Shown here piece by piece: positions 1-64,000 of a stretch of 64,000 nt of DNA. The stretch covers positions 39,060,001 through 39,124,000 of the forward strand of contig OZ024744.1 of NCBI GenBank assembly GCA_964016885.1. The letters are read 5' to 3'. The stretch comes from Eledone cirrhosa (taxonomy: Eukaryota). Position numbers and translations under genes: made by a program. Numbering within the stretch: position 1 is the stretch's first letter; every line of letters starts with the position of its first letter. The notes under the pieces were generated by a model that did no database searches, had not been told where the DNA came from, and saw only the letters and a list, made by a program, of their open reading frames with translations.

Positions 1-992
1 ATATGGAAAAAAAGTGGCTCGAAACGCCAGGTTTTTAGAGAAGTAATTTGATTGGTTGGTCAATAATTATAATAAATTTCGCGCCAGTTCGCGTTACAAA
101 GTTTTTCAAACAAGGGGGGGGGGGGTCTCAGGTTGTTTTTTCATATATGAGTGAAGTTTGGTTGGTTGATGCAGTCACGTGAATAAGCACATCAGCTTTC
201 GCGTCAGTTTGTTTGAATTTCTTTTTACTTTAAAAATAGTGGCTCAGGAAGGCTTTTTTTTAATAAATGTAATTTGATTGGTTATAAATGAAATTATGAC
301 TGTCACGTGAACAAGTTCATTAAATTTCGCACCCGTATTTGGGAATTTATTTTGTAGCCTTTTAGAGAATTTTATGACAAACAAAAGATAATGGTCAAGA
401 GAAATGGGATGGGAGAATTGTTCTGGTTCAGTGAATATGGCTGGTTTGCAAAAGGAAAAGTGGGTATGTTTAGGAAGTCTTACAAGGAAAAAAACACGGA
501 AGGGAATTTATAAAGGTGAGGTAGATCGCAAAGAGTTGGGGAAATAAAAAGACAATATATTACTGATTGTTACTGAAGCAACGTATTTGTCCGAATATTT
601 CGGATTTATGTCCGAATATTTCGGATTTACCATCTATTATCAAGGAGGAACCGTGGGGGAAAACCTCGTCTGTGTCTAGACGATAAACAGCCCCTGATGC
701 GAGTTAGCGCGTATACATGTGTTTAAATCAATACAACGGCAATTCCAAAATAAACAGTGACCAGAAAAGACAATCTCAGATTTCTCCAAGGTTTTTGCAA
801 TGGGACCCCTTGATAATAGATGGTAAATCCGAAATGTTTGAACTAATAGATTATCAAGGTAACAATCAACCATTCCTTGTTTACTTTCTCTTCCCACTTG
901 CTTTCTACCTCACCTCTCTCAATTCTCTTCCAGCTGGTTGCATTGGTATTTCCAACCCACATGCATTGTACGGTTTTCTAAACATATACACC

Positions 993-1023
<31 letters not shown>

Positions 1024-1368
1024 ATGTGTGTGTGTGTGTGTGTGTGTGCGTGCGTGTGCGTGCGTGTGTGTGTGCGCGCGCGCGAAATGTTGTTAAGACA
1101 ATGTTACACTTACATTATTATTTTATTGCATAATATATATTTCAGTGACATGGTTGTGCAATGTTCATAACTTTGACAGTCTTTATGTGGCATCATCAGA
1201 TGCTCATACAATTTTGAGGTGTAGTTATGCAAATATGCAGATATGCCGCTGATAATATATTACCATCTTGGTGTGATGCGAGCGAACGTATGCTTTTGGA
1301 TTGCTTAAACCGGTTTATCTTCCCGGATAAACACCCTTATTATCTGCACTATATATATATATATATAT

Positions 1369-1564
1369 GAACGAGTAGGACCCCGACGGCTGAGCTCAAG
1401 CCGTTTCGACGGCTAATTCTGGACTCAGTCCAGAATTAGCCGTCGAAACGGCTTGAGCTTAGCCGTCGGGGTCCTACTCGTTCCTATTACCCACTCTACT
1501 ACCCTAAGTATTGAGTACTTTGGTGCGTTATGGTTCACCTGGTTCCTTACCACATTTCTTCCGT

Positions 1565-1565
<1 letters not shown>
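1369..1565 (+). mobile_element. Short PLE-like 3' fragment with a 115-bp palindrome (axis 1426) containing the 3' half of a hammerhead
   Basis: 57-bp arms with one mismatch. GAAA-CGGCT-tgagctt-AGCCG-TC-ggggtcc at 1445-1474. Flanked by (TA)n; same family as 11489-11682. Confidence 0.75.
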
Positions 1566-1591
<26 letters not shown>

Positions 1592-1595
<4 letters not shown>

Positions 1596-2071
1596 CTCTT
1601 CTTTGATCACATTATTTACAGGCAATGGCGAGAGTCTATGGCTCCGTTAATTTATCGTGATATTTCGCTCCTTATAACAGTGGTTTTGGGCTGCCCTTTC
1701 TAGGAGCTCATCCCTCAGAGGCCACAGGTTCACTGCCCTTAAACACGCTGTGACTTCTCTCTCCCACGTGTAGCTGGACAGTCACTTTAAAATTCTCTTA
1801 GTGTTGTCTGAAGTGTATAGCCTAACACACGCTGACGAACTGGGGTTATTTTATTTCTGTCAACAACTTACTGGCGAAACAGATCTCTTTGGATTTGTAC
1901 GTGTGTTATATAGTTATAGAGGTATTTATTTACGCTTTAATTTATATTTTTAATTATCGTGTGTCTACTCTGCCTTTCATAGGTTATAGATCCCATACAC
2001 TGGTGGTTTTTCCCTGTTTTATTGATAGCGCACTGTATCTCTCTCTAGTCTGTTACCTTTTCAACAAATTG
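1592..2071 (+). mobile_element. Probable 5'-truncated PLE 3' end between two (TA)n tracts
   Basis: Bounded by (TA)n and carries a complete hammerhead fold at 1823-1908. Confidence 0.55.
1823..1908 (+). ncRNA. Type I hammerhead ribozyme with long stems I and III
   Basis: taacacacg-CTGACGA-(degenerate stem II)-GAAA-CAGATCT-cttt-GGATTTG-TA-cgtgtgtta. Stem I is a perfect 9 bp; cleavage triplet GUA. Confidence 0.75.
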
Positions 2072-2094
2072 TATATATATATATATATATATAT

Positions 2095-2251
2095 ACAGTT
2101 ACACACACACACACACACAGTTACAAACACACATACAGCCTATCTCTCTCCCGCCACCCTCTCTCTCAATATGCAGTCTCTTTCAATTTCTTCGACTCTG
2201 CTACAAACTTCTCTCTCTGTGTTACTTTCTCCTTTCCCCTTTCTCTTTCTG

Positions 2252-2317
<66 letters not shown>

Positions 2318-3284
2318 ACACACACATTCTCTCTCACCCTCTGTAACTCATCCTCTCTTTTAGTCTCTATGTCTGTTTCACTGTCTCTCTCACTCTTTCT
2401 CCTCCTCTCAATCACTCATTGACATTAGAGACCCTAGTCACAAAACAATCAAGAACGCGCAGATCTCCCTCCCTGCCCCTCTCTCTGCTTCTCTCTCTTT
2501 TGATGTGTGTGTGTGGTTTTCGTGTCACTAAAACAACCAACCAACCAATAAACATCTCTTTTTAATATATATATATATATATATATCGTTTCTGAATTTG
2601 TTTAGCAAGATTCTTTATCTAAAAACGTGTGTTGAAACCGATATTGTTATACTTTGGGAGGGTCATGTTGCCAATAAGAAACACACGCACCAGTTGCTTT
2701 CACTTCAATTTATTATAATAAATTTATAAATTCCTAAATTTATAAATTTATTATAATAAATTGAAGTGAAAGCAACTGGTGCGTGTGTTTCTTATTGGCA
2801 ACATGACCCTCCCAAAGTATAACAATATCGGTTTCAACACACGTTTTTAGATAAAGAATCTTGCTAAACAAATTCAGAAACGATATATATATATATATAT
2901 ATATTAAAAAGTGATGTTTATTGGTTGGTTGGTTGTTTTAGTGACACGAAAACCACACACACTCATCAAAAGAGAGAGAAGCAGAGAGAGGGGGAGGGAG
3001 GGAGATCTGCGCGTTCTTGATTGTTTCGTGACCAGGGTCTCTAATGTCAATGAGTGATTGAGAGGAGGAGAAAGAGTGAGAGAGAGAGTGAAACAGACAT
3101 AGAGACTAAAAGAGAGGATGAGTTATAGAGGGTGAGAGAGAATGTGTGTGTGACAGAGAGAGAGAGAAAGGGGAAAGGAGAAAGTAACACAGAGAGAGAA
3201 GTTTGTAGCAGAGTCGAAGAAATTGAAAGAGACTGCACATTGAGATAGGGGGTGGCGGGAGAGAGAGGCTGTATGTGTATTTAT

Positions 3285-3368
<84 letters not shown>

Positions 3369-3372
3369 CTGT
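2095..3372. repeat. ~1.28-kb fold-back palindrome, axis 2733-2736
   Basis: 2095-2732 is the reverse complement of 2737-3372 apart from substitutions and microsatellite length changes. ORFs 1889(+) and 3047(-) share the peptide MQSLSISSTLLQTSLS. Confidence 0.92.
2563..2905. mobile_element. PLE 3' end (last ~165 bp of the main PLE) in fold-back form
   Basis: 2737-2882 matches 15710-15857 and is mirrored at ~2586-2732. (TA)n lies on both sides. Confidence 0.88.
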
Positions 3373-3490
3373 GTGGGACAAGACTACGCCATTGTACAGG
3401 AAAGGGGGGACGAAAGTAACTATTAGCAGAGAAAGTGAAAGGCAGACGCTGTGTGTTTGTTTCTGTGTGCATGTATGTGTGCGTCAGTGA

Positions 3491-3572
<82 letters not shown>

Positions 3573-4627
3573 CGTCCCACAAAAGTCTTGAATCGGCTTA
3601 AACTATAGATCAAAGTATCAATTGAAGGTTTAATAATATTACGTTAGCTTTTATAAAGTCTTTGATTTTACAGATAACAGAAAAAATTGATACTATTTGA
3701 AATTAATCTACGGTGTATATTAATTTAGCTTTTGTGCGATAGTGTCATATGCCAAAACACCGCTCATCTATCGGCAAGTTACAATGTCCGCTAAACGGTT
3801 GAAATCTTCAAGTGAAAGAGAAACTTACAAACAATATAGAAAGACTTGGGAATAAAGGGACAAGTTAACATTATGACATTCAGCAGAATATGAGACGGGA
3901 AACTGAAAGGTTAAGCCAAGAAAGACCATCGCAACTTTCTACAAGTGTACAAAACCTGAGACAGGAAACAAAGATTAAGGCAAGAAGAAAGACTATCGCA
4001 ACAAACAGAGGTTCAATATGAAAATCACTAAGAGGCAATGAGAGTTGCGATGCAAACTCGACTAGCTCAAAGGACACTTCAAGGTAGAATAAACTGACTA
4101 AGGGCTACGGTTTCATATGATCCATTGAAGAATTATAGAAATGATTCTAAAGTGACGATTGGTAGCATGGATATTACACTTGGCATGTGTTGCTTAGGAG
4201 GAAAGGTCAGACATCCACTGATAGAGGACACTCCAGTTTTTATCCATATACTGATTACAGACCGTACTAACGAAGCTAAACACTTCAGAAGCAATGTTAT
4301 GCGGTATATTGCTGTGTTTCAGATGACGTCCTTTGGAACTGAAAAAGATCATACTGACTATGGTTATTTCAAAGCATTTAAAATCCAAGGCCAATGCTAT
4401 CACTTAATCGACAGTTTACTCCTCCAGCCTAATGAGGAAGTTTTATGGTTGTTTTTTTTATCTCTCTCTCTCTCTCCCTCACACACACACATACACACAC
4501 ACACACGCACACACATTACGATCTCACCTCATACTGTGTAAATGAGACAACACACCAATACAGTTGTTTTCTCTTTTATCCTTTTCTCTTAACTTTTCTC
4601 TCAGGCGAAGCCGGGTACCTCAGCTAA
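2903..4627 (+). mobile_element. Helitron with a RepHel N-terminal remnant
   Basis: ORF 4125-4440 has MCCLGGKV..P, F..N+.RY..VFQMTSFG, FKIQGQCYH.I.SLL, typical of Helitron RepHel. 3' end ggcgaagccgggtacctcagCTAA (degenerate CTAG). The 5' end has TA-rich and (GGTT)n sequence. Confidence 0.8.
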
Positions 4628-4671
4628 TATCTATCTATCTCTCTCTCTATATATCTATCTATCTCTCTCTC

Positions 4672-4746
<75 letters not shown>

Positions 4747-4753
4747 ATATTTA

Positions 4754-5500
4754 CTAGCTGAATTACCCGGCGTTGCCTCGGGTCACTGCTGTTCTTATTC
4801 AGATTAGTAAACAATAAATATGAAGATGTTTTTTCTCATAATTATTTCAAAATATCTATATTTTATTTTTAAAATATCAAAATTTTAATGATAATAGAAG
4901 TTAAAAATGAAAATCTGTCAATCTTGAAGAACCTTAGAGTAAACAATATTCATTGTGTAATTTTTTGTTGGTGTCCAAATGAATAAATTGTTGCTACACA
5001 CTCGCACACGTACACTCTCACATAAACTCATATATACTATGACAGACACACACAGACATACATTCACGCAGACACACGCATAGCTTTTCACCTCAGTTTC
5101 TTGTCAGTCGCTACATATGTATATGTATGTGTAGATGTGTGTGTGAGTATTTAATAACGTACCTAATGAACGCACACACGCACTCACAGACACATACATA
5201 TTCATATACAAAATGTGACGTCGTTGTGTTGTTTTCTATTGTTTTAATCTAAATGAAAATAAAAATTATCACATATACACTCTCACACACACATACACTC
5301 TCACATCTCATACACTCACACATACACTCTCACATACACTCACACACACTCTCACACACACTCACATACATATACTAAGACAGACATACACAGACATACA
5401 TTCACACACACCTGTCAGTCATCACATATGTATCTGTATGTGTAGATGTGTGTGTGTGTGTGTGTTTAATTCTCTGAGGTCTAACGTATGTAACGAACTC

Positions 5501-5556
<56 letters not shown>

Positions 5557-5782
5557 TCACAGACACATACACACTTATATACAAAATGTGACGTCATCGT
5601 CGCCGAGGTTTACTGTAGTTGACTTTAAAAATATTATTTAGTAAAATGTTAAATTGTTTTAATCCAAATAAAAATTACATGTTCACACTCCCGGCGTCTA
5701 ATATCTTGTAAAATTTTATTTGATTTGATCCAGCCGTTTGAGAATGCATAGGAATAAACAGACAGACAGAGAGACAAAGAAT

Positions 5783-5800
<18 letters not shown>
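4754..5800 (-). mobile_element. Non-autonomous Helitron with an internal ~300-bp tandem duplication
   Basis: Minus 3' end cccgaggcaacgccgggtaattcagCTAGt; 5' end atatataattctttgtctctctgtctgtctg. ~4995-5280 resembles ~5330-5680. Confidence 0.7.
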
Positions 5801-5822
<22 letters not shown>

Positions 5823-5933
5823 TAGATAGATAGATAGATATATCAAATATTTGCTCTAGAGTTCTTATATATTTGATATATATTTATCCTTATCGAGCCC
5901 TCTTTGGATTTTAGTCTTCACATTTATTATTAT

Positions 5934-5989
<56 letters not shown>

Positions 5990-7005
5990 GTGTGTGTGGG
6001 TGGGTGTATGTATGTACATATCGGAAGTATCATTGCCATCATCATCATCATCTACAGTTAATCCATTCCTGTAAGGCAAAAGGTTTTGAGTAGTAATAAT
6101 AAGGAGTGAAATAATAGAGAACAGTTTTATTGATTCAAAATTTCATGTTCAATTTACAAAAAAAGAGAAGGTAACTAAATAAATAAACAAACAAATAGAT
6201 GGGTAAGAATGTAGGGGATACTACACACTTTGCTGCTCAGGACATCTCAGCTACGCCCCACGGACAAGATGGGAGAAGCATCACCGCGAAGAAAAGCCTG
6301 CATCAATCATTCCACCTCACAGAGTTCCTTCCTCTGTTTGGCTGAATAAAAAGCAGCAGTACAGGGATCGTCGTGGACTTTGGAGATTTTAATGTCGACT
6401 GCCAAAAGAAGACGACCAGTAAAACGTAAAATAATATAGGAAGAGAATAATCAGGAGATTGTAGTGAAAGAAGTTAAAGAAAGATAGAGAGGGGGGAATT
6501 TGTGAAGAACGTTTAGTAAAACACAACAAAAATAATAATACAGAAAATCATTGAAAGAAGCGAAATTAAGAGATGGGAAAAAAAAGAGGAAAAAACACAG
6601 AGAAGAGGGGTTAAAGGGTGGGGGAGAGAGAAATGAATTGTACTGTAGAAAATGACATGGAACCAGAGAAAGAGAATGTTCAAAAGAAAAGTAGAAAAAG
6701 TGAGATTATTGAAAGAGGTGGGACGAAATACAATAATAAAAAGTATGACTCAGCTACATAGACATTGGCCGGTTAGGTACATACGTGTGTATGTATGTAC
6801 ATATGTATGTACATATGTGTGTATGTATGTATGAATTATGTATTTATACGTACGTATGTATGCATATATGCATATATGTAAATAGGTAGGTAGATATGTA
6901 TGTATTATGTATGTAAGTATATATGCATGTAAGCAGGTAGGTTTATATATGTATATCCTTACCCGCCTCTCCCTCTCCCTTTCACTCTCTCCCCCTCTCT
7001 CTCTC

Positions 7006-7036
<31 letters not shown>

Positions 7037-7262
7037 ATAAGCACGCGTACACATACAGAAATGTTAGATATATAGACAGGTAAGTAGGACTGGTGAAATA
7101 TCTTGACAGAATTAAGTGAACTACCCATAACTATATTGTTATATATTTGTTGATAGTTGTTTGTCTATAATATATTTACGGGGTCGATAAATAAAGTACC
7201 AGTAATGCACTGGGATAATTGCTGGCCTGGTGCCAAAAGTAGAAACAATTATATATATATAT

Positions 7263-7322
<60 letters not shown>

Positions 7323-7347
7323 ATACACACGCACATACACCCAGGCT

Positions 7348-7418
<71 letters not shown>

Positions 7419-7867
7419 CTATATATGTTAATTTGTTTAGGTATTAGACTACATTCAATAGTCCTTACAGCAGCGATCACAATAACAATAAAAACACCAA
7501 CAGTAACTTGTTTTTTAAGACTACCACTTCGTGACTTCCGGTACGATCACCGATAGTAAAACGATCGCACATTTGCTAATCGAATCCTTCTTTTATCATA
7601 GGTAACGCTGGGAACCTGTGAGCGTATACTGCTCATAGTATCCTAATAGATGAGCACGATTGTAGCGATACTATATCAAATAACGAGCCAACAGGAAAGC
7701 GTCTATGGTCACGGTTAAATGCCTTTGATCATACATAGCCCTGCTCTAGGATTAAGCAATAATTACAACAGGCATTAAAGGACTTGGACGAGCCAATAAA
7801 GAAACCTCTAAGGGATTGCTGAACCTGCTGGGAATAACAGCGCCAAATCTGCATTCATAAAATAAGA

Positions 7868-8050
7868 GGGCGGTGGATTGGCAGTATCGGTAGAGGGTCG
7901 GACGCCATGCTTTGCAGCAAAGAGTTATGGCCCTTTATGATCTGAGTTCAAATCCCGCCGAGGTTAACTTTGCCTTTCATCCTTACGAGGTCGATAAAAT
8001 AAAGTACCAGTAATAATTGTCGGCCTTGTGCCAAAAGTAGAAATAATAAA
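7868..8050 (+). mobile_element. tRNA-derived SINE (main family)
   Basis: A box TGGCAGTATCGG (7879-7890), B box GAGTTCAAATCC (7944-7955), body ttaactttgcctttcatcc...gtcgataaaataaagtaccag, tail ggccttgtgccaaaagtagaaa. Confidence 0.85.
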
Positions 8051-8218
8051 ATAAGAGAAAGAGAAGTACCCATTGGACATACATCATTCTTGAAAAACGA
8101 TGGGTGATAATACCTTGAAATGTTTTCCTTTTTAGTTTCACCCCAACCAAGTTAATAAAGCCAATAAAATGCAAGGGGTTACGGAGAAGGGAAAAGGACA
8201 TGACAGTGAAGACATAAT

Positions 8219-8680
8219 TCAAGGGGGTAAGAAAATGACGATTGATGTTGCTTTTAAATTTTTGCAAATTGCAGTAGTCAGGAAAGCAAAAAGCTGGAAG
8301 AAAATTATAAAGGCAAGAGGTGCAAGGGAAGAAACCATCAGAATAGAATTTACCCTAATATTTAGGAACTTCAGCTTTAAAGGGATGAGACCTAGCCACA
8401 AATGTGGTGCTCTGTTTAAACTCCTGAAGACATGGCAACAAAGAAGAAAGCACATCAGAACAATTTCCATAAAAATACTTATGAAAAGGCACAGAGAGGC
8501 AACATTTCGACGGTGCGTTAGTGATTGAAGCTGATGTGATAAGATTAATTAAACCAATAATTTTGACGATTCTTTTTTTAAACTTATCCACACTCTGAAG
8601 GCGTACAGTAGAAGCACCAGACCAGATGTGGCAACAGTACTCAATACAAGGACGGATGGTAGATTTTCTACATTCCAGAA
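8219..8680 (-). mobile_element. CR1/Daphne-like LINE RT C-terminal fragment
   Basis: KSTIRPCIEYCCHIWSGAS...KYFYGNCS..LSSLLP. Confidence 0.7.
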
Positions 8681-8744
8681 CCACATGGTGGTAACTTATG
8701 ACTGGCAAGTGGCTCAGCGACCGTATCTGTATCAGTGAGCTTCT

Positions 8745-9035
8745 CAACATTACCAAACTTAAACCAATTACATCAATTGTCAAGTCAAGAATACTCAAAC
8801 TATACGGTCATATAAAAAAGATCAACTCGTGGTGTGAGTAGGTTATGCCTGGAAGGAAAGTTGGCTGGTAAGAGAAGCAGATGGCTTGATTATGTCAACT
8901 TATGGACTGGACTTGATCTTTGCTCTTTGAACTCTGCTGCTGGTGATCGAACTTTGTGGAGAAAAAATATCTCATGTTGATGCGCAGTCTGCAACTGGCG
9001 GAGTTTAGCGAAGAAAAGAAGAAGATACTTTCAGA
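8745..9035 (+). mobile_element. RTE-like LINE 3' end; a second piece lies at 33776-33895 (-)
   Basis: RILKLYGHIKR...LEGKVAGKR...WL...DRTLWR; shared gatgcgcagtctg...tggcggagtttagcg end. Confidence 0.6.
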
Positions 9036-10049
9036 CATGAAACTTTTTCTAGCATGACAGAGTGAATCAACTTTCTGGGCAGTTGACTTGGCAATCGACG
9101 TTTAAATTAGTGGAAAATGTCAGAGGGCTTAAAGAGTTGCTTAGAGGTTATGATCAGCCATACTAAAAGAAGGTAAAAGATAGTAGTTTACTCTTAGATT
9201 TATTAAAGGTAACAAACCATTTCTCGCTCCCCTCAACAACACATCGAAGATCATATTCAAGATTAGCTGACAATTCAACTTTATCAATCACATAAGACTT
9301 ACAATATAAGAATAAAGATCGATCAGGTTAACACTGATCGATCAGACATCTAAATCAAATAAGTGTTTCACCACGTAATTGTGATAAGTGCCACATAAAG
9401 ACGAGATAGTCATTACTGAAATACCTTAACTACAACATCTATATCACGCAAGCATTTCGACTATTTGTTATGATAATTGCGGATTTTATCGTTGGTTAAA
9501 TGTATGAACCCAAGTAGAAGGTCAATGCTGAGACACATGTGTCAAATATGACTAATCTTTTGTTTTGGTTTATTTTTCCTGATCACATTGGTTGTTCTCC
9601 CATTATGTGCAAGCGCGTGGTTTAGCGGTTAGAAATTATTTGATTCAGGATTGTAGGGTCGTAAGCGCCATTCCTGGCGGAGCTTTGTGTCTTTGAGTCA
9701 CATATTTTATATCACCTTGCTTTTACTGGCGATATTACTAATTAAATACAATCTATGTCAATTAATTAATGATTAATTTCGAGGGATTTACTAAAATTAT
9801 GAATTACTACGTGGTTCCCAGTGACGCCTTATGCCCTTGAGCATTATTATCTCACAACTAGAAAAAAATTAGTTGTACATGTAATTCAAAAAGCCATTCT
9901 TACCACACACAATGCTCTGTCACCTACACGTTAATTTCCCGTGTCGGCTGATCTGTTGATCGAACAACTTTAACATAACACTTGTCGTCATATTCATGGC
10001 AGAGCCAGAGTCTAATGACTGAAACAATTAAAAGAGTAAAAGAATATAT

Positions 10050-10450
10050 CCAACATGATGTAGCCATGGATATTCTGGAAATTTCTAATTATACTTCATA
10101 GTTTCTTGTCAAACCACTTGGTTTCTACTCTGTATGGCATTGTTGATATGAATATTTGTACACTATAAACGGAGCTACATACCGAATGGCACTTCATGGG
10201 GAGTGGTTATAGCACTTTAAATAAACTTCATTGTGATTTTCAGAAGCTAACATACTCAAGGGAGGCTCTGGGCGGCTTAAGTTCTAACTATGCCACTGAA
10301 GCATACACAATCTCTCTGTCGATATTTTCCTTTCCACCACAAGACTTTAATATTAGAAATTTGAGATCATCTAATTTCTTCTGTTTCTAATACAGGAAAG
10401 TTTTTAAATGATATTGGATTTTCCTGCAGTTAATTCAACTGAAAAATGAG
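10050..10450 (-). mobile_element. Highly decayed RTE-like RT fragment
   Basis: Weak minus-strand resemblance to the RTE post-YADD region. Confidence 0.3.
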
Positions 10451-10743
10451 TATCAGCAGCAGCGGTGGGTAAACTTTGCAATTGTCAGGGCTCAAAAAAA
10501 AGACTTAACCTTTTAGCAGGTGAATAGAGGTGTGATAGTTAAATTTGATACCTGATTTCCGAGATCAACTTTGCCTTGTATCCTTTCGTGTTCGATAAAA
10601 TAATGCACTACTGCAGAACGCTGGATTGGCGGGATTGAAAGACCATTGAGTGAGATACCTTGAATTATCTACGTGGAACCTTTGGTACGCCAAAGAATAT
10701 CCAGAATCATTGGAACAATCTTAATAAACTATATATATATGCA

Positions 10744-10783
<40 letters not shown>

Positions 10784-10784
10784 T

Positions 10785-11052
10785 ATACAGACCATGTCGT
10801 TGTCGAAACAACATTTTGACCAACACGTTGTATTATTAAACTACAAAAAGAACAAACCTCTATATATATTAGGACAACACGTAGAGTAGATTTAGGCGGA
10901 TTTTTACTGCTATTTCTAGCATCATTGCGAGTCTCTTGTATTGTCCTAATATATATATAGAGAGAGTTTTTTTTTTCTTTTGTTGATTTAATAGTTCAAC
11001 AAAACAACGTGGTGTACACCTTGCAGTTTCGGCAACGAAATGGTCTGTATAC
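10785..11052. repeat. Degenerate inverted repeat (10785-10878 vs 10940-11052)
   Basis: tatacagaccat.tcgttg.cgaaac / gtttcggcaacgaaatggtctgtata and ctctatatatattaggacaa / ttgtcctaatatatatatagag. Confidence 0.65.
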
Positions 11053-11065
11053 TTTATGATCAATA

Positions 11066-11160
11066 TCTCCTGATGACAGAATAAGTTCTTCCAATATTGG
11101 TTGTTCCAATAATTTGAAATAATTAATGTTGCTTCTTTATTCTAGAAACCATGGTAGGGA
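11066..11160 (+). ncRNA. Type I hammerhead with large loop II and palindromic stem III
   Basis: tctc-CTGATGA-c-AGAATAAG...TTTATTCT-a-GAAA-CCATGG-TA-ggga. Confidence 0.72.
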
Positions 11161-11488
11161 GACGATTGTATGAGTTAGAGTCTAGACTAACTTATTTTAG
11201 TCGATCTGACTTATATTCCCCTAAATTGAGATTTTGACAGAACTTTATATGTTAATATGAGTTTGATATTTAATCTGTATATTTTATCCATTCATTGAGA
11301 CGTTTAAGTATTAGAAACAAATAACTTTTTAATTGATATTAACCACTCCTTCCTTGTAGAATAGAGTTAGATGTTTTTCGCTACTATTTCTAGCGTCCTT
11401 ATGAGCTTGTATTGTCCTAATATATATATAGAGAGATTTGTTCATTTAGTAGCTCAATAACGCAACGTTTATATATATATGTATATAT

Positions 11489-11682
11489 ATAGGAAAATGT
11501 TCAAGAACCCGACGGCAGAGCTCAAGCCATTTCGACGGCTATTTCAGAAATAGCCGTCGAAACGGCTTGAGCTCTGCCGTCGGGGTCTTGAACATTTTCC
11601 TATTACCCACTCTACTACCCTAAGTATTGAGTACTCTGGTGCGTTATGGTCCATCTGGTTCCTTACCACACTTCCTTCGTTA
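11489..11682 (+). mobile_element. Second copy of the 1369 family, with a 115-bp palindrome (axis 11546)
   Basis: Shared body cctattacccactctactaccctaagtattgagtact...ccttaccaca; (TA)n flanks. Confidence 0.75.
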
Positions 11683-11935
11683 TATATATATACCCCTCTA
11701 ACTAAATTTTGTCCGAACAACACCACTAGAAGAATCTACTTCCCAGCCAACCTTAGCACGCCTCATTAAGCTAACTGCTGCCAAAACATTCTCTCTTCAC
11801 AATCTCTACTAGTCTGACAGTCTTAAACCCTAAGACTCCCTCCACCTTACTCACTTCCCTCTTCCCCTTTTCTTCCTACCTCCTTCTTTATCTTTTATCT
11901 AGTGTACAAAATATTTTCATATCATTCTAATACAA

Positions 11936-12052
11936 AGGTCTGAAGACATGGTGTGTTGGCTTACAGTGTACTTTCGGTTTTTGATAATATTTGTGTATTA
12001 TTCAAATAGCGAGGTATAGGTAACTCATACACTATAGAAACAATTGTTACCT
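11936..12052 (+). ncRNA. Type I hammerhead with large loop II and palindromic stem III
   Basis: aggt-CTGAAGA-c-ATGGTGTGT...ATACACTAT-a-GAAA-CAATTG-TT-acct. Confidence 0.7.
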
Positions 12053-12092
12053 AATAAATTCTATATACCCGCATTTCCATTTCGTAAATTTT

Positions 12093-12147
<55 letters not shown>

Positions 12148-12271
12148 CATATTTGGGAAAAGTAAACAAGATAAGAAACAATTTTACCTTTTTATTTTGA
12201 TGTCCCGACGGCAATGTCAAAGTCAATAGGTAATTTTTTTTTTCTTATCTTGTTAACTTTTACCAAATATA
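12148..12271. repeat. Fold-back hairpin in a fragment between (TA)n tracts
   Basis: atatttgggaaaagtaaacaagataagaaa vs tttcttatcttgttaacttttaccaaatat. Confidence 0.65.
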
Positions 12272-12346
12272 ATTCTATTATGCTCTGATTGATCGAATTT
12301 TATTAATTCCTTCATTGAGTAAAACTGATATTGGTTGGATTGCCCC

Positions 12347-12442
<96 letters not shown>

Positions 12443-12836
12443 TGTTATACTTTGGGAGGGTCATGTTGCCAATAAGAAACACACGCACCAGTTTCTTTCA
12501 CTTCAATTTATTATAATAAATTTATAAATTTAGGAATTTATAAATTTCCGTTTGGTTGGTTGGTTCCACAACCAGATGGTTGTTTATATATTGTCAAAGT
12601 TCTTTCGTCACACATTCTGTGACCTCTTCGGTGACTGGAGATTCTTTTCTTTGTTTTTGTGCCTCTCCTTTGTTCTGTCCTACGCCATCTTGTTTCTGTG
12701 TGTGTGTGGTGTGCTCAGTCTGCGCATGCGCCACATCCGGGTGTCTGTGTGTGTTTATATTCGTTTATTTATTTGTTTATTTACATGTTACTGGTTGGTT
12801 GTTTGTTATATGTGCGTGTGTGTTTTCAGGGAGACT

Positions 12837-15404
12837 ATGGACAGAGAAAATAACCAAGACGAACGCACAGACACACAAAATAGAGTAGATAATAACAATG
12901 AGCCAGAGGAAAGAGACAGGAGTAATAATGAGAGACATAGAAACAACCATGAGGCTGTTGGTGGAAATAGAAATAGAAACAACACAACTAACAATAACAA
13001 TAGCACCACTACACATAAAGCAGCAGCCTGGAACTCTACTTTTTATAATCCCTCCGATAAGTCGTTCGACCTGCGACGAGTCCACGCCACGACTTTACCA
13101 TTTAACAACGCACGCAATTGCTGTCGCAGGTCGATGAACAAACAGAAGCACAATTTAGTATAGCTAGATCTAAACTTAGAAATATTATAGAACAGTATAG
13201 CAAGAAGCATAATAGAATGGAGGCCCAGCAACTGGGAGAAAAATCTGCAAATGGCTTGCATAAGCTCATGCAGCGCTCGCGTAATGGAGAGATAGCATGC
13301 TTTCCAACAGACAAGTCTGGCAGAATGTCGGTTGACAGTCTGTCAAACTACATCCAGGCAATGCAACCCCACATCACTAACACAAGAGAAGTAACACCAC
13401 AAGAGCATGAGGATAGCGAAAAAGCCCTCAATGCCCATATGGTGATGTGGACAAATATAATGCAGCCCAACAAAAGGACTGCCAACAATTTCCAGGCCTG
13501 GAACAATGACGTGCCAGCGTTGTATAGGCTTCGAAAAGACCATAAAACGGGCAGTGGCCCTGTCACAAGACCACCAACACGGCCAGTCTGTGGAGCTAAC
13601 ATTGTTAGTAACTACAGACTGTCCTTCCTCTCCCTGATCATACGCCCCATCATTGAAATGTCCCCAGATGTATGTGACAGCACGGAGGACCTCCTCAGCA
13701 GAATCGGCGAGAGTAACCGATCTAGGGACCTAACAAACTGCATAATAGGTAGTATGGATGTTGTGTCCCTATATCCATCTATTGACGTGGATTTTTCTGT
13801 GGAGAAATGCGTAGAAATGATCAGTGAGAGCAATGTTGAGTTCTGTGGGATTGATACCAGTGAGGTGGGACTCCTACTTAAACTTACCTATAGTAATAAT
13901 TATCTAGACACATATGACCTTAGCAATCTGTGTCCTACAAGACCAGCAAGAGGCAGACCACCTACGATTACCTCAATGGCCAAGAAAACCCACACAGATA
14001 GATGGAACGGGTGGACCAGAGCCATACGGACACCCGAAAACCACGATGAACTAAAGAAAATGATTGCACATGTGGTGGGGGCCAGCATAAAATTAACCCT
14101 TAAGGAACATATGTTCAAATTTAATGGAAAAACATATGCCCAAGAGGAGGGAGCAGCCATTAGTGTTAGCATTGCAGGCGACATAGCTAACTTATTCATG
14201 GTATGGTGGGACATTAGACTTAAACTTAAACTTAAAGAACAATTAGAAGACCCCTTAACCCTGATAATGTACTCCCGCTACGTTGATGATATAAACATCG
14301 TAGTTAAAACACCCCACTAGAGAACAGTCAGGAATTAGAGAAAAACACAATGGAAAGAATCCAGCAAATAGCTAACTTCATCCACCAGAGTATTAGAGTT
14401 ACTATAGACTACCCAAGCAAACACCCCAACCATCGATTACCTGTACTAGACACAGAGCTCTGGTTAGATACCATTAATAACAAAAAACAAATCCTCCATT
14501 CCCATTATGCCAAACCCATGACTTCCAAATATCTGATCCACCGAAACTCAGCTGTTTCGGACCATACCAAAATCAACATACTGATTGCGGATTTGGTACG
14601 GGTGATGAGAAACGTGTCCCGCATGTATAACCCCGAAGAACTAGAGAGACACATACAACACTTCATCTGCCGTATGCAGTTCTCTCAGAGAGATAAAATC
14701 AGAGTGTATAGAGGAGCCAGAACCAAATGGGAAAAAATGGTAAATAATGACACAAATGGGACCTGCCCCTTGTATAGGAGCAAATTTTGGAATAGAATAG
14801 AAAGAACTAGGAATAAGGCTAATAGAATAAACTCACGGTATGATAGCAATAAATACCAGAGTGTAATGTTCATCGATACAACCCCTAGAGGTGAATTAGT
14901 TTACAAATTTAGAAGGGCCCTAGATAAACATAAACTCAATATTAAGATAGTAGAAAGACCAGGTACCTCCTTAAAAACACTTATTAGCAAGACATACCCT
15001 TTTCAAAGACCCCCCCCCCCTGTATAGATAAGAAATGTATAACCTGTAAATTAAGCCCCCATATTAACTGTAAAACTAGAAATGTAGTATATAGCATAAG
15101 ATGTACTGAAGGACAATGTAGAGATAAAAATATAGTGTACATAGGTGAGACAGCTCGTAGTGTAGGGGAACGGATAAATGAACACTGGCGAAACCTTCAA
15201 GATAGTAAAGAATCATCTGTACTCTACCAACATGCTAAAATAGAACATAAGGGTAAATTAGAGAACATAGAAATAAAAATAGAATCTACACACAGAAAAG
15301 ACGCAATGTTTAGACAAATCACAGAGGCAATAAACATAAAAGAATTACAACCAAAATGAAATAGAAAACATGGGTGGAACAGCAACATCACAACTTACAA
15401 TTAA
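12837..15404 (+). pseudogene. PLE polyprotein: RT, Cys-rich linker and GIY-YIG endonuclease (disrupted)
   Basis: Motifs TDKSGR, RKDHK, RPVCGA, GSMDVVSLYPSI, QEEGAAI, YSRYVDD, LPVLDTELW, linker C..KC..C...[23 protein letters not shown]. Frameshifts near 13110, 14315 and the poly-C at 15010-15020. TGA at 15357 is TTA in the second copy, which continues NRKHEW; the natural stop is TAA 15402-15404. Confidence 0.9.
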
Positions 15405-15509
15405 GGACAAAATGAAAACACACACGCACATAGAACAAACAACCAACCAGTAACATGTAAATAAACAAATAAATAAACGAATATAAACACACACAGACTC
15501 CCGGATATG

Positions 15510-15558
15510 GCGCATGCGCAGACTGAGCACACAACACACACACAGAAACAAGATGGCG
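15510..15558 (+). promoter_or_regulatory. NRF1-like and YY1-like motifs in the PLE pLTR
   Basis: GCGCATGCGCA (15510-15520) and CAAGATGGCG (15549-15558); the same pair occurs at 46338-46396. Confidence 0.45.
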
Positions 15559-15604
15559 TAGGACAGAACAAAGGAGAGGCACAAAAACAAAGAAAAGAAT
15601 CCTC

Positions 15605-15647
15605 GTCACTGAAGAGGTCACACAATGTGTGACGAAAGAACTTTGAC
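15605..15647 (+). ncRNA. Minimal type I hammerhead ribozyme in the PLE 3' pLTR
   Basis: gtca-CTGAAGA-g-GTCACAC-aat-GTGTGAC-GAAA-gaac-TT-tgac. Stem I gtca/tgac, 7-bp stem II, minimal stem III. Confidence 0.75.
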
Positions 15648-16028
15648 AATATATAAACAACCATCTGGTTGTGGAACCAACCAACCAACCGTAAATTTAT
15701 AAATTCCTAAATTTATAAATTTATTATAATAAATTGAAGTGAAAGAAACTGGTGCGTGTGTTTCTTATTGGCAACATGACCCTCCCAAAGTATAACAATA
15801 TCGGTTTCAACACACGTTTTCAGATAAAGAATCTTATTAAACAAATTCAGAAACGAAATATATATATATATATCATAAGAAAATATATATATATATATAT
15901 ATATCATAAGAAAAATATTTTTTCGTAAGGAAAAACTACTTCTTTTTGATAGCGAGGCTACACATATGTTTATTGTATATAAACGTTTAATAATGTTTAT
16001 AAATATTTTCACACACACACACATACAT

Positions 16029-16059
<31 letters not shown>

Positions 16060-16061
<2 letters not shown>

Positions 16062-16455
16062 ATATTATAAAGCTGAGCGTCGTATGTATGTATTATGTAT
16101 GTATCCTACACACCTCCCTATAGTGTCTTAGCTTTACTCTCTCCTGCGCTCTTCCCTCTTTCTATAATAGATCATTCCCCCTCTCTATAATGTAACTGCT
16201 TTACTCTCTCTATCGCTCTTCACTCTCTATATGACAACACTGTTTTAGTTTCCGTATCTCCCTTCAATATATACACATAGAGAAAGAGAGAGAGGGAGAG
16301 AGAGGGGGGGAAGAAAGAGAGAGATTTAGAGAAAGATTAGGAAAACTACACACATCTACAGAGAGAGACAGAAAAACAGAGGGAGTACAATTAGAGTGTT
16401 AGTTATTCAGAGAGAGAGAGAGAGAGAGGGGGGAGATAGAGAGAGAGAGAGAGAG

Positions 16456-16528
<73 letters not shown>

Positions 16529-16851
16529 CGGCAAGTGACCGATTTTCCAATGACGTTAAATCAAGTATCGGTATTAAAATAATTTTGAAATAAACAATGT
16601 GTATGATCAAATATAGCGGTGATTGAAAAAATAACGTTCATTTCCGTGGTATATCTTTCATCTGTCGTCGCTCGCATAAGTAACACACACACACACACAC
16701 ACATACACACAAATACACATACTTTTACACCTGATTTCGCCAATTGCCGGATAACATCAAAACAAAACACACAGACACACACATACACACATACACAAAC
16801 ACACATACACATACACAAACACAAACACTATACTTATAAAGCTGACGGTCG

Positions 16852-16885
<34 letters not shown>

Positions 16886-17058
16886 TATTAACAACACAGC
16901 TTAACTCTTTCTTTTTAAACTCATTTCTACGGTAGCTCCTCCCCTTTGCTACGAAGTCGGAAGGACAATGTTACACGGGAGGATGTGTGGTATCTTTCCA
17001 GTGGAGTGGTGGAGGCAGGTATACCTAGCCGGGCGCCAGTCGGACGGGGCAGCAGGTA
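16060..17058 (+). mobile_element. Probable non-autonomous Helitron(s)
   Basis: Two Helitron-like 5' starts (ttataaagctga..gtcgtat at ~16066 and ~16833) and a degenerate GC-rich 3' end near 17025-17058. Confidence 0.35.
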
Positions 17059-17065
17059 TATATAT

Positions 17066-17520
17066 AGTTAAAACTTAGACGGGAACAAAAACAGAAAGGC
17101 AGTACAAATAAGAGTTTATTAGGTTCACGCTTTTGAGAATGGGGGGACGTTTCGGGCATAAGCCCTTCATCAGGAGAAAAGTGGGTAGGAAGAGAGTTCC
17201 GAGGGTGTGGGGGGGGAGTGGTGGAAAGACATTTAGAAAAAAGGGGTGGAGAGAAAGGGGAGGAAAAACGATTGAAGAAGTACAAATAAAAATAAAAATA
17301 AACATAAAAATAAACATTAAAATAAACAAGTGGTGGCAGGGTGTGAGGCGTGTAGGGGTGGTGGCGGGTGGACTTAGGAGAGCGGGGCGGGGGGCCCGAG
17401 CGGGTAGGGCTGAAGGTGGTGTTTGTGTATGTGTGTAGGTGTACGTGTGTGTGCGTGTGTATGTGAATGTGAGAGTTGGGGGAAGAACGAGGTTTAAGCT
17501 GCCTATTCTATTCATCCAAC
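17066..17520 (-). mobile_element. PLE 3' end (pLTR) with a hammerhead-like motif; a short piece of the same family lies at 45923-45992
   Basis: Minus strand CTGATGA-a-GGGC-ttat-GCCC-GAAA-cg-TC at ~17146-17173, stem I not evident. Upstream WMNRIGSL resembles a GIY-YIG C-terminus. Ends at (TA)n. Confidence 0.55.
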
Positions 17521-18481
17521 TGATGGGGAGTACTCATCGTCCATTTCATATAAACTTTTAAAAAACAATCATAGGAAACTCGTGTTTGTTTGCATTGGTA
17601 AAACTTATACAAATAAATGCACACTGTGAAATGAAGAAGAATGTAACGTTTTGTGGATGACCGTACGTCTGGAGTTTAAGTACTGAAATGGGATGATCCT
17701 CCGTCGTTTTCGATGGTGAATATTTCAGTTGTTTGTTCAACGAAACAACTTACTCATAAAATGAATGAGCATGTGACTATGCATTTGTTCCCTCACATAA
17801 TTCTCAGGAAGGTTTAGCGTGACACAGTATGTGACAAAGCTAGGCCTTTAAATTATAGGCTTCCAAACAATTTCCGTCTACACAATTTCGTTCTCAAAAC
17901 TTGGGCCGATCTGAGGGTATGGTAAATAGCACTCACCCAAGATGTCTTTTAAGTTTGATCGAACTCGGGACTCGGGACCTTATGATTGCAAAGCAAACTT
18001 CTTAACCTTTCGACCATTATTGCGCCCACGTTTAGGTACAACTGAGGACAGAATGCAAGTGAGAAGAAAAAGTTGTTGTATATAACGTTTGATACCAACC
18101 CGCTCAAAACCGGTTCTGATTCTATGAAACAAAGCCACCAATTTTAAATGATTCCTATTTAAATTAACATCTTCCAACATAATTTTATATAAAAAGCATC
18201 TATATTTAAATTTGAGCGACTTCCATCCGTCCTTCAGTCATACACTAGAGATGACTGAGGAAGGAAGGGGTGATGACGTCAAACAATAAAGATGATTGAG
18301 AAAGGAAGGGGTGATGATAAACTACAGAAAACAGCGTCTCACATTCACTACACTTGTGTGTGAGTATATGTGTATGCATGTGTTTGTGTAAATGTATGTG
18401 TGTGTGTGTGTGTGTGAATGTATGTATATTTGTGTGAATGTATGCGTATGAGTGTATTTTTGTGTGTCTGCGCGTTTATAA

Positions 18482-18662
18482 AAATTGTTTCTACTTTTGG
18501 CACAAGGCCAGCAATTACCTCAGTACATTACTGGTACTTTATTTTATCGACCCCATAAGGATGAAAGGCAAAGTTAACCTCGGCGGGATTTGAACTCAGA
18601 CCGCAAAGAGGCGTAACTCTTTGCTGTAAAGAATGGCGTCCGATTCTCTACCGATACTGCCA
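18482..18662 (-). mobile_element. tRNA-derived SINE
   Basis: Reverse complement of the 7868 family. Confidence 0.85.
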
Positions 18663-19156
18663 CGCGTTATCGTGATGAATAACATCCTAATATTTTAAGT
18701 TAGTATTTTAGTAATGAAATAAATCATTTTAGTAAATCTCTCGATATTCTTCATTAATTAATTGAAATAGATAGTATTTCATTAGAAATGTGGTCACAAA
18801 AAGTTTTTAAAAAATAGAAATTAGAAATCTACTTTTGAGGACACACGTGAGAAAAATAAGTCTGTGGTGAGTGGTGTAAATATAATTGGACGACGATGTA
18901 TAGGTAGAGATCAGTTGACGCACGTGATAATGTTCAGTGTGCGTGGATGTGAAAATTGTGAATATAGTTGTATGGGTGTGTAACTAGAGGTTAATGTACA
19001 GTGCTAAAATTTAGTCACCAGGATAGTGACTTGTCTTGGTAAAAATATACATGGGGAGAAGGGGGTAGTGTTTTTGGTGAATTTATTGGTCGAAATGACA
19101 AAGCAAAGAATGTGTAAAAAACTCATTGTTTTTATTTTCATTATTTAAAGGTTATA

Positions 19157-19350
19157 GGGCGGTGGATTGGCAGAATGAGTAGAGCGTCGGACAACAAGCT
19201 TAGCGGCATAGAGTTACCGCCCTTTATATAATGAGTTCAAATCCTGCCGAGGTTAGCTTTACAGGGTCGATAAAAATTAAGCACTGGAGACGATTTAATC
19301 GACTTTCCCCTCGCCTTAAAATTGCTGGCCTTGTGCTTATAGTAGAAACA
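19157..19350 (+). mobile_element. tRNA-derived SINE
   Basis: A/B boxes and family tail. Confidence 0.8.
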
Positions 19351-19509
19351 CTTATGTAAAAGTTATGACAAGGAAAATCGTTGGTTAAGAGGTGTATTCC
19401 CGCCAACTGACAAGACTCTGTTTCTTGCCCGTAATCAATTTGTAATTAATTTTGAGTTCGGTCATAAAGTAATTTAAATTTTTAAAAAACATTTTGATTG
19501 GCCATAGCG

Positions 19510-19970
19510 AAAGAGGTCGTGTTGTGAAAACGTTTGAAAGGGTTGAAAACAAGAACTTTCCTCTTCGGCGAAGCTCTGTTTTACTTTTTCATGTTTCACT
19601 TAAATAGAAAAATCAGAGGGAAGAGTGAAATGCCTCCTTCCAACCAATTTATTGAAAGGTGGGCGAGAGAGGCGAACATGGTCCGAGTGAATTAGTCTGA
19701 CCTGTGCATGTGCGCCAGTAAATTGGAGGCAGACAACTGAGAAGACCCTAGCGGCTAAGGTTACCGTAGCTTTTTCTGGGCTTTCCTCACGAGTGAGCCT
19801 CGGAGATATGCCTACTTTGGGGGAATTTATGTTTATCTTTATAGTCTTTGATATACACCTTTTTTACACCCAAAAAACCTACATGTACCGTCTTCTTCCG
19901 ACTTTAATCTCCTCTTAATGTAAGCCCTGTATAGCTAATAAAGAAACCATTTTCTTTTTTTTTTTTTTTG
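19510..19970 (+). mobile_element. 3' fragment of the same Tx1/L1-like family
   Basis: Similar to 23160-23655 (gaaagggttgaa, aaaatcag, ccacgagtga.cctcgga, aataaagaaaccatt). Confidence 0.7.
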
Positions 19971-20544
19971 TCGGGCGGAGAGGACGTGTTTTTACGAGGT
20001 GTGTGAATTAGCGATTTTTCAATTTTTGCATTCAAATAATTGTTTTGTTTTGTTTTTTTTTTGTTACGAAAGAGTCATAAGACATACTTCTGTGCCCTGT
20101 GAAGAGGAGATTTTATAATATTTGGGTCTTTTGGTCCAAATATTTAAACTGTATGTTTTAAAATTTTTATCGAGAAAAAAACATGGCTGAGTCACGCCCT
20201 CCCCCCCTCCCCCCACACACACACTGTAAATCTGCTGTCGTGTGACTGGCTTAAACGTTGAGAGGAGGGATACAGCGAAAATTTATACTGGATATACATT
20301 TAGCAACACCACCACAAACAACATGAACAACGACAGCAACAACAGCAACAGTGAGAACACGACAACACCAACCACACCAATTACACAACAAAGAGACAGA
20401 CAACAGAAACAATGACAACAAAAACAACGAAAATAGCACCACCAACAAGAACATGAACAGCGACAACAACAACACCAACTGCACCGAGAACAATAACAGA
20501 GGCACCAAAGATATAACCAACTGCAACAGGGACAACAACAACGT

Positions 20545-23500
20545 CTTGGAAGCTGCTTAACGATCTCAGGTCACTAAACATAGATGTGGTGGCCATCAGC
20601 GAGATCAGAATCTCCGCGGCAATGGCATTCCCACACATTTTCGGAAGCTACGAGGTGTACACATCTCCAAGCCGGTCCGAATCTGGGGGAGGAGAAGTTG
20701 TGTTGTTCCAGAGAAGTCTGGATCTTGAGATACGGACCATTTTCTTGGACCCAGAAGATAAGTTGGTGGTGCTGGACGTGACCAGTGGAGAAGGGCAAGC
20801 TTTCATGCTAGTGGCCGTCTATGCCCCAACAGGGGCAGGGCGGCCTGATTTCTCCCGGTGTCTGGAGACCTTTCTTAGAACGTCACGCTCTTTAGTGTTA
20901 GTGAGCGACTGGAACGGGATCTTGGTTGCATGCTAGGACTGTGTGGGATTAGCGGATAGGAGACGAGGGTGTAAAAACCTGACAAACCTGCTCAGACGGT
21001 TTCAACTGTCTGACAGGTGAAGTCTGGATTTCCCGAATGTGCCAATGTGGACATAGTCGACTACACGGATCACAAAATCGTGATCTGTGAGGTTGACTTA
21101 GATAGGCTTCATAGACAGGGACCCGGCTATTGTAAACTAAATGCGTCGTTGACAGCCTACAGAGACCGGATTAGCGAACTAGTTAAGCCGGCGTTGACAG
21201 GGGCCATCGTCAACAGCAAATGGTAGTTCGCCCTGAAAAGGGCGATGGGAATAGAGTTTATTAAGTTAAATAAGGCGTTAGCAGTAGAGAAAAATAGGGC
21301 AAAAGGAGAACAAGTTAGAAAATTAGACGAAGCGCTTAGTAAAGGCATCGCAGCCGATGTGCTTGCGGTGAAATTGGCTCTCGAACAATTCTTCAACGCA
21401 AAGAACGAAGGTTGCGTTGTCAGAGCGAGGGTGTGTGCTCTCAGACACGAGGGGACAAAAGCCGTTCGATGGGCCCGAGTTTCGGAGGCGCGTCGTGACA
21501 GCAAGGCTACGATCCGGTCTTTGGAGGACCACGACGGGCGCATTTTACTCGATCCCGGGTAAATGTGTGCGGCTTTTCAGCGACAATTCGCGCAGCTGTT
21601 CGAGGTCAGCGGTGGGCCGGATCGCGGGATGGACTTTAGTGCCTACCTCGACGGACTGCCGCTGTTCTCTGCCATTGGAGAAGAGTGTTGCGAAAAGCCG
21701 ATAACAGCCGCTGAAGTACGGGAGGCAATGACTAACTGCACGATGGGTAAATTGCCGGGTTTGGATGGTCTGCCCCACGAACTTTACGTACTCATACCAG
21801 ATTTGTTCGGCGATCTCTTGGCGGAGGTCTACTGCAACTGGCTTCAGAACGGGAGAATTCCCAGCTCTGTGAGACGAAGAGCGGTGGCGCTGCCGAGAAA
21901 TGACCCGAACAAGAGGGACAATATATATAATTCCAGGCCCATAACTCTGCTAAACGCAGAGTTCAAGATTTTGGCCAATGTGCTAGCAAAGAGGTTGGCG
22001 CTTGTCGTTGGTGGTCTGGTGGGAGAGGCATAGACATGCGCCATTCCAGACAGATCCATCCACGACAACCTCCACATCATACGATATATCGAGGAGAGGG
22101 TAGCTAGGGAACCTGACACGGGTGGGTACTTGATCAATTTAGATCAGTCGAAAGCTTTCGATAAGGTTCAGCCATCGTTATCGGGCGGCGGTCCTGAGAG
22201 CAGCCGGCCTTGGGCCCGTCTTTAGAGGCCGGATCGCTGCAATGCACAGCGACATCTGCTCTGTAGCGACAGTGAACGGTCACCTTTCGGAACTGTTCAA
22301 AATCATGCGCTCGGTCCGCCAAGGATGTCCCCTCTCGTCCCTGCTGTACGTAGTGGCCCTCGAGTCATTACTGCATTAACTGGAGACGGGCAGCCCGTAC
22401 GAACTGGGAAGTGAGAGAACCGTGTGAGCATATGCCGGCGACGTCACCGTAGTGGTGTCGAAATCCAAACACATCGAGGCGATCGACACTACACTAAGAG
22501 AATACGAGGCGGTGACAGGAGCAATAATCAACCAAGAAAAGTCGGTGGGCTTGCGACTCAGCACCTGGAGAGGCAGATCCATGCCGTCTAACAGCGCCGT
22601 CGAGCGCTGGAAGGATGGACCGGTTAAATTGCTAGGGGTCTGGTTCGGTTCGAACCTCCAAACGGACAAAACCTGGGACGAGGTGATGAGCGGGATGGCC
22701 TCTCTCACTCAGAAATGAGCCGAGAGAAAGCTATCCCTGAAAGCTCGAGCGGAGGTGGCGAACGCTTACATCACGTCCGTCATCTACTACCGCCTGACCG
22801 TCATGCCTTGTCCTAAGCCTCGCCTGACTGCACTGGACCGTTCGCTCTTTCGATTTTTGTGGAAGGGACGCGCTCCGATGGTCAGGCGGTCCATGTGCTG
22901 TCAACACCTGCTACGCGGAGGGCTGGGCATGTCATGGCTGATGATGCACAGACATGCACTCAGGCTACGGCATCTCCACCTCTTCCTCGACGGTGATCAA
23001 GTGTGGTCACCCTTTGCTAGACACGTATTTCCCCAGTTCGTCTCCTTGACGGAGCTGCAGTCCTGGGTCAAGCGAAGACCGAGAGGAAGCGTTTGGAGAC
23101 TGGATTGCCCCGCCACCTTCCGGGAAGGGCAGGCAGTTTTTATCTGCCTGGTGGCCATGGTAAAAGAGGTCGTATGGTGGATGAGTCTGAAAGGGTTGAA
23201 GACAGATACTTTCCTCTTCGGTGACGCCCTCATTAATTTTTTCAGGTTTCACCTGAAAAGGAAAATCAGGGTGGAGAGGGAAGTGCTGCCTTCCAGACAG
23301 TTTGTTGAAAGGTGGGTGAGAGAGGCAAGAATGGCCCATGTGAATGGACCTACCCTGAGAGTGTGCCTACACTATCGTAGGAGGAAAACTGGAAGAGGAC
23401 GCTTGCCCTAACGGTCAGAGTGACCGTGGCTTTTTGTTGGTTTTCTCCACGAGTGACCCTCGGAAGTCTTCCCCCTCCCCACCTATTGGGGAATTTTTCT

Positions 23501-23667
23501 TTGTTTCATTTTTTTGTTACATCCTTTGTTTTTGTTTTTTATATATATAATTTTTTTTACATGCAGAAATACGCATTTATACCGTCCTGTACCGTCTTGT
23601 GCTGTCCTTAATGTTGTACTTTATGTCAACCCTTGTGGTTAACAAAGAAAGCATTATTATTATTATT
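20545..23667 (+). mobile_element. Tx1/L1-like LINE ORF2 (APE and RT, decayed) with 3' UTR and (ATT)n tail
   Basis: VVAISE, AVYAP, TDHK, GPGYCKLN, PGLDGLP, RPITLLNAEFKILA, DQSKAFD, RSVRQGCPLS, FRFLWKG, GGLG; many stops and frameshifts. Confidence 0.85.
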
Positions 23668-25605
23668 GTGCTATTGCGTTTAGCTCAGTTCTGTTTCTCT
23701 ATTGCCAGGTTCAGGCCTAGAACCTAGGGCAATAGATGTTTCCATTGTAGAGAGAGAACTCATCTGGAAATGTGTGCTGTTCCTAGTAGCCTGATCTTCT
23801 GTAGCTCATATTTACTGATCTTGCAGAGAAGGGACTAAGGTGCAGGTCTGAGGATTTGGGTATTAATCCTAGTGCTCCTATTATCCCAGGGATAGTGTTT
23901 GTGGTCATCCTCCATATGTGGTTGATCTTTACTTCCAGGTCTTTGTATTTTGTGTTTTTCCATTGTTTTTATAAATATATTCTTGTCAGCTGGTAAGGAA
24001 ATATCTATAAGACTACATATCTGATCTGTTTTGTTTTGTATGATGATATCTAGCCTGTTGGCAGCAATTTCTCCGTTGGTTATCACAGGTATATCCCATA
24101 AGAGGGATATGTTGCCCTTTTCCATGACTGTTTTTGGTTGATGTTCATACCATTTATTAGCAGTTTGGATGTCATGAGAGCGGCAGAGCATCCGGTGCAC
24201 ATATTTGGTAATGCGGTTGTGTCTTTCAATATAGTCAGTTTTTGCCAGCTCTGGACACCCTGAGATAACATGATCTACCATTTCTTCACATTTGTAGCAT
24301 ATTCTGGATAGTGCGCTAGTCCCCTCTTTCACTATTCTGTGTCTATAGGCCCGAGTGTTTAGAGTTTGGTCTTGTGCAGCGACTAAGAGTCCCCTAGTCT
24401 CTGCTTTCAAACCATCACTTCTAAACCAGGATAGTGAGCCATGCTGATCGATATCATTGTCAGGAAGTTGTTCTGGGAATCTACCATGTAGTGGTTTTGC
24501 CTTCCATTCATGGTTTAGTTCCTCTGTTTGGAGTTTCTTTGCTTTGATCTTCACAGTCCTAGCTAGCTGTGCAGCACTCTGTTGTTGATTTTCTATGGTT
24601 ATGTCTTGTTCCATGTTCAGTTTTTGCCTAAATTTTTTTATCTTTTTTTTAATAGTGTGTAGTTTCTTAATTCGTTCTTGCTTGAGTACAGGCATAAAGA
24701 GTTCATCTCGGGTGTAGTGAAGGTAGTTATCCAATCCAATGGTTTCTGTTTTGTATGCAGCTTCCAGTTGTCGGAGCCCCCTTCCATCTTCTCTCTTTGA
24801 GATGAGATATACATCCTATGTACATGCATTTTTTCCATTCTCAATAGTTTCCTTGTCTTAGTGTCCAAACTTTGTAGTTCTTGCAGGTTCCAGTTTATGA
24901 TATTAAAGCTGTATATTACAACTGGTACTGCTAGACTGTTAATGGCTTTGAACTTGTTGCAGGAGTTTAGCTCACTTTTTCTTACCAGTCTCACTCTCCT
25001 TGTGTACTCCTTCCGTACCTTTTCCTTCATACTCTCATGCTGGATTCCATCTCCTTAATTGACTCCAAGATATTTGTAGAACTCTTCATTGTTAAGTTCC
25101 TTTATAGTAGTTTGTTGGTCTATGACAATATATTTATGGTTAGAGAGCAACCCTCTCTTGAATGTGGCTTTTGTACACTTGTCTAGTCCAAATTCCTTAT
25201 TGATGTTATCACTGAATTGTTTTACTGTGTGCCGTAAAGTTTCCAGCTGCCCATCATTGTTTCCAAATAGCTTGATATCATCCATATGTGACTGTGGTGT
25301 CTGTTGTCTCTTTTATATTATCCATAACCTGTCCTCCACAATAACTGACTTAGTGGAGCAAGTGATATACAGAACAGTAAAGGGGACAATGAGTCAACTT
25401 GCAATATTCCACGATTAATCTTGATCTGTCAAGATTCAAGTGGACTGTTGTGGACTATCGTGGAAGGACCATCGTAGTTTTCCAGTCTGTCATCATTGCC
25501 TTCAGGAAAGTTATCTTCGGTGCTACGTGATACATTTCTAGTGTCTTTATGATCCATGAATGAATGAGATACGCCGTCGAATGCCTTCTTGTAGTCTATC
25601 CAGGC
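23668..25605 (-). mobile_element. R4/Dong-like LINE (RT, CCHC and restriction-like endonuclease), decayed
   Basis: MDDIKLF, EFGLDKC, YKYLG, AINSLAVPV, KPLHG, AAQDQTLNTR, C..C....DHVISGC..LA...Y..RHN, LDIII, LIDIS.P.D. Flanked on both sides by (ATT)n. Confidence 0.85.
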
Positions 25606-25829
25606 CATTATTATTATTGTTATTATTATTAATTATCATTGTTGTTGTTGTTGTTGTTGTTGTTTCCATTATTATTTTTATTGTGCATATCATTACTACT
25701 TTACCGAGCACAGCTCTATGCACCTTGGGTATGTGTAGTTTCTACTGATGTTGTTTCTATTGTGCTGATAATACTTTTCATAATATGTGTGCAGTGTCTG
25801 GTAGTGCTATCTTTTGTATGTTGTATATA

Positions 25830-26005
25830 TTGGTAAGTCCTGGGGTTTTGGTCATGTATTTGTCTGTGAGTTTTTATTTTTTAATCATTCCCAGAGTACC
25901 TATTATTATAGGTATTGCTTCTGTTTTCATTTTCCACATTCGAGTTACTTCTATCTCTAGATCTTTATATTTGGAGTATTTCTCTATTTCCTTGGAAGGT
26001 ATATT
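25830..26005 (-). mobile_element. R4-like RLE C-terminal fragment
   Basis: Minus KEIEKYSKYKDLEIEVTRMWKMKTEAIPIIIGTLG. Confidence 0.65.
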
Positions 26006-27711
26006 GTCGTCGACCTCCACCCATTGCAGCTTTCATAAACAGATGTGGTCCCGTGATCGGGTGATTAACCCTGATCATCAGTAGGATTTATATCCCTACG
26101 CAGAACTTGAACTCAGAAACTCAAAGTGCCGCGATAGTTACTACAAAGCCTAACAAATCCGCCAATCCGTCGCCAAGGACTGGTACATTATTTTATCTAC
26201 TCTGAATGGATGAGAGACAAAATTAACTTTTGTGTAATTTGAACTCACGATGCAGCGAGCCAGAATAAATGCCACAACATATTCTGCTGATTTACTGTCT
26301 TACAAGACGTTTTTTTCTATTTTTCCTACCCTTTTCTATAAATGCATTATATACAACCTCTTCGTTTTTTTATGCTCTCCTTTTTCACCCTCACCCGATC
26401 TATATATTCTTAGCGCTAATCAGTTGAATATTTTATTTTCTCTCAAACGAAGGTACAGGCAAATCCCGAAACGTCATGTGCCTCGTCACCACCACGACAT
26501 ACGAACTTATCCAAAATCACACAAATTTCCTTTAATGTTATGTTGATGTTCTTTGGCCCTTGATCTGTAGTGGTCGATCAGGCGTATGATCATAGGTAGT
26601 CCATCCCATCAGACGTAGTGTGTTTGATTTGCGATAAATTTGTCTCGTATTTCTAGCAGATTAGCGGATCGTGTAGGGGCTCTCTCGTTGACTTGTCTTA
26701 CATCATTAAAGGGAATCCGGGTGGCGTTAAGTGTAAGAGAGATGGCTTCCCTCTTTCACTAAAAATGTTATTAACTACTAGTAGCATTTCTTGAATGATC
26801 TGGTTCTTTTTTCCGATAAACAGGAAAAACAAATGCATGCATTAATATGTCCAGTCCATATATCTAAAAGAAAATGTACTCGCTATGAAATTAAAATCAA
26901 GACCCATGGGCAAGTTTTTTGCTAGTTTATCCACTTGGCCACTATCCTTCTACTGCTAAATATAACGTACGCAGAGAATAAACCTACATGGTGTGACATC
27001 AGATGGCGACTTTGAAGCTTCAGTGTGGACCAACGCAATCAGTAGCTGTCCTGAAATGTCAGAAAGATTACATTGCAATGGCCAGGCATAATATTACCAC
27101 AACGAAAACACTACACAATGTAATATATAGGAAGGATAACCCAGAAAAATAACAAAACATGTAATAACGTGACAGTGACATGTCGTGTATACACAGTCAT
27201 AAATATAATGAATACTAATGGAAAAGAACTACAGAACTTGTATTGTTTTCTAGAACATATAGAAACAGACTTGTACTGTTGTGTGAGTTAGTTGTTCGAT
27301 AATTTTCGTATTTCTCTTTGCAAGAGGAGAAAAAACATAGGCAATTGAATACATTAGAACTACTCACAAAATATACTATACAACAGAAAGGGAAATATCT
27401 TTTATTTGTTCATTTAAGGAGACGGGATAATACCTATTGTTCTCTCTTTTTCAACGACTTTTTTATTTTTTAATTTAGTAAATGTTTAATGATGACATTT
27501 GTATTGTTGAATATTCGTTTTAAATATCTATAGTTTAATTAACTAAGGCTTGCTAATTAAAGTTAAATTACATTATTGAACCTAGCGTTATAATAGGCAA
27601 CAGTAAAATAGAGCCCGAGGAGAAGGGTAATGGTGGTCTCTACTTGTGTATCGCACAAACTCTTATTTTGTGTCTATTTAACTCGTTGCTGTCACTCATA
27701 CTTGTCATGTA

Positions 27712-28040
27712 AGCATGGCTAAGCGGTTAAGAATTCGATCTGCAATCATGAGGTTCCTGGTTTTACCCCACCCTGTGGCATCTTGGCTACATATCTTTTA
27801 ACCCAGCCTCGAATCAACTCAAGCCTTGTGACAGAAATTAGGTAGACGAAAATTGTGTAAAGGAAGCCCGTTGGGTAGTCTATACCTGTAATTCAAAGGA
27901 TCAGTCGTGTTACACACTGAAAACTACGTTAAGGGTACACTTGCTTGTAGAATACTCAGACTATAATACGTTCATTTAACGAGTTCAATTTATCGAACAA
28001 CTGGATGCTCATCGTGGAAACCAACCGAGAATCTATTATT
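27712..28040 (+). mobile_element. Second tRNA-derived SINE family; a decayed relative lies at ~9612-10010
   Basis: gcatggcttaagcggttaag (A box), gaggttcctggttt (B-box region), body gtaattcaaagg...gtcgtgttacac shared with 9880-9990. Confidence 0.55.
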
Positions 28041-28099
28041 CCTCCTCCACAGACAAACACAGTACACCAACTGGTGTACTACCTACATACCCACTAAAA

Positions 28100-28600
28100 T
28101 TGTATCCAGCTTTCTGAAATTTACTAGCACGTATCGGAGGGTTCTTGCTGTTCCCAGCAAGCATGCCTTTGAAGTGTTCCAGAAAAGGGCCTGGGTTAAT
28201 GTTCTTTAACCATCCTTGAAAACTCTTCGAGATAGTACCTAGTGCTCCTATGACAATCGGGATGACCTTGATCTCTTGACAGTCCCAAATCCTGTTTAAC
28301 CCCCACTTTAAATCCTGGTATCGGTTAATTGTCTCCTTTTCTTGTACTCTTCTGTTAAAGGAGCAAGCTACATCTATAATCAGGCACGATTTTTTTCCTT
28401 GTCAAAAACCACCAGGTCAGGCCTATTGTGTTCTAATTTCGGGTCCGTCTGTATCCTAAAATCCCATCGCACCTTCACCTCATCTTTTTCTATCACCGAC
28501 TCTGGCTTATGCTCATACCACTTCTCAGAATGTGGTAAATTATTTAGTTTGCATAAATGCCAGTGAATCAACTTTCCTATTATATCAAGCCTCCATCCTT
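28100..28600 (-). mobile_element. R4-like RLE C-terminal fragment
   Basis: IHWHLCK...EKWYEHKPESV...WDFRIQTD...HNRPDLVVFDK. Confidence 0.8.
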
Positions 28601-28602
28601 TT

Positions 28603-29190
28603 AGGGCGGTGGATTGGCACTATCAGCAGAGCGTCGAACGTGCTTTACAGCATAGAGTTATGGTCCTTTATGTTCTGAGTTCAAATCCCACTGAGGTTAA
28701 CTTTGCCTTTCATCCTTAGTATCAGTCACGTACTGGGTTCGATTTAATATTGTTGCCTTGTGCCTACAGAAACCATTATTATTAAAGGGTGGTGGACTGG
28801 CAGTATCGGTAGAGGGTCAGACGCAATGCTTTGCAAGCAAAGAGTTACGGCCCTTTATGGTCTGAGTTCAAATCTCGCCTAGGTTAACTTCGCCTTTCAT
28901 CCTTACGGGGTCGATAAAATAAAATACCAGTAATGCACTGGGTATTTGCTGGCCTTGTGCCAAAAGTAGAAACAATTATTATTATCATTAGTAGAGCGTC
29001 GGGCAACATTCTTTGCGGCATAGAGAGAGACGGCCCTTTACGTTCTAAGTTCAAATCTCGCCGAGGTTATATTTGCCTTTCATCCCTACGGGGTCGATAA
29101 AACAAAGTACCAGTCACAGATTGGAGTCGATTTAATTGACTTTTTTCTCCTTGCTGGCCTTGTGCCTAAATAAGAAAACATTTATTATTG
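28603..29190 (+). mobile_element. Three head-to-tail SINE copies separated by (ATT)n
   Basis: Copies at ~28603, ~28786 and ~28990. Confidence 0.85.
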
Positions 29191-30049
29191 TTGTGTTGGT
29201 TGTTATTTCTTTGAATATTTGTACAGTGGTATACACCCCACCGTGCGTCAACCAGGGTGGGTGATAGTTATGACACATTTTTTCTCAGCACCATAGATAA
29301 CTGACGGTGTTTTTTTTTAGAGTTTGAGAAAGCAAGCAACACTACATCCCATACACACAGACACCAGCACACACAGAATATTCATAGATTCAAAAGGTCT
29401 ATATACAATATGTATAGACACATATAGTCCGTAAAACCAATTAGAATATTTACAGGACATTACAATTGTAATAAAAAAAGTGTACAATATACATGTCAAC
29501 AAGGAAACAAAAAAAAAAAAAAGGAAAAGGGGAATAAGCAACGAAAGAAAGCGAGATAGATAGGGAGCGACAGACTCTACATCCCACTCTGAGCAGTGTT
29601 TCAGTTGCTTCCTAAAGACAAAATGACAAAAGCATTGCCATGGAGAATGGCCAGCGACACCTGATGCAACTGTCACCTCCACCTCGTGTGGCTCCTTCTT
29701 CAGATGGGGTATTGTCTTTCCGATTTTACGAAGGAATTCAGCAGTGCAGGGACCGAGGACATCTAATGTCTCGACGGCAACCGGTACGAAAAGGAAGCAG
29801 TTGATGAAGCCCCAGTATGTTGTTATCTTCCTCTTCTCTGCGTTGCGGGTGGTGGTCCCGTGTTTAACGCCGAATCGACAAGGTTGGAAGCGGAAATTCC
29901 TTTTACAAATATATACACATCTAAAGCCAAAATTGAATATAATGGATAATATGCAACCTTCTGTAAATGGATGTGAGTCACATAAAGGTTACAACGTGAT
30001 TTCCTTTCCCTAGATTTTATTGACAATGCTCTTCACAAAATGTGGGCAA

Positions 30050-30480
30050 TACTAGTGAGTCTGATGTTCTGAATATCTTTTATATAAGGTTTACCTGGTA
30101 TATGATCCAAGAGTTGTCCCTTGTTTATCTGGCCTTGTGCTCTAAATATAACTAGAATAGAGGTGGCTTTAATGCACCACACTTTTTAAAATCTCTATTT
30201 CAAGGTCCTCTTACTTTGAAATTTGTTCAAATATCTTAAAAGATACATTGCAATCAGCAGATATTGCCATGTCTGTCATGAAACATAATTATGTTGTTTT
30301 TATCTTTTTTATGACATCTGGTCTAATGGCTTTGATTGTCCTGTCAGTGTATCTTTATAAAATCCAGCAATTTCTATATTGGATCTGGATGGTGTTGATA
30401 CCAGTTTTTCGGTGTTTCTTTTCAATAGAATTTACATATTTCCCAGTGGATATACTGCTCTTCACTGCCATATCTGTTTT
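30050..30480 (-). mobile_element. Decayed R4-like RLE fragment
   Basis: Minus remnants IHWEIC, WYQHHPDP, TDRTIKA.RPD, DLEIEI. Confidence 0.6.
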
Positions 30481-30789
30481 TGTATTCAGACGTGCACACT
30501 CACATACATAGAAACATGAGAATAAGTCACACACACACATATATTCACGCGCGCACACTAACAGTACACTGTCTCTCCATTTGACCCTCCGTTCACTCCT
30601 AATACCTCACTAACCCACTAACTGACCCACCCACCCCACTAACATCACTAACTTTTCCCCACCTCACCTGCCTTCATCCTTCGGTCCCCATCACCATAGA
30701 CACACCTTTCTCCCTACCATCACCGCACCTACTACAAAACACACACGTACACATACACACACATCCTACTACGACAGCCCCTTCCCATC

Positions 30790-31640
30790 TAAAAAAAGTG
30801 ACCTCTCATCCCCCAAAAAAGCTTCTGGGGGATATCACTTATGCCCATTGCTACCAAGATCTACAAGCTAATCCTCAACCGTATAGTTCCGTATGTTAAT
30901 CCAATCTTTCGCATCAACCACAATTGTTTTAGGCGTGGTAGATCTACACTTGCACAGATTTTGGCCTTGAGAAGAGTTGTGGAAGAGATGAGAAACTCTA
31001 ACAGACAAATGGCTCTAGCTTTTGTTGACTTTAGAAAAGCTTTTGACAGCATAAACAGAAATTCTGCCCTTGTATGGCATCCCAGCAAGACTTGTGAAAG
31101 CAATTACGGTTCTGTATCTCAACACAAGTGCCACTATCATCACCCCTGATGGCCCACAGAGTTCTTTGATATCTCAGAGGAGTGCTGCAGGGTGAAACTC
31201 TTTCCCCATTTCTCTTTATGACTGCACTAGACTACGCTCTAAGACTCTCAATTGACAAAATCAATAACAAAGGTATAACTATCAAACCCCGCATGAGCTC
31301 TAGGCACCCCTCTAAACATCTCACTGACCTTAACTTGCGGATAACATTGCACTTCTTGCAGATTGCCTAGAAAATGCGCAACAACGTTTGACATCTCTCC
31401 GGGAAGTAATCAAGTTCGGTGTTCAAATCTTTCCAACCACACCAAAATTAGACTCTTCCAAGTAACAATTCAACCAATCTTGCTATATGGAAGTGAAACA
31501 TAGACGCTTTCGTCCAAACAACAAAAGCACCTTGATGGCACCTACACTGCAGGACTTGGCAACGGCAATGAACGATAGACCCATGTGGAGATCAATTGTT
31601 GAGTCGATTTCGGCTGAGGTCACCGGATGATAATGATTTC
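30790..31640 (+). mobile_element. RTE-like LINE fragment with internal deletions
   Basis: LILNRI...FRRGRSTLAQILALRR...FVDFRKAFDSI; GVLQGETLSPFLF; ends in a gatgataatgat tail. Confidence 0.75.
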
Positions 31641-32371
31641 ACTTCCGTTCTGTGCGCGCCACCACCACCCCCTCCATTTCCGCCCTGACTAAACCTTCTT
31701 TGGCTTCGCTGTACGCATACTCGACCACTGTTCTCTCCTGGATTTTACCTGTATACTCCAACACATATACACGGACATACCCATACATAAACATACACAC
31801 ATCCACCCTCACACACATGTACATTATATATTTCCGCTACAGACTAAGTACAAGTACAACACACTCATGTGAATACAAACATACACATAATCTTCCGACA
31901 CACACGTGTAAATACACACACACACTAAATTACACTCACATACATAGAAACTACAGAAAAAGCCTCGCACATACTCACACGCACACGTACACACCCACAC
32001 AAATAAAAACTAAAATCTGACAGATATACATGCACACTTCACTTTATAAAACTCTATGACAACCACGTGGCCACACACACAGAAGACATGCACATCTACC
32101 AATTTCTTCCTTTCAAGACCCATGTTCACACACACAACCACATCCATACCCCCCCATACCCCCCCCCCCAAGGCTAGACCTTTCCTCCACCTCCCCCTTC
32201 GTTTTTTAAAAACTTTCTTCCCTAACCTTCTCGCACTACTCATACGTCTATTTGTTCTCTCCTTATCCGAACTTTCCTGAAGGACTTCTGTCCTCCGCTT
32301 CCTCCAAGCAGAAACCTAATATAAACTATATAATTTTGCCTACTTTGTTTTATTTTGATTCATTTATTAAC

Positions 32372-32465
<94 letters not shown>

Positions 32466-32729
32466 AACGGAAAAAATGAAATGAAATGAAATTTCCCACT
32501 CTTAGTACGGCTGTTACTTAAATATAAGTATGTACACGTACATACATATATGTATACAGACGTACAGTAGTATGTATATATATATACATACATGCACACA
32601 TACATATATGTACGTATGGATTCACCGAACATTTATTATAATGCTCGGTGTGTTTGTAAACAAACATCCCGTATTAAGCCGTAGTGTCCACAGCCATCGT
32701 TGCTCGTTTGTTCAACACTGACAAAGGAA

Positions 32730-32770
32730 CGCTGTACTAGTTTCAAGCTTATTAGCTATCGTCAGCGACG
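32730..32770 (-). ncRNA. Minimal type I hammerhead
   Basis: Minus: cgtcg-CTGACGA-t-AGCT-aata-AGCT-t-GAAA-CTAG-TA-cagcg. Confidence 0.65.
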
Positions 32771-33184
32771 TATACCTTCTTGCCAGGTTGTTGAACGTAT
32801 ATACTTACCTTATGCATATTAACGGCTGAGTAGCCCAATTTGCATATCGAGTGGGTTAATCGGCCGGGTGCACCGAAAACGATAAACGGAAAAAATGAAA
32901 CGAAATTTCATTTCTCACTCTTAGTACGGCTGTTACTTAAATATAAGTATGTACACCTACATACATATATGTATACAGACGTACAGTAGTATGTATATAT
33001 ATATATACATACATGCACACACATATATATGTACGTATGGATTTCGTTTCATTTTTTCCGTTTATCGATTTCGGTACCCCCGGCCGATTAACTCACTCGA
33101 TATGCAAATTAGGCTGCTCAGCCATTAATATGCATAAGGAAAGTATATACTTTCAGTCGTTCAACCATCTGGCAGGAAGGTATA

Positions 33185-33225
33185 CGTTGCTGACGATAGC
33201 TAATAAGCTTGAAACTAGTACAGCG
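33185..33225 (+). ncRNA. Minimal type I hammerhead
   Basis: cgttg-CTGACGA-t-AGCT-aata-AGCT-t-GAAA-CTAG-TA-cagcg. Stem I 5 bp; palindromic ACTAGT stem III. Confidence 0.72.
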
Positions 33226-33428
33226 TTCCTTTGTCAGTGTTGAGCAAATGAGCAACGATGGTTGCTGGACACTACGGCTTAATACGGGATGTTTGTTTAC
33301 AAACACACCGAGCATCATAATAAATGTTCGGTGAATCCATACGTACAATATATGTGTGCATGTATGTATATATATATATACATACTACTGTACGTCTGTA
33401 TACATATATGTATGTACGTATACATACT

Positions 33429-33491
<63 letters not shown>

Positions 33492-33531
33492 CAAACCCAA
33501 CAACTTTCCCCGTCCGACGGAGAGATCTCCC

Positions 33532-33592
33532 ATCATCAGAGCTTAGTAAGCTCTGATGATTACCAACAGTATGAAACAGATCTGTCAAATTA
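33532..33592 (+). ncRNA. Degenerate hammerhead preceded by a small fold-back
   Basis: atcatcagagctta-g-taagct-CTGATGA-t-tac-caaca-gta-t-GAAA-CAGATCTG-TC. The 3' strand of stem I has decayed. Confidence 0.5.
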
Positions 33593-33716
33593 TCTCCCTT
33601 TGTTTGTTGAAAAAAAGAAGTAAGTGCCATAGTCACTACTTTAAAACAATAGCGCAAGGTCTTCAAAATGGTTTTCATTAAGCATACAGTATATTGTCAA
33701 ATATACTATATATACA

Positions 33717-33772
<56 letters not shown>

Positions 33773-33924
33773 TTTTTTTACGCTAAACTCCGCCAATTTC
33801 AGACTGCGCATCAACATGTGATTTTTTCTCCACAAAGTTCGATCACCAACACAGAGTTCAAAGAGCAAAGATCAAGTCCAGTCCATAGGCTGACATTATA
33901 TATATATATAACCAGGTCTTAGTG

Positions 33925-34367
33925 GCAAAAGGAAGTACAAACGTCATTTGTTAAAACTAATACCTTTTCTTTGTCGGATATTTGTGGTTATTATTGTTAT
34001 CGTTGGTGTAGTTTTCCTGGTATAGTCTTATTTCTGACGTCTATACCTTTGTTTATTGTTTTCCCTGTGCGGTTTATTTGTTTATTGTGTGCGTGTATGT
34101 GCACACATATTATGCATAGACATACACACATACATATTATACGTATACATACACACAGATACATACACACACATGCACACCCCCACACACACATATTTAT
34201 ACATATATATGTGTATGTTTGTATTCGTCACAGCTATGTGTTTGTATGCTTGTATCACTTCTGTGAGTGAGCGCAAAGGAACCAACCAACAAACAAACAT
34301 CTCTTTTTTTATATTATGTATACATATTACAATTACACGTCATTTTTGACGGCTCGGGGCCAGCTAG
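33925..34367 (+). mobile_element. Helitron 3' portion
   Basis: Hairpin cgtca-tttt-tgacg followed by ggggccagCTAG|t; 5' boundary uncertain. Confidence 0.55.
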
Positions 34368-34453
<86 letters not shown>

Positions 34454-35173
34454 TATTCTTTATTATTTTGGAGATTTTTGTTTTAACATTAAATGGTGAG
34501 GTTTGATGCGACGTGCGAAGAGTTTCTTTTGTGGGGGAGAAGGATCATATTTTGATATTATTTGTTTATTTGTTTTATCTACCTTTTGGTGGGTTTATAT
34601 ATTTCTTTATTTACCTAGTTAGCAGGATGTTCGTCGCGAATTAAAAGGAGAAATAAAAGGAAAGGGGACAAAGTTTGATTGTTTGAAAAAAACAATGATA
34701 TATTGTAATGTGTCATTTGTAATCTTTTTCTAATTTTTTTTTTGTTTTTTTTTTGTCATATATGATTATATCTTTTCTCAGGCCCCATTTGTGGTAAATT
34801 GGGACAGATTAAAGCAACGAGGTGCCCTGTGTTCGAGATCGTTTGAGAATCAAGAACAATGTTGAAATTCCAGCAGTGATACATGTTGAAAAGTACTGTA
34901 TTTAATAATTAACAAGCAAAAAAGACATTTATTTTCACAAAAAAAAAAAAAAAAAATTATTTAATAGCAATTCTAAATTTTGATAATAGGTCTATAATGT
35001 GGTCAGAAATATATTTTAATAGATTTGAAACGGTCCGGGACTATCTGGTTTTGAGGCCCTGGACTGCAACCCACATAGCCTACATGTAAATTTGGCACAA
35101 ATTGTAGGTTGTCCTTTTCGTAGGTTCGTTGTCTATGGGCTGATGGTACCTATTTTACAAGGACAACTACTAG

Positions 35174-35240
<67 letters not shown>

Positions 35241-35584
35241 TCCCTCTCTCTCTTTCTCTCTCCCCTCTCTTACACACACACACACTCACATACACACACA
35301 GAAATTGACAACTTAGATCTCTTTTTGTCGAACTAGTAAGATGTCCCTATTGACCTGAGTTTTCATTTTAGTTGTAATTTGTTCGTTCTTTAGTAAGAAA
35401 TACATGAATGTCACAACTTCCCGTTCTTTTCTCACAAAATATTGCTGTCTTATTCATTACATCATCTTATGAGTGAGTCTTAAACCGCAATCTATGTTAT
35501 TTAAATATCTTTATCGTCTAATTTCAAATTCCGCCTCACAACGTTTTACCTTTAATCTTCCAGTGTCGATGAAAAAATATTGAA

Positions 35585-35812
35585 CAGACCTGTCAACTAT
35601 CAGACCTGTCAACTCTCCCCGTCCGACGGGGAGATCTCTCACCCACTTTGGGGTGGGTGAGATATATCTTCTCTTGTGAAAATGGATATAGCTTTCATTA
35701 TGTAAAATCTCCCCATTTTGCCTCATTTCTCCTCGTTTTGGGGGCACTTTTTTTCATTGTACTGTCCGTTTGGGTTGTGTTTTTTTTAGGTTGGCAGGTC
35801 CGAGTACTGGTG
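35585..35812. mobile_element. ~210-bp MITE, copy 1 (hAT-like TIR)
   Basis: CAGACCTGTCAAC (duplicated in tandem) ... GTTGGCAGGTCCG; inverted relative to copy 2. Confidence 0.7.
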
Positions 35813-35879
35813 GCCGATATAATCGTAGATTATTACATTGAAAATGTAAGAAACTATTATGATTATTGTTGCTATAATC

Positions 35880-36335
35880 AGGGTGGTGGATTGGCAGAGT
35901 CGTTAGAGCCTCGAACAAATGCTTATCAGTATTTGTTCCGGCTCTTTACGTTCTGAGTTCAAATCCCGCCAAGGTCAATTTCATCCTTCCGAGATCGATA
36001 AAATAAAGTACCAATCAATTCTGGGGTCTATATAACAGACCTGCCAACCTTTAAACATCCAAATGGGGAGTACCATGAAAAAAAGTGCCCCAAATCGGGC
36101 AGAAATGAGGCAAAATGGGGAGATTTTTCATAATGAAAGCTATAGCCATTTTCACAAGAGAAGACATCTCTTACCCACCTCAAAGTTGGTGGGAGGTCTA
36201 CCCGTCGGATGGCGAGAGTTGATAGGTCTGATATAATTAATTTGCACTCACACACACACACACACACACCACCACCACCACCACCACCACCATCATCACC
36301 TCCAAATTGCTGGTCTTGTGCCAAAATTAGAAAAT
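35880..36335 (+). mobile_element. tRNA-derived SINE split by a MITE
   Basis: Head 35880-36030; tail ...aaattgctggtcttgtgccaaaattagaaa at 36305-36335. Confidence 0.8.
36036..36230. mobile_element. 195-bp MITE, copy 2, nested in a SINE
   Basis: TIRs CAGACCTGCCAAC / GTTGATAGGTCTG with flanking direct repeat ATATAA. Confidence 0.75.
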
Positions 36336-37731
36336 GCTATTTTTCTCACACTTTACATATATAAACTATTGTTTATTTTGACGTGACAACGATAACCTTC
36401 TTCACTGAGTTGTTTTCCTTTGATGTATCTTATATGTAGTATAACACTAACAGCCTTAATATTACGTTTCTGTGTTGTTGTTTTAAGTTAATACTGCTAA
36501 AACCATTTCGAATATATCAAGTTATCTTTCTATGTGGCCATCCAGTACTCCCATAAATTCAAACAATTTTTTGTTGACAAGTTAAGTCGGCTTTTAATTT
36601 CGACTTCAATAAACACTGCCGCGACCAAGTTTGCCCTTTAACTACTTTAGATTCAATAAAAGAAGTTACTAATGGTATGTATGGATATGAAACTATAGTT
36701 GGAAACAAACAGTCCATTATTGTCCCCTAACTCCGGTACAGGACTAAGAAAATAATTTCACTATTACGTGTTTACTCCTTTGCCATTATATAAATCAGTG
36801 TAAAGAACAGTGGAAATACGGAAATAGATGGAGCAGTAGAACTCACACATGTGTGTGTGTGTGTGAGTTTGTGTGCGTGTTTGTGTGTGTATGTATATAT
36901 AAATGTGTGAGTCTGTGTGCGTGTTTGTGTATGTATGTATGAATATATATCTATGTGTGTGTGTGTGTGTACAGTTGAATCTACCAAACTCCGGCGTATC
37001 CTAAAACCATCAATATATTTTCATCTGGAATATTAATCCATTTTTAACGAAACGAAAATACTAAGTATCAAAGACCATCTGGACGTTTGACAGTCAGTTT
37101 GTACTTCTAACTTTCATCACTTTTGATCTGATAGTTCTTTTGGAGATTAAAGTTGAGTTACCGTTAGTTTTCTCACGAAGCTCATGACATACCGCGAGTG
37201 TGAGGAGCAGGGAGACATTCACACAACAACGCGATGTATGTTTAAGTTTCCCGTGAACATTTCCTGACGGATTCCAGCCAGTGATAGGTCACCTTGAACA
37301 CTTTTTATATATGTATGTAACGAAACCTTGATGATTTTCTTAGTCATCCACACACGACTACCTCAGAGCCACAAATTTAGATGACGTTCTCTTGTAGAAG
37401 GCTAACGACACCAGATTGTCCGAAAAGAGGACAGTTCTTAAATCCATCTGTTTAATGTTTCTGGGCAACCTAATCCTTATATATACAAGAGATTTCGACC
37501 CTCAAATATAGTCTGCTTTCTGACTCTGCTACAACTTGTTTGGTCAGCTTCCCAATGCTGCCACACACAAACTGACTAGCCAGTCCTGCTGAGATCGGCT
37601 ATAGCTAAGCTTGCTACCATCATCAACACACATGTTAATAAATTTACTACTTTGGAATTTTACATTCTCACATATAACTCTATGGATCTTTTTCCGTTGT
37701 TTATTGCTGCACATGATTTCGGTGTAAATCA

Positions 37732-39300
37732 TCTATATAAATAAAAGTCGAATCGTATCGTGTATCAGTCCCGCGATGGAAGTAGAGTGGTGAACATTCT
37801 ACGCCAAAAAAATTATCAAACGTTTCAACTCTGAGTGAGTATATGTATGTATATGTGTGAATGTATGTGTGTGTAAAAGGGAGTAAGGGGAATGGTTGGG
37901 TGTATATGTGTTTGTGTAGGTTTATTTAGAAAGATACATAGATAATAGAATTACAGACACACGCGCATTTACATATACATACAATATATATATAAACAGA
38001 TACACTTTAAAAAATAATTATTACATACACACACATCTATGTGATAAGTTGGAAGGTAGATGTTTGTGTATGTAAAAATTATTTTTAACCAGCGTTCTTT
38101 CAGTATACATAAACAAACCAGCGTTCTTTCAGTAACTAAAATCAAATGCATTCAAATACGGTGACCATTAAATAACATTGAGAAGTGTATTAACTTGAAT
38201 TACCATTCATATTCTATCTGTTTTTGATAAAAAATAATTTTTACAATCTACCTACCTATATATCTACCTACCTATCTATCTATCTCAAAACTTTCTGCAA
38301 CGTCTATCTTATGACATCACACACCTACTCCTACTGTCACTGTTGTCTGTACTCTTATTGCTACCACGGCTCTCTCCCACCAACACCGCCAAAGTGAGAT
38401 ATGTATGTGTGTATGAGAGAGAGAGCGAGGGAGTGTCGGTATGTTTGCTTAGGATTGAGAATTACATGCGCACACACTCACACAAACCTACACACTCACA
38501 AGTAATTGTCGCCTGCTGGCAAAAGTTTGCTGAGTGAACATATCTGTAGAAATCATTAATTTCATGATCAGGGTGTTCGGTTGTTAGAACAATTGAACCA
38601 CTATTTTCTTTCTTTTCCAAACCTTTCATATTTCATCTTACTCTTCTTTGTACAAAAGCAGATGAAATAGCTGCACCTATCAATGCATCCCATTTATGGT
38701 TATTATTCCACAAATTGTCATTAAGAATTAATATGAGAGTGTATATCCTAAAAAATAACGACTTACAGGACTTTGCAAGTAAACTATTAGAAATAAGAGA
38801 AAATAGAATCCCAAGTGACGACAATCACGGCGGTATTGGTAGAGGGTCAGACGCCATGCTTAGCAGCATAGAATTACGGCCCTTTACGGTCTGAGTTCAA
38901 ATCCAGCCGAGGTTAACTTTGCCTTTCATCCTTACGGGGTCGATAAAATAAAGTACCAGTAATGTACTGGGTAATTGCTGGCTTTGTGCCAAAAGTAGAA
39001 ACAATTATTACCAGTGGGAAATAGTGTTGAGAATTAAATTGATTTAGAAACATTTATTTTTAGGGCATTGCAATTAATTACACTAATACAGAATGGATGG
39101 CAGGCAGAATCATTTTAGCCGATAAAAATGATTATGTTGATGCTATTGATATGCGATTACTTAAAGTATCAGAACATAGATTAAGAACCTACAATTCTAT
39201 AGATCAAGTAGTGGATACAAATGAAGCAGTAGATTTTCTGGTTGAGTTCTTAAATTCATTAGAATTATCGAGATTTACATCACATCAATTGAATTTGAAG
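37732..39300 (+). mobile_element. Helitron with a Pif1 helicase remnant, interrupted by a SINE
   Basis: 5' A|TCTATATAAATAAAAG. Peptides TKADEIAA..SHLW..KLSLRINMRV, FASKLLEI and IILADKNDYVDAID...EAVDFLVEFLNSLEL..HQLNLKI (38650-39300). Confidence 0.75.
38828..39010 (+). mobile_element. tRNA-derived SINE inside the Helitron helicase remnant
   Basis: Family match. Confidence 0.85.
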
Positions 39301-39311
39301 ATATATATATA

Positions 39312-40350
39312 AAGTTATGTAATAAACAACATAAGATAATTATTTCATTTACCAGTGGTTTCTTGAAGACAGATATTGTATCTGTCTTCAGTCGTCAGAA
39401 TGAATAAAAAACATGTTTTTTTTTTATTAAATATGGATTTGAAAATAAAATTTAGGAAATATGAAAGTCAGACTGCAAAAAACCGGTGAAAGGAAATATC
39501 TGTCTTCAAGAAATCCACGTATAGACACCTGAAGCAAGGCTACATATGGGGAGATCATGGTATTAATGTAAAGGGTATGCCCAGGCCGTATCTAGTAAAT
39601 GCATGCAGGATATAAAAAAAAAGTATGCAGAATATATAAAAAATACATACATCTGAATTATATAAGAAAAGTATACAAAGATATACATTGGTTTGTACAT
39701 GGAAAAATACATGGAGTGTTACATAATGTAGTGCGTGGAAAATATGCCCGTACCACTGAAAAGATATACATGCAGGGAGTGCGTGAATAGGCCATAAAGG
39801 AGCATCTCACTGTGGGTGAGATAGAGTGCCTTATTGATGTATGGTACGGGACTGAATATCCGTGGAGGTTGAGCCACCGTGTCCCGGCTCATGCAATGTC
39901 GTTGCCGAGTCCGATAGGCAGCATAGGTTGCGTCGACTTGCCTCACAGGGCATACATAGTCAACAAGGTATGGTGTCTGATCCCTTGGACCCGCGCCGTC
40001 GCTCAGACCGGCGTCCGCTTCCCCGCATGCCTTTAGCTTGGGCTGTCCGGTTGGGTCCATGCGGAGAAAGTGCACCTTCTCTGGTGTCTGAACGTTATGA
40101 TAATCTCCGATTTCAGGTTGACCGCATCATCCTTCAATCTGACTATCTCCATGGCCTCGGGTAGGCATAGCCTACACTTCCTGTTTCCAGCCGAATATGC
40201 ATTTGCATATTGAACGATACTTCAGTTGAGATCATATGGGTGCCGTTGTCTTTCAAGTCCCATATTAGGTCCGCCAGCCTAATGGAGTGTCTCTTGCTCC
40301 GGCCCTTGAAAGAGACATCCTCGATTTAAAATTCGTGGTTGTTGCGCCGA
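39312..40350 (-). mobile_element. PLE fragment of another clade (Nematis-like GIY-YIG C-terminus plus 3' pLTR)
   Basis: Minus-strand peptide remnants LADLIW..KDNG...AYSAGNRKCRLCLPEAMEI...VNLKSEII..FRHQR (~40060-40300) match the PLE endonuclease end pattern KC.LCL.E..I..LN.RSE..CRH. A hammerhead lies downstream on the same strand; ends at (TA)n. Confidence 0.65.
39344..39404 (-). ncRNA. Complete type I hammerhead ribozyme
   Basis: Minus: ttcatt-CTGACGA-c-TGAAGACAGAT-acaat-ATCTGTCTTCA-a-GAAA-CCactGG-TA-aatgaa. Stem I 6 bp, stem II 11 bp, triplet GUA. Confidence 0.8.
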
Positions 40351-40620
40351 TTTAGGTGCGCTTGGTGTTGTGCGTGTTAACCACACATTTATATACTATG
40401 CCTTTCGTCAGACATCTTCCCTACAGGGGGCATTGTGTGCCTATACGTGGATTAATCCACGTTGGCAACATAATATCAACTCTGTCAGCACGTACACCAA
40501 GGTCCATGTTTGCATGTACAGCCCAATGTGTATCTTTATATGCTTTTCTTATATGTATTTTTTGCATATTTTTTTATGTGTGTGTAGATGTGTAAGAATA
40601 TATGTGCGAGTCTGTGTGTA

Positions 40621-40658
<38 letters not shown>

Positions 40659-40740
40659 CATGTGTGTATATATATATATATACATGTATATATATATATA
40701 TATATATACATGTATATATATATATATATATATACATGTA

Positions 40741-40807
<67 letters not shown>

Positions 40808-41515
40808 GTGTGTATACATGTGTGGGCGTGTGGGTAGGTGTGTGTATATATGTGTGTGTATGTGTGTATGTATGTATATGCATGTATATATATCTGTGCG
40901 TGTATATGTATGTATATGTACGAATGTGTATGTGTGTGCCTCTCTGTGTGCATGTATGCGTATACTTGTGTGACTATTTATGTGTGTATGCATGGATATG
41001 TGTGTATGCTTCTGGGCGTACATGTGTGAACGTAATCACACAAGCTACTCTGTATGTATCTGTCAGTATCTCTGTGGGGGGGGGGGGGGGGTTGACAAAC
41101 AGCAGTAATTTTGCCGACGGGGCAGTGGGAGAGTGACAGCTCAGGCCCTGACGGTCAGCGGGCTGCTACAAGTGGTCTGAATAATGATGACGTCACTAAC
41201 CAGTGACTAACCCAAGGACGCGCAAAGAGGATGAAGGTGGACGATAAAGGCTGTAGGGCCAGAAAACCCCACAAAGAGGATATGATCCGAAATCAATAGA
41301 CGTGTCCGAGGAACCTGCGAGTCCAGAGTCAGGTCGATCCACACACAGATCACACCTCGAGCTGTTCGCCAGGGAACCAATTGTAACACACAATAAATTG
41401 AATTCCGTGGCATCACTGACTTTTCGTTTTCCATTCTATAATACTATAATACACTGCACCGTAGGAGCATAGAGTGCTCAACCGGCATACCGCCTATGGA
41501 AGCATCTTAGCTACC

Positions 41516-41587
41516 TTTTTAAATCTTGGACTATATATATATATATATACACACCCACACATATATATATATATATGTCTGTGTGTG

Positions 41588-41628
<41 letters not shown>

Positions 41629-41632
41629 ATAT

Positions 41633-41712
<80 letters not shown>

Positions 41713-41771
41713 TTATATATTTATATGTGTGTGTGTGTGTGTATATATATATATAATCCAAGATTTAAAAA
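41516..41771. repeat. Mirror-organised microsatellite block bounded by 15-bp inverted ends
   Basis: tttttaaatcttgga ... tccaagatttaaaaa enclosing roughly symmetric (TA)n/(CA)n/(TG)n runs. Confidence 0.6.
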
Positions 41772-42679
41772 GACACACAATAATTACATTAGTCTTAATA
41801 GTTTTGCGTTTGTCGGAAAAGGAAAAAGAATGTATCAACATATCGGACGTTAGTCCTTCCTCGGGAAAGAGAAAAGTTAGGTGAGAGACGAGGTTAGAAA
41901 GTTGAAAAAAATCGTCGTTACCTGATCGACTGCTCGTGGAGAGAAACAACGAGTAGCAAAAAGCAAGTTGATAGTTTTTTTTCCCTTTACGAGATATACA
42001 TTATGCATTAGTCACTTTTTTGTTTTTGACCAACAACATGTATGTGCGTTTGTGTGCACGCGTGGTTATGAGTGATCGTCTGTTTTAATTTTTATTTCAG
42101 TATCTTTTATTACATAAGGTAAGGAGTGAATTTGTAGTTTCGCTAGAACGTCTGATAGAATGCTTTGCGTTATTCATTCTAGCTTGCTGTGGCCTGAATT
42201 CAAATCCTGTCGAGGTCAACTTTTACCCTTTCGAGACCGATAAATAATGTACCAGCCAAATAACGTGACCAATCTTCTTATATAACTCTCTCTTATCTTT
42301 CTCTCTTTTTCTCTGGAATAAATTGACTGTGTTTGCTCCTTGAGAGTTATAGGCTCCGCCAAACTTAAATGTTCAAGGCACGCTATGGCACGAAATCTTT
42401 ATTACTAGCTTGTTCAAGGATGTGTGATAATGATTGCTATTCCAATAATATCCGGCATCTAACTTGTGCTAAATCACCCATTTACTGGCAGTTTCTATTG
42501 TTTTTTTTATTTATTTACATTTTTATTTTGTTTTATTTGATTTTATCTTATTTTATTTTATTTTATTTTATTGCTGACGAGAATAAGATAACTAACTATG
42601 GAGAAAAAAAAGAACACAAATGGTTCTTAACTCTTGATAGAATTGTAGAAGTGCCGAGAGATAGTGAAAGAAGAAGAAT

Positions 42680-42830
42680 CGAACCAGTATTGGTATTTAT
42701 CCATATCAAAATGATGAAAGGCAAAGTTGGCCTCGATGATATTTGAATTCAGAGAGCACTGAGACGGAACGAATTTTACAACATTTAATCCGACCTCCTG
42801 GTGACTCTCACAACTCGCTGCTACGATTAA
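42680..42830 (-). mobile_element. Decayed SINE
   Basis: gatgaaaggcaaagttggcctcg...atttgaattcaga. Confidence 0.6.
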
Positions 42831-43066
42831 CAAACCTCACCTACATTCAACCTAATTTAAATAAAAATTACAGTGACTCATCAGTTAAGTACAATACGAC
42901 TTTATACAGGAAAAGCAAGAATAAATATACTGAAATATTGAATGTTGATACATTTTAACTTTATGTAAACCAATGAGAAACCTACGTGACTGATATACTT
43001 TCTAGAATAATGCTTTGCGAAAATAATATATAGTCTATTTTATTGCAAGCTTATGTGGGTGTGTGT

Positions 43067-43624
43067 CAGGTGAAACAAGGTAAAATAGCGCCTATGGCAA
43101 ACATTAAATTGCTGTCCCTGCCCATGCAGCAAGCTATATAGTAGTTGTTAGACAAAGGGATTGACAGCGCAGTTTAAATAAATGAGGGTTTAGGGTATTA
43201 AACTGCATTTTTATTTGTTCTACAGGTATCCTTTACGTTTAAGTATACGTAAAGTATTGGCAAAAGTGTTAGTGTATTTAAATGGAGTAATTTGTGTAAT
43301 ACTGATCTTTGACAAATATTAAACCCTTATTAAAATATTTGACAAGTCATACTATGAGGTATACCTCTGTGATCATGTAGTTCCCAGCACTGTATTTTAC
43401 CTATAGACCTAATAATTTATATAAATGGTTTAATGATCCAGCCACCATAGTGCTTCTTACTCATGATCATAAAAGACAGATCATACATCTGAAGAAGTTT
43501 CTTTTTCCACTCTCAGACGATAGCTTATCTGACTTTAATAGAAAGTGCTCCTAGTGCAGGTGTCGCCCCCTTTCAAGTGGCCCCCATGGCACGTGCCATG
43601 CTTGCCATACCCTAGATACGCCTG
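43067..43624. mobile_element. Possible hAT-like non-autonomous DNA transposon
   Basis: caggtgaaacaagg ... cctagatacgcctg imperfect TIR with gccccc/atggca subterminal motifs. Confidence 0.4.
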
Positions 43625-43641
43625 TTATATATATATGTGTG

Positions 43642-43698
<57 letters not shown>

Positions 43699-43809
43699 GC
43701 GTGTGTGTGTGTAGGGAGTGTAACGTGCTTTTACTGTAGGTTCACCCAAGTGAGCACTCGATGCGTAGTTTCCCGCCTGTAACGAAGTGTAGAACTAAAC
43801 AAAGTGTAA

Positions 43810-43939
43810 ATATAATAGTAAAAGGATGAATTGTTATGCCTTCATTACGTTTATTGGGTAGTGACGCACGTTTCGAAACGTGCGTCACTACTCAATAAAT
43901 GTAATGAAGGCATAACAATTCGTCCTTTTACTATTATAT
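43810..43939. repeat. 130-bp loopless palindrome centred on TTTC|GAAA of a hammerhead 3' half
   Basis: Arms ~65 bp with 3 mismatches; GAAA-C-gtgc-G-TC-actac; right arm ends in (TA)n. Confidence 0.8.
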
Positions 43940-44003
43940 ATATATAAAGAGAGAGAGGGAAGAGAGAGAGGGAGAGAGAGAAAGAGAGATAGAGAGAGAG
44001 ATT

Positions 44004-44049
<46 letters not shown>

Positions 44050-44058
<9 letters not shown>

Positions 44059-44366
44059 AATACTAAAAGTCTGTGATTGTTTGCTTGCTTGTCTGTAATG
44101 TAATACAGCCAAAAGGGCGCATAATGGGAAAAAACTTTGAAAGGAAGTCGCCCCTGAAATGGGAATACAAATGGAATAAAACAAGTTTCGCGTAAATCGG
44201 ACCACGGGTTCCCGAGATATGGGGGTTTTCCGAGTACCTTCTTAAACAAAGAGAGAGAAAGAGAGAGAGGAAGAGATAGTGGTTGTGACAGCGTAGATTG
44301 AAAGAGAGACATAGAGAGAGGGTGAGGAGACAGAAAAGGAGAATGGAAGAGAGCTGATGGTGTTGT

Positions 44367-44380
<14 letters not shown>
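44050..44380 (+). mobile_element. Helitron 5' portion interrupted by (TA)n and a PLE
   Basis: atatataatactaaaagtctgtgattgtttgcttgcttg start; body resembles 2905-3250 in style. Confidence 0.4.
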
Positions 44381-44428
<48 letters not shown>

Positions 44429-44443
44429 ACAACATACATACAT

Positions 44444-45297
44444 ACATACCCTTTTCAAAGACCTCCATGTATAGATAAGAAATGCATAATCTGTAAACTA
44501 AGCCCCCATATTAACTGTAAAACTAGAAACATAGTATATAGCATAAGATGTACTGAAGGACAATGTAAAGATAAGAATATAGTGTACACAGGTGAGACAG
44601 CTTGTAGTATAGGAGAACGGTTAAATGAACACTGGCGAGAGCTTCAAGATAGAAAAGAATCATCAATACTCCACCAACATGCTAAAAAAGAATATAAGGG
44701 CAAATTAGAGAACATAGAAATAAAAATAAAATCTACACACAGAAAAGACGTAATGTTTAGACAAATCACAGAGGCAATAAACAATTACTCCAACCAAAAT
44801 TAAATAGAAAACATGAATGGAATAGCAACATCACAACTTACAATTAAGGACAAAATGAAAACACACACACATAGAACAAACAACCCACCAGTAACATGTA
44901 AATAAACAAATAAATAAACAAATAAAAACACACACAGACACCCGGATGTAACACATGCGCAAACTAAGCACGCAACACACAAAAACAAGATGGCGTATGA
45001 CAGAACAAAGGAGAGGCACAAAACAAAGAAAAGAATTCCCAGTCACTGAAGAGGTCACAGAATGTGTGACGAAAGAACTTTGACAATATATGAACAACCG
45101 TCCGGTTGTGGAACCAACCAGCCAACCGAAAATTTATAAATTTTTTAAATTTATAATTTAATTTATAATAAATTGGAGTGAAAGCAACTGGTGCGTGTGT
45201 TTCTTATTGGCAACATGACGCTCCCAAAGTATAACAATATCGGTTTCAACACACGTTTTCAGATAAAGAATCTTGCTAAACAAATTCAAAAACGAAA
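44444..45297 (+). mobile_element. 5'-truncated second copy of the same PLE (linker, GIY-YIG, pLTR and tail)
   Basis: YPFQRPPCIDKKCIICK...YTGETACSIGERLNEH. Colinear with ~14992-15857 and ends in (TA)n. Confidence 0.9.
45042..45084 (+). ncRNA. Minimal type I hammerhead (copy in the second PLE)
   Basis: gtca-CTGAAGA-ggtcacagaatgtgtgac-GAAA-gaac-TT-tgac. Confidence 0.72.
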
Positions 45298-45500
45298 TAT
45301 ATATATATAAGTGGAGGCTTAGTAAAATCGAATCTTTGGCTGTGGGCAAGCAAATTCGACCTACAATATGAATGAGTTAGCAAAGGTAGACTCGATAAGG
45401 TAATAACATACGTTTAAATAGCTTGACAAATTGAACATTGTGGTAGGCAAAATCTAACACAAAATATACCAATAGTAATAATAATATAGTATATATATAT

Positions 45501-45815
45501 ATACTATAATTGAATATAAAAGAGAGATAAACACAGATATATACATATATGTGTTCAAATCGTAAGGGACCAGATTCGCTAGGGTGAAAAAGATACTATG
45601 AACAATAGGGTTTCACCAAAAGCTGTCTGTGTGTCTGGTTGTTACCCCCAATATCGGTTTGTATTTCTTTTCTTGATTTATTCTTTTAAATTGAGTCTTG
45701 CAAACCCTATTGTCCATAGTTAATATTTTTTTCACCCTAGCGAATCTGGTCCCTGACGATTTGAACACATATATGTATATATCTGTGTTTATCTTTCTTT
45801 TATATTCAATTATAC
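45501..45815. repeat. Inverted repeat (45501-45612 vs 45703-45815)
   Basis: gtgttcaaatcgtaagggaccagattcgctagggtgaaaa / ttttcaccctagcgaatctggtccctgacgatttgaacac. Confidence 0.8.
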
Positions 45816-45989
45816 TATACGGCTCGGAAAAATCTCTTTCCTTGAGCTATTTAATTGTAAGAGACTATTTTGAGTTTCTAACTCAATATATACCTTTGAT
45901 ATATACAGTATATATATATATAGTGAAAAATGGAACGGGAACAAAACAGAGAGGCAGTACAAACAAAGGTTTATTAGTTTCACGCTCTT

Positions 45990-46035
<46 letters not shown>

Positions 46036-46041
<6 letters not shown>

Positions 46042-46717
46042 ATACTTGGGGAGGATCATATTGTTGTAATAATATTGCCAGAATTAATAACAGAACACAC
46101 TCACTGTTTGGTTGGTTTTCGCTTCTGTATCTTTTATATCAGTTAATTTATTCGGTCCTCAATGTTTACCATTGACTGACCAACGGTAAAAAATACAGAT
46201 ATAATATAGACACAAACACATATATATAGTCTACCAAACACATATAAACACACACTAGTAAACTAAGATAGAATACAGTAACCAAAACACAGTCACCCAA
46301 ACACGAACACACATCAAACACTATACACACACGCAAACGCATGCGCAGAGAAGACAAAAATAAATAAATAAATAAACAAATTAAATAAAGATGGCGTAGA
46401 CATACAATACAACAGGACGAAACATACTAGCACCACTGACGATGTTGCAGATGTGCAACGAAAGAACTTTGTTATACTATATATATGTGTTTGTGTCTAT
46501 ATTATATCTGTATTTTTTACCGTTGGTCAATCAATGGTAACATTGAGGACCGAATAAAAAAATTAAATTAACTGATATAAAAGACACAGAAGCAAAAACC
46601 AACCAAACAGTGAGTGTGTTCTGTTATTAATTCTGGCAATATTATTACAACAATATGACCCTCCCCAAGTATAACAATATTTGTTTCGATCACGATTTCA
46701 TATCAAAAACCTCGCAA

Positions 46718-46722
<5 letters not shown>
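46036..46722 (+). mobile_element. Non-autonomous PLE pLTR element with inverted arms (related, diverged family)
   Basis: 46036-46230 is the reverse complement of ~46476-46680. It shares the ATGACCCTCCC..AAGTATAACAATAT end with the main PLE, has a ~45-bp tail and is flanked by (TA)n. Confidence 0.8.
46432..46473 (+). ncRNA. Minimal type I hammerhead
   Basis: acca-CTGACGA-t-GTTGCA-gatg-TGCAAC-GAAA-gaac-TT-tgtt. Stem II covaries with the 15605 copy; stem I is imperfect. Confidence 0.65.
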
Positions 46723-46766
<44 letters not shown>

Positions 46767-46798
46767 AAGGCATATATATACACAAACACACACACACA

Positions 46799-46850
<52 letters not shown>

Positions 46851-46918
46851 TATGACCAGTTCATATATATCACAGACACCCACATATATAGATACACTCA
46901 GACATATATATATACATC

Positions 46919-49900
46919 CTCACGGCGCATCCATCTTGCCATCGCGAACTCGCCTCCTTCTTCTGGCGGGTCTCGCGCAGCCCTAACACGTCGCACCTGA
47001 TCTTCTTCTCCTCCATTAGGTGGTTCAGTCCTTACCCCCCTGCCAAAGACCTGCAGTTGTAGGTGCATATGGCAAGGTTACTCCTGGACCATGGCGGCCT
47101 TCGGGAACCTGTGATTCTTAGCAGCCTCTCGTCACTCGGATTGCACTCCGCCATCGTGGAGTGACCCGATTGACGCGCAGGGTACTGGAGCCCTTTTCTT
47201 CGTGCTGTTTTAGCCATAAGATGACGCCATCCTACTGGCTGGGCGGGCAGGCCGGTACCTCTTCAGTTTAGCTAGCTTTTGAACTCTAGAAGATGATGAA
47301 TCATCTCTAGGACCAAAAGTCTGATACCTGTGTAGCATGGTAATACCTGCCAGGACATTGAGTCCCGCTACCGTAGCTATCAGACAGCCAGGGTCACCAC
47401 TGCGCCACTTTTGAGGCACTGAAGTAGGATTTTGCAGAGGGATGCGCCGTGAGACTCGGGAAAGCAGAGGGTGCCAGATCGGTCGGAGGTGTAGGGTTCA
47501 TCGTTAGCAATGAATAGGCTTCGAAGGTCGCTCCTTGCCAGTTCATATCGTCATGGATTGGTGTACTGAACGTGGCCTCAAGATCGTCAAGACCTACACT
47601 CCCACAAGTGCCAGTGACGACGATGAAGTGGAAGAATTCTATCGCCAGTTAGACAAAGTGCTAGCTGTGAAGTCCACTTACACCGTCGTGATGGGAGACT
47701 TCAACGCAAAGTTCCGAGAGGGACGGCAAAGGGAAGAGTATGTCGGAAGATTCGGCCTAGGATAGCGTAATGAGAGAGGAGAGCGTCTGGTCACCATGGC
47801 GGAGGCGAGATGGCTCTACATTGGAAACAGCCTATTCAGGAAGAAGGAGGAGAAGAGATGGACCTGGCTTCTGAGCACCGAAACGAGATCGACTACATCC
47901 TGGTCCTCAAGCAACGCATACTGCAGGACGTCTCCGTCATAACGCCATTCAACACTGGCAGTGATGATCGTCTGGTGAGGGCGAAGGTCGTCATCGACCG
48001 GATGAGGGAGAAGAAGGCGCTGCATTTGGCGTCGAAGGGAGAACGCGTCCGGGTCTTCAACAAGGCGCAGCTGCAGGAAGCCATCATGCAGGAAAACTGG
48101 CATCAAGGAGATGGCATAGACGCTGACTACGACTCACTGATAAGGAAACTGAAGGAGTGCTTGAGGAAGGCTAAGGGTGTGTGCCCGAGGAAGCGGAAGG
48201 GAAGAGTCTCGGAGGAAACTATGAAGTTGCTTGAGAAGAGAAAGAATATGAAGAGGACACCTGAAGATCACCTCGAATATTCCCTTCCCAGCAGAGTGAT
48301 ACGTCAACAACTGAAGAGAGACTTCGAGGCATACCAGATGGAGAAGCTCCTGAAGGCTTCAGAGGAAAAGAAGAGCCTCAAGAAAGGCGAGAGGGACATG
48401 GCAATGTACAGATCGAAGGTGACGACCCTGAAGAACACAGCTGGAATACCGGTCAGCAACAAGTGTGAGGTGGAAAAGGTTTGCGAAGACTTCTACACCA
48501 AGCTCTTCAAGTCTGCCAGGAATATGCAGCCGTTGCCGTCACTCCAACAGGAAGAAAATGAGCCACCCATCCTTGTCAGCGAGGTGGAAAGAGCCGTCGG
48601 CTTGATGAAAAGCGGAAAGGCGCCAGGGAAAGACGCATAACATCGGAGGTGTTGAAGTCAGGCGGAGAGCAGCTCTGGAAAATCCTCGCCGAGCAATTCA
48701 CACACTATCTGGACGAGGGAAGAATACCCTCGCAGTGGAAAGAGTCGAATACCATCCTGCTATACAAGAAGGGCGATAGAGAAGATCTGAAGAACTACCG
48801 ACCCATATGCTTGCTGTCTCACGTGTACAAGCTGTTCACGAAGATAATCTTGAACAGGTTATCACATCATCTGGACGAACAGCAACCCAGAGAGCAAGCT
48901 GGCTTCCGGAAGAACTACAGCACGATGGACCACATATTTACTCTGACACAACTGCTTGAGCGAACGAAAGAGTACAAGATGCCTCTTTGCGTCGCATTCG
49001 TAGACTACAAGAAGGCCTTCGACAGCGTCGAAATCAATGCAGTGCTGAACTCGCTGCAGAGGCAAGGAGTCGAGGCGCAATACGTTCAACTGCTCAAGGA
49101 GGCGAATTCCGGATGCACCACCAACATAGCTCTGCTGTCATCACCCGTACGAGTGCCGGTCGAGAAGGGAGTGAAGCAAGGAGATAAGATCTCTCCAAAA
49201 CTTTTCACCGCGTGTCTCGAGCAGATCATCAGAGGCATTGACTGGCAAGGCGGTATCAACATCAACGGCGAGATACTTGCCCACCTCCGTTTCGCTGATG
49301 ACATCGTACTCATCGCTGAAACCACGGATCAGCTTCAGACCATGCTGACGGAGCTCGACATCAAAAGCTCTGCAGTAGGCATCAAGATAAACCGTATGAA
49401 AACGAAGTTCATGCGGTCCGACAACGTACCAACAGATCGAATGGTGGTTGGCAGTGATGAAATAGAGGAGGTGGAGGAATACGTCTACCTGGGACAAGAA
49501 GTGAACATGCGCCGAGACATTGAGAGGGAGATCTCGTGGAGAGTAAGGGCCGGATGGAAGGCGTTCAACGGCATAAGGGATGTGCACAAGGGGAGGTTGG
49601 ACAAGACCACCCGTGCCAACCTCTTCAATAGCATAGTTTTACCTGCAATGTTATATGGCAGTGAAACATGGGCTACAACGAAGAGAGAAGAGCAGAGGCT
49701 GGTAACGGTTCAAAGAGCCATGGAGAGATCACTGCTAGGAATCTCGTTGAGAGAGCACATCAGGAGCGAAGTCATCAAACAGAAGTCCGGGGTGGGACGT
49801 CAACACGGAATATATGCGTAGCAAGTTCAGATGGGCTGGACACGTCGCCCGGTTCACCGATAATCGGTGGACTCGCGCAGTTGCCGAGTGGTACCCGCGC

Positions 49901-50080
49901 GAGCAGAAACGACCACTCGGACGGAAGGCCTCCACGAAGGTGGAGTTACGATTTTAGGAATATGATTGGGACTACATGGATGAGGAAAGCACGATCCAGA
50001 GAGGAATGGACGGCGTGCTGTGACCAGCGACGCTGAATGGAGGCCCGACTGACTGGTCGGTCAAGGTGATCAAGGTGATA
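46919..50080 (+). mobile_element. Full-length RTE-1-clade LINE with an inverted 5' segment (46919-47440)
   Basis: APE motifs GGVGF, MGDFNAK, NEIDYIL, GSD.RLV; RT motifs NYRPICLL, QAGFR, VDYKKAFDS, GVKQGD.ISPKLF, LRFADD, WAGHVAR. The APE N-terminus ICTYNCRSLA is on the minus strand at ~47040-47070. 3' tandem tail tcaaggtga x2. Confidence 0.92.
47261..47440 (-). ncRNA. HDV-like self-cleaving ribozyme at the RTE 5' end
   Basis: Minus strand: P1 cctctgc/gcagtgg (one mismatch), P2 cttcagt/actgaag, P3 gcc/ggc, L3 tcaaaagt, P1.1 ca/tg, branched P4 closed by ctggct/agctag, J4/2 CTAA. Confidence 0.75.
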
Positions 50081-50183
50081 AATATACATATATATATATA
50101 TACACACACATTTACATATATATATATATACATACACTTACGTATATATATTGGTCTTCCAGTTTCATTTCACATTATATGCA

Positions 50184-50700
50184 CTAGCAGAAAAACCACC
50201 CTTCGGATGGTTTTCTGCTAGCATGTGTAGTGTGTATATTGATATTATACACACATATATATGCATGTAAATAAAATCGTAATTGACAATATACACAGAA
50301 ATTGAACGAAGACTGCGTTACACTGTCTTCTGTAACCAGTAAAGTAATCCATGATACATTTTAAAAAAAGAGGATATTATATATAAACTGTATTAGGAGA
50401 AAATTAGCGACGGAAATATATGCGATTATAAGTGTTATAATATAACGGCCGCTAACCGGAAGTGTTGACATTTGAGAATTTTAAAGAAGTGAATCTTTAA
50501 ATAAGCTATAAAATATATTTAATCAACAGCCACGAAATTTAGTAGATAAATTATGTAATATTCATTCATTATTTATTCAAAGTAATATATCCTTACAGGC
50601 CAACCATTCGAATTTATTAGCTCAACAATTTGGAGCTCGTTAAGTATACAAGGATCAGAATTAAGAGTATTCCGCAGTTCACAGTAATAATAATATTAGC
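50184..50700 (-). mobile_element. Helitron-like element, copy A
   Basis: Ends in CTAG|t on the minus strand at 50184. Reverse complement of 52980-53160 plus 53980-54177. Confidence 0.6.
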
Positions 50701-50787
50701 TCGAAGAAGCTAATATTCTTCTATTCTTCTTCGAGCTAATATTATTATTATTACTGTGAACTGCGGAATATTCTTAATTCCGATCCT
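50651..50787. repeat. ~135-bp fold-back hairpin next to (TA)n
   Basis: aggatcagaattaagagtattccgcagttcacagtaat...agctcgaagaag / cttcttcgagct...attactgtgaactgcggaatattcttaattccgatcct. Confidence 0.8.
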
Positions 50788-50939
50788 CATATATATATAT
50801 ATATATATATAAGTATGTATACGTACATACATATATGTATACAGACGTATATGTATACATACGTAGTATGTATATATATATATACATACATGCACACATT
50901 TATCCGTTCTCCTATACTACGAGCTGTCTCACCTATGTA

Positions 50940-50978
<39 letters not shown>

Positions 50979-51120
50979 CATATATATATGTGCATATATA
51001 TGAATACACACACATATATATATTTATATATAAACAATGACATAGGTTTTGTTGATAAGAGTTATGTTAATAACATATATGAAGCACTCAACAAATAATT
51101 TTTATCTGGAGTATTAAAAT

Positions 51121-51305
51121 AATTGTTTCTACTTTAGGCACAAGGCCAGCAATAACCCAGTGCATTACTGGTACTTTATTTTATCGACCCCGAGAGAATG
51201 AAAGGCAAAGTCAACCTCGGCGGGATTTGAACTCTGATCGTAAAGGGACGTAACTATGCTGGAAAGCATGGCGTCCGACCCTCTACCGATACTGCCAATC
51301 CACCG
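51121..51305 (-). mobile_element. tRNA-derived SINE
   Basis: Family match. Confidence 0.85.
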
Positions 51306-51415
51306 CGAGTATTATAATAATAATAGTAATAAATGAAAAATATATCACTATAGTATTTCAAGGATACTAATTTATAGTATGCTTTCATCAGATAAAACAC
51401 AATATTTGATGTATA

Positions 51416-51455
<40 letters not shown>

Positions 51456-51545
51456 GATATTAAATAAATGGAAGCTATATTTATAAAACCATATTTATTC
51501 TATTATATATATTTCAAGGGTACCAAAAATTTTGGTACGCTATCA

Positions 51546-51840
51546 TCAAAGTATAACAATATATATTATATATATATTATATTGTTATATTTGGGAGGGT
51601 CGTGCTGCCAATTAAAACATAGGCACCTCTTGGTTTTCACTTCAAACAATTATAAATTTCCGGTTGACTGGTTCGATAACCGGATGATTGTTTATATATT
51701 GTCAAAGCTCTTTCGTCACACTTTCATTGACTGGGTTTCTTATTTTGTGTCCCTCCTTTTGTTCTATCCTACACTATCTTGTTTTTCTGTGTTGTGTGCT
51801 GTGTGCTTGGTTTGCGCATGCGTTACATCCGCGTGTGTGT
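51546..51840 (-). mobile_element. Decayed pLTR fragment of the main PLE superfamily; hammerhead partly deleted
   Basis: Similar to 12441-12750 (attgttata.ttgggagggtc, gtcaaagctctttcgtcacac, gcgcatgcg). Confidence 0.75.
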
Positions 51841-51959
51841 ATACATGTATGTAAGAAAATAAGTGTGTGTAAGTGCAAGTATATATATATATGTATATGT
51901 GTGTGTGTACGTGTATGTGTCTGTGTGTGCATGTATATATATATATATATATATATACA

Positions 51960-51993
<34 letters not shown>

Positions 51994-52290
51994 TTCATTG
52001 ATTACGTGTACATGCAATATTTATTAGAATGGTGTATACATTTTGGGGACACCCTGTGTGTGTGTATATATATATATATATTGTATATATGTGTGTGTGT
52101 GTGTGCCTTTTTCTGGGTGTGTCTGTGTAAGCATCTAAGCAGGTGTGTTTAAGTGTGTATTCAGATATACGTAGAATTTGTTCAGCTCTAATTCTGTTTA
52201 TAGATATAACATATTGTCTGTCTGTGCGTATAAAGTAGGATTTTTTATATAGTTGTGAGCGGGGTGGCGGTGCGTCGCTATAAGTTTCTA

Positions 52291-52716
<426 letters not shown>

Positions 52717-52832
52717 CGTCTATATTACATTAAGCTATTTCTCTTACTGGTAATAAGGTAGTAATAAATTACTGACCTTTCATGTTTATAGTTGTTTATA
52801 GTATAGTATATACATAACTATAAATAATATCT

Positions 52833-52865
<33 letters not shown>

Positions 52866-52899
52866 CATGAATACACACACACACACACAACAATTTACA

Positions 52900-54177
52900 C
52901 ATCTAAACTATAATAAAAGTAGGAGCGCGGAACTGCGTACTGTTTACAAATTTTTTATCCCATTAGTAAAATAAGTTGGATTACTTTGAATAAATAATGA
53001 ATGAATGTTACATAATTTATCTACTAAATTTCGTGGCTATTGATTAAATATATTTTGTTTATTTAAAGATTCACTTCTTTAAAATTTCTGAAATGTTAAC
53101 ACTTCCGGTTGGCGACCGTTTAAATAAACATACTAATTTTCTCCTAATGCAGTTTATATATAACTAGCAGCTGAGCCCGGTTGCACCCGGGGCCACTTTT
53201 TATTAAGTTAATAATTTGAAAAATATTATAGAAAGTTTATTATAAAGAAGCAGTTTCACGAAAAAAAATAGAAATATGCACTTGGGGCTGGACGGCGTAC
53301 AATGAGAAGTGGAGCGACGTGAAAAGCGTTGTTTATTAACAGCGAAATAGCAATGTCGATGATATGCAATTTGAAAAATACTACTTACTGTTAGTGGTGG
53401 TTAACATGTATTAGAATTAAAATAAAAACACGCGTCCCTTTTTCTTTAAGGGTTTTATTTCTTTTGATGGAAAACAGTGACCGTACTACAGAATCGATTT
53501 CATAAAACGGTACTGTATGATCGTTAAATGTAGAAGGATGATAGTTTATTAACAGCGAAATAGCAATGTCGATGATATGCAAGTTTTAAAATGCATATTA
53601 TGAAGGTTTGTATGATAGTTTACACTTTTTCCTGAAACTGCTTCTTTATAATAAACTTTCAATAATATTTTTCAAATTATTGGTACTGTATGTTAACAGC
53701 GAAAGAACGTTGATGAGTTTAAAAATTTGTATGAAATTGTAAATAAGACAAAAGTATTAGAACAGGGGGAAATAACTCACCGAACGCGATAGTTTTGGGG
53801 CCCCCGGGACCACATTTTTAGTGGATTTGAAGTTAGAGATTTGAAACCTCGTCTATTTGCTTCCTTGGCACTTTTTACATAGGTGTGTAAATGTTCATGT
53901 CCGTCCGACCACGTCTACTACCATTTAACCGTGCACATCTGAATTTCAACCACCACCCATTTCATAAATATATATTAGATATCGTCTTTTTTTTTAATGT
54001 ATCATGGATTACGTTACTGTGTAACACAGTCTTCGTTCAATTTCTGTGTATTGTATATTGTCAATTATGATTTTATTTGATGTATCATATCTACATGTAT
54101 ATATACCTGCGTATAATATCAATATATACACTACACATGCTAGCAGAAAACCACCCGAAGGTTGGTTTTTCTGCTAG
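52900..54177 (+). mobile_element. Helitron-like element, copy B, with a nested Helitron
   Basis: Starts near atctaaactataataaaagt, ends ...ttttctgCTAG|t, and is split by 53164-53979. Confidence 0.6.
53164..53979 (-). mobile_element. Nested non-autonomous Helitron
   Basis: Minus 5' a|TCTAATATATATTTATG; 3' hairpin ccgggtgcaaccggg then cagctgCTAG|t. It cleanly interrupts homology to 50184-50590. Confidence 0.75.
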
Positions 54178-55867
54178 TAACATAAATGGCATCAATGACA
54201 TCGGGTTTAGGGGGATCTGTGAAAACGATGGACACCGCCTGCTGCCCTAGACTTACCAAGTAAAAATGTATCATCTTGGTCCGCCTGGCTATAAGTCCAG
54301 AAATCCATTGGTTGTTGTTGTTGTTTAGCTCTAAGTGAGCGTGAAGTAACAAACTTATGATCAAAAGTCACTCAGCAGCGATCAGGTGTAGTACATGTAA
54401 AGATAGGCATTGAATTGGTTGTCGTTAGAACATCGGTATTCCGATATCAACTTTGTCTTTCATCTTTTTAAAGTCATATACTATAGTTAGCCCATCTCCT
54501 ACTCTCTCTCCCTCTCCCCAACATCCCCCCTCTCCATACACACATTCTTTCTGTCTCTGGAAGTAATCGTTTGTTCTCAGACCTGAAGAGAGAGATGAGC
54601 TCCACCAGGCTTAAAATGCCCAAAACACGCCGTGTACCACGGTGGCATCCGTACGACTCGATTAGAAGTTCAGGACAGCTTTATCTAATTTGGTCTTCCT
54701 CTTTTAAAGTCCGTATTCTCCTATTTGGGAGATATTTATCAGTTAATACTAGCAGGTTCAATAAGCACCTACAGTGGACATCGGTGGCTCGTTGTGTAAA
54801 TTGTGGACTTTTGCATCGTATATATCTTTTATTATTTGTCTTGCGCTTATGGTTTGTTGTGTAAGTAAGCTATAGGTGTGGTTTGTGCGTGCCCTGTTAT
54901 AATGCTAAGAAGTACGCTGTTTTGTGGGTTTTTTTTTTTTTGTTGGATGTTGCAGAGGTATTGACGAACAAAGCTTGTATGACATAATCCATGATGCATC
55001 TAATGTATTGTTTGTACAATAAAGTTTGTTTGTTTGTTTCATAAATGTAATCGAAATGTTTCGATTTCATAACTGTCCTTCACATATGCTGTAAACGTTA
55101 TAGGAATATTGTATGCAATGCTTATTGTGTATCCGAGTGAATGTGTATATGCGTGTGTGTATGTATTGTTGAGAGTTATTGGTTGGTTGCATTTGATGTT
55201 TTTGGTGCGGCTAGTATGAATAGAGAGAGTAAATTTGGTAAGCGCTACTTTTAATCTACTTCTTTAGAGTTAGGTTATTACATGGTCGAAATACGACTGA
55301 ACTTTCTGTGCATATACAGTCTGTTCGACTTTGAAGTACGGCAATTCGCTTTAACGCCTCTTCAAAAAATATTATTAAATATTCACTTTGCACGAATAAC
55401 GCGCTATAACGCGTGGTTTTTATTTTTATTTTTTTATTTATGGGAAAATTAGACTTGAATTACGCGAATGTGCTTTACGTGCCGCGTTCATGAACGTATC
55501 TTCACGCAAAAAAGCGAACAGACTGTATTTAGTTGGGTATAAATAAATGTTAATTTGGTTATGGGTTGGTTGTCTGATGTATTTGTACATTTCTAGTTGT
55601 AATGATGAGGTGTGAAGTTGGTGAGTGAGTAGTTGGTTGGTTGAGTAATGGCTAGTGAGTGAAGTGTGTCTCAGAGAGTTGAGATAAGTTTTACCATGTT
55701 CGAGTAAACAAGTAGTTGTACTCACTCAGGTGGAGTTGTGATGTGTGACTCTCGTGAACTTATATACTAATCTGAAGAAACAACAATCTCTTTCCTGTTT
55801 AAGGCTATGGCTGAAACAGATATTGTAACAAATAGCAGGTTGACTGATAAAATGACAAGTCAGTCAA

Positions 55868-56405
55868 TCATAATGGTGGCCTCCCCACAATCCCGGCGGA
55901 CAGAATGGAGAAGGCGTTTCCCCGGAGGACAGCAAGGGAGACGCGCTGGAAGAGCCATTCCAACTCGCGAGGCTCACACCTGCGGCTGGCCAGCTCAGTG
56001 CCTATGGTTGTGAGTAGGGAGATAGCCCTAGGGCCGAGGACACCAGAAGTCTCCACTGCCAAGAGTACGTCCTGTCGGAGAGCGACCGATATTTGGAGAG
56101 TTTGGCCTCCTCAGCCCGACGTGCAGCAGAACCCGGGTTAGTCGCAGACTGCACCAGATTGCGACTGGAGAAAGTGTCGCTGCAAGTGGCATCCAAGACG
56201 AGGGGTTTGCCACCGCGGAACGGAAAGATGGTCATACCATTTGGCCTTTTGCCGTCCCCTCGGTCCAGCCCCACCAGCTCAAGGTTGGAAGGTAAGCCTG
56301 CAGCGTCCAAGCCATGCTTTATGACCTCGTTGAGGGCAGCATGGCGTGGAAGGCGACCGGCACTGTGGCGACAGGAAAGCGGATGGAGGCCGAAAGAGTT
56401 GTACA
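55868..56405 (-). mobile_element. CRE-like non-LTR retrotransposon RLE C-terminus
   Basis: HPLSC.....RHAALN...GLDRGDGKRP.G.T..P...GK.LV.DATC.DT; AVETSGVLG...WLFQRVSLAVLRGNA. Confidence 0.8.
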
Positions 56406-56409
56406 CACT

Positions 56410-56810
56410 TGTGGTGTGAAGTAATATTAACGTGAGGAAGTTGATTTTTCTAAATCACACGGATAAGATTAAACATATGAAAAAGAAACCACCAATTTTA
56501 ATGTTTGCACTTATAACATAATTTATTTCAAAATTAGTATAGCTGCAGTGTGTTATATGTGTGAATGTACAATTCCAAAGTAGTAAAATTACTAACCTGT
56601 TGGTAGAAAGCTCAACTCGTGCCGATACCAACAGCGTTGGCTAGCGAGTATGTGTATAGCTACATTGCGAGACTAACCAAACAAGCTGTCTGCCTGTTGC
56701 GGAGTCGGAAAGCAGATTATAGTTTATGTCGAAGTCTCTTGTATATATAAGCATAAGTTGTGAGTGAATTAAATAACGAGACCAATTGATCTTCCTCGTT
56801 CTATGCCACA
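56410..56810 (+). mobile_element. Possible solo LTR
   Basis: TGTGGTGT...ATGCCACA termini, TATATAAG and ATTAAA near the 3' end; no TSD seen. Confidence 0.3.
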
Positions 56811-58869
56811 AAAAAGTGCCCTTAACTCCTGATCATGTCGCAGGTACGCCGTCATGACCCACAGCGTGTCTTCGGTATTTTAAACATGGCAGAGCCCATC
56901 CTTCTTCAGGTGAACACAGTTAATTTCTTTGAGAGAGAGAGAGAGAGAGGGGGGGAGATAAAGAGAGATAGATTGAACTGGTACTTTATTTATTAATCTC
57001 GACATGACGAAAGGCAAAGTTGACCTCAATGAGATACGAAATGTAGTTAGTCATTTTTAATCCAACTAAACGACTATGCCAATTCACCGTCATAAACTGC
57101 TAAAATGTCTCAAAAGAGTTATGGTAACGGTTGCCTTATAGCAAAAGCTGAGCTAACATTATCATTTGTCCTTTAGAGACTTCTGCAAAACTAATTGCAA
57201 AAATTACAAGCCCTATGTGGAGATCATCGCCAGACATTGGAACATGAAGTGTGTGAAACCTTGATGTGATAATGTAGTATCATGAGCAGGCGGCGATATG
57301 GCAGATACGTTAGAGTAACAAGTTAAAAATGCCTCGTTATTTGTTCTAGCCCACTATTCTCTGAGTTCGTATCTTTCAAGGTTAATAAAAAAAAAAAAAT
57401 TACCAGTCAACTACTGGGGTCGATTCTTTCTTTATCACTTCATCATCATCATCATCATCATCTCTCTCTCTGGGAGAAATCGGTTATGTTCCGATCTGGA
57501 GAAGGATGAGCTCCACGAGATTTAAGATGCCCATGGACGGTGCCCCTACGACTTCATGGGGAGTTAAGGATCCTTTACTAGTATCATTAGCTCTGCAGGG
57601 AATTTATAAACTCTGTCTTAACTGCGAGTGGACAAATAATAAATGATGGTAGCAGCAGCAATAGTAGTAGTAGCAGCAACAGCAATAGTAGCAGCAGCAG
57701 CAGCATGTTAGAAGTTATTATTATCGGTAGAGCGTCGGACAAATGCATTGTGATATTTAATTACGCCCTTTTACATTCTCAGATAAAAATCACCACCTCC
57801 CTCTCGCTCTCTCTCTCTCTGTTGCAACGTCAACAATCGAAAACAGTGAAAACAATAAAAACAAACACGTAGAACATTATGAAAATGTATTAAGTTAACG
57901 CTCGTGTGGAAGGGAAACAGTTTTCCACGACATAACGGGCTTAGTCGTTCATCAGGAAAGGAGCATGAATGGGAAGGGAGTTAGCAAAACGAGAAAGAGT
58001 AAATAAATCAAAATAATGATTTTAAAGTTTTTAACGTGGACCAAAGATGAGAGAGAGGATTGTTCTCTTCTCGGAGATTGTGAACATGAATATATGGGTG
58101 TCATCATGTTTGCCTAAAAGTGCGTATGCAGACGTAGTAGCTCTGGAAACGTTCCTGAAAGTTCAGTGCTAAAGTAAACAACGCAAAACGGAGTCTTTAT
58201 CGCATAAATAGAGATAACACCTTGATATGTTCTCTTTAATAACCAGACACAAATCAAGATGATAGACATCACCAAACGATCGAAAAATCCAAAAACTTGT
58301 TGTTGCACCCTTCAAGCACTTAATGATTTTAGATAACTTCACGCAATATGATGTCATATATTGTGATCTCCAGGCATGATAAAACCGGAACGTCAGCAGT
58401 CGGTCTGAGGAAGGAGGCTCGTGAGGTGATGGTTGTTGCAGCAGGTGTCGCTGACCATTGTCTGCAGAAATGCCTTTGCTATTTTCTCGGCAGGGCGCAG
58501 CCGAAACGCTGCTCCAACCTAGGTTGCTTGATAGTCCATGATTTTTACTTCATTTTCTTCCATTTATGGCATTTATAGTCCTTTCCTTTATTTTCCTATA
58601 CAGCCAGATTTGTCCTTCGTTACCTCATCTTCCTTTTTTCGTTACTCAATTTTGTTTTTATCTTTTTTTTTAATATTTCCATTATTGTATAACTTTTCTT
58701 TGTAAAATATAGTTGACATAAATTTTTTTTTTTAAATATTTAACTATTAAAAATGTCAAATATTTGATATTTTACAAATTAAAAAAATAATTAATTAAAG
58801 TATAATGTTATAACATTATAAACCAGGTTGAATTAGTTAACTCTAATGCCATGTACAATCACCAAAATT

Positions 58870-59035
58870 CTATTGAAAATCTGCAAGAATGGAAGAGGTA
58901 TCTGAGAGAAGGGACCAGGTTGCATCTTTCTCAAATATTGGATGATTTTTTTTAAAGAATGTATCTAATGTTGTGTGCATATTCTTGAATCTTTTCTCAC
59001 AAAATAATTCATGGAAACGGGATTCTGTGTCTGTA
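58870..59035 (-). mobile_element. Possible pogo/Tigger transposase C-terminal remnant
   Basis: FHELFCEKR...TTLDTFFKK resembles the Tigger-type terminal motif. Confidence 0.3.
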
Positions 59036-59199
59036 AAATCTCTTTGCTTTGATGCTGCTCCTTTGTATGGTGGGCCTGTAACTCCTAGAGGAGTCATAGG
59101 GTCGTCATATTGACATACAGCGTTTCTTGGGAATTTTGAAACCCGGCAGAGACCATCTCCTCTCCTGGTCTCAATATAGCAGATTTCTTCCAGAGAAAG

Positions 59200-59345
59200 A
59201 GATATAGAGGAAGAATCGACCCTTTAATATCGTCCTTAAATGAATGAAAGGCAAAATTGACCTCAGCGGGATTTGAACTCAGAGAGTCGGGACGAATACT
59301 GCAACGCCTTCTGTCCGACGTTCTACCTACACTGCCAATTAGCTG
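59200..59345 (-). mobile_element. tRNA-derived SINE (partial)
   Basis: atgaaaggcaaaattgacctcagcgggatttgaactcag. Confidence 0.7.
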
Positions 59346-59449
59346 CCTTGCTGCTGCTTTAGTCATTGTAATTCTCAGTAAACTGGTCGAAGATGTTCTA
59401 AAACTTAATACTGTTATTGAAGAATTCAATAGTAAGAATTTTTCTAGTG

Positions 59450-61000
59450 TCATTATTTCTAGAGTAGGGTCAAGCTTATTCAGGGTGCATTGCTGAACTA
59501 ACTTCTGTGACTCTTCAAGAGATACAATTTTACTAGAAGACGAGATTCTTCCAAATCTATGTTTTGTATGCTCTCTTAACTGGTTAGCTCAAAAATATTA
59601 TTGGTACAAAAATGTTGTTGGTACAATTTCTTCATCAAATTCCAGGAAATTATAATGTTTTTTACCTTAAGTTTTTCCAAACTCTTCTGATGCAGTTCAC
59701 AGATATTTTATCCAAGTTTCATTTTATCTATAGCTTTCATGATATGGTAGTTTTGCCAAAAATATCTAATACATTGTTAATCTGAGCGATTTGCTTCTTC
59801 AACAAGTAGATGGTGAAAAGTATTGATGCAAGGACACAGTCGTGTTGTTTCCCATTAGGAACAGTTTTGAGAGCTCGTCATTGCATTTGACCTGGCCATG
59901 TTGATCCTTATGTAGCTTGATGAACACATTGAGAAATTGGTGGGGTGTTGAGGCATCTTAGGCATTCCATTGTTTTCTGTAGCTCTTTCCTGCTCACACT
60001 ATAGAATCCTTTAGCAAGGTTTACAATGGTCACGTATAATCCATTGCTTTGTTCCCTACATTCTCTTGGAGCTGCATGATAACAAATACCTTGTCAGTAG
60101 TCAGAATTCAAATTGGCTCTCTGGTAGGTTAGACGGCACTTGCCTATTCAAGAATACTCTTGGCAGGATTTTTCCTACAATGGGGAACAGAGTTATATAT
60201 TTCTCAGTAATTAGAGTTGTTAGACTTTCCCCTTTATTCTTGTACAGGAAGATGATAGCTGCATCATGAAGCTCCTGAGGTAGTTTGCTTTGTTCTCAGC
60301 AGCACATAAAGAACTCATGGAGTTTGGCGTGCAATGCTGGCCCTCCAATCTTCCAAATCTTTTGTGTGATTCATCAGCTGCTTTATGGCTTTAACAATTT
60401 TTTCTATGGCTGGAATCTTGTCTAGCTCTGTTGCCTCAGGTTGTTGGGAGGTACAATGGATTGCTGGTTCATGAACCATGCAGATGGTGCTGAGGAGAAC
60501 TGATTCAAGTCTGTGTATAGTACCTGTCCACCTGCACTGCACAATTGGCTCTGGACTGGGTATGAAGAGCTGTGTACTGCCTTCAGAGCTTTGAAGAACT
60601 TTCTGTAGTCACCAATGTCTGAGCAAAAATAAATTCATTTTACAAGGTTGTTCCACCATACATTCTGAATTTCTCAAAAGCTGACCTCTTCACAAAGTGC
60701 AAAATTGGAAACATTGAGACCTTTCTTATGCAATCACAACTACAGTGGGCTGGTCGTGTCATCAGCACAAATGACAAAAGAATATACCAAAGATCCTTAT
60801 ATACAGCCAGTTTGATAGAGGACATATAAATGTTGGATGGCCATAGCTCAGGTACAAAAACAAACTGAAGAGTAATCTTTCAGCAGCCAATATACTTTAT
60901 GAAACATTTGAGCAAGTGGCCTTCAGCAACTAATGCAATCAGCGACTTCAAATCCAGTTGTATCCATTGGTAACAAGAAACAAGAGGGAGGACAAAAGCA
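59450..61000. mobile_element. Decayed RTE/BovB-like LINE: minus segment ~59450-60635 joined to a plus 3' segment ~60640-61000
   Basis: Minus FFKALKAV, VKAIKQL, YKNKG, GKILARV.LNR; plus LMQSQLQWAG, RYKNKLK.NL. Confidence 0.55.
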
Positions 61001-61167
61001 TTATCAAACAAACCAGCAATATTGTCCATTAATCTTCACCCTTGCATGAAAGAAATCTTGCAAGAATTTATGCTTTCACCCTATTGCAGGTTCTTCTGAA
61101 ACTGCAATAGAGTGAAAGCAGTAAATCTTTGCTTGAACTTTAATCTGTATAAATATTTGCTCTATGG

Positions 61168-61218
<51 letters not shown>

Positions 61219-62396
61219 CCTAATCAAGATGTTTTTATCTTGATTTATTTTTTTGATACTGCTCCCATATTTAGGGTGAGCTGCTCAATTTGAATGAGTT
61301 GATGAGCTATTTGAAATAATAATAATAATTGATGAGTTATTTCATCAACCTTTTTGCTATCCATATGATACCAAAAAAGCACAGGTAATTGGCTTTTATT
61401 CTAGCATGGTGTAATTTGCTGATTTAACTGCAGCAACAAGTCAGTTTTTCAATTAATCTCATAATGGATAAATTATATTTTGTGTACTAGTTCAAAGACA
61501 ATCCTACCTATGATAATCTCTCTCTTGAAGTCCCTTAGTTCTGGTCTTGTATGTTTTAATTATAGTAGTCTATTGGTTTTTTTGTTTTTTTTTCCTTTGA
61601 GATTTGAAACAAATGTATAGGACTTTTTGCTATAATAAGTAATATATATTTGTTATATATTCTGTTTGCTTTTGTACCTGTTATATGTATTACATTATAT
61701 AGTTATTTTGTTTTTATGTAATATTCTTGTATAAGTGAGCTCTGAAAATGGTACTTTTGAATCTTACTTCCATTGTACTTTTACAGAACAATGTAATTAA
61801 AATGTTTTTATTTTAATTTATTGTTTGATATATAAATATATATACATCCTCTCCAAAAAATGTGTTGATTATGTGCCTAAATCAGAAACAATTATTATTA
61901 TTTCAAACATTAGCACAAACCACAAATTTGTTTGTTATGGTTCACACCTGCATATATTTAGCTAACCTCCAATAATGGTTTCATCATCAAGGTGATTTTT
62001 GAGGGAGTAGGGGGTATATAGAGAGAAAAAGGACCTCAAAACTACCATGGAGGAATACAATCAAATGTCTTGAACTGATTCTAGTATATGCTTGGTGTTT
62101 ATTTTACAGAATCAACTCTAGAGAGAGAGAGAGATAAAAGCAAAGTTAAGCACAATAACAGTAAATAAAAAATAAGCAATAACATTTTACAAGAATTGTG
62201 TTAACCAATATTCATTAACAAAGTTACATAAGAACAACATCAAAGGCCACTGGAATTATTTTTGAAAGGGTCCTTTAAGAATTTTCTTTGATTATTATAT
62301 TACTATTATTATTATTTTAATTATTATTATCATCATTCTTATTAATTAACTAATTAATAAAAAATTTCTGATGAGAAAGGCCCATTTCAAAGTCGC

Positions 62397-62575
62397 TCAG
62401 GATTTGTGCCATACAAGTTCTGAACCAATGTATGTAGATTGAACTTCAAGATTGTCATTCAGGAATATAAAATCTGCATCCGTTCCAAAGTCCAAAGAAC
62501 CTTTCTTGTCTGTAATATTCAACAACTGTGCAGGATGCAATGATGCCATCTGCAGAGCCTCAACTACAGAGGATT
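62397..62575 (-). CDS. AMDHD2: Last coding exon of N-acetylglucosamine-6-phosphate deacetylase (amidohydrolase domain-containing 2); gene continues beyond the window end
   Basis: Peptide (E)SSVVEALQMASLHPAQLLNITDKKGSLDFGTDADFIFLNDNLEVQSTYIGSELVWHKS* matches the NagA/AMDHD2 C-terminal pattern (A+LHPA.LL, KG+L..G.DAD). On the minus strand it follows a pyrimidine-rich acceptor ending CAG (plus 62576-62578 = ctg). Stop TGA at 62397-62399. Confidence 0.85.
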
Positions 62576-62689
62576 CTGTGAAATGAAAAGTAGAAAGAAA
62601 AAGAGGAGAAATGGATTTTGTAATATACACCAAAACATTTTATTATTATTAAAAGTAAAAACAAAAGTTGAAACAATTATTATTATTAT

Positions 62690-62815
62690 TTCATTTTTTT
62701 TTTTTTGTTACATCCTTTGTTTTTGTTTTTACATGCAGAAATTCCCATTTGTAAAGTCTTGTGCTGTCCTTAATGTTATGTTTTGTGTCAACGCTTGTGG
62801 TTAATAAAGAAACAA
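62690..62815 (+). mobile_element. Tx1/L1-like 3' UTR fragment in the AMDHD2 intron
   Basis: ttgttacatcctttgtttttg...tcttgtgctgtccttaatgtt...cttgtggttaataaagaaac matches 23515-23650. Confidence 0.7.
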
Positions 62816-62817
62816 AC

Positions 62818-63340
62818 TGTGGTTTTGCAGTGCCGGTAGAGTATCAGACGCCATGCTTTGCAGCATAGACTTATGGTCCTTTACATTCTGAGTTCAAATC
62901 AACCAAGGTTAACTTTGCCTTTCATCCTTACGGTGTTGATAAAATAAAGTACCAGTAATGTACTGGGGTCGATTTAATCGATTTTCCTCTCCCCCCCAAA
63001 TTACCGGTCTTGTGCCTATACTAGAAATTATTATTATTATTAGGGCAGTAGATTGGCAGTATTGATAAAATATTGGGCAACATGCTTCACAATGCAGAGT
63101 TATGGCCCTTTATATTCGAAGTTCAAATCCTACTGCGGTTAGCTTTGCCTTTCATCCTTACAAGGTCGATAAAAAAGGTACCAGTCATGCACTGGGGTCG
63201 ATTTCATTGACTTTCCCTCACCCCAAAAATTGCTGGCCTTGTGCCTAAATAAGAAACCATTATTATATAAGAGTTGGGGATTGGTAGAATTGTTAGAGAA
63301 TTGGATAAAATTCCATTGCAGTATTTGTTTTGGCTCTTTG
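62818..63340 (+). mobile_element. Two tandem SINEs plus a partial third, with (ATT)n spacers
   Basis: Copies at ~62818, ~63042 and ~63275. Confidence 0.85.
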
Positions 63341-63344
63341 CATT

Positions 63345-64000
63345 CATGAACATCATTTTATATCCACTGTTCTATGATCGCAAGTGTTGGATGGGTCTTA
63401 TTCAGCACAACATCTCTCAACTCATCCCACCCTTTTGCCATCTCCTTTGTCAACTTCTGTGATTTGAGATCAGTTCTCACCACCTCTACCTAAGTCTTCC
63501 TTGGTTTTCCTCTACTACAGCTTCCCTCTACTAGGACTTCTTGGAACTTCTTCACCCAATGGTCATCCTCCATGCACATCACATGTCCATACATTAATAT
63601 TGAACATCCATCAGAGCATTCTTCATTTCTCCCTCTTGGCAAATGAGAATTTGGATGTAGTGTTCAAGAGAAAAGATTGAGTTGGTATGGACACTTGATG
63701 CGCATGAAAGATAACAGCTGCATACAGAAATGCAAAGAAACCTCAAGAGCTAGGACCCATGGAAGAAGCCGACCCAGGAAGACATGGGATGGAGTAGAGA
63801 AGGGTTGAGAGAACTCTTCACTTGTTGAGGACATGACAACCTCCTTAGTGTTGGTGATCTACACAATAAATACACCCAGTACACACTATAAAGGAGTTGG
63901 TGATAGGAAAGGCATCCAGCTATAGAACACTTGCCAAACAAAGGTTTGGGAGGACTCTCAGTTGTGTCAAAGACATGACAACCTCTTCTGGGCACTTGGT
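63345..64000. mobile_element. RTE-like 3' fragments in the AMDHD2 intron
   Basis: Minus YGHVM...GKPRKT (63480-63595); plus GRSRPRKTWD (63760-63795). Confidence 0.5.

Follow-up and report, generated by a model that had tools for sequence, protein, structure and literature searches.

How does host DNA come to be copied in inverted orientation around the hairpin of a retrotransposon? The question is raised by a long palindrome in the window (the whole 64,000-nucleotide stretch of DNA that was analysed), whose axis lies in a Penelope-like element (PLE) and whose two arms carry the same part of a neighbouring Helitron. The first-pass annotation of this DNA inferred snap-back synthesis that ran past the priming site of the PLE.

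Geometry and content of the palindrome

Aligned with the reverse-complemented left arm, the right arm confirmed a palindrome spanning 1278 bp (2095-3372). Symmetry ran from the loop CCTA (2733-2736) outward to 2096 and 3371, with one extra matching base at 2095/3372, giving arms at 2095-2732 and 2737-3372. A BLAST self-match covered 2101-3306 (E=0.0) and reversed-pattern controls gave 0 matches, excluding chance for the palindrome and its junction. The 13-bp axis stem and the loop were those of a hairpin that a long PLE in the same window carries in its 3' pLTR (15693-15722), so that the first-pass annotation was right in calling the axis native to the element. Its description of the mirror arm (PLE 3' end, (TA)n and the first 470 bp or so of the Helitron, joined to another (TA)n at 2095) was likewise seen in the arm alignment: each arm comprised 146-147 nt of PLE 3' end, a TA run of 22 nt and 467-469 nt of the Helitron 5' region. 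CCTA lay in the sense of the arm joined to the original Helitron, and the return junction at the outer TA run had microhomology of 1 nt only. The features were as follows:

2072-2095, no strand: (TA)12 run at which the duplicated arm has its outer junction; another high-copy repeat (about 1592-2071) also has its 3' boundary here (sequence, read depth)
2096-2564, minus strand: Helitron 5' region (2905-3371) copied in inverted orientation, 469 nt, with 12 substitutions and microsatellite indels with respect to the right arm (alignment)
2565-2586, no strand: TA run, 22 nt, equal in length to the mirror run (alignment)
2587-2732, minus strand: PLE pLTR 3' end with its 55-nt tail, copied in inverted orientation; no difference from the right arm, with which it shares C>T at 2621/2848 (alignment)
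2720-2749, plus strand: native pLTR hairpin, 13-bp AT stem, loop CCTA at 2733-2736, palindrome axis (match to 15693-15722)
2737-2882, plus strand: 3' end of the PLE pLTR plus tail, the short end lying at about 2828 and the tailed end at 2882 (alignment)
2883-2904, no strand: TA run, 22 nt, PLE target microsatellite (alignment)
2905-4626, plus strand: old non-autonomous Helitron-family element; duplicated part 2905-3371, Rep/helicase N-terminal fragment 4098-4436 (relatives, homology)
12439-15856, plus strand: reference PLE of the same family as the palindrome core, ORF broken (sequence, Pfam, homologs)

The reference PLE and the duplicated Helitron

Judged from its sequence, the palindrome core is a PLE of the C-terminal endonuclease type (RT followed by GIY-YIG, with pLTRs and a tail at one end). 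The reference PLE consisted of a short pLTR (12439-12828) inverted relative to 15413-15801, RT pieces (13106-15027), a GIY-YIG region (14988-15359) and a 3' pLTR with the hairpin and a 55-nt tail running to its end (15802-15856). This element was intact in its pLTRs but not in its ORF, which was split into three pieces. The C-terminal endonuclease matched GIY-YIG (PF01541, E=6.4e-5, above cut-off); the RT piece was without match in the Pfam scan, its homologs carried PF00078 and PF01541, and the best named RT match was an Octopus vulgaris protein (68%), which makes the host octopus-like. Core words at 15609-15637 of the pLTR, which we take to be hammerhead-like, had a stem between them (fold z=-1.3); the Rfam scan gave no hammerhead match and no relevant family. 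A C-x4-C-x2-C motif was present upstream of GIY-YIG, as described for Neptune, Nematis and Naiad in the available text of PMC8557442.

That the flank is a Helitron is indicated by the fragment at 4098-4436, which was 38% identical over 93% to P0054 (E=1e-12), a protein with Helitron_like_N and PIF1 domains (PF14214, PF05970); direct Pfam scans of the Helitron pieces gave no match. Relatives of this Helitron had common ends at about 2901-2905 and 4626, the 3' end showed a GC-rich subterminal stretch followed by CTAA (about 4605-4627), and no TC terminus was seen at the 5' end. On the other side of the palindrome, the high-copy repeat at 1592-2071 lay between TA runs and is probably another PLE pLTR; its positions of about 1830-1880 contained core words which are presumably hammerhead-like (fold z=-1.5).

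A local inverted copy

Matches to 2905-3075 at 97-100% were found in the two arms of the palindrome only, the other 40 matches (40 of 265 candidates scored) being at 75-90% with partial query cover. The duplication is therefore local, as the first-pass annotation had proposed, and 3' transduction is disfavoured. In that alternative, which the annotation had also named, the entire palindrome would have moved as a dispersed unit; the right arm ran on into the remainder of the Helitron and there was no third near-identical copy of the flank among the scored candidates, making this explanation hardly credible.

The other doubt raised at the outset was an assembly artefact, in the form of a chimeric fold-back read or of a head-to-head join of two haplotypes. 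Short-read contigs of a single sample carried left-arm alleles at 3027, 3033 and 3086 in X1 and right-arm alleles in X2 (depth about 7), which counts against a fold-back read. Such a read copies one molecule and would not give the derived changes seen on both arms (next sections), and an artefact would also need a new junction at 2095. The doubt retains some ground in that no short-read contig examined crossed the whole palindrome, nor was any observed to bridge the outer junction, the short-read sample may be the assembled one, and the 3% arm divergence could be heterozygosity. Run X6 gave no cover over the unique flank, and cover in the RAD-seq run X20 was limited to 2895-2936 (about the first 40 bases of the flank). 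Weighing both sides, an artefact is very improbable.

Sister junctions at the same hairpin

The hairpin with 10 downstream nt had 3738 exact occurrences. The fold-back junction was present at 32 exact places and at 67 distinct places with at most 2 mismatches (69 rows, since two places were counted once per strand), all of which were examined. This search for other insertions folded at the hairpin, suggested by the first-pass annotation, was productive: 59 of the 67 junctions joined a short arm and a tailed arm, ending at about 92 and 147, each with its own TA run and with unrelated flanks; 6 had other arrangements; and 2, the window palindrome (about 469 nt) and the locus L072 (72 nt), were tailed on both arms with mirrored flank. 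Arm-to-arm divergence was 4.7% (89 of 1894 sites, 29 loci). A core search with the 298-nt symmetric sequence gave 6 more short/tailed copies and no further copy tailed on both arms (40 of 272 candidates scored).

The loop read CCTA in the sense of the short arm at 29 of the 59 short/tailed junctions and in that of the tailed arm at 24, the other 6 having a variant loop. A cDNA begun at the tailed end and then snapping back would yield one polarity only, so pure snap-back from the tailed end cannot account for this mixture. Both polarities fit two cDNAs joined via the self-complementary hairpin, or a deletion between the hairpins of inverted pLTRs. Fourteen inverted PLEs (L225-L238, hand-picked minus/plus neighbours from the first 100 listed matches of the hairpin with 10 nt) were mostly composed of two independently 5'-truncated arms, with an overlap of 1-7 nt or a short insert at the joint; in 3 of them (L228, L229 and L234) both arms ended at one point, within 1 nt, which allows some self-priming. 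Junction polarity thus bears on how PLE inverted structures form: the mixed polarity of 53 short/tailed junctions, together with the independently truncated arms, would favour two-cDNA joining or inverted-pLTR deletion over self-priming alone.

A second palindrome family with one tail in (TA)n was represented in the window (1350-1576 and 11474-11692) and at L103-L124, with 2342 first-look candidates; its flank was extended in 0 of 22 loci.

Several other loci had features of their own. L225 had a tail at both ends and unrelated flanks. Two of the 67 junctions (L045 and L046, G000:C4:28832066-28838647) were 3.5 kb apart with flanks alike, a tandem duplication. L172 (4539-6326) contained a 310-bp tandem array with an internal inversion, its arms of about 700 nt being 99.7% identical, and was rejected as a flank extension, the unit of this inverted array being also found beside L035. 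L086 was not counted either, its 77-nt flank-to-flank match not being anchored at the arms.

A datable flank extension

The second flank-extending palindrome at the pLTR hairpin (L072:1285-1881; G000:C3:192872483-192875792) had the order: flank, TA, tailed arm, loop, copy of the tailed arm, TA, 72 nt of inverted flank, repeat of the centre, original short arm and TA. The copy opened with short-arm alleles at arm positions 12 and 24 and continued with long-arm alleles; it carried the 1-nt deletion of the long arm, missing from the surviving downstream short arm, and the long-arm changes of the tail (one substitution and a 2-nt deletion). Since the copy holds the long arm's own mutations, the original arms had already diverged, and the copy was made after insertion. 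The start point was inside the palindrome and the return point had a 4-nt AATT microhomology. L072 is thus a post-insertion template switch of the four-point kind, point 4 preceding point 1.

Divergence of the arms and age of the centre

The arms of the window palindrome had been described as diverged. This was true of the outer part, in which about 395 aligned nt showed 12 substitutions, a 60-nt indel, a 2-nt indel and a difference in (GT)n length, but not of the inner 175 nt, which had 0 differences, a split that had been overlooked. The first mismatch was at 2912, placing the boundary of identity at most 7 nt from the TA/Helitron edge. Fisher's test of 0/175 against 12/395 gave p=0.022, and p=0.043 for the PLE part alone, values that rest on 12 sites and on a boundary picked post hoc from the data.

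Polarised against Helitron relatives (28 loci, 2-21 informative rows per site), 5 of the 12 outer differences were derived in the right arm, 6 in the left arm and 1 was ambiguous. Derived changes in both arms indicate ageing since the duplication; error-prone copying of one arm is ruled out. The TA runs were equal in the window palindrome and unequal at L072 (20 vs. 24), and equal runs suggest recent copying. A single event, at insertion or later, predicts even divergence, and the contrast between centre and periphery therefore suggests that the centre was likely re-equalised late, as in quasi-palindrome correction. The early order of PLE and duplication would be masked by this late re-equalisation.

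Two further observations concern the age of the PLE. Over 147 nt, its arms in the window departed from the family majority by 1 change. The C>T common to both arms occurred at 39 exact places, the two arms included, and elsewhere on several upstream backgrounds (in loci chosen for likeness to the window); from these sequences it looks recurrent and post-insertion, and it was dropped as a subfamily marker for dating the PLE.

Origin of the window palindrome

The preferred reading, to which we assign a probability of roughly 0.48, is that the window palindrome is a local inverted duplication made by DNA-level fold-back template switching of the host polymerase after PLE insertion. The PLE would have entered (TA)n at the Helitron 5' end as a short-arm/tailed-arm palindrome, the form observed as a class at the sister loci. 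During replication or repair the nascent strand would then have paired with itself in the palindrome, as at L072, with backward synthesis over the tailed arm, the TA run and some 469 nt of Helitron, and have rejoined the left TA run so that the copy took the place of the short arm. The arms would subsequently have drifted about 3% apart until another switch, starting at the centre, made the inner 175 nt identical again. The seed for post-insertion switching exists, since 59 of 67 junctions were short/tailed palindromes with unrelated flanks, and both the L072 precedent and the extension in 2 of 67 fold-back junctions speak for it. Several observations weigh on the other side: there was no short-arm remnant in the window, L072 is a lone precedent whose tract, at 72 nt, was much shorter, the microhomology of the return junction was 1 nt only, the closeness of the PLE arms to the family majority is compatible with a younger PLE, and the identity boundary at the TA/Helitron edge is better predicted if the duplication came first.

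In this second order of events, an old fold-back in the (TA)n that separates the left-hand repeat from the Helitron would have produced a TA-centred 469-nt inverted duplication. A PLE would later have inserted in the central TA, and one hairpin switch, returning via arm homology, would have collapsed the centre and made it perfect. The rise in divergence from 0% to 3% would then coincide with the element/TA boundary (first mismatch at 2912), the nearness of the PLE arm to the family majority would be expected, and no deletion would be required, as the points of leaving and return can share one TA run; moreover, L179 (3786-3993) provides a TA-centred fold-back with 104-nt arms at 100%, ending at a TA run. 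The cost is a same-family PLE in the central TA run and a collapse falling exactly at the hairpin; TA-centred cases numbered 1 in 864 kb, with short arms, and no example of the complete route was found. Rough rates (6 tailed ends vs. 1115 TA runs in 800 kb) failed to separate the two orders. Duplication before the PLE is possible but doubtful. Taken jointly, the two orders make it probable that the palindrome arose at the DNA level, later than or independently of integration.

The route favoured by the first-pass annotation, snap-back in target-primed reverse transcription, would have the cDNA fold at the hairpin, run past the nick about 469 nt into the host and join the left TA run. Loop polarity in the window is the one required, though a match is expected by chance in 50% of cases; self-priming has been proposed for PLEs (PMC3846280, available part), insertion-coupled inverted duplications are known for L1 (PMC10191854; 10.1101/2024.12.14.628481, as far as the accessible texts go), and the 3 of 14 inverted elements with coincident arm ends leave room for it. 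However, flank was copied in 0 of the 59 short/tailed junctions, whose loop polarity was mixed, the second palindrome family was never extended among its 22 loci, and the only datable extension, at L072, was post-insertion. A later conversion would still be needed for the perfect centre, divergence being unequal between inner and outer arms. Snap-back is thus not supported as the likeliest route and is unlikely. Its broader form, that PLE cDNA snap-back at integration copies hundreds of host bases and that PLEs make flank hairpins feeding octopod ADAR editing, is improbable.

Other fold-backs and the supply of hairpins

Outside the window, 70 inverted-repeat pairs were found in 800 kb (about 88 per Mb; arms of at least 50 nt, spacer of at most 400 nt, nested matches not fully merged). 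The sample comprised 600 kb at arbitrary positions and 200 kb beside the window, and pairs were classed by signature, not by family: TA-plus-tail in 23, TA on one side in 14, TA on both sides in 4 and none of these in 29. With 23 TA-plus-tail pairs among the 70, the supply of hairpins is independent of flank capture. Exceptionally high dsRNA potential in octopus and heavy Penelope editing in lizard are described in the available part of PMC5625713, and ordinary PLE-type insertions are, on sequence grounds, a candidate source of the octopus dsRNA potential. The window palindrome would form dsRNA only if transcribed, and no function is implied.

Nine more inverted repeats were present in the window (32463-33436, 35598-36233, 41515-41772, 43807-43942, 45500-45819, 46033-46680, 50645-50793, 52400-52716 and 53210-53681), several with the TA-plus-tail layout. 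Fold-back duplications without the pLTR hairpin were also present in the 864-kb sample: one centred on (TA)n and ending at TA runs (L179:3760-4019, arms of 104 nt at 100%), and two whose axis had neither TA nor the pLTR hairpin (L202:9252-9616 and L177:2686-2896, arms of 182 and 105 nt respectively). At L176 (6378-7095), a 182-nt inverted duplication of repeat and host DNA, joined at TA runs, lay beside a palindrome of the second family.

Comparison with known systems

A literature search, thin on subscription journals, found no PLE-hairpin-centred duplication of host flank, and the accessible portions of PMC13282606 and 10.64898/2026.07.22.740005 held nothing on this subject. As a long near-perfect hairpin, the window palindrome is similar, if transcribed, to the ADAR substrates formed by palindromic Harbinger repeats in frog (PMC5625713, available part).

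PLE insertions are described, in the accessible sections of PMC3846280 and PMC8557442, as head-to-head, with a truncated copy in inverted orientation, palindromes at the junction and one tailed end, and the PLE tail lies between two RT start sites (PMC11167929, accessible section). The 59 of 67 sister loci and the core of the window palindrome were alike in this respect, with the junction in the pLTR hairpin and (TA)n targets. The window palindrome differed in that both arms were tailed and symmetry extended 469 nt into the host, an arrangement absent from the descriptions in the available parts of PMC3846280 and PMC8557442.

L1 foldback inverted duplications at the target measured 52-220 bp and accounted for 0.3% and 0.1% of insertions according to the available text of PMC10191854, that is, by these percentages, 4 of about 1,200 somatic insertions; inverted duplications coupled to L1 insertion were also obtained in experimental clones (10.1101/2024.12.14.628481, available part). 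In both systems target DNA is duplicated in inverted orientation beside a retrotransposon. The two differ in that L1 duplications fold within genomic DNA, on the 5'/reciprocal side, and are coupled to insertion, whereas the fold in the window lies inside the element, the flank copied is the 3' one and a later event is indicated by the evidence.

A further resemblance is to short-range template switching, in which adjacent DNA is copied inverted according to the four-point model and quasi-palindrome correction (PMC7954356 and PMC8604942, as far as available). The window insert was a reverse-complement copy of adjacent DNA and, among the scored candidates, unique to the locus. At L072 the likeness extends to the return at microhomology and the direct repeat when point 4 precedes point 1, and in the window palindrome to the homogenised inner arms; the differences from the published cases, as presented in the accessible texts, are that the seed was a palindrome made by a retrotransposon and that the window tract reached about 640 nt. 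The locus illustrates how host DNA can be duplicated in inverted orientation at a transposon-made palindrome that seeds or hosts the event (2 of 67 junctions), by a known mutational process, and is likely a rare instance of a known rearrangement rather than a new insertion mode.

Follow-up and report, generated by a model that had tools for sequence, protein, structure and literature searches.

Putative type I hammerhead motifs of Penelope-like repeats with an apparently relaxed 10.1·11.1 position in Eledone cirrhosa

Five type I hammerhead motifs, designated by family as F1 to F5, were identified in the window (the whole 64,000-nt stretch of DNA analysed here, from a genome of 3.0 Gb), all of them at the positions given in a preliminary description of this DNA (Table 1). 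The motifs arrange CUGANGA, GAAA and UH around a three-way junction with an open stem I, and the minimum free energy fold of F3 is the hammerhead three-way junction itself. The pattern CUGANGA-C-stem II-A-GAAA that had been read at 11066+, 11936+ and 39344- was recovered with C·A at all three sites in a descriptor scan, and the U·U closures proposed for the motifs at 33185 and 33553 were found in both. None of the five has the Watson-Crick pair that the strict consensus places at 10.1-11.1, which is ranked in conservation behind only 15.1-16.1 among hammerhead pairs (PMC3088659); C·A or U·U is present family-wide in the F2-F5 seeds.

Table 1. Hammerhead motifs, predicted cut sites and the associated retroelement copy, numbered from the first letter of the window.
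Feature	Positions	Strand	Description
F1 type I hammerhead	11066..11160	+	core CUGAUGA 11070-11076, C·A 11077/11144, 68-nt rod stem II, GAAA, stem III CCAUGG
F1 predicted cut	after 11156	+	palindromic stem III CCAUGG
F2-bearing Penelope-like element copy	11692..12102	+	5'-truncated, 3' pLTR end, 98% to full element L136
F2 type I hammerhead	11936..12052	+	core CUGAAGA 11940-11946, C·A 11947/12036, 90-nt rod stem II, stem III CAAUUG
F2 predicted cut	after 12048	+	
F4 second copy, inverted	32723..32776	-	U·U, one stem I mismatch
F4 type I hammerhead	33184..33226	+	core CUGACGA at 33190, U·U 33197/33210, 4-bp stem II, stem III CUAG
F5 hammerhead	33547..33592	+	core CUGAUGA at 33553, U·U 33560/33572, 3-bp stem II, stem III CAGAUCUG
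F3 type I hammerhead	39344..39404	-	core CUGACGA 39398-39392, C·A 39391/39363, 12-bp stem II, stem III CCACUGG, 6-bp stem I

A mismatch-tolerant descriptor search required the core, a short stem III and at least 4 bp in both stem I and stem II. In the window it returned four mismatch-closed motifs (three C·A and one U·U) and two insertion-type motifs, against means of 0.005 and 0.015, respectively, in 200 block dinucleotide shuffles, all 200 of which contained zero C·A motifs. The copy at 33553 escaped the scan owing to a mutated 3' arm of stem I, an arm that is intact across the F5 family. Since the descriptor demands the core and minimum stems, the presence of these elements across families is partly by construction. 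The contention that strict searches would miss such motifs was borne out: the Rfam hammerhead model gave no gathering-score match on four other loci, no hammerhead appeared among 150 of the 197 Rfam rows listed for the window, and 10.1-11.1 mispairs other than U·U were filtered out of the search reported by Perreault in 2011 (PMC3088659). The 2014 consensus for the minimal hammerheads (min-HHRs) of Penelope-like elements (PLEs), with an extra nucleotide after A9 and a G10.1-C11.1 pair, does not describe the mismatch-closed motifs and was found instead in the motifs at 15609+ and 45046+.

The large loop II of ~50-70 nt noted earlier for the first two motifs gave way to a different structure, with the stem II regions of F1 and F2 folding as long paired rods with internal loops (z of -4.43 and -5.50 for the 68- and 90-nt regions; 0/200 shuffles). 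The F2 rod contains an internal UAGGUA segment, and in F3 stem II is capped by a 3-nt loop. Further hammerhead-like sequences occur elsewhere in the window, including a core at 1832+ with a 9-bp stem I, an A·C closure, a 4-bp stem II and an 18-nt stem III region, found as a single match, and motifs at 17173-, 46436+, 51391- and 57955- with insertion-type or paired closures, some of them degenerate. A frameshifted PLE of another type (13106-15359 +; GIY-YIG, E 6e-5) is followed by the insertion-type hammerhead at 15609 (15605-15650 +) and has an inverted terminal-repeat copy upstream (12348-12828), while 44450-45090 holds a related endonuclease end with a hammerhead. Long near-perfect inverted repeats (foldbacks) are present among (TA)n tracts at 11494-11598 and 2662-2807, and the broken frames at 47774-49821 +, 20517-23411 - and 23835-25054 -, labelled by eye, are presumably of the non-LTR retrotransposon type.

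Eighty evenly spaced 10-kb stretches of the genome (800 kb) yielded 28 motifs, of which 19 were mismatched, seven paired and two insertion-type; the reversed pattern returned none and 20 shuffles returned three in all. The mismatches comprised U·U (9), A·G (5), C·A (3) and A·A (2). The proportion of 19/28 is an upper figure, because paired families in which just 2 bp underlie the closure escape the scan. By rough extrapolation, the sample suggests that tens of thousands of mismatched hammerhead motifs may be present in the genome. In a looser, seed-biased scan of all the DNA examined, 261 distinct motifs fell into 40 clusters, of which 20 were mismatched, 17 paired and 3 insertion-type. The raw genome count of the C..A pattern (231, versus 474 for the reversed control) was discarded as uninformative alone, with 9 of 30 loci forming both stems. 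Among the 120 C·A matches listed in viral contigs (type I only), none formed both stems I and II, and contigs of two runs added nothing on expression.

Across the families, covariation of the flanking stems accompanied drift of the 10.1·11.1 position, which was read as C·A, U·U, U-A, C·U, C·C, A·G, A·A or G-C. A pattern based on the F4 scaffold produced 1,543 matches, versus 1 in the control, and the first 100 listed, counted by eye for the C·A sister family of F4, comprised 82 C·A, 9 U-A, 6 U·G and 3 C-G closures. Complementary patterns revealed C·U and C·C subfamilies, as well as U-A sisters of C·A families, which refuted the notion that A is the sole partner of C and that Watson-Crick closures of the pyrimidine-purine type are selected against; of the latter, C-G alone stayed rare. 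Other families are closed by A·G or A·A; two of these are A·G-closed (L309:3338+, L238, L239, L286), and one A·G family lies 1.2-1.3 kb after an endonuclease of the Hydra type that is very abundant. A 14-nt stem II is common to five related motifs, closed by U·U, C·A, G-C, A-U and U·U. A covariation check on these five hand-picked sequences, of the F4 group only, showed that 9 of 13 pairs have changed on both sides, and 0/500 shuffles reached the score. The 10.1·11.1 position hence appears to be relaxed and, since it exchanges freely among related families, C·A would be its most striking state and not a class of its own.

The mismatch had been proposed to be a tolerated or selected variant, and whole families were indeed found to carry it. 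In DNA-seeded alignments, C·A was present in 32/32 rows of F2 and in 41/41 rows of F3 (two of them duplicates), and U·U was kept in F4 and F5. DNA-seeded searches favour near-identical copies, and the closures were therefore recounted on loci found otherwise. For F2, the recount comprised 23 copies from 30 protein-ascertained loci, and because all 23 keep C·A, this closure is inherited in the family. The decay of single copies was thus ruled out for F2, and also for the C·A sister family of F4. The recount yielded four C·A, two A·A and one U-A among F3-like copies (n=7), 11 U·U and two C·A among F4-like copies (n=13), and two A-U and two G-C among F5-like copies (n=4). F1 is an old, mixed family that includes C·A and U·U subfamilies, with six C·A, six U·U, four A-U, three C·U, two U-A and four other closures in 25 copies. 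Its 10.1 and 11.1 columns are two of only 6/196 with at least 45% variation, and its 11.1 letter is linked to an indel marker (11/13 versus 2/16, hand-counted; p=1.5e-4), indicating that F1 holds at least two subfamilies.

The F2 motif is present in both terminal repeats (pLTRs) of a young Penelope-like element. At locus L136, two F2 motifs lie 3,011 nt apart, on either side of a 782-codon RT-endonuclease open frame, and in L136 and L178 the host presents a single frame encoding RT and a C-terminal endonuclease, a length of about 3 kb, pLTRs, and tandem and inverted copies. Read by eye, its ORF carries RW(K/N) (RWK in L178 and in a sister family, RWN in L136), DKT, a CxCx5C linker, CxxC and CxH, and the element inserts in (TA)n; section 11 of PMC8557442 gives RWK, DKT, CxCx5C, CxxC, CxH and (TA)n targets as traits of Hydra-clade PLEs, and in a by-eye comparison the ORF resembles the Hydra-clade proteins of the supplement to that paper. 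Pfam returned no match on this ORF, and its 99 homologs are mostly unnamed, including the Hydra vulgaris protein P0097. On its ORF motifs and architecture, we assign the F2 host to the Hydra clade of Penelope-like elements. The copy in the window sits between (TA)n tracts, with its 3' end about 54 nt beyond the predicted cut.

A cleavage footprint was sought in the copy ends of 13 ORF-linked F2 copies, and none was found. The 5' ends are dispersed between -481 and +208 relative to the predicted cut, 1/13 being within 5 nt, and this scatter implies that the integrated copies bear no footprint of cutting. The 3' ends fall in two preferred places, 46-57 or about 160 nt beyond the predicted cut, and since they pass it, the templates were uncut or re-ligated. 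Copies of a sister Hydra family end at +62 and +168, compared to about +50 and +160 in F2. This young sister family (L174-L177, L181; e.g. L177:4275-4390 +) has intact 781-aa frames (77% protein identity). It retains the core and a rod stem II whose base has covaried, is closed by A·A and lacks stem I, suggesting that cleavage may be dispensable. The 3' arm of its hammerhead is complementary over 8 nt to a segment within stem II, and a homologous 8-nt complementarity in F2 would cover the cut site; in both families this could possibly form an off-switch hairpin.

Hydra-type endonucleases were also identified upstream of F3 and of two further C·A families. In L292 and L293, possibly a single insertion that was duplicated, F3 follows a Hydra-type ORF fragment at a distance of 1.5 kb, and an inverted copy is located upstream. 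The two further families follow Hydra-type endonuclease ends at distances of 0.7-1.2 kb. In the window, a broken Hydra-type endonuclease end (40063-40432 -) is located 665 nt upstream of F3, a link that is unproven because the intervening stretch is not common to other F3 copies. No consistent upstream endonuclease was detected for F1, F4 or F5 in the loci examined. F4 resides in a repeat of roughly 400 bp that occurs as tandem and inverted arrays, with no ORF seen. The motifs had been regarded as unrelated; wherever they could be traced, their descent is common to one PLE clade and, since several lead to this clade, they are not independent inventions.

The inner letters of stem III are self-complementary in 56/79 pairs, versus 26% expected (p about 1e-16), and the inner stem is fully self-complementary in 13/20 mismatched clusters and 6/17 paired clusters. 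The palindromy previously noted for stem III thus far exceeds chance; in F3 the palindrome is interrupted by a central C. Computed stem III hairpins range from +0.4 to +6.0 kcal/mol as monomers, and self-duplexes from -4.8 to -13.6 kcal/mol. The motifs thus display the palindromic stem III and loop, unstable as a monomer, of dimer-type PLE hammerheads, and these modelled energetics would agree with the published dimer model for such hammerheads (PMC4209133, PMC6765202).

With a probability of about 0.65, we favour the interpretation that these motifs are type I hammerheads of Penelope-like repeats, those at 11940 and 39398 having been traced to the Hydra clade, with a relaxed 10.1·11.1 position and probably slow self-cleavage as dimers through their palindromic stem III. 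In a tandem transcript, two motifs would pair their stems III, and each paired motif would cut after N17, trimming the tandem transcript to unit-length RNA that may be re-ligated and then reverse transcribed. By analogy with published U·U hammerheads, the 10.1·11.1 mismatch would reduce, but not abolish, the rate of cleavage.

It is unlikely, by contrast with this scheme, that the motifs have little or no catalytic activity left and have been retained as a structural signal, for instance for the RT or in setting the 3' end, with the mismatch reflecting drift after catalysis lost importance. The success of the sister Hydra family without stem I and the indifference of F2 copy ends to the predicted cut site would both be expected of a dead signal, as would the reports that Naiad PLEs thrive without canonical hammerheads (PMC8557442) and that PLE min-HHRs are poor cleavers in vitro (PMC4209133). 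Nonetheless, the stems covary among relatives, the palindromy of stem III is kept over 40 clusters even though the descriptor does not demand it, and U·U motifs have been published as active (PMC3088659, PMC7229834).

Relaxed motifs cleaving slowly as dimers also account for the closures better than the class closed by C·A of the preliminary description, taken here as a specifically selected wobble pair with pH-dependent activity, which we consider quite improbable. A C·A pair with a protonated A is isosteric with U·G. C·A is the majority closure in 9/40 clusters (four of them first found by the C·A pattern), it swaps with U·U as double changes in F4 and in F1, where the indel linkage described above accompanies the swap, and C-G is confined to scattered copies (3 of the first 100 listed). 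However, the same lineages include U-A, C·U, C·C and U·U subfamilies, other families are closed by A·G or A·A, and C·A is a single transition away from U-A. Little credence can be given to the remaining alternative, in which the two letters are unpaired, the C being the extra nucleotide after A9 of PLE min-hammerheads, the A a second bulge before G12 and the true 10.1-11.1 the next pair down: PLEs conserve an additional nucleotide between 9 and 10.1 (PMC4209133), which the window motifs at 15609 and 45046 also have, and File S2 of PMC8557442 writes these letters within the core, but related families replace the two letters symmetrically by Watson-Crick pairs without any change in stem length, as would suit a single pairing position.

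The relaxed, dimer-cleaving interpretation can be extended, tentatively, to a broader and more doubtful proposal, in which Hydra-clade retroelements would amount to a natural mutagenesis of 10.1·11.1, with C·A, A·G and A·A motifs active as dimers, the mismatch acting as a tuned brake on self-cleavage, the long stem II possibly harbouring a switch hairpin, and half or more of the hammerheads of such genomes (tens of thousands) invisible to standard descriptors. Hammerhead searches filter on the 10.1-11.1 pair, and hammerhead censuses in such genomes are hence undercounts. Young, high-copy families fixed for C·A and their U·U, U-A, A-U and G-C sisters constitute matched sets on near-identical scaffolds, with which the tolerance of the catalytic core for an open stem II base, and the need for PLE hammerheads to cut at all, could be gauged.

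A literature search, covering few subscription journals, figures or supplements, found no description or assay of a C10.1·A11.1 hammerhead, and an earlier description is possible. Such variants may already figure among the dimeric PLE hammerheads reportedly described by Lunse in 2017. Perreault reported a natural U10.1·U11.1 hammerhead in 2011, with U·U cited as the most active mispair (PMC3088659), and the axolotl HHR_Amex2, which also carries U·U, is capable of cleavage, more so as a dimer (PMC7229834); double-mutant data for the 10.1-11.1 pair are presented as a figure in PMC9901934. Both U·U systems resemble the motifs described here in combining a mismatch at the base of stem II with, in their case, retained cleavage, but the mispairs they report are U·U only and, unlike the present motifs, HHR_Amex2 is part of a non-LTR retrozyme and has retained the contacts between loop 1 and loop 2. 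The F4 repeat resembles the non-LTR retrozymes (PMC7229834; bioRxiv 10.64898/2026.07.22.740005) in its size of about 400 bp, its tandem arrangement and the lack of a visible ORF, but F4 arrays are often inverted.

Closer counterparts are found among PLEs. The PLE min-hammerheads of Cervera and de la Pena 2014 (PMC4209133), reported to combine low activity with high family diversity, share with the motifs described here their location in pLTRs, the palindromic helix III and the dimer model, but differ in their extra nucleotide after A9 and their highly conserved G10.1-C11.1, in place of which the present motifs have a symmetric mismatched closure and a longer stem III. In File S2 of Craig et al. 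2021 (PMC8557442), by our own count, U·U closes the hammerheads of 14/25 Hydra families (two rows identical) and U·C those of one, and the single C·A entry is the Chara element PLE-X1_cBra, all of them headed canonical. The paper calls those hammerheads canonical, and the passages covered do not discuss the mismatch. The finding thus largely extends a known U·U trait of Hydra-clade PLE hammerheads, and its novelty is modest. Hydra-clade elements in that study likewise carry type I hammerheads near the element 3' end, with a palindromic stem III and a mismatch under the core, and have (TA)n targets and the same ORF motifs. In contrast with the families reported here, C·A, A·G and A·A are absent from its 25 Hydra families, and its short stems II are replaced here by rods of up to 50-100 nt.
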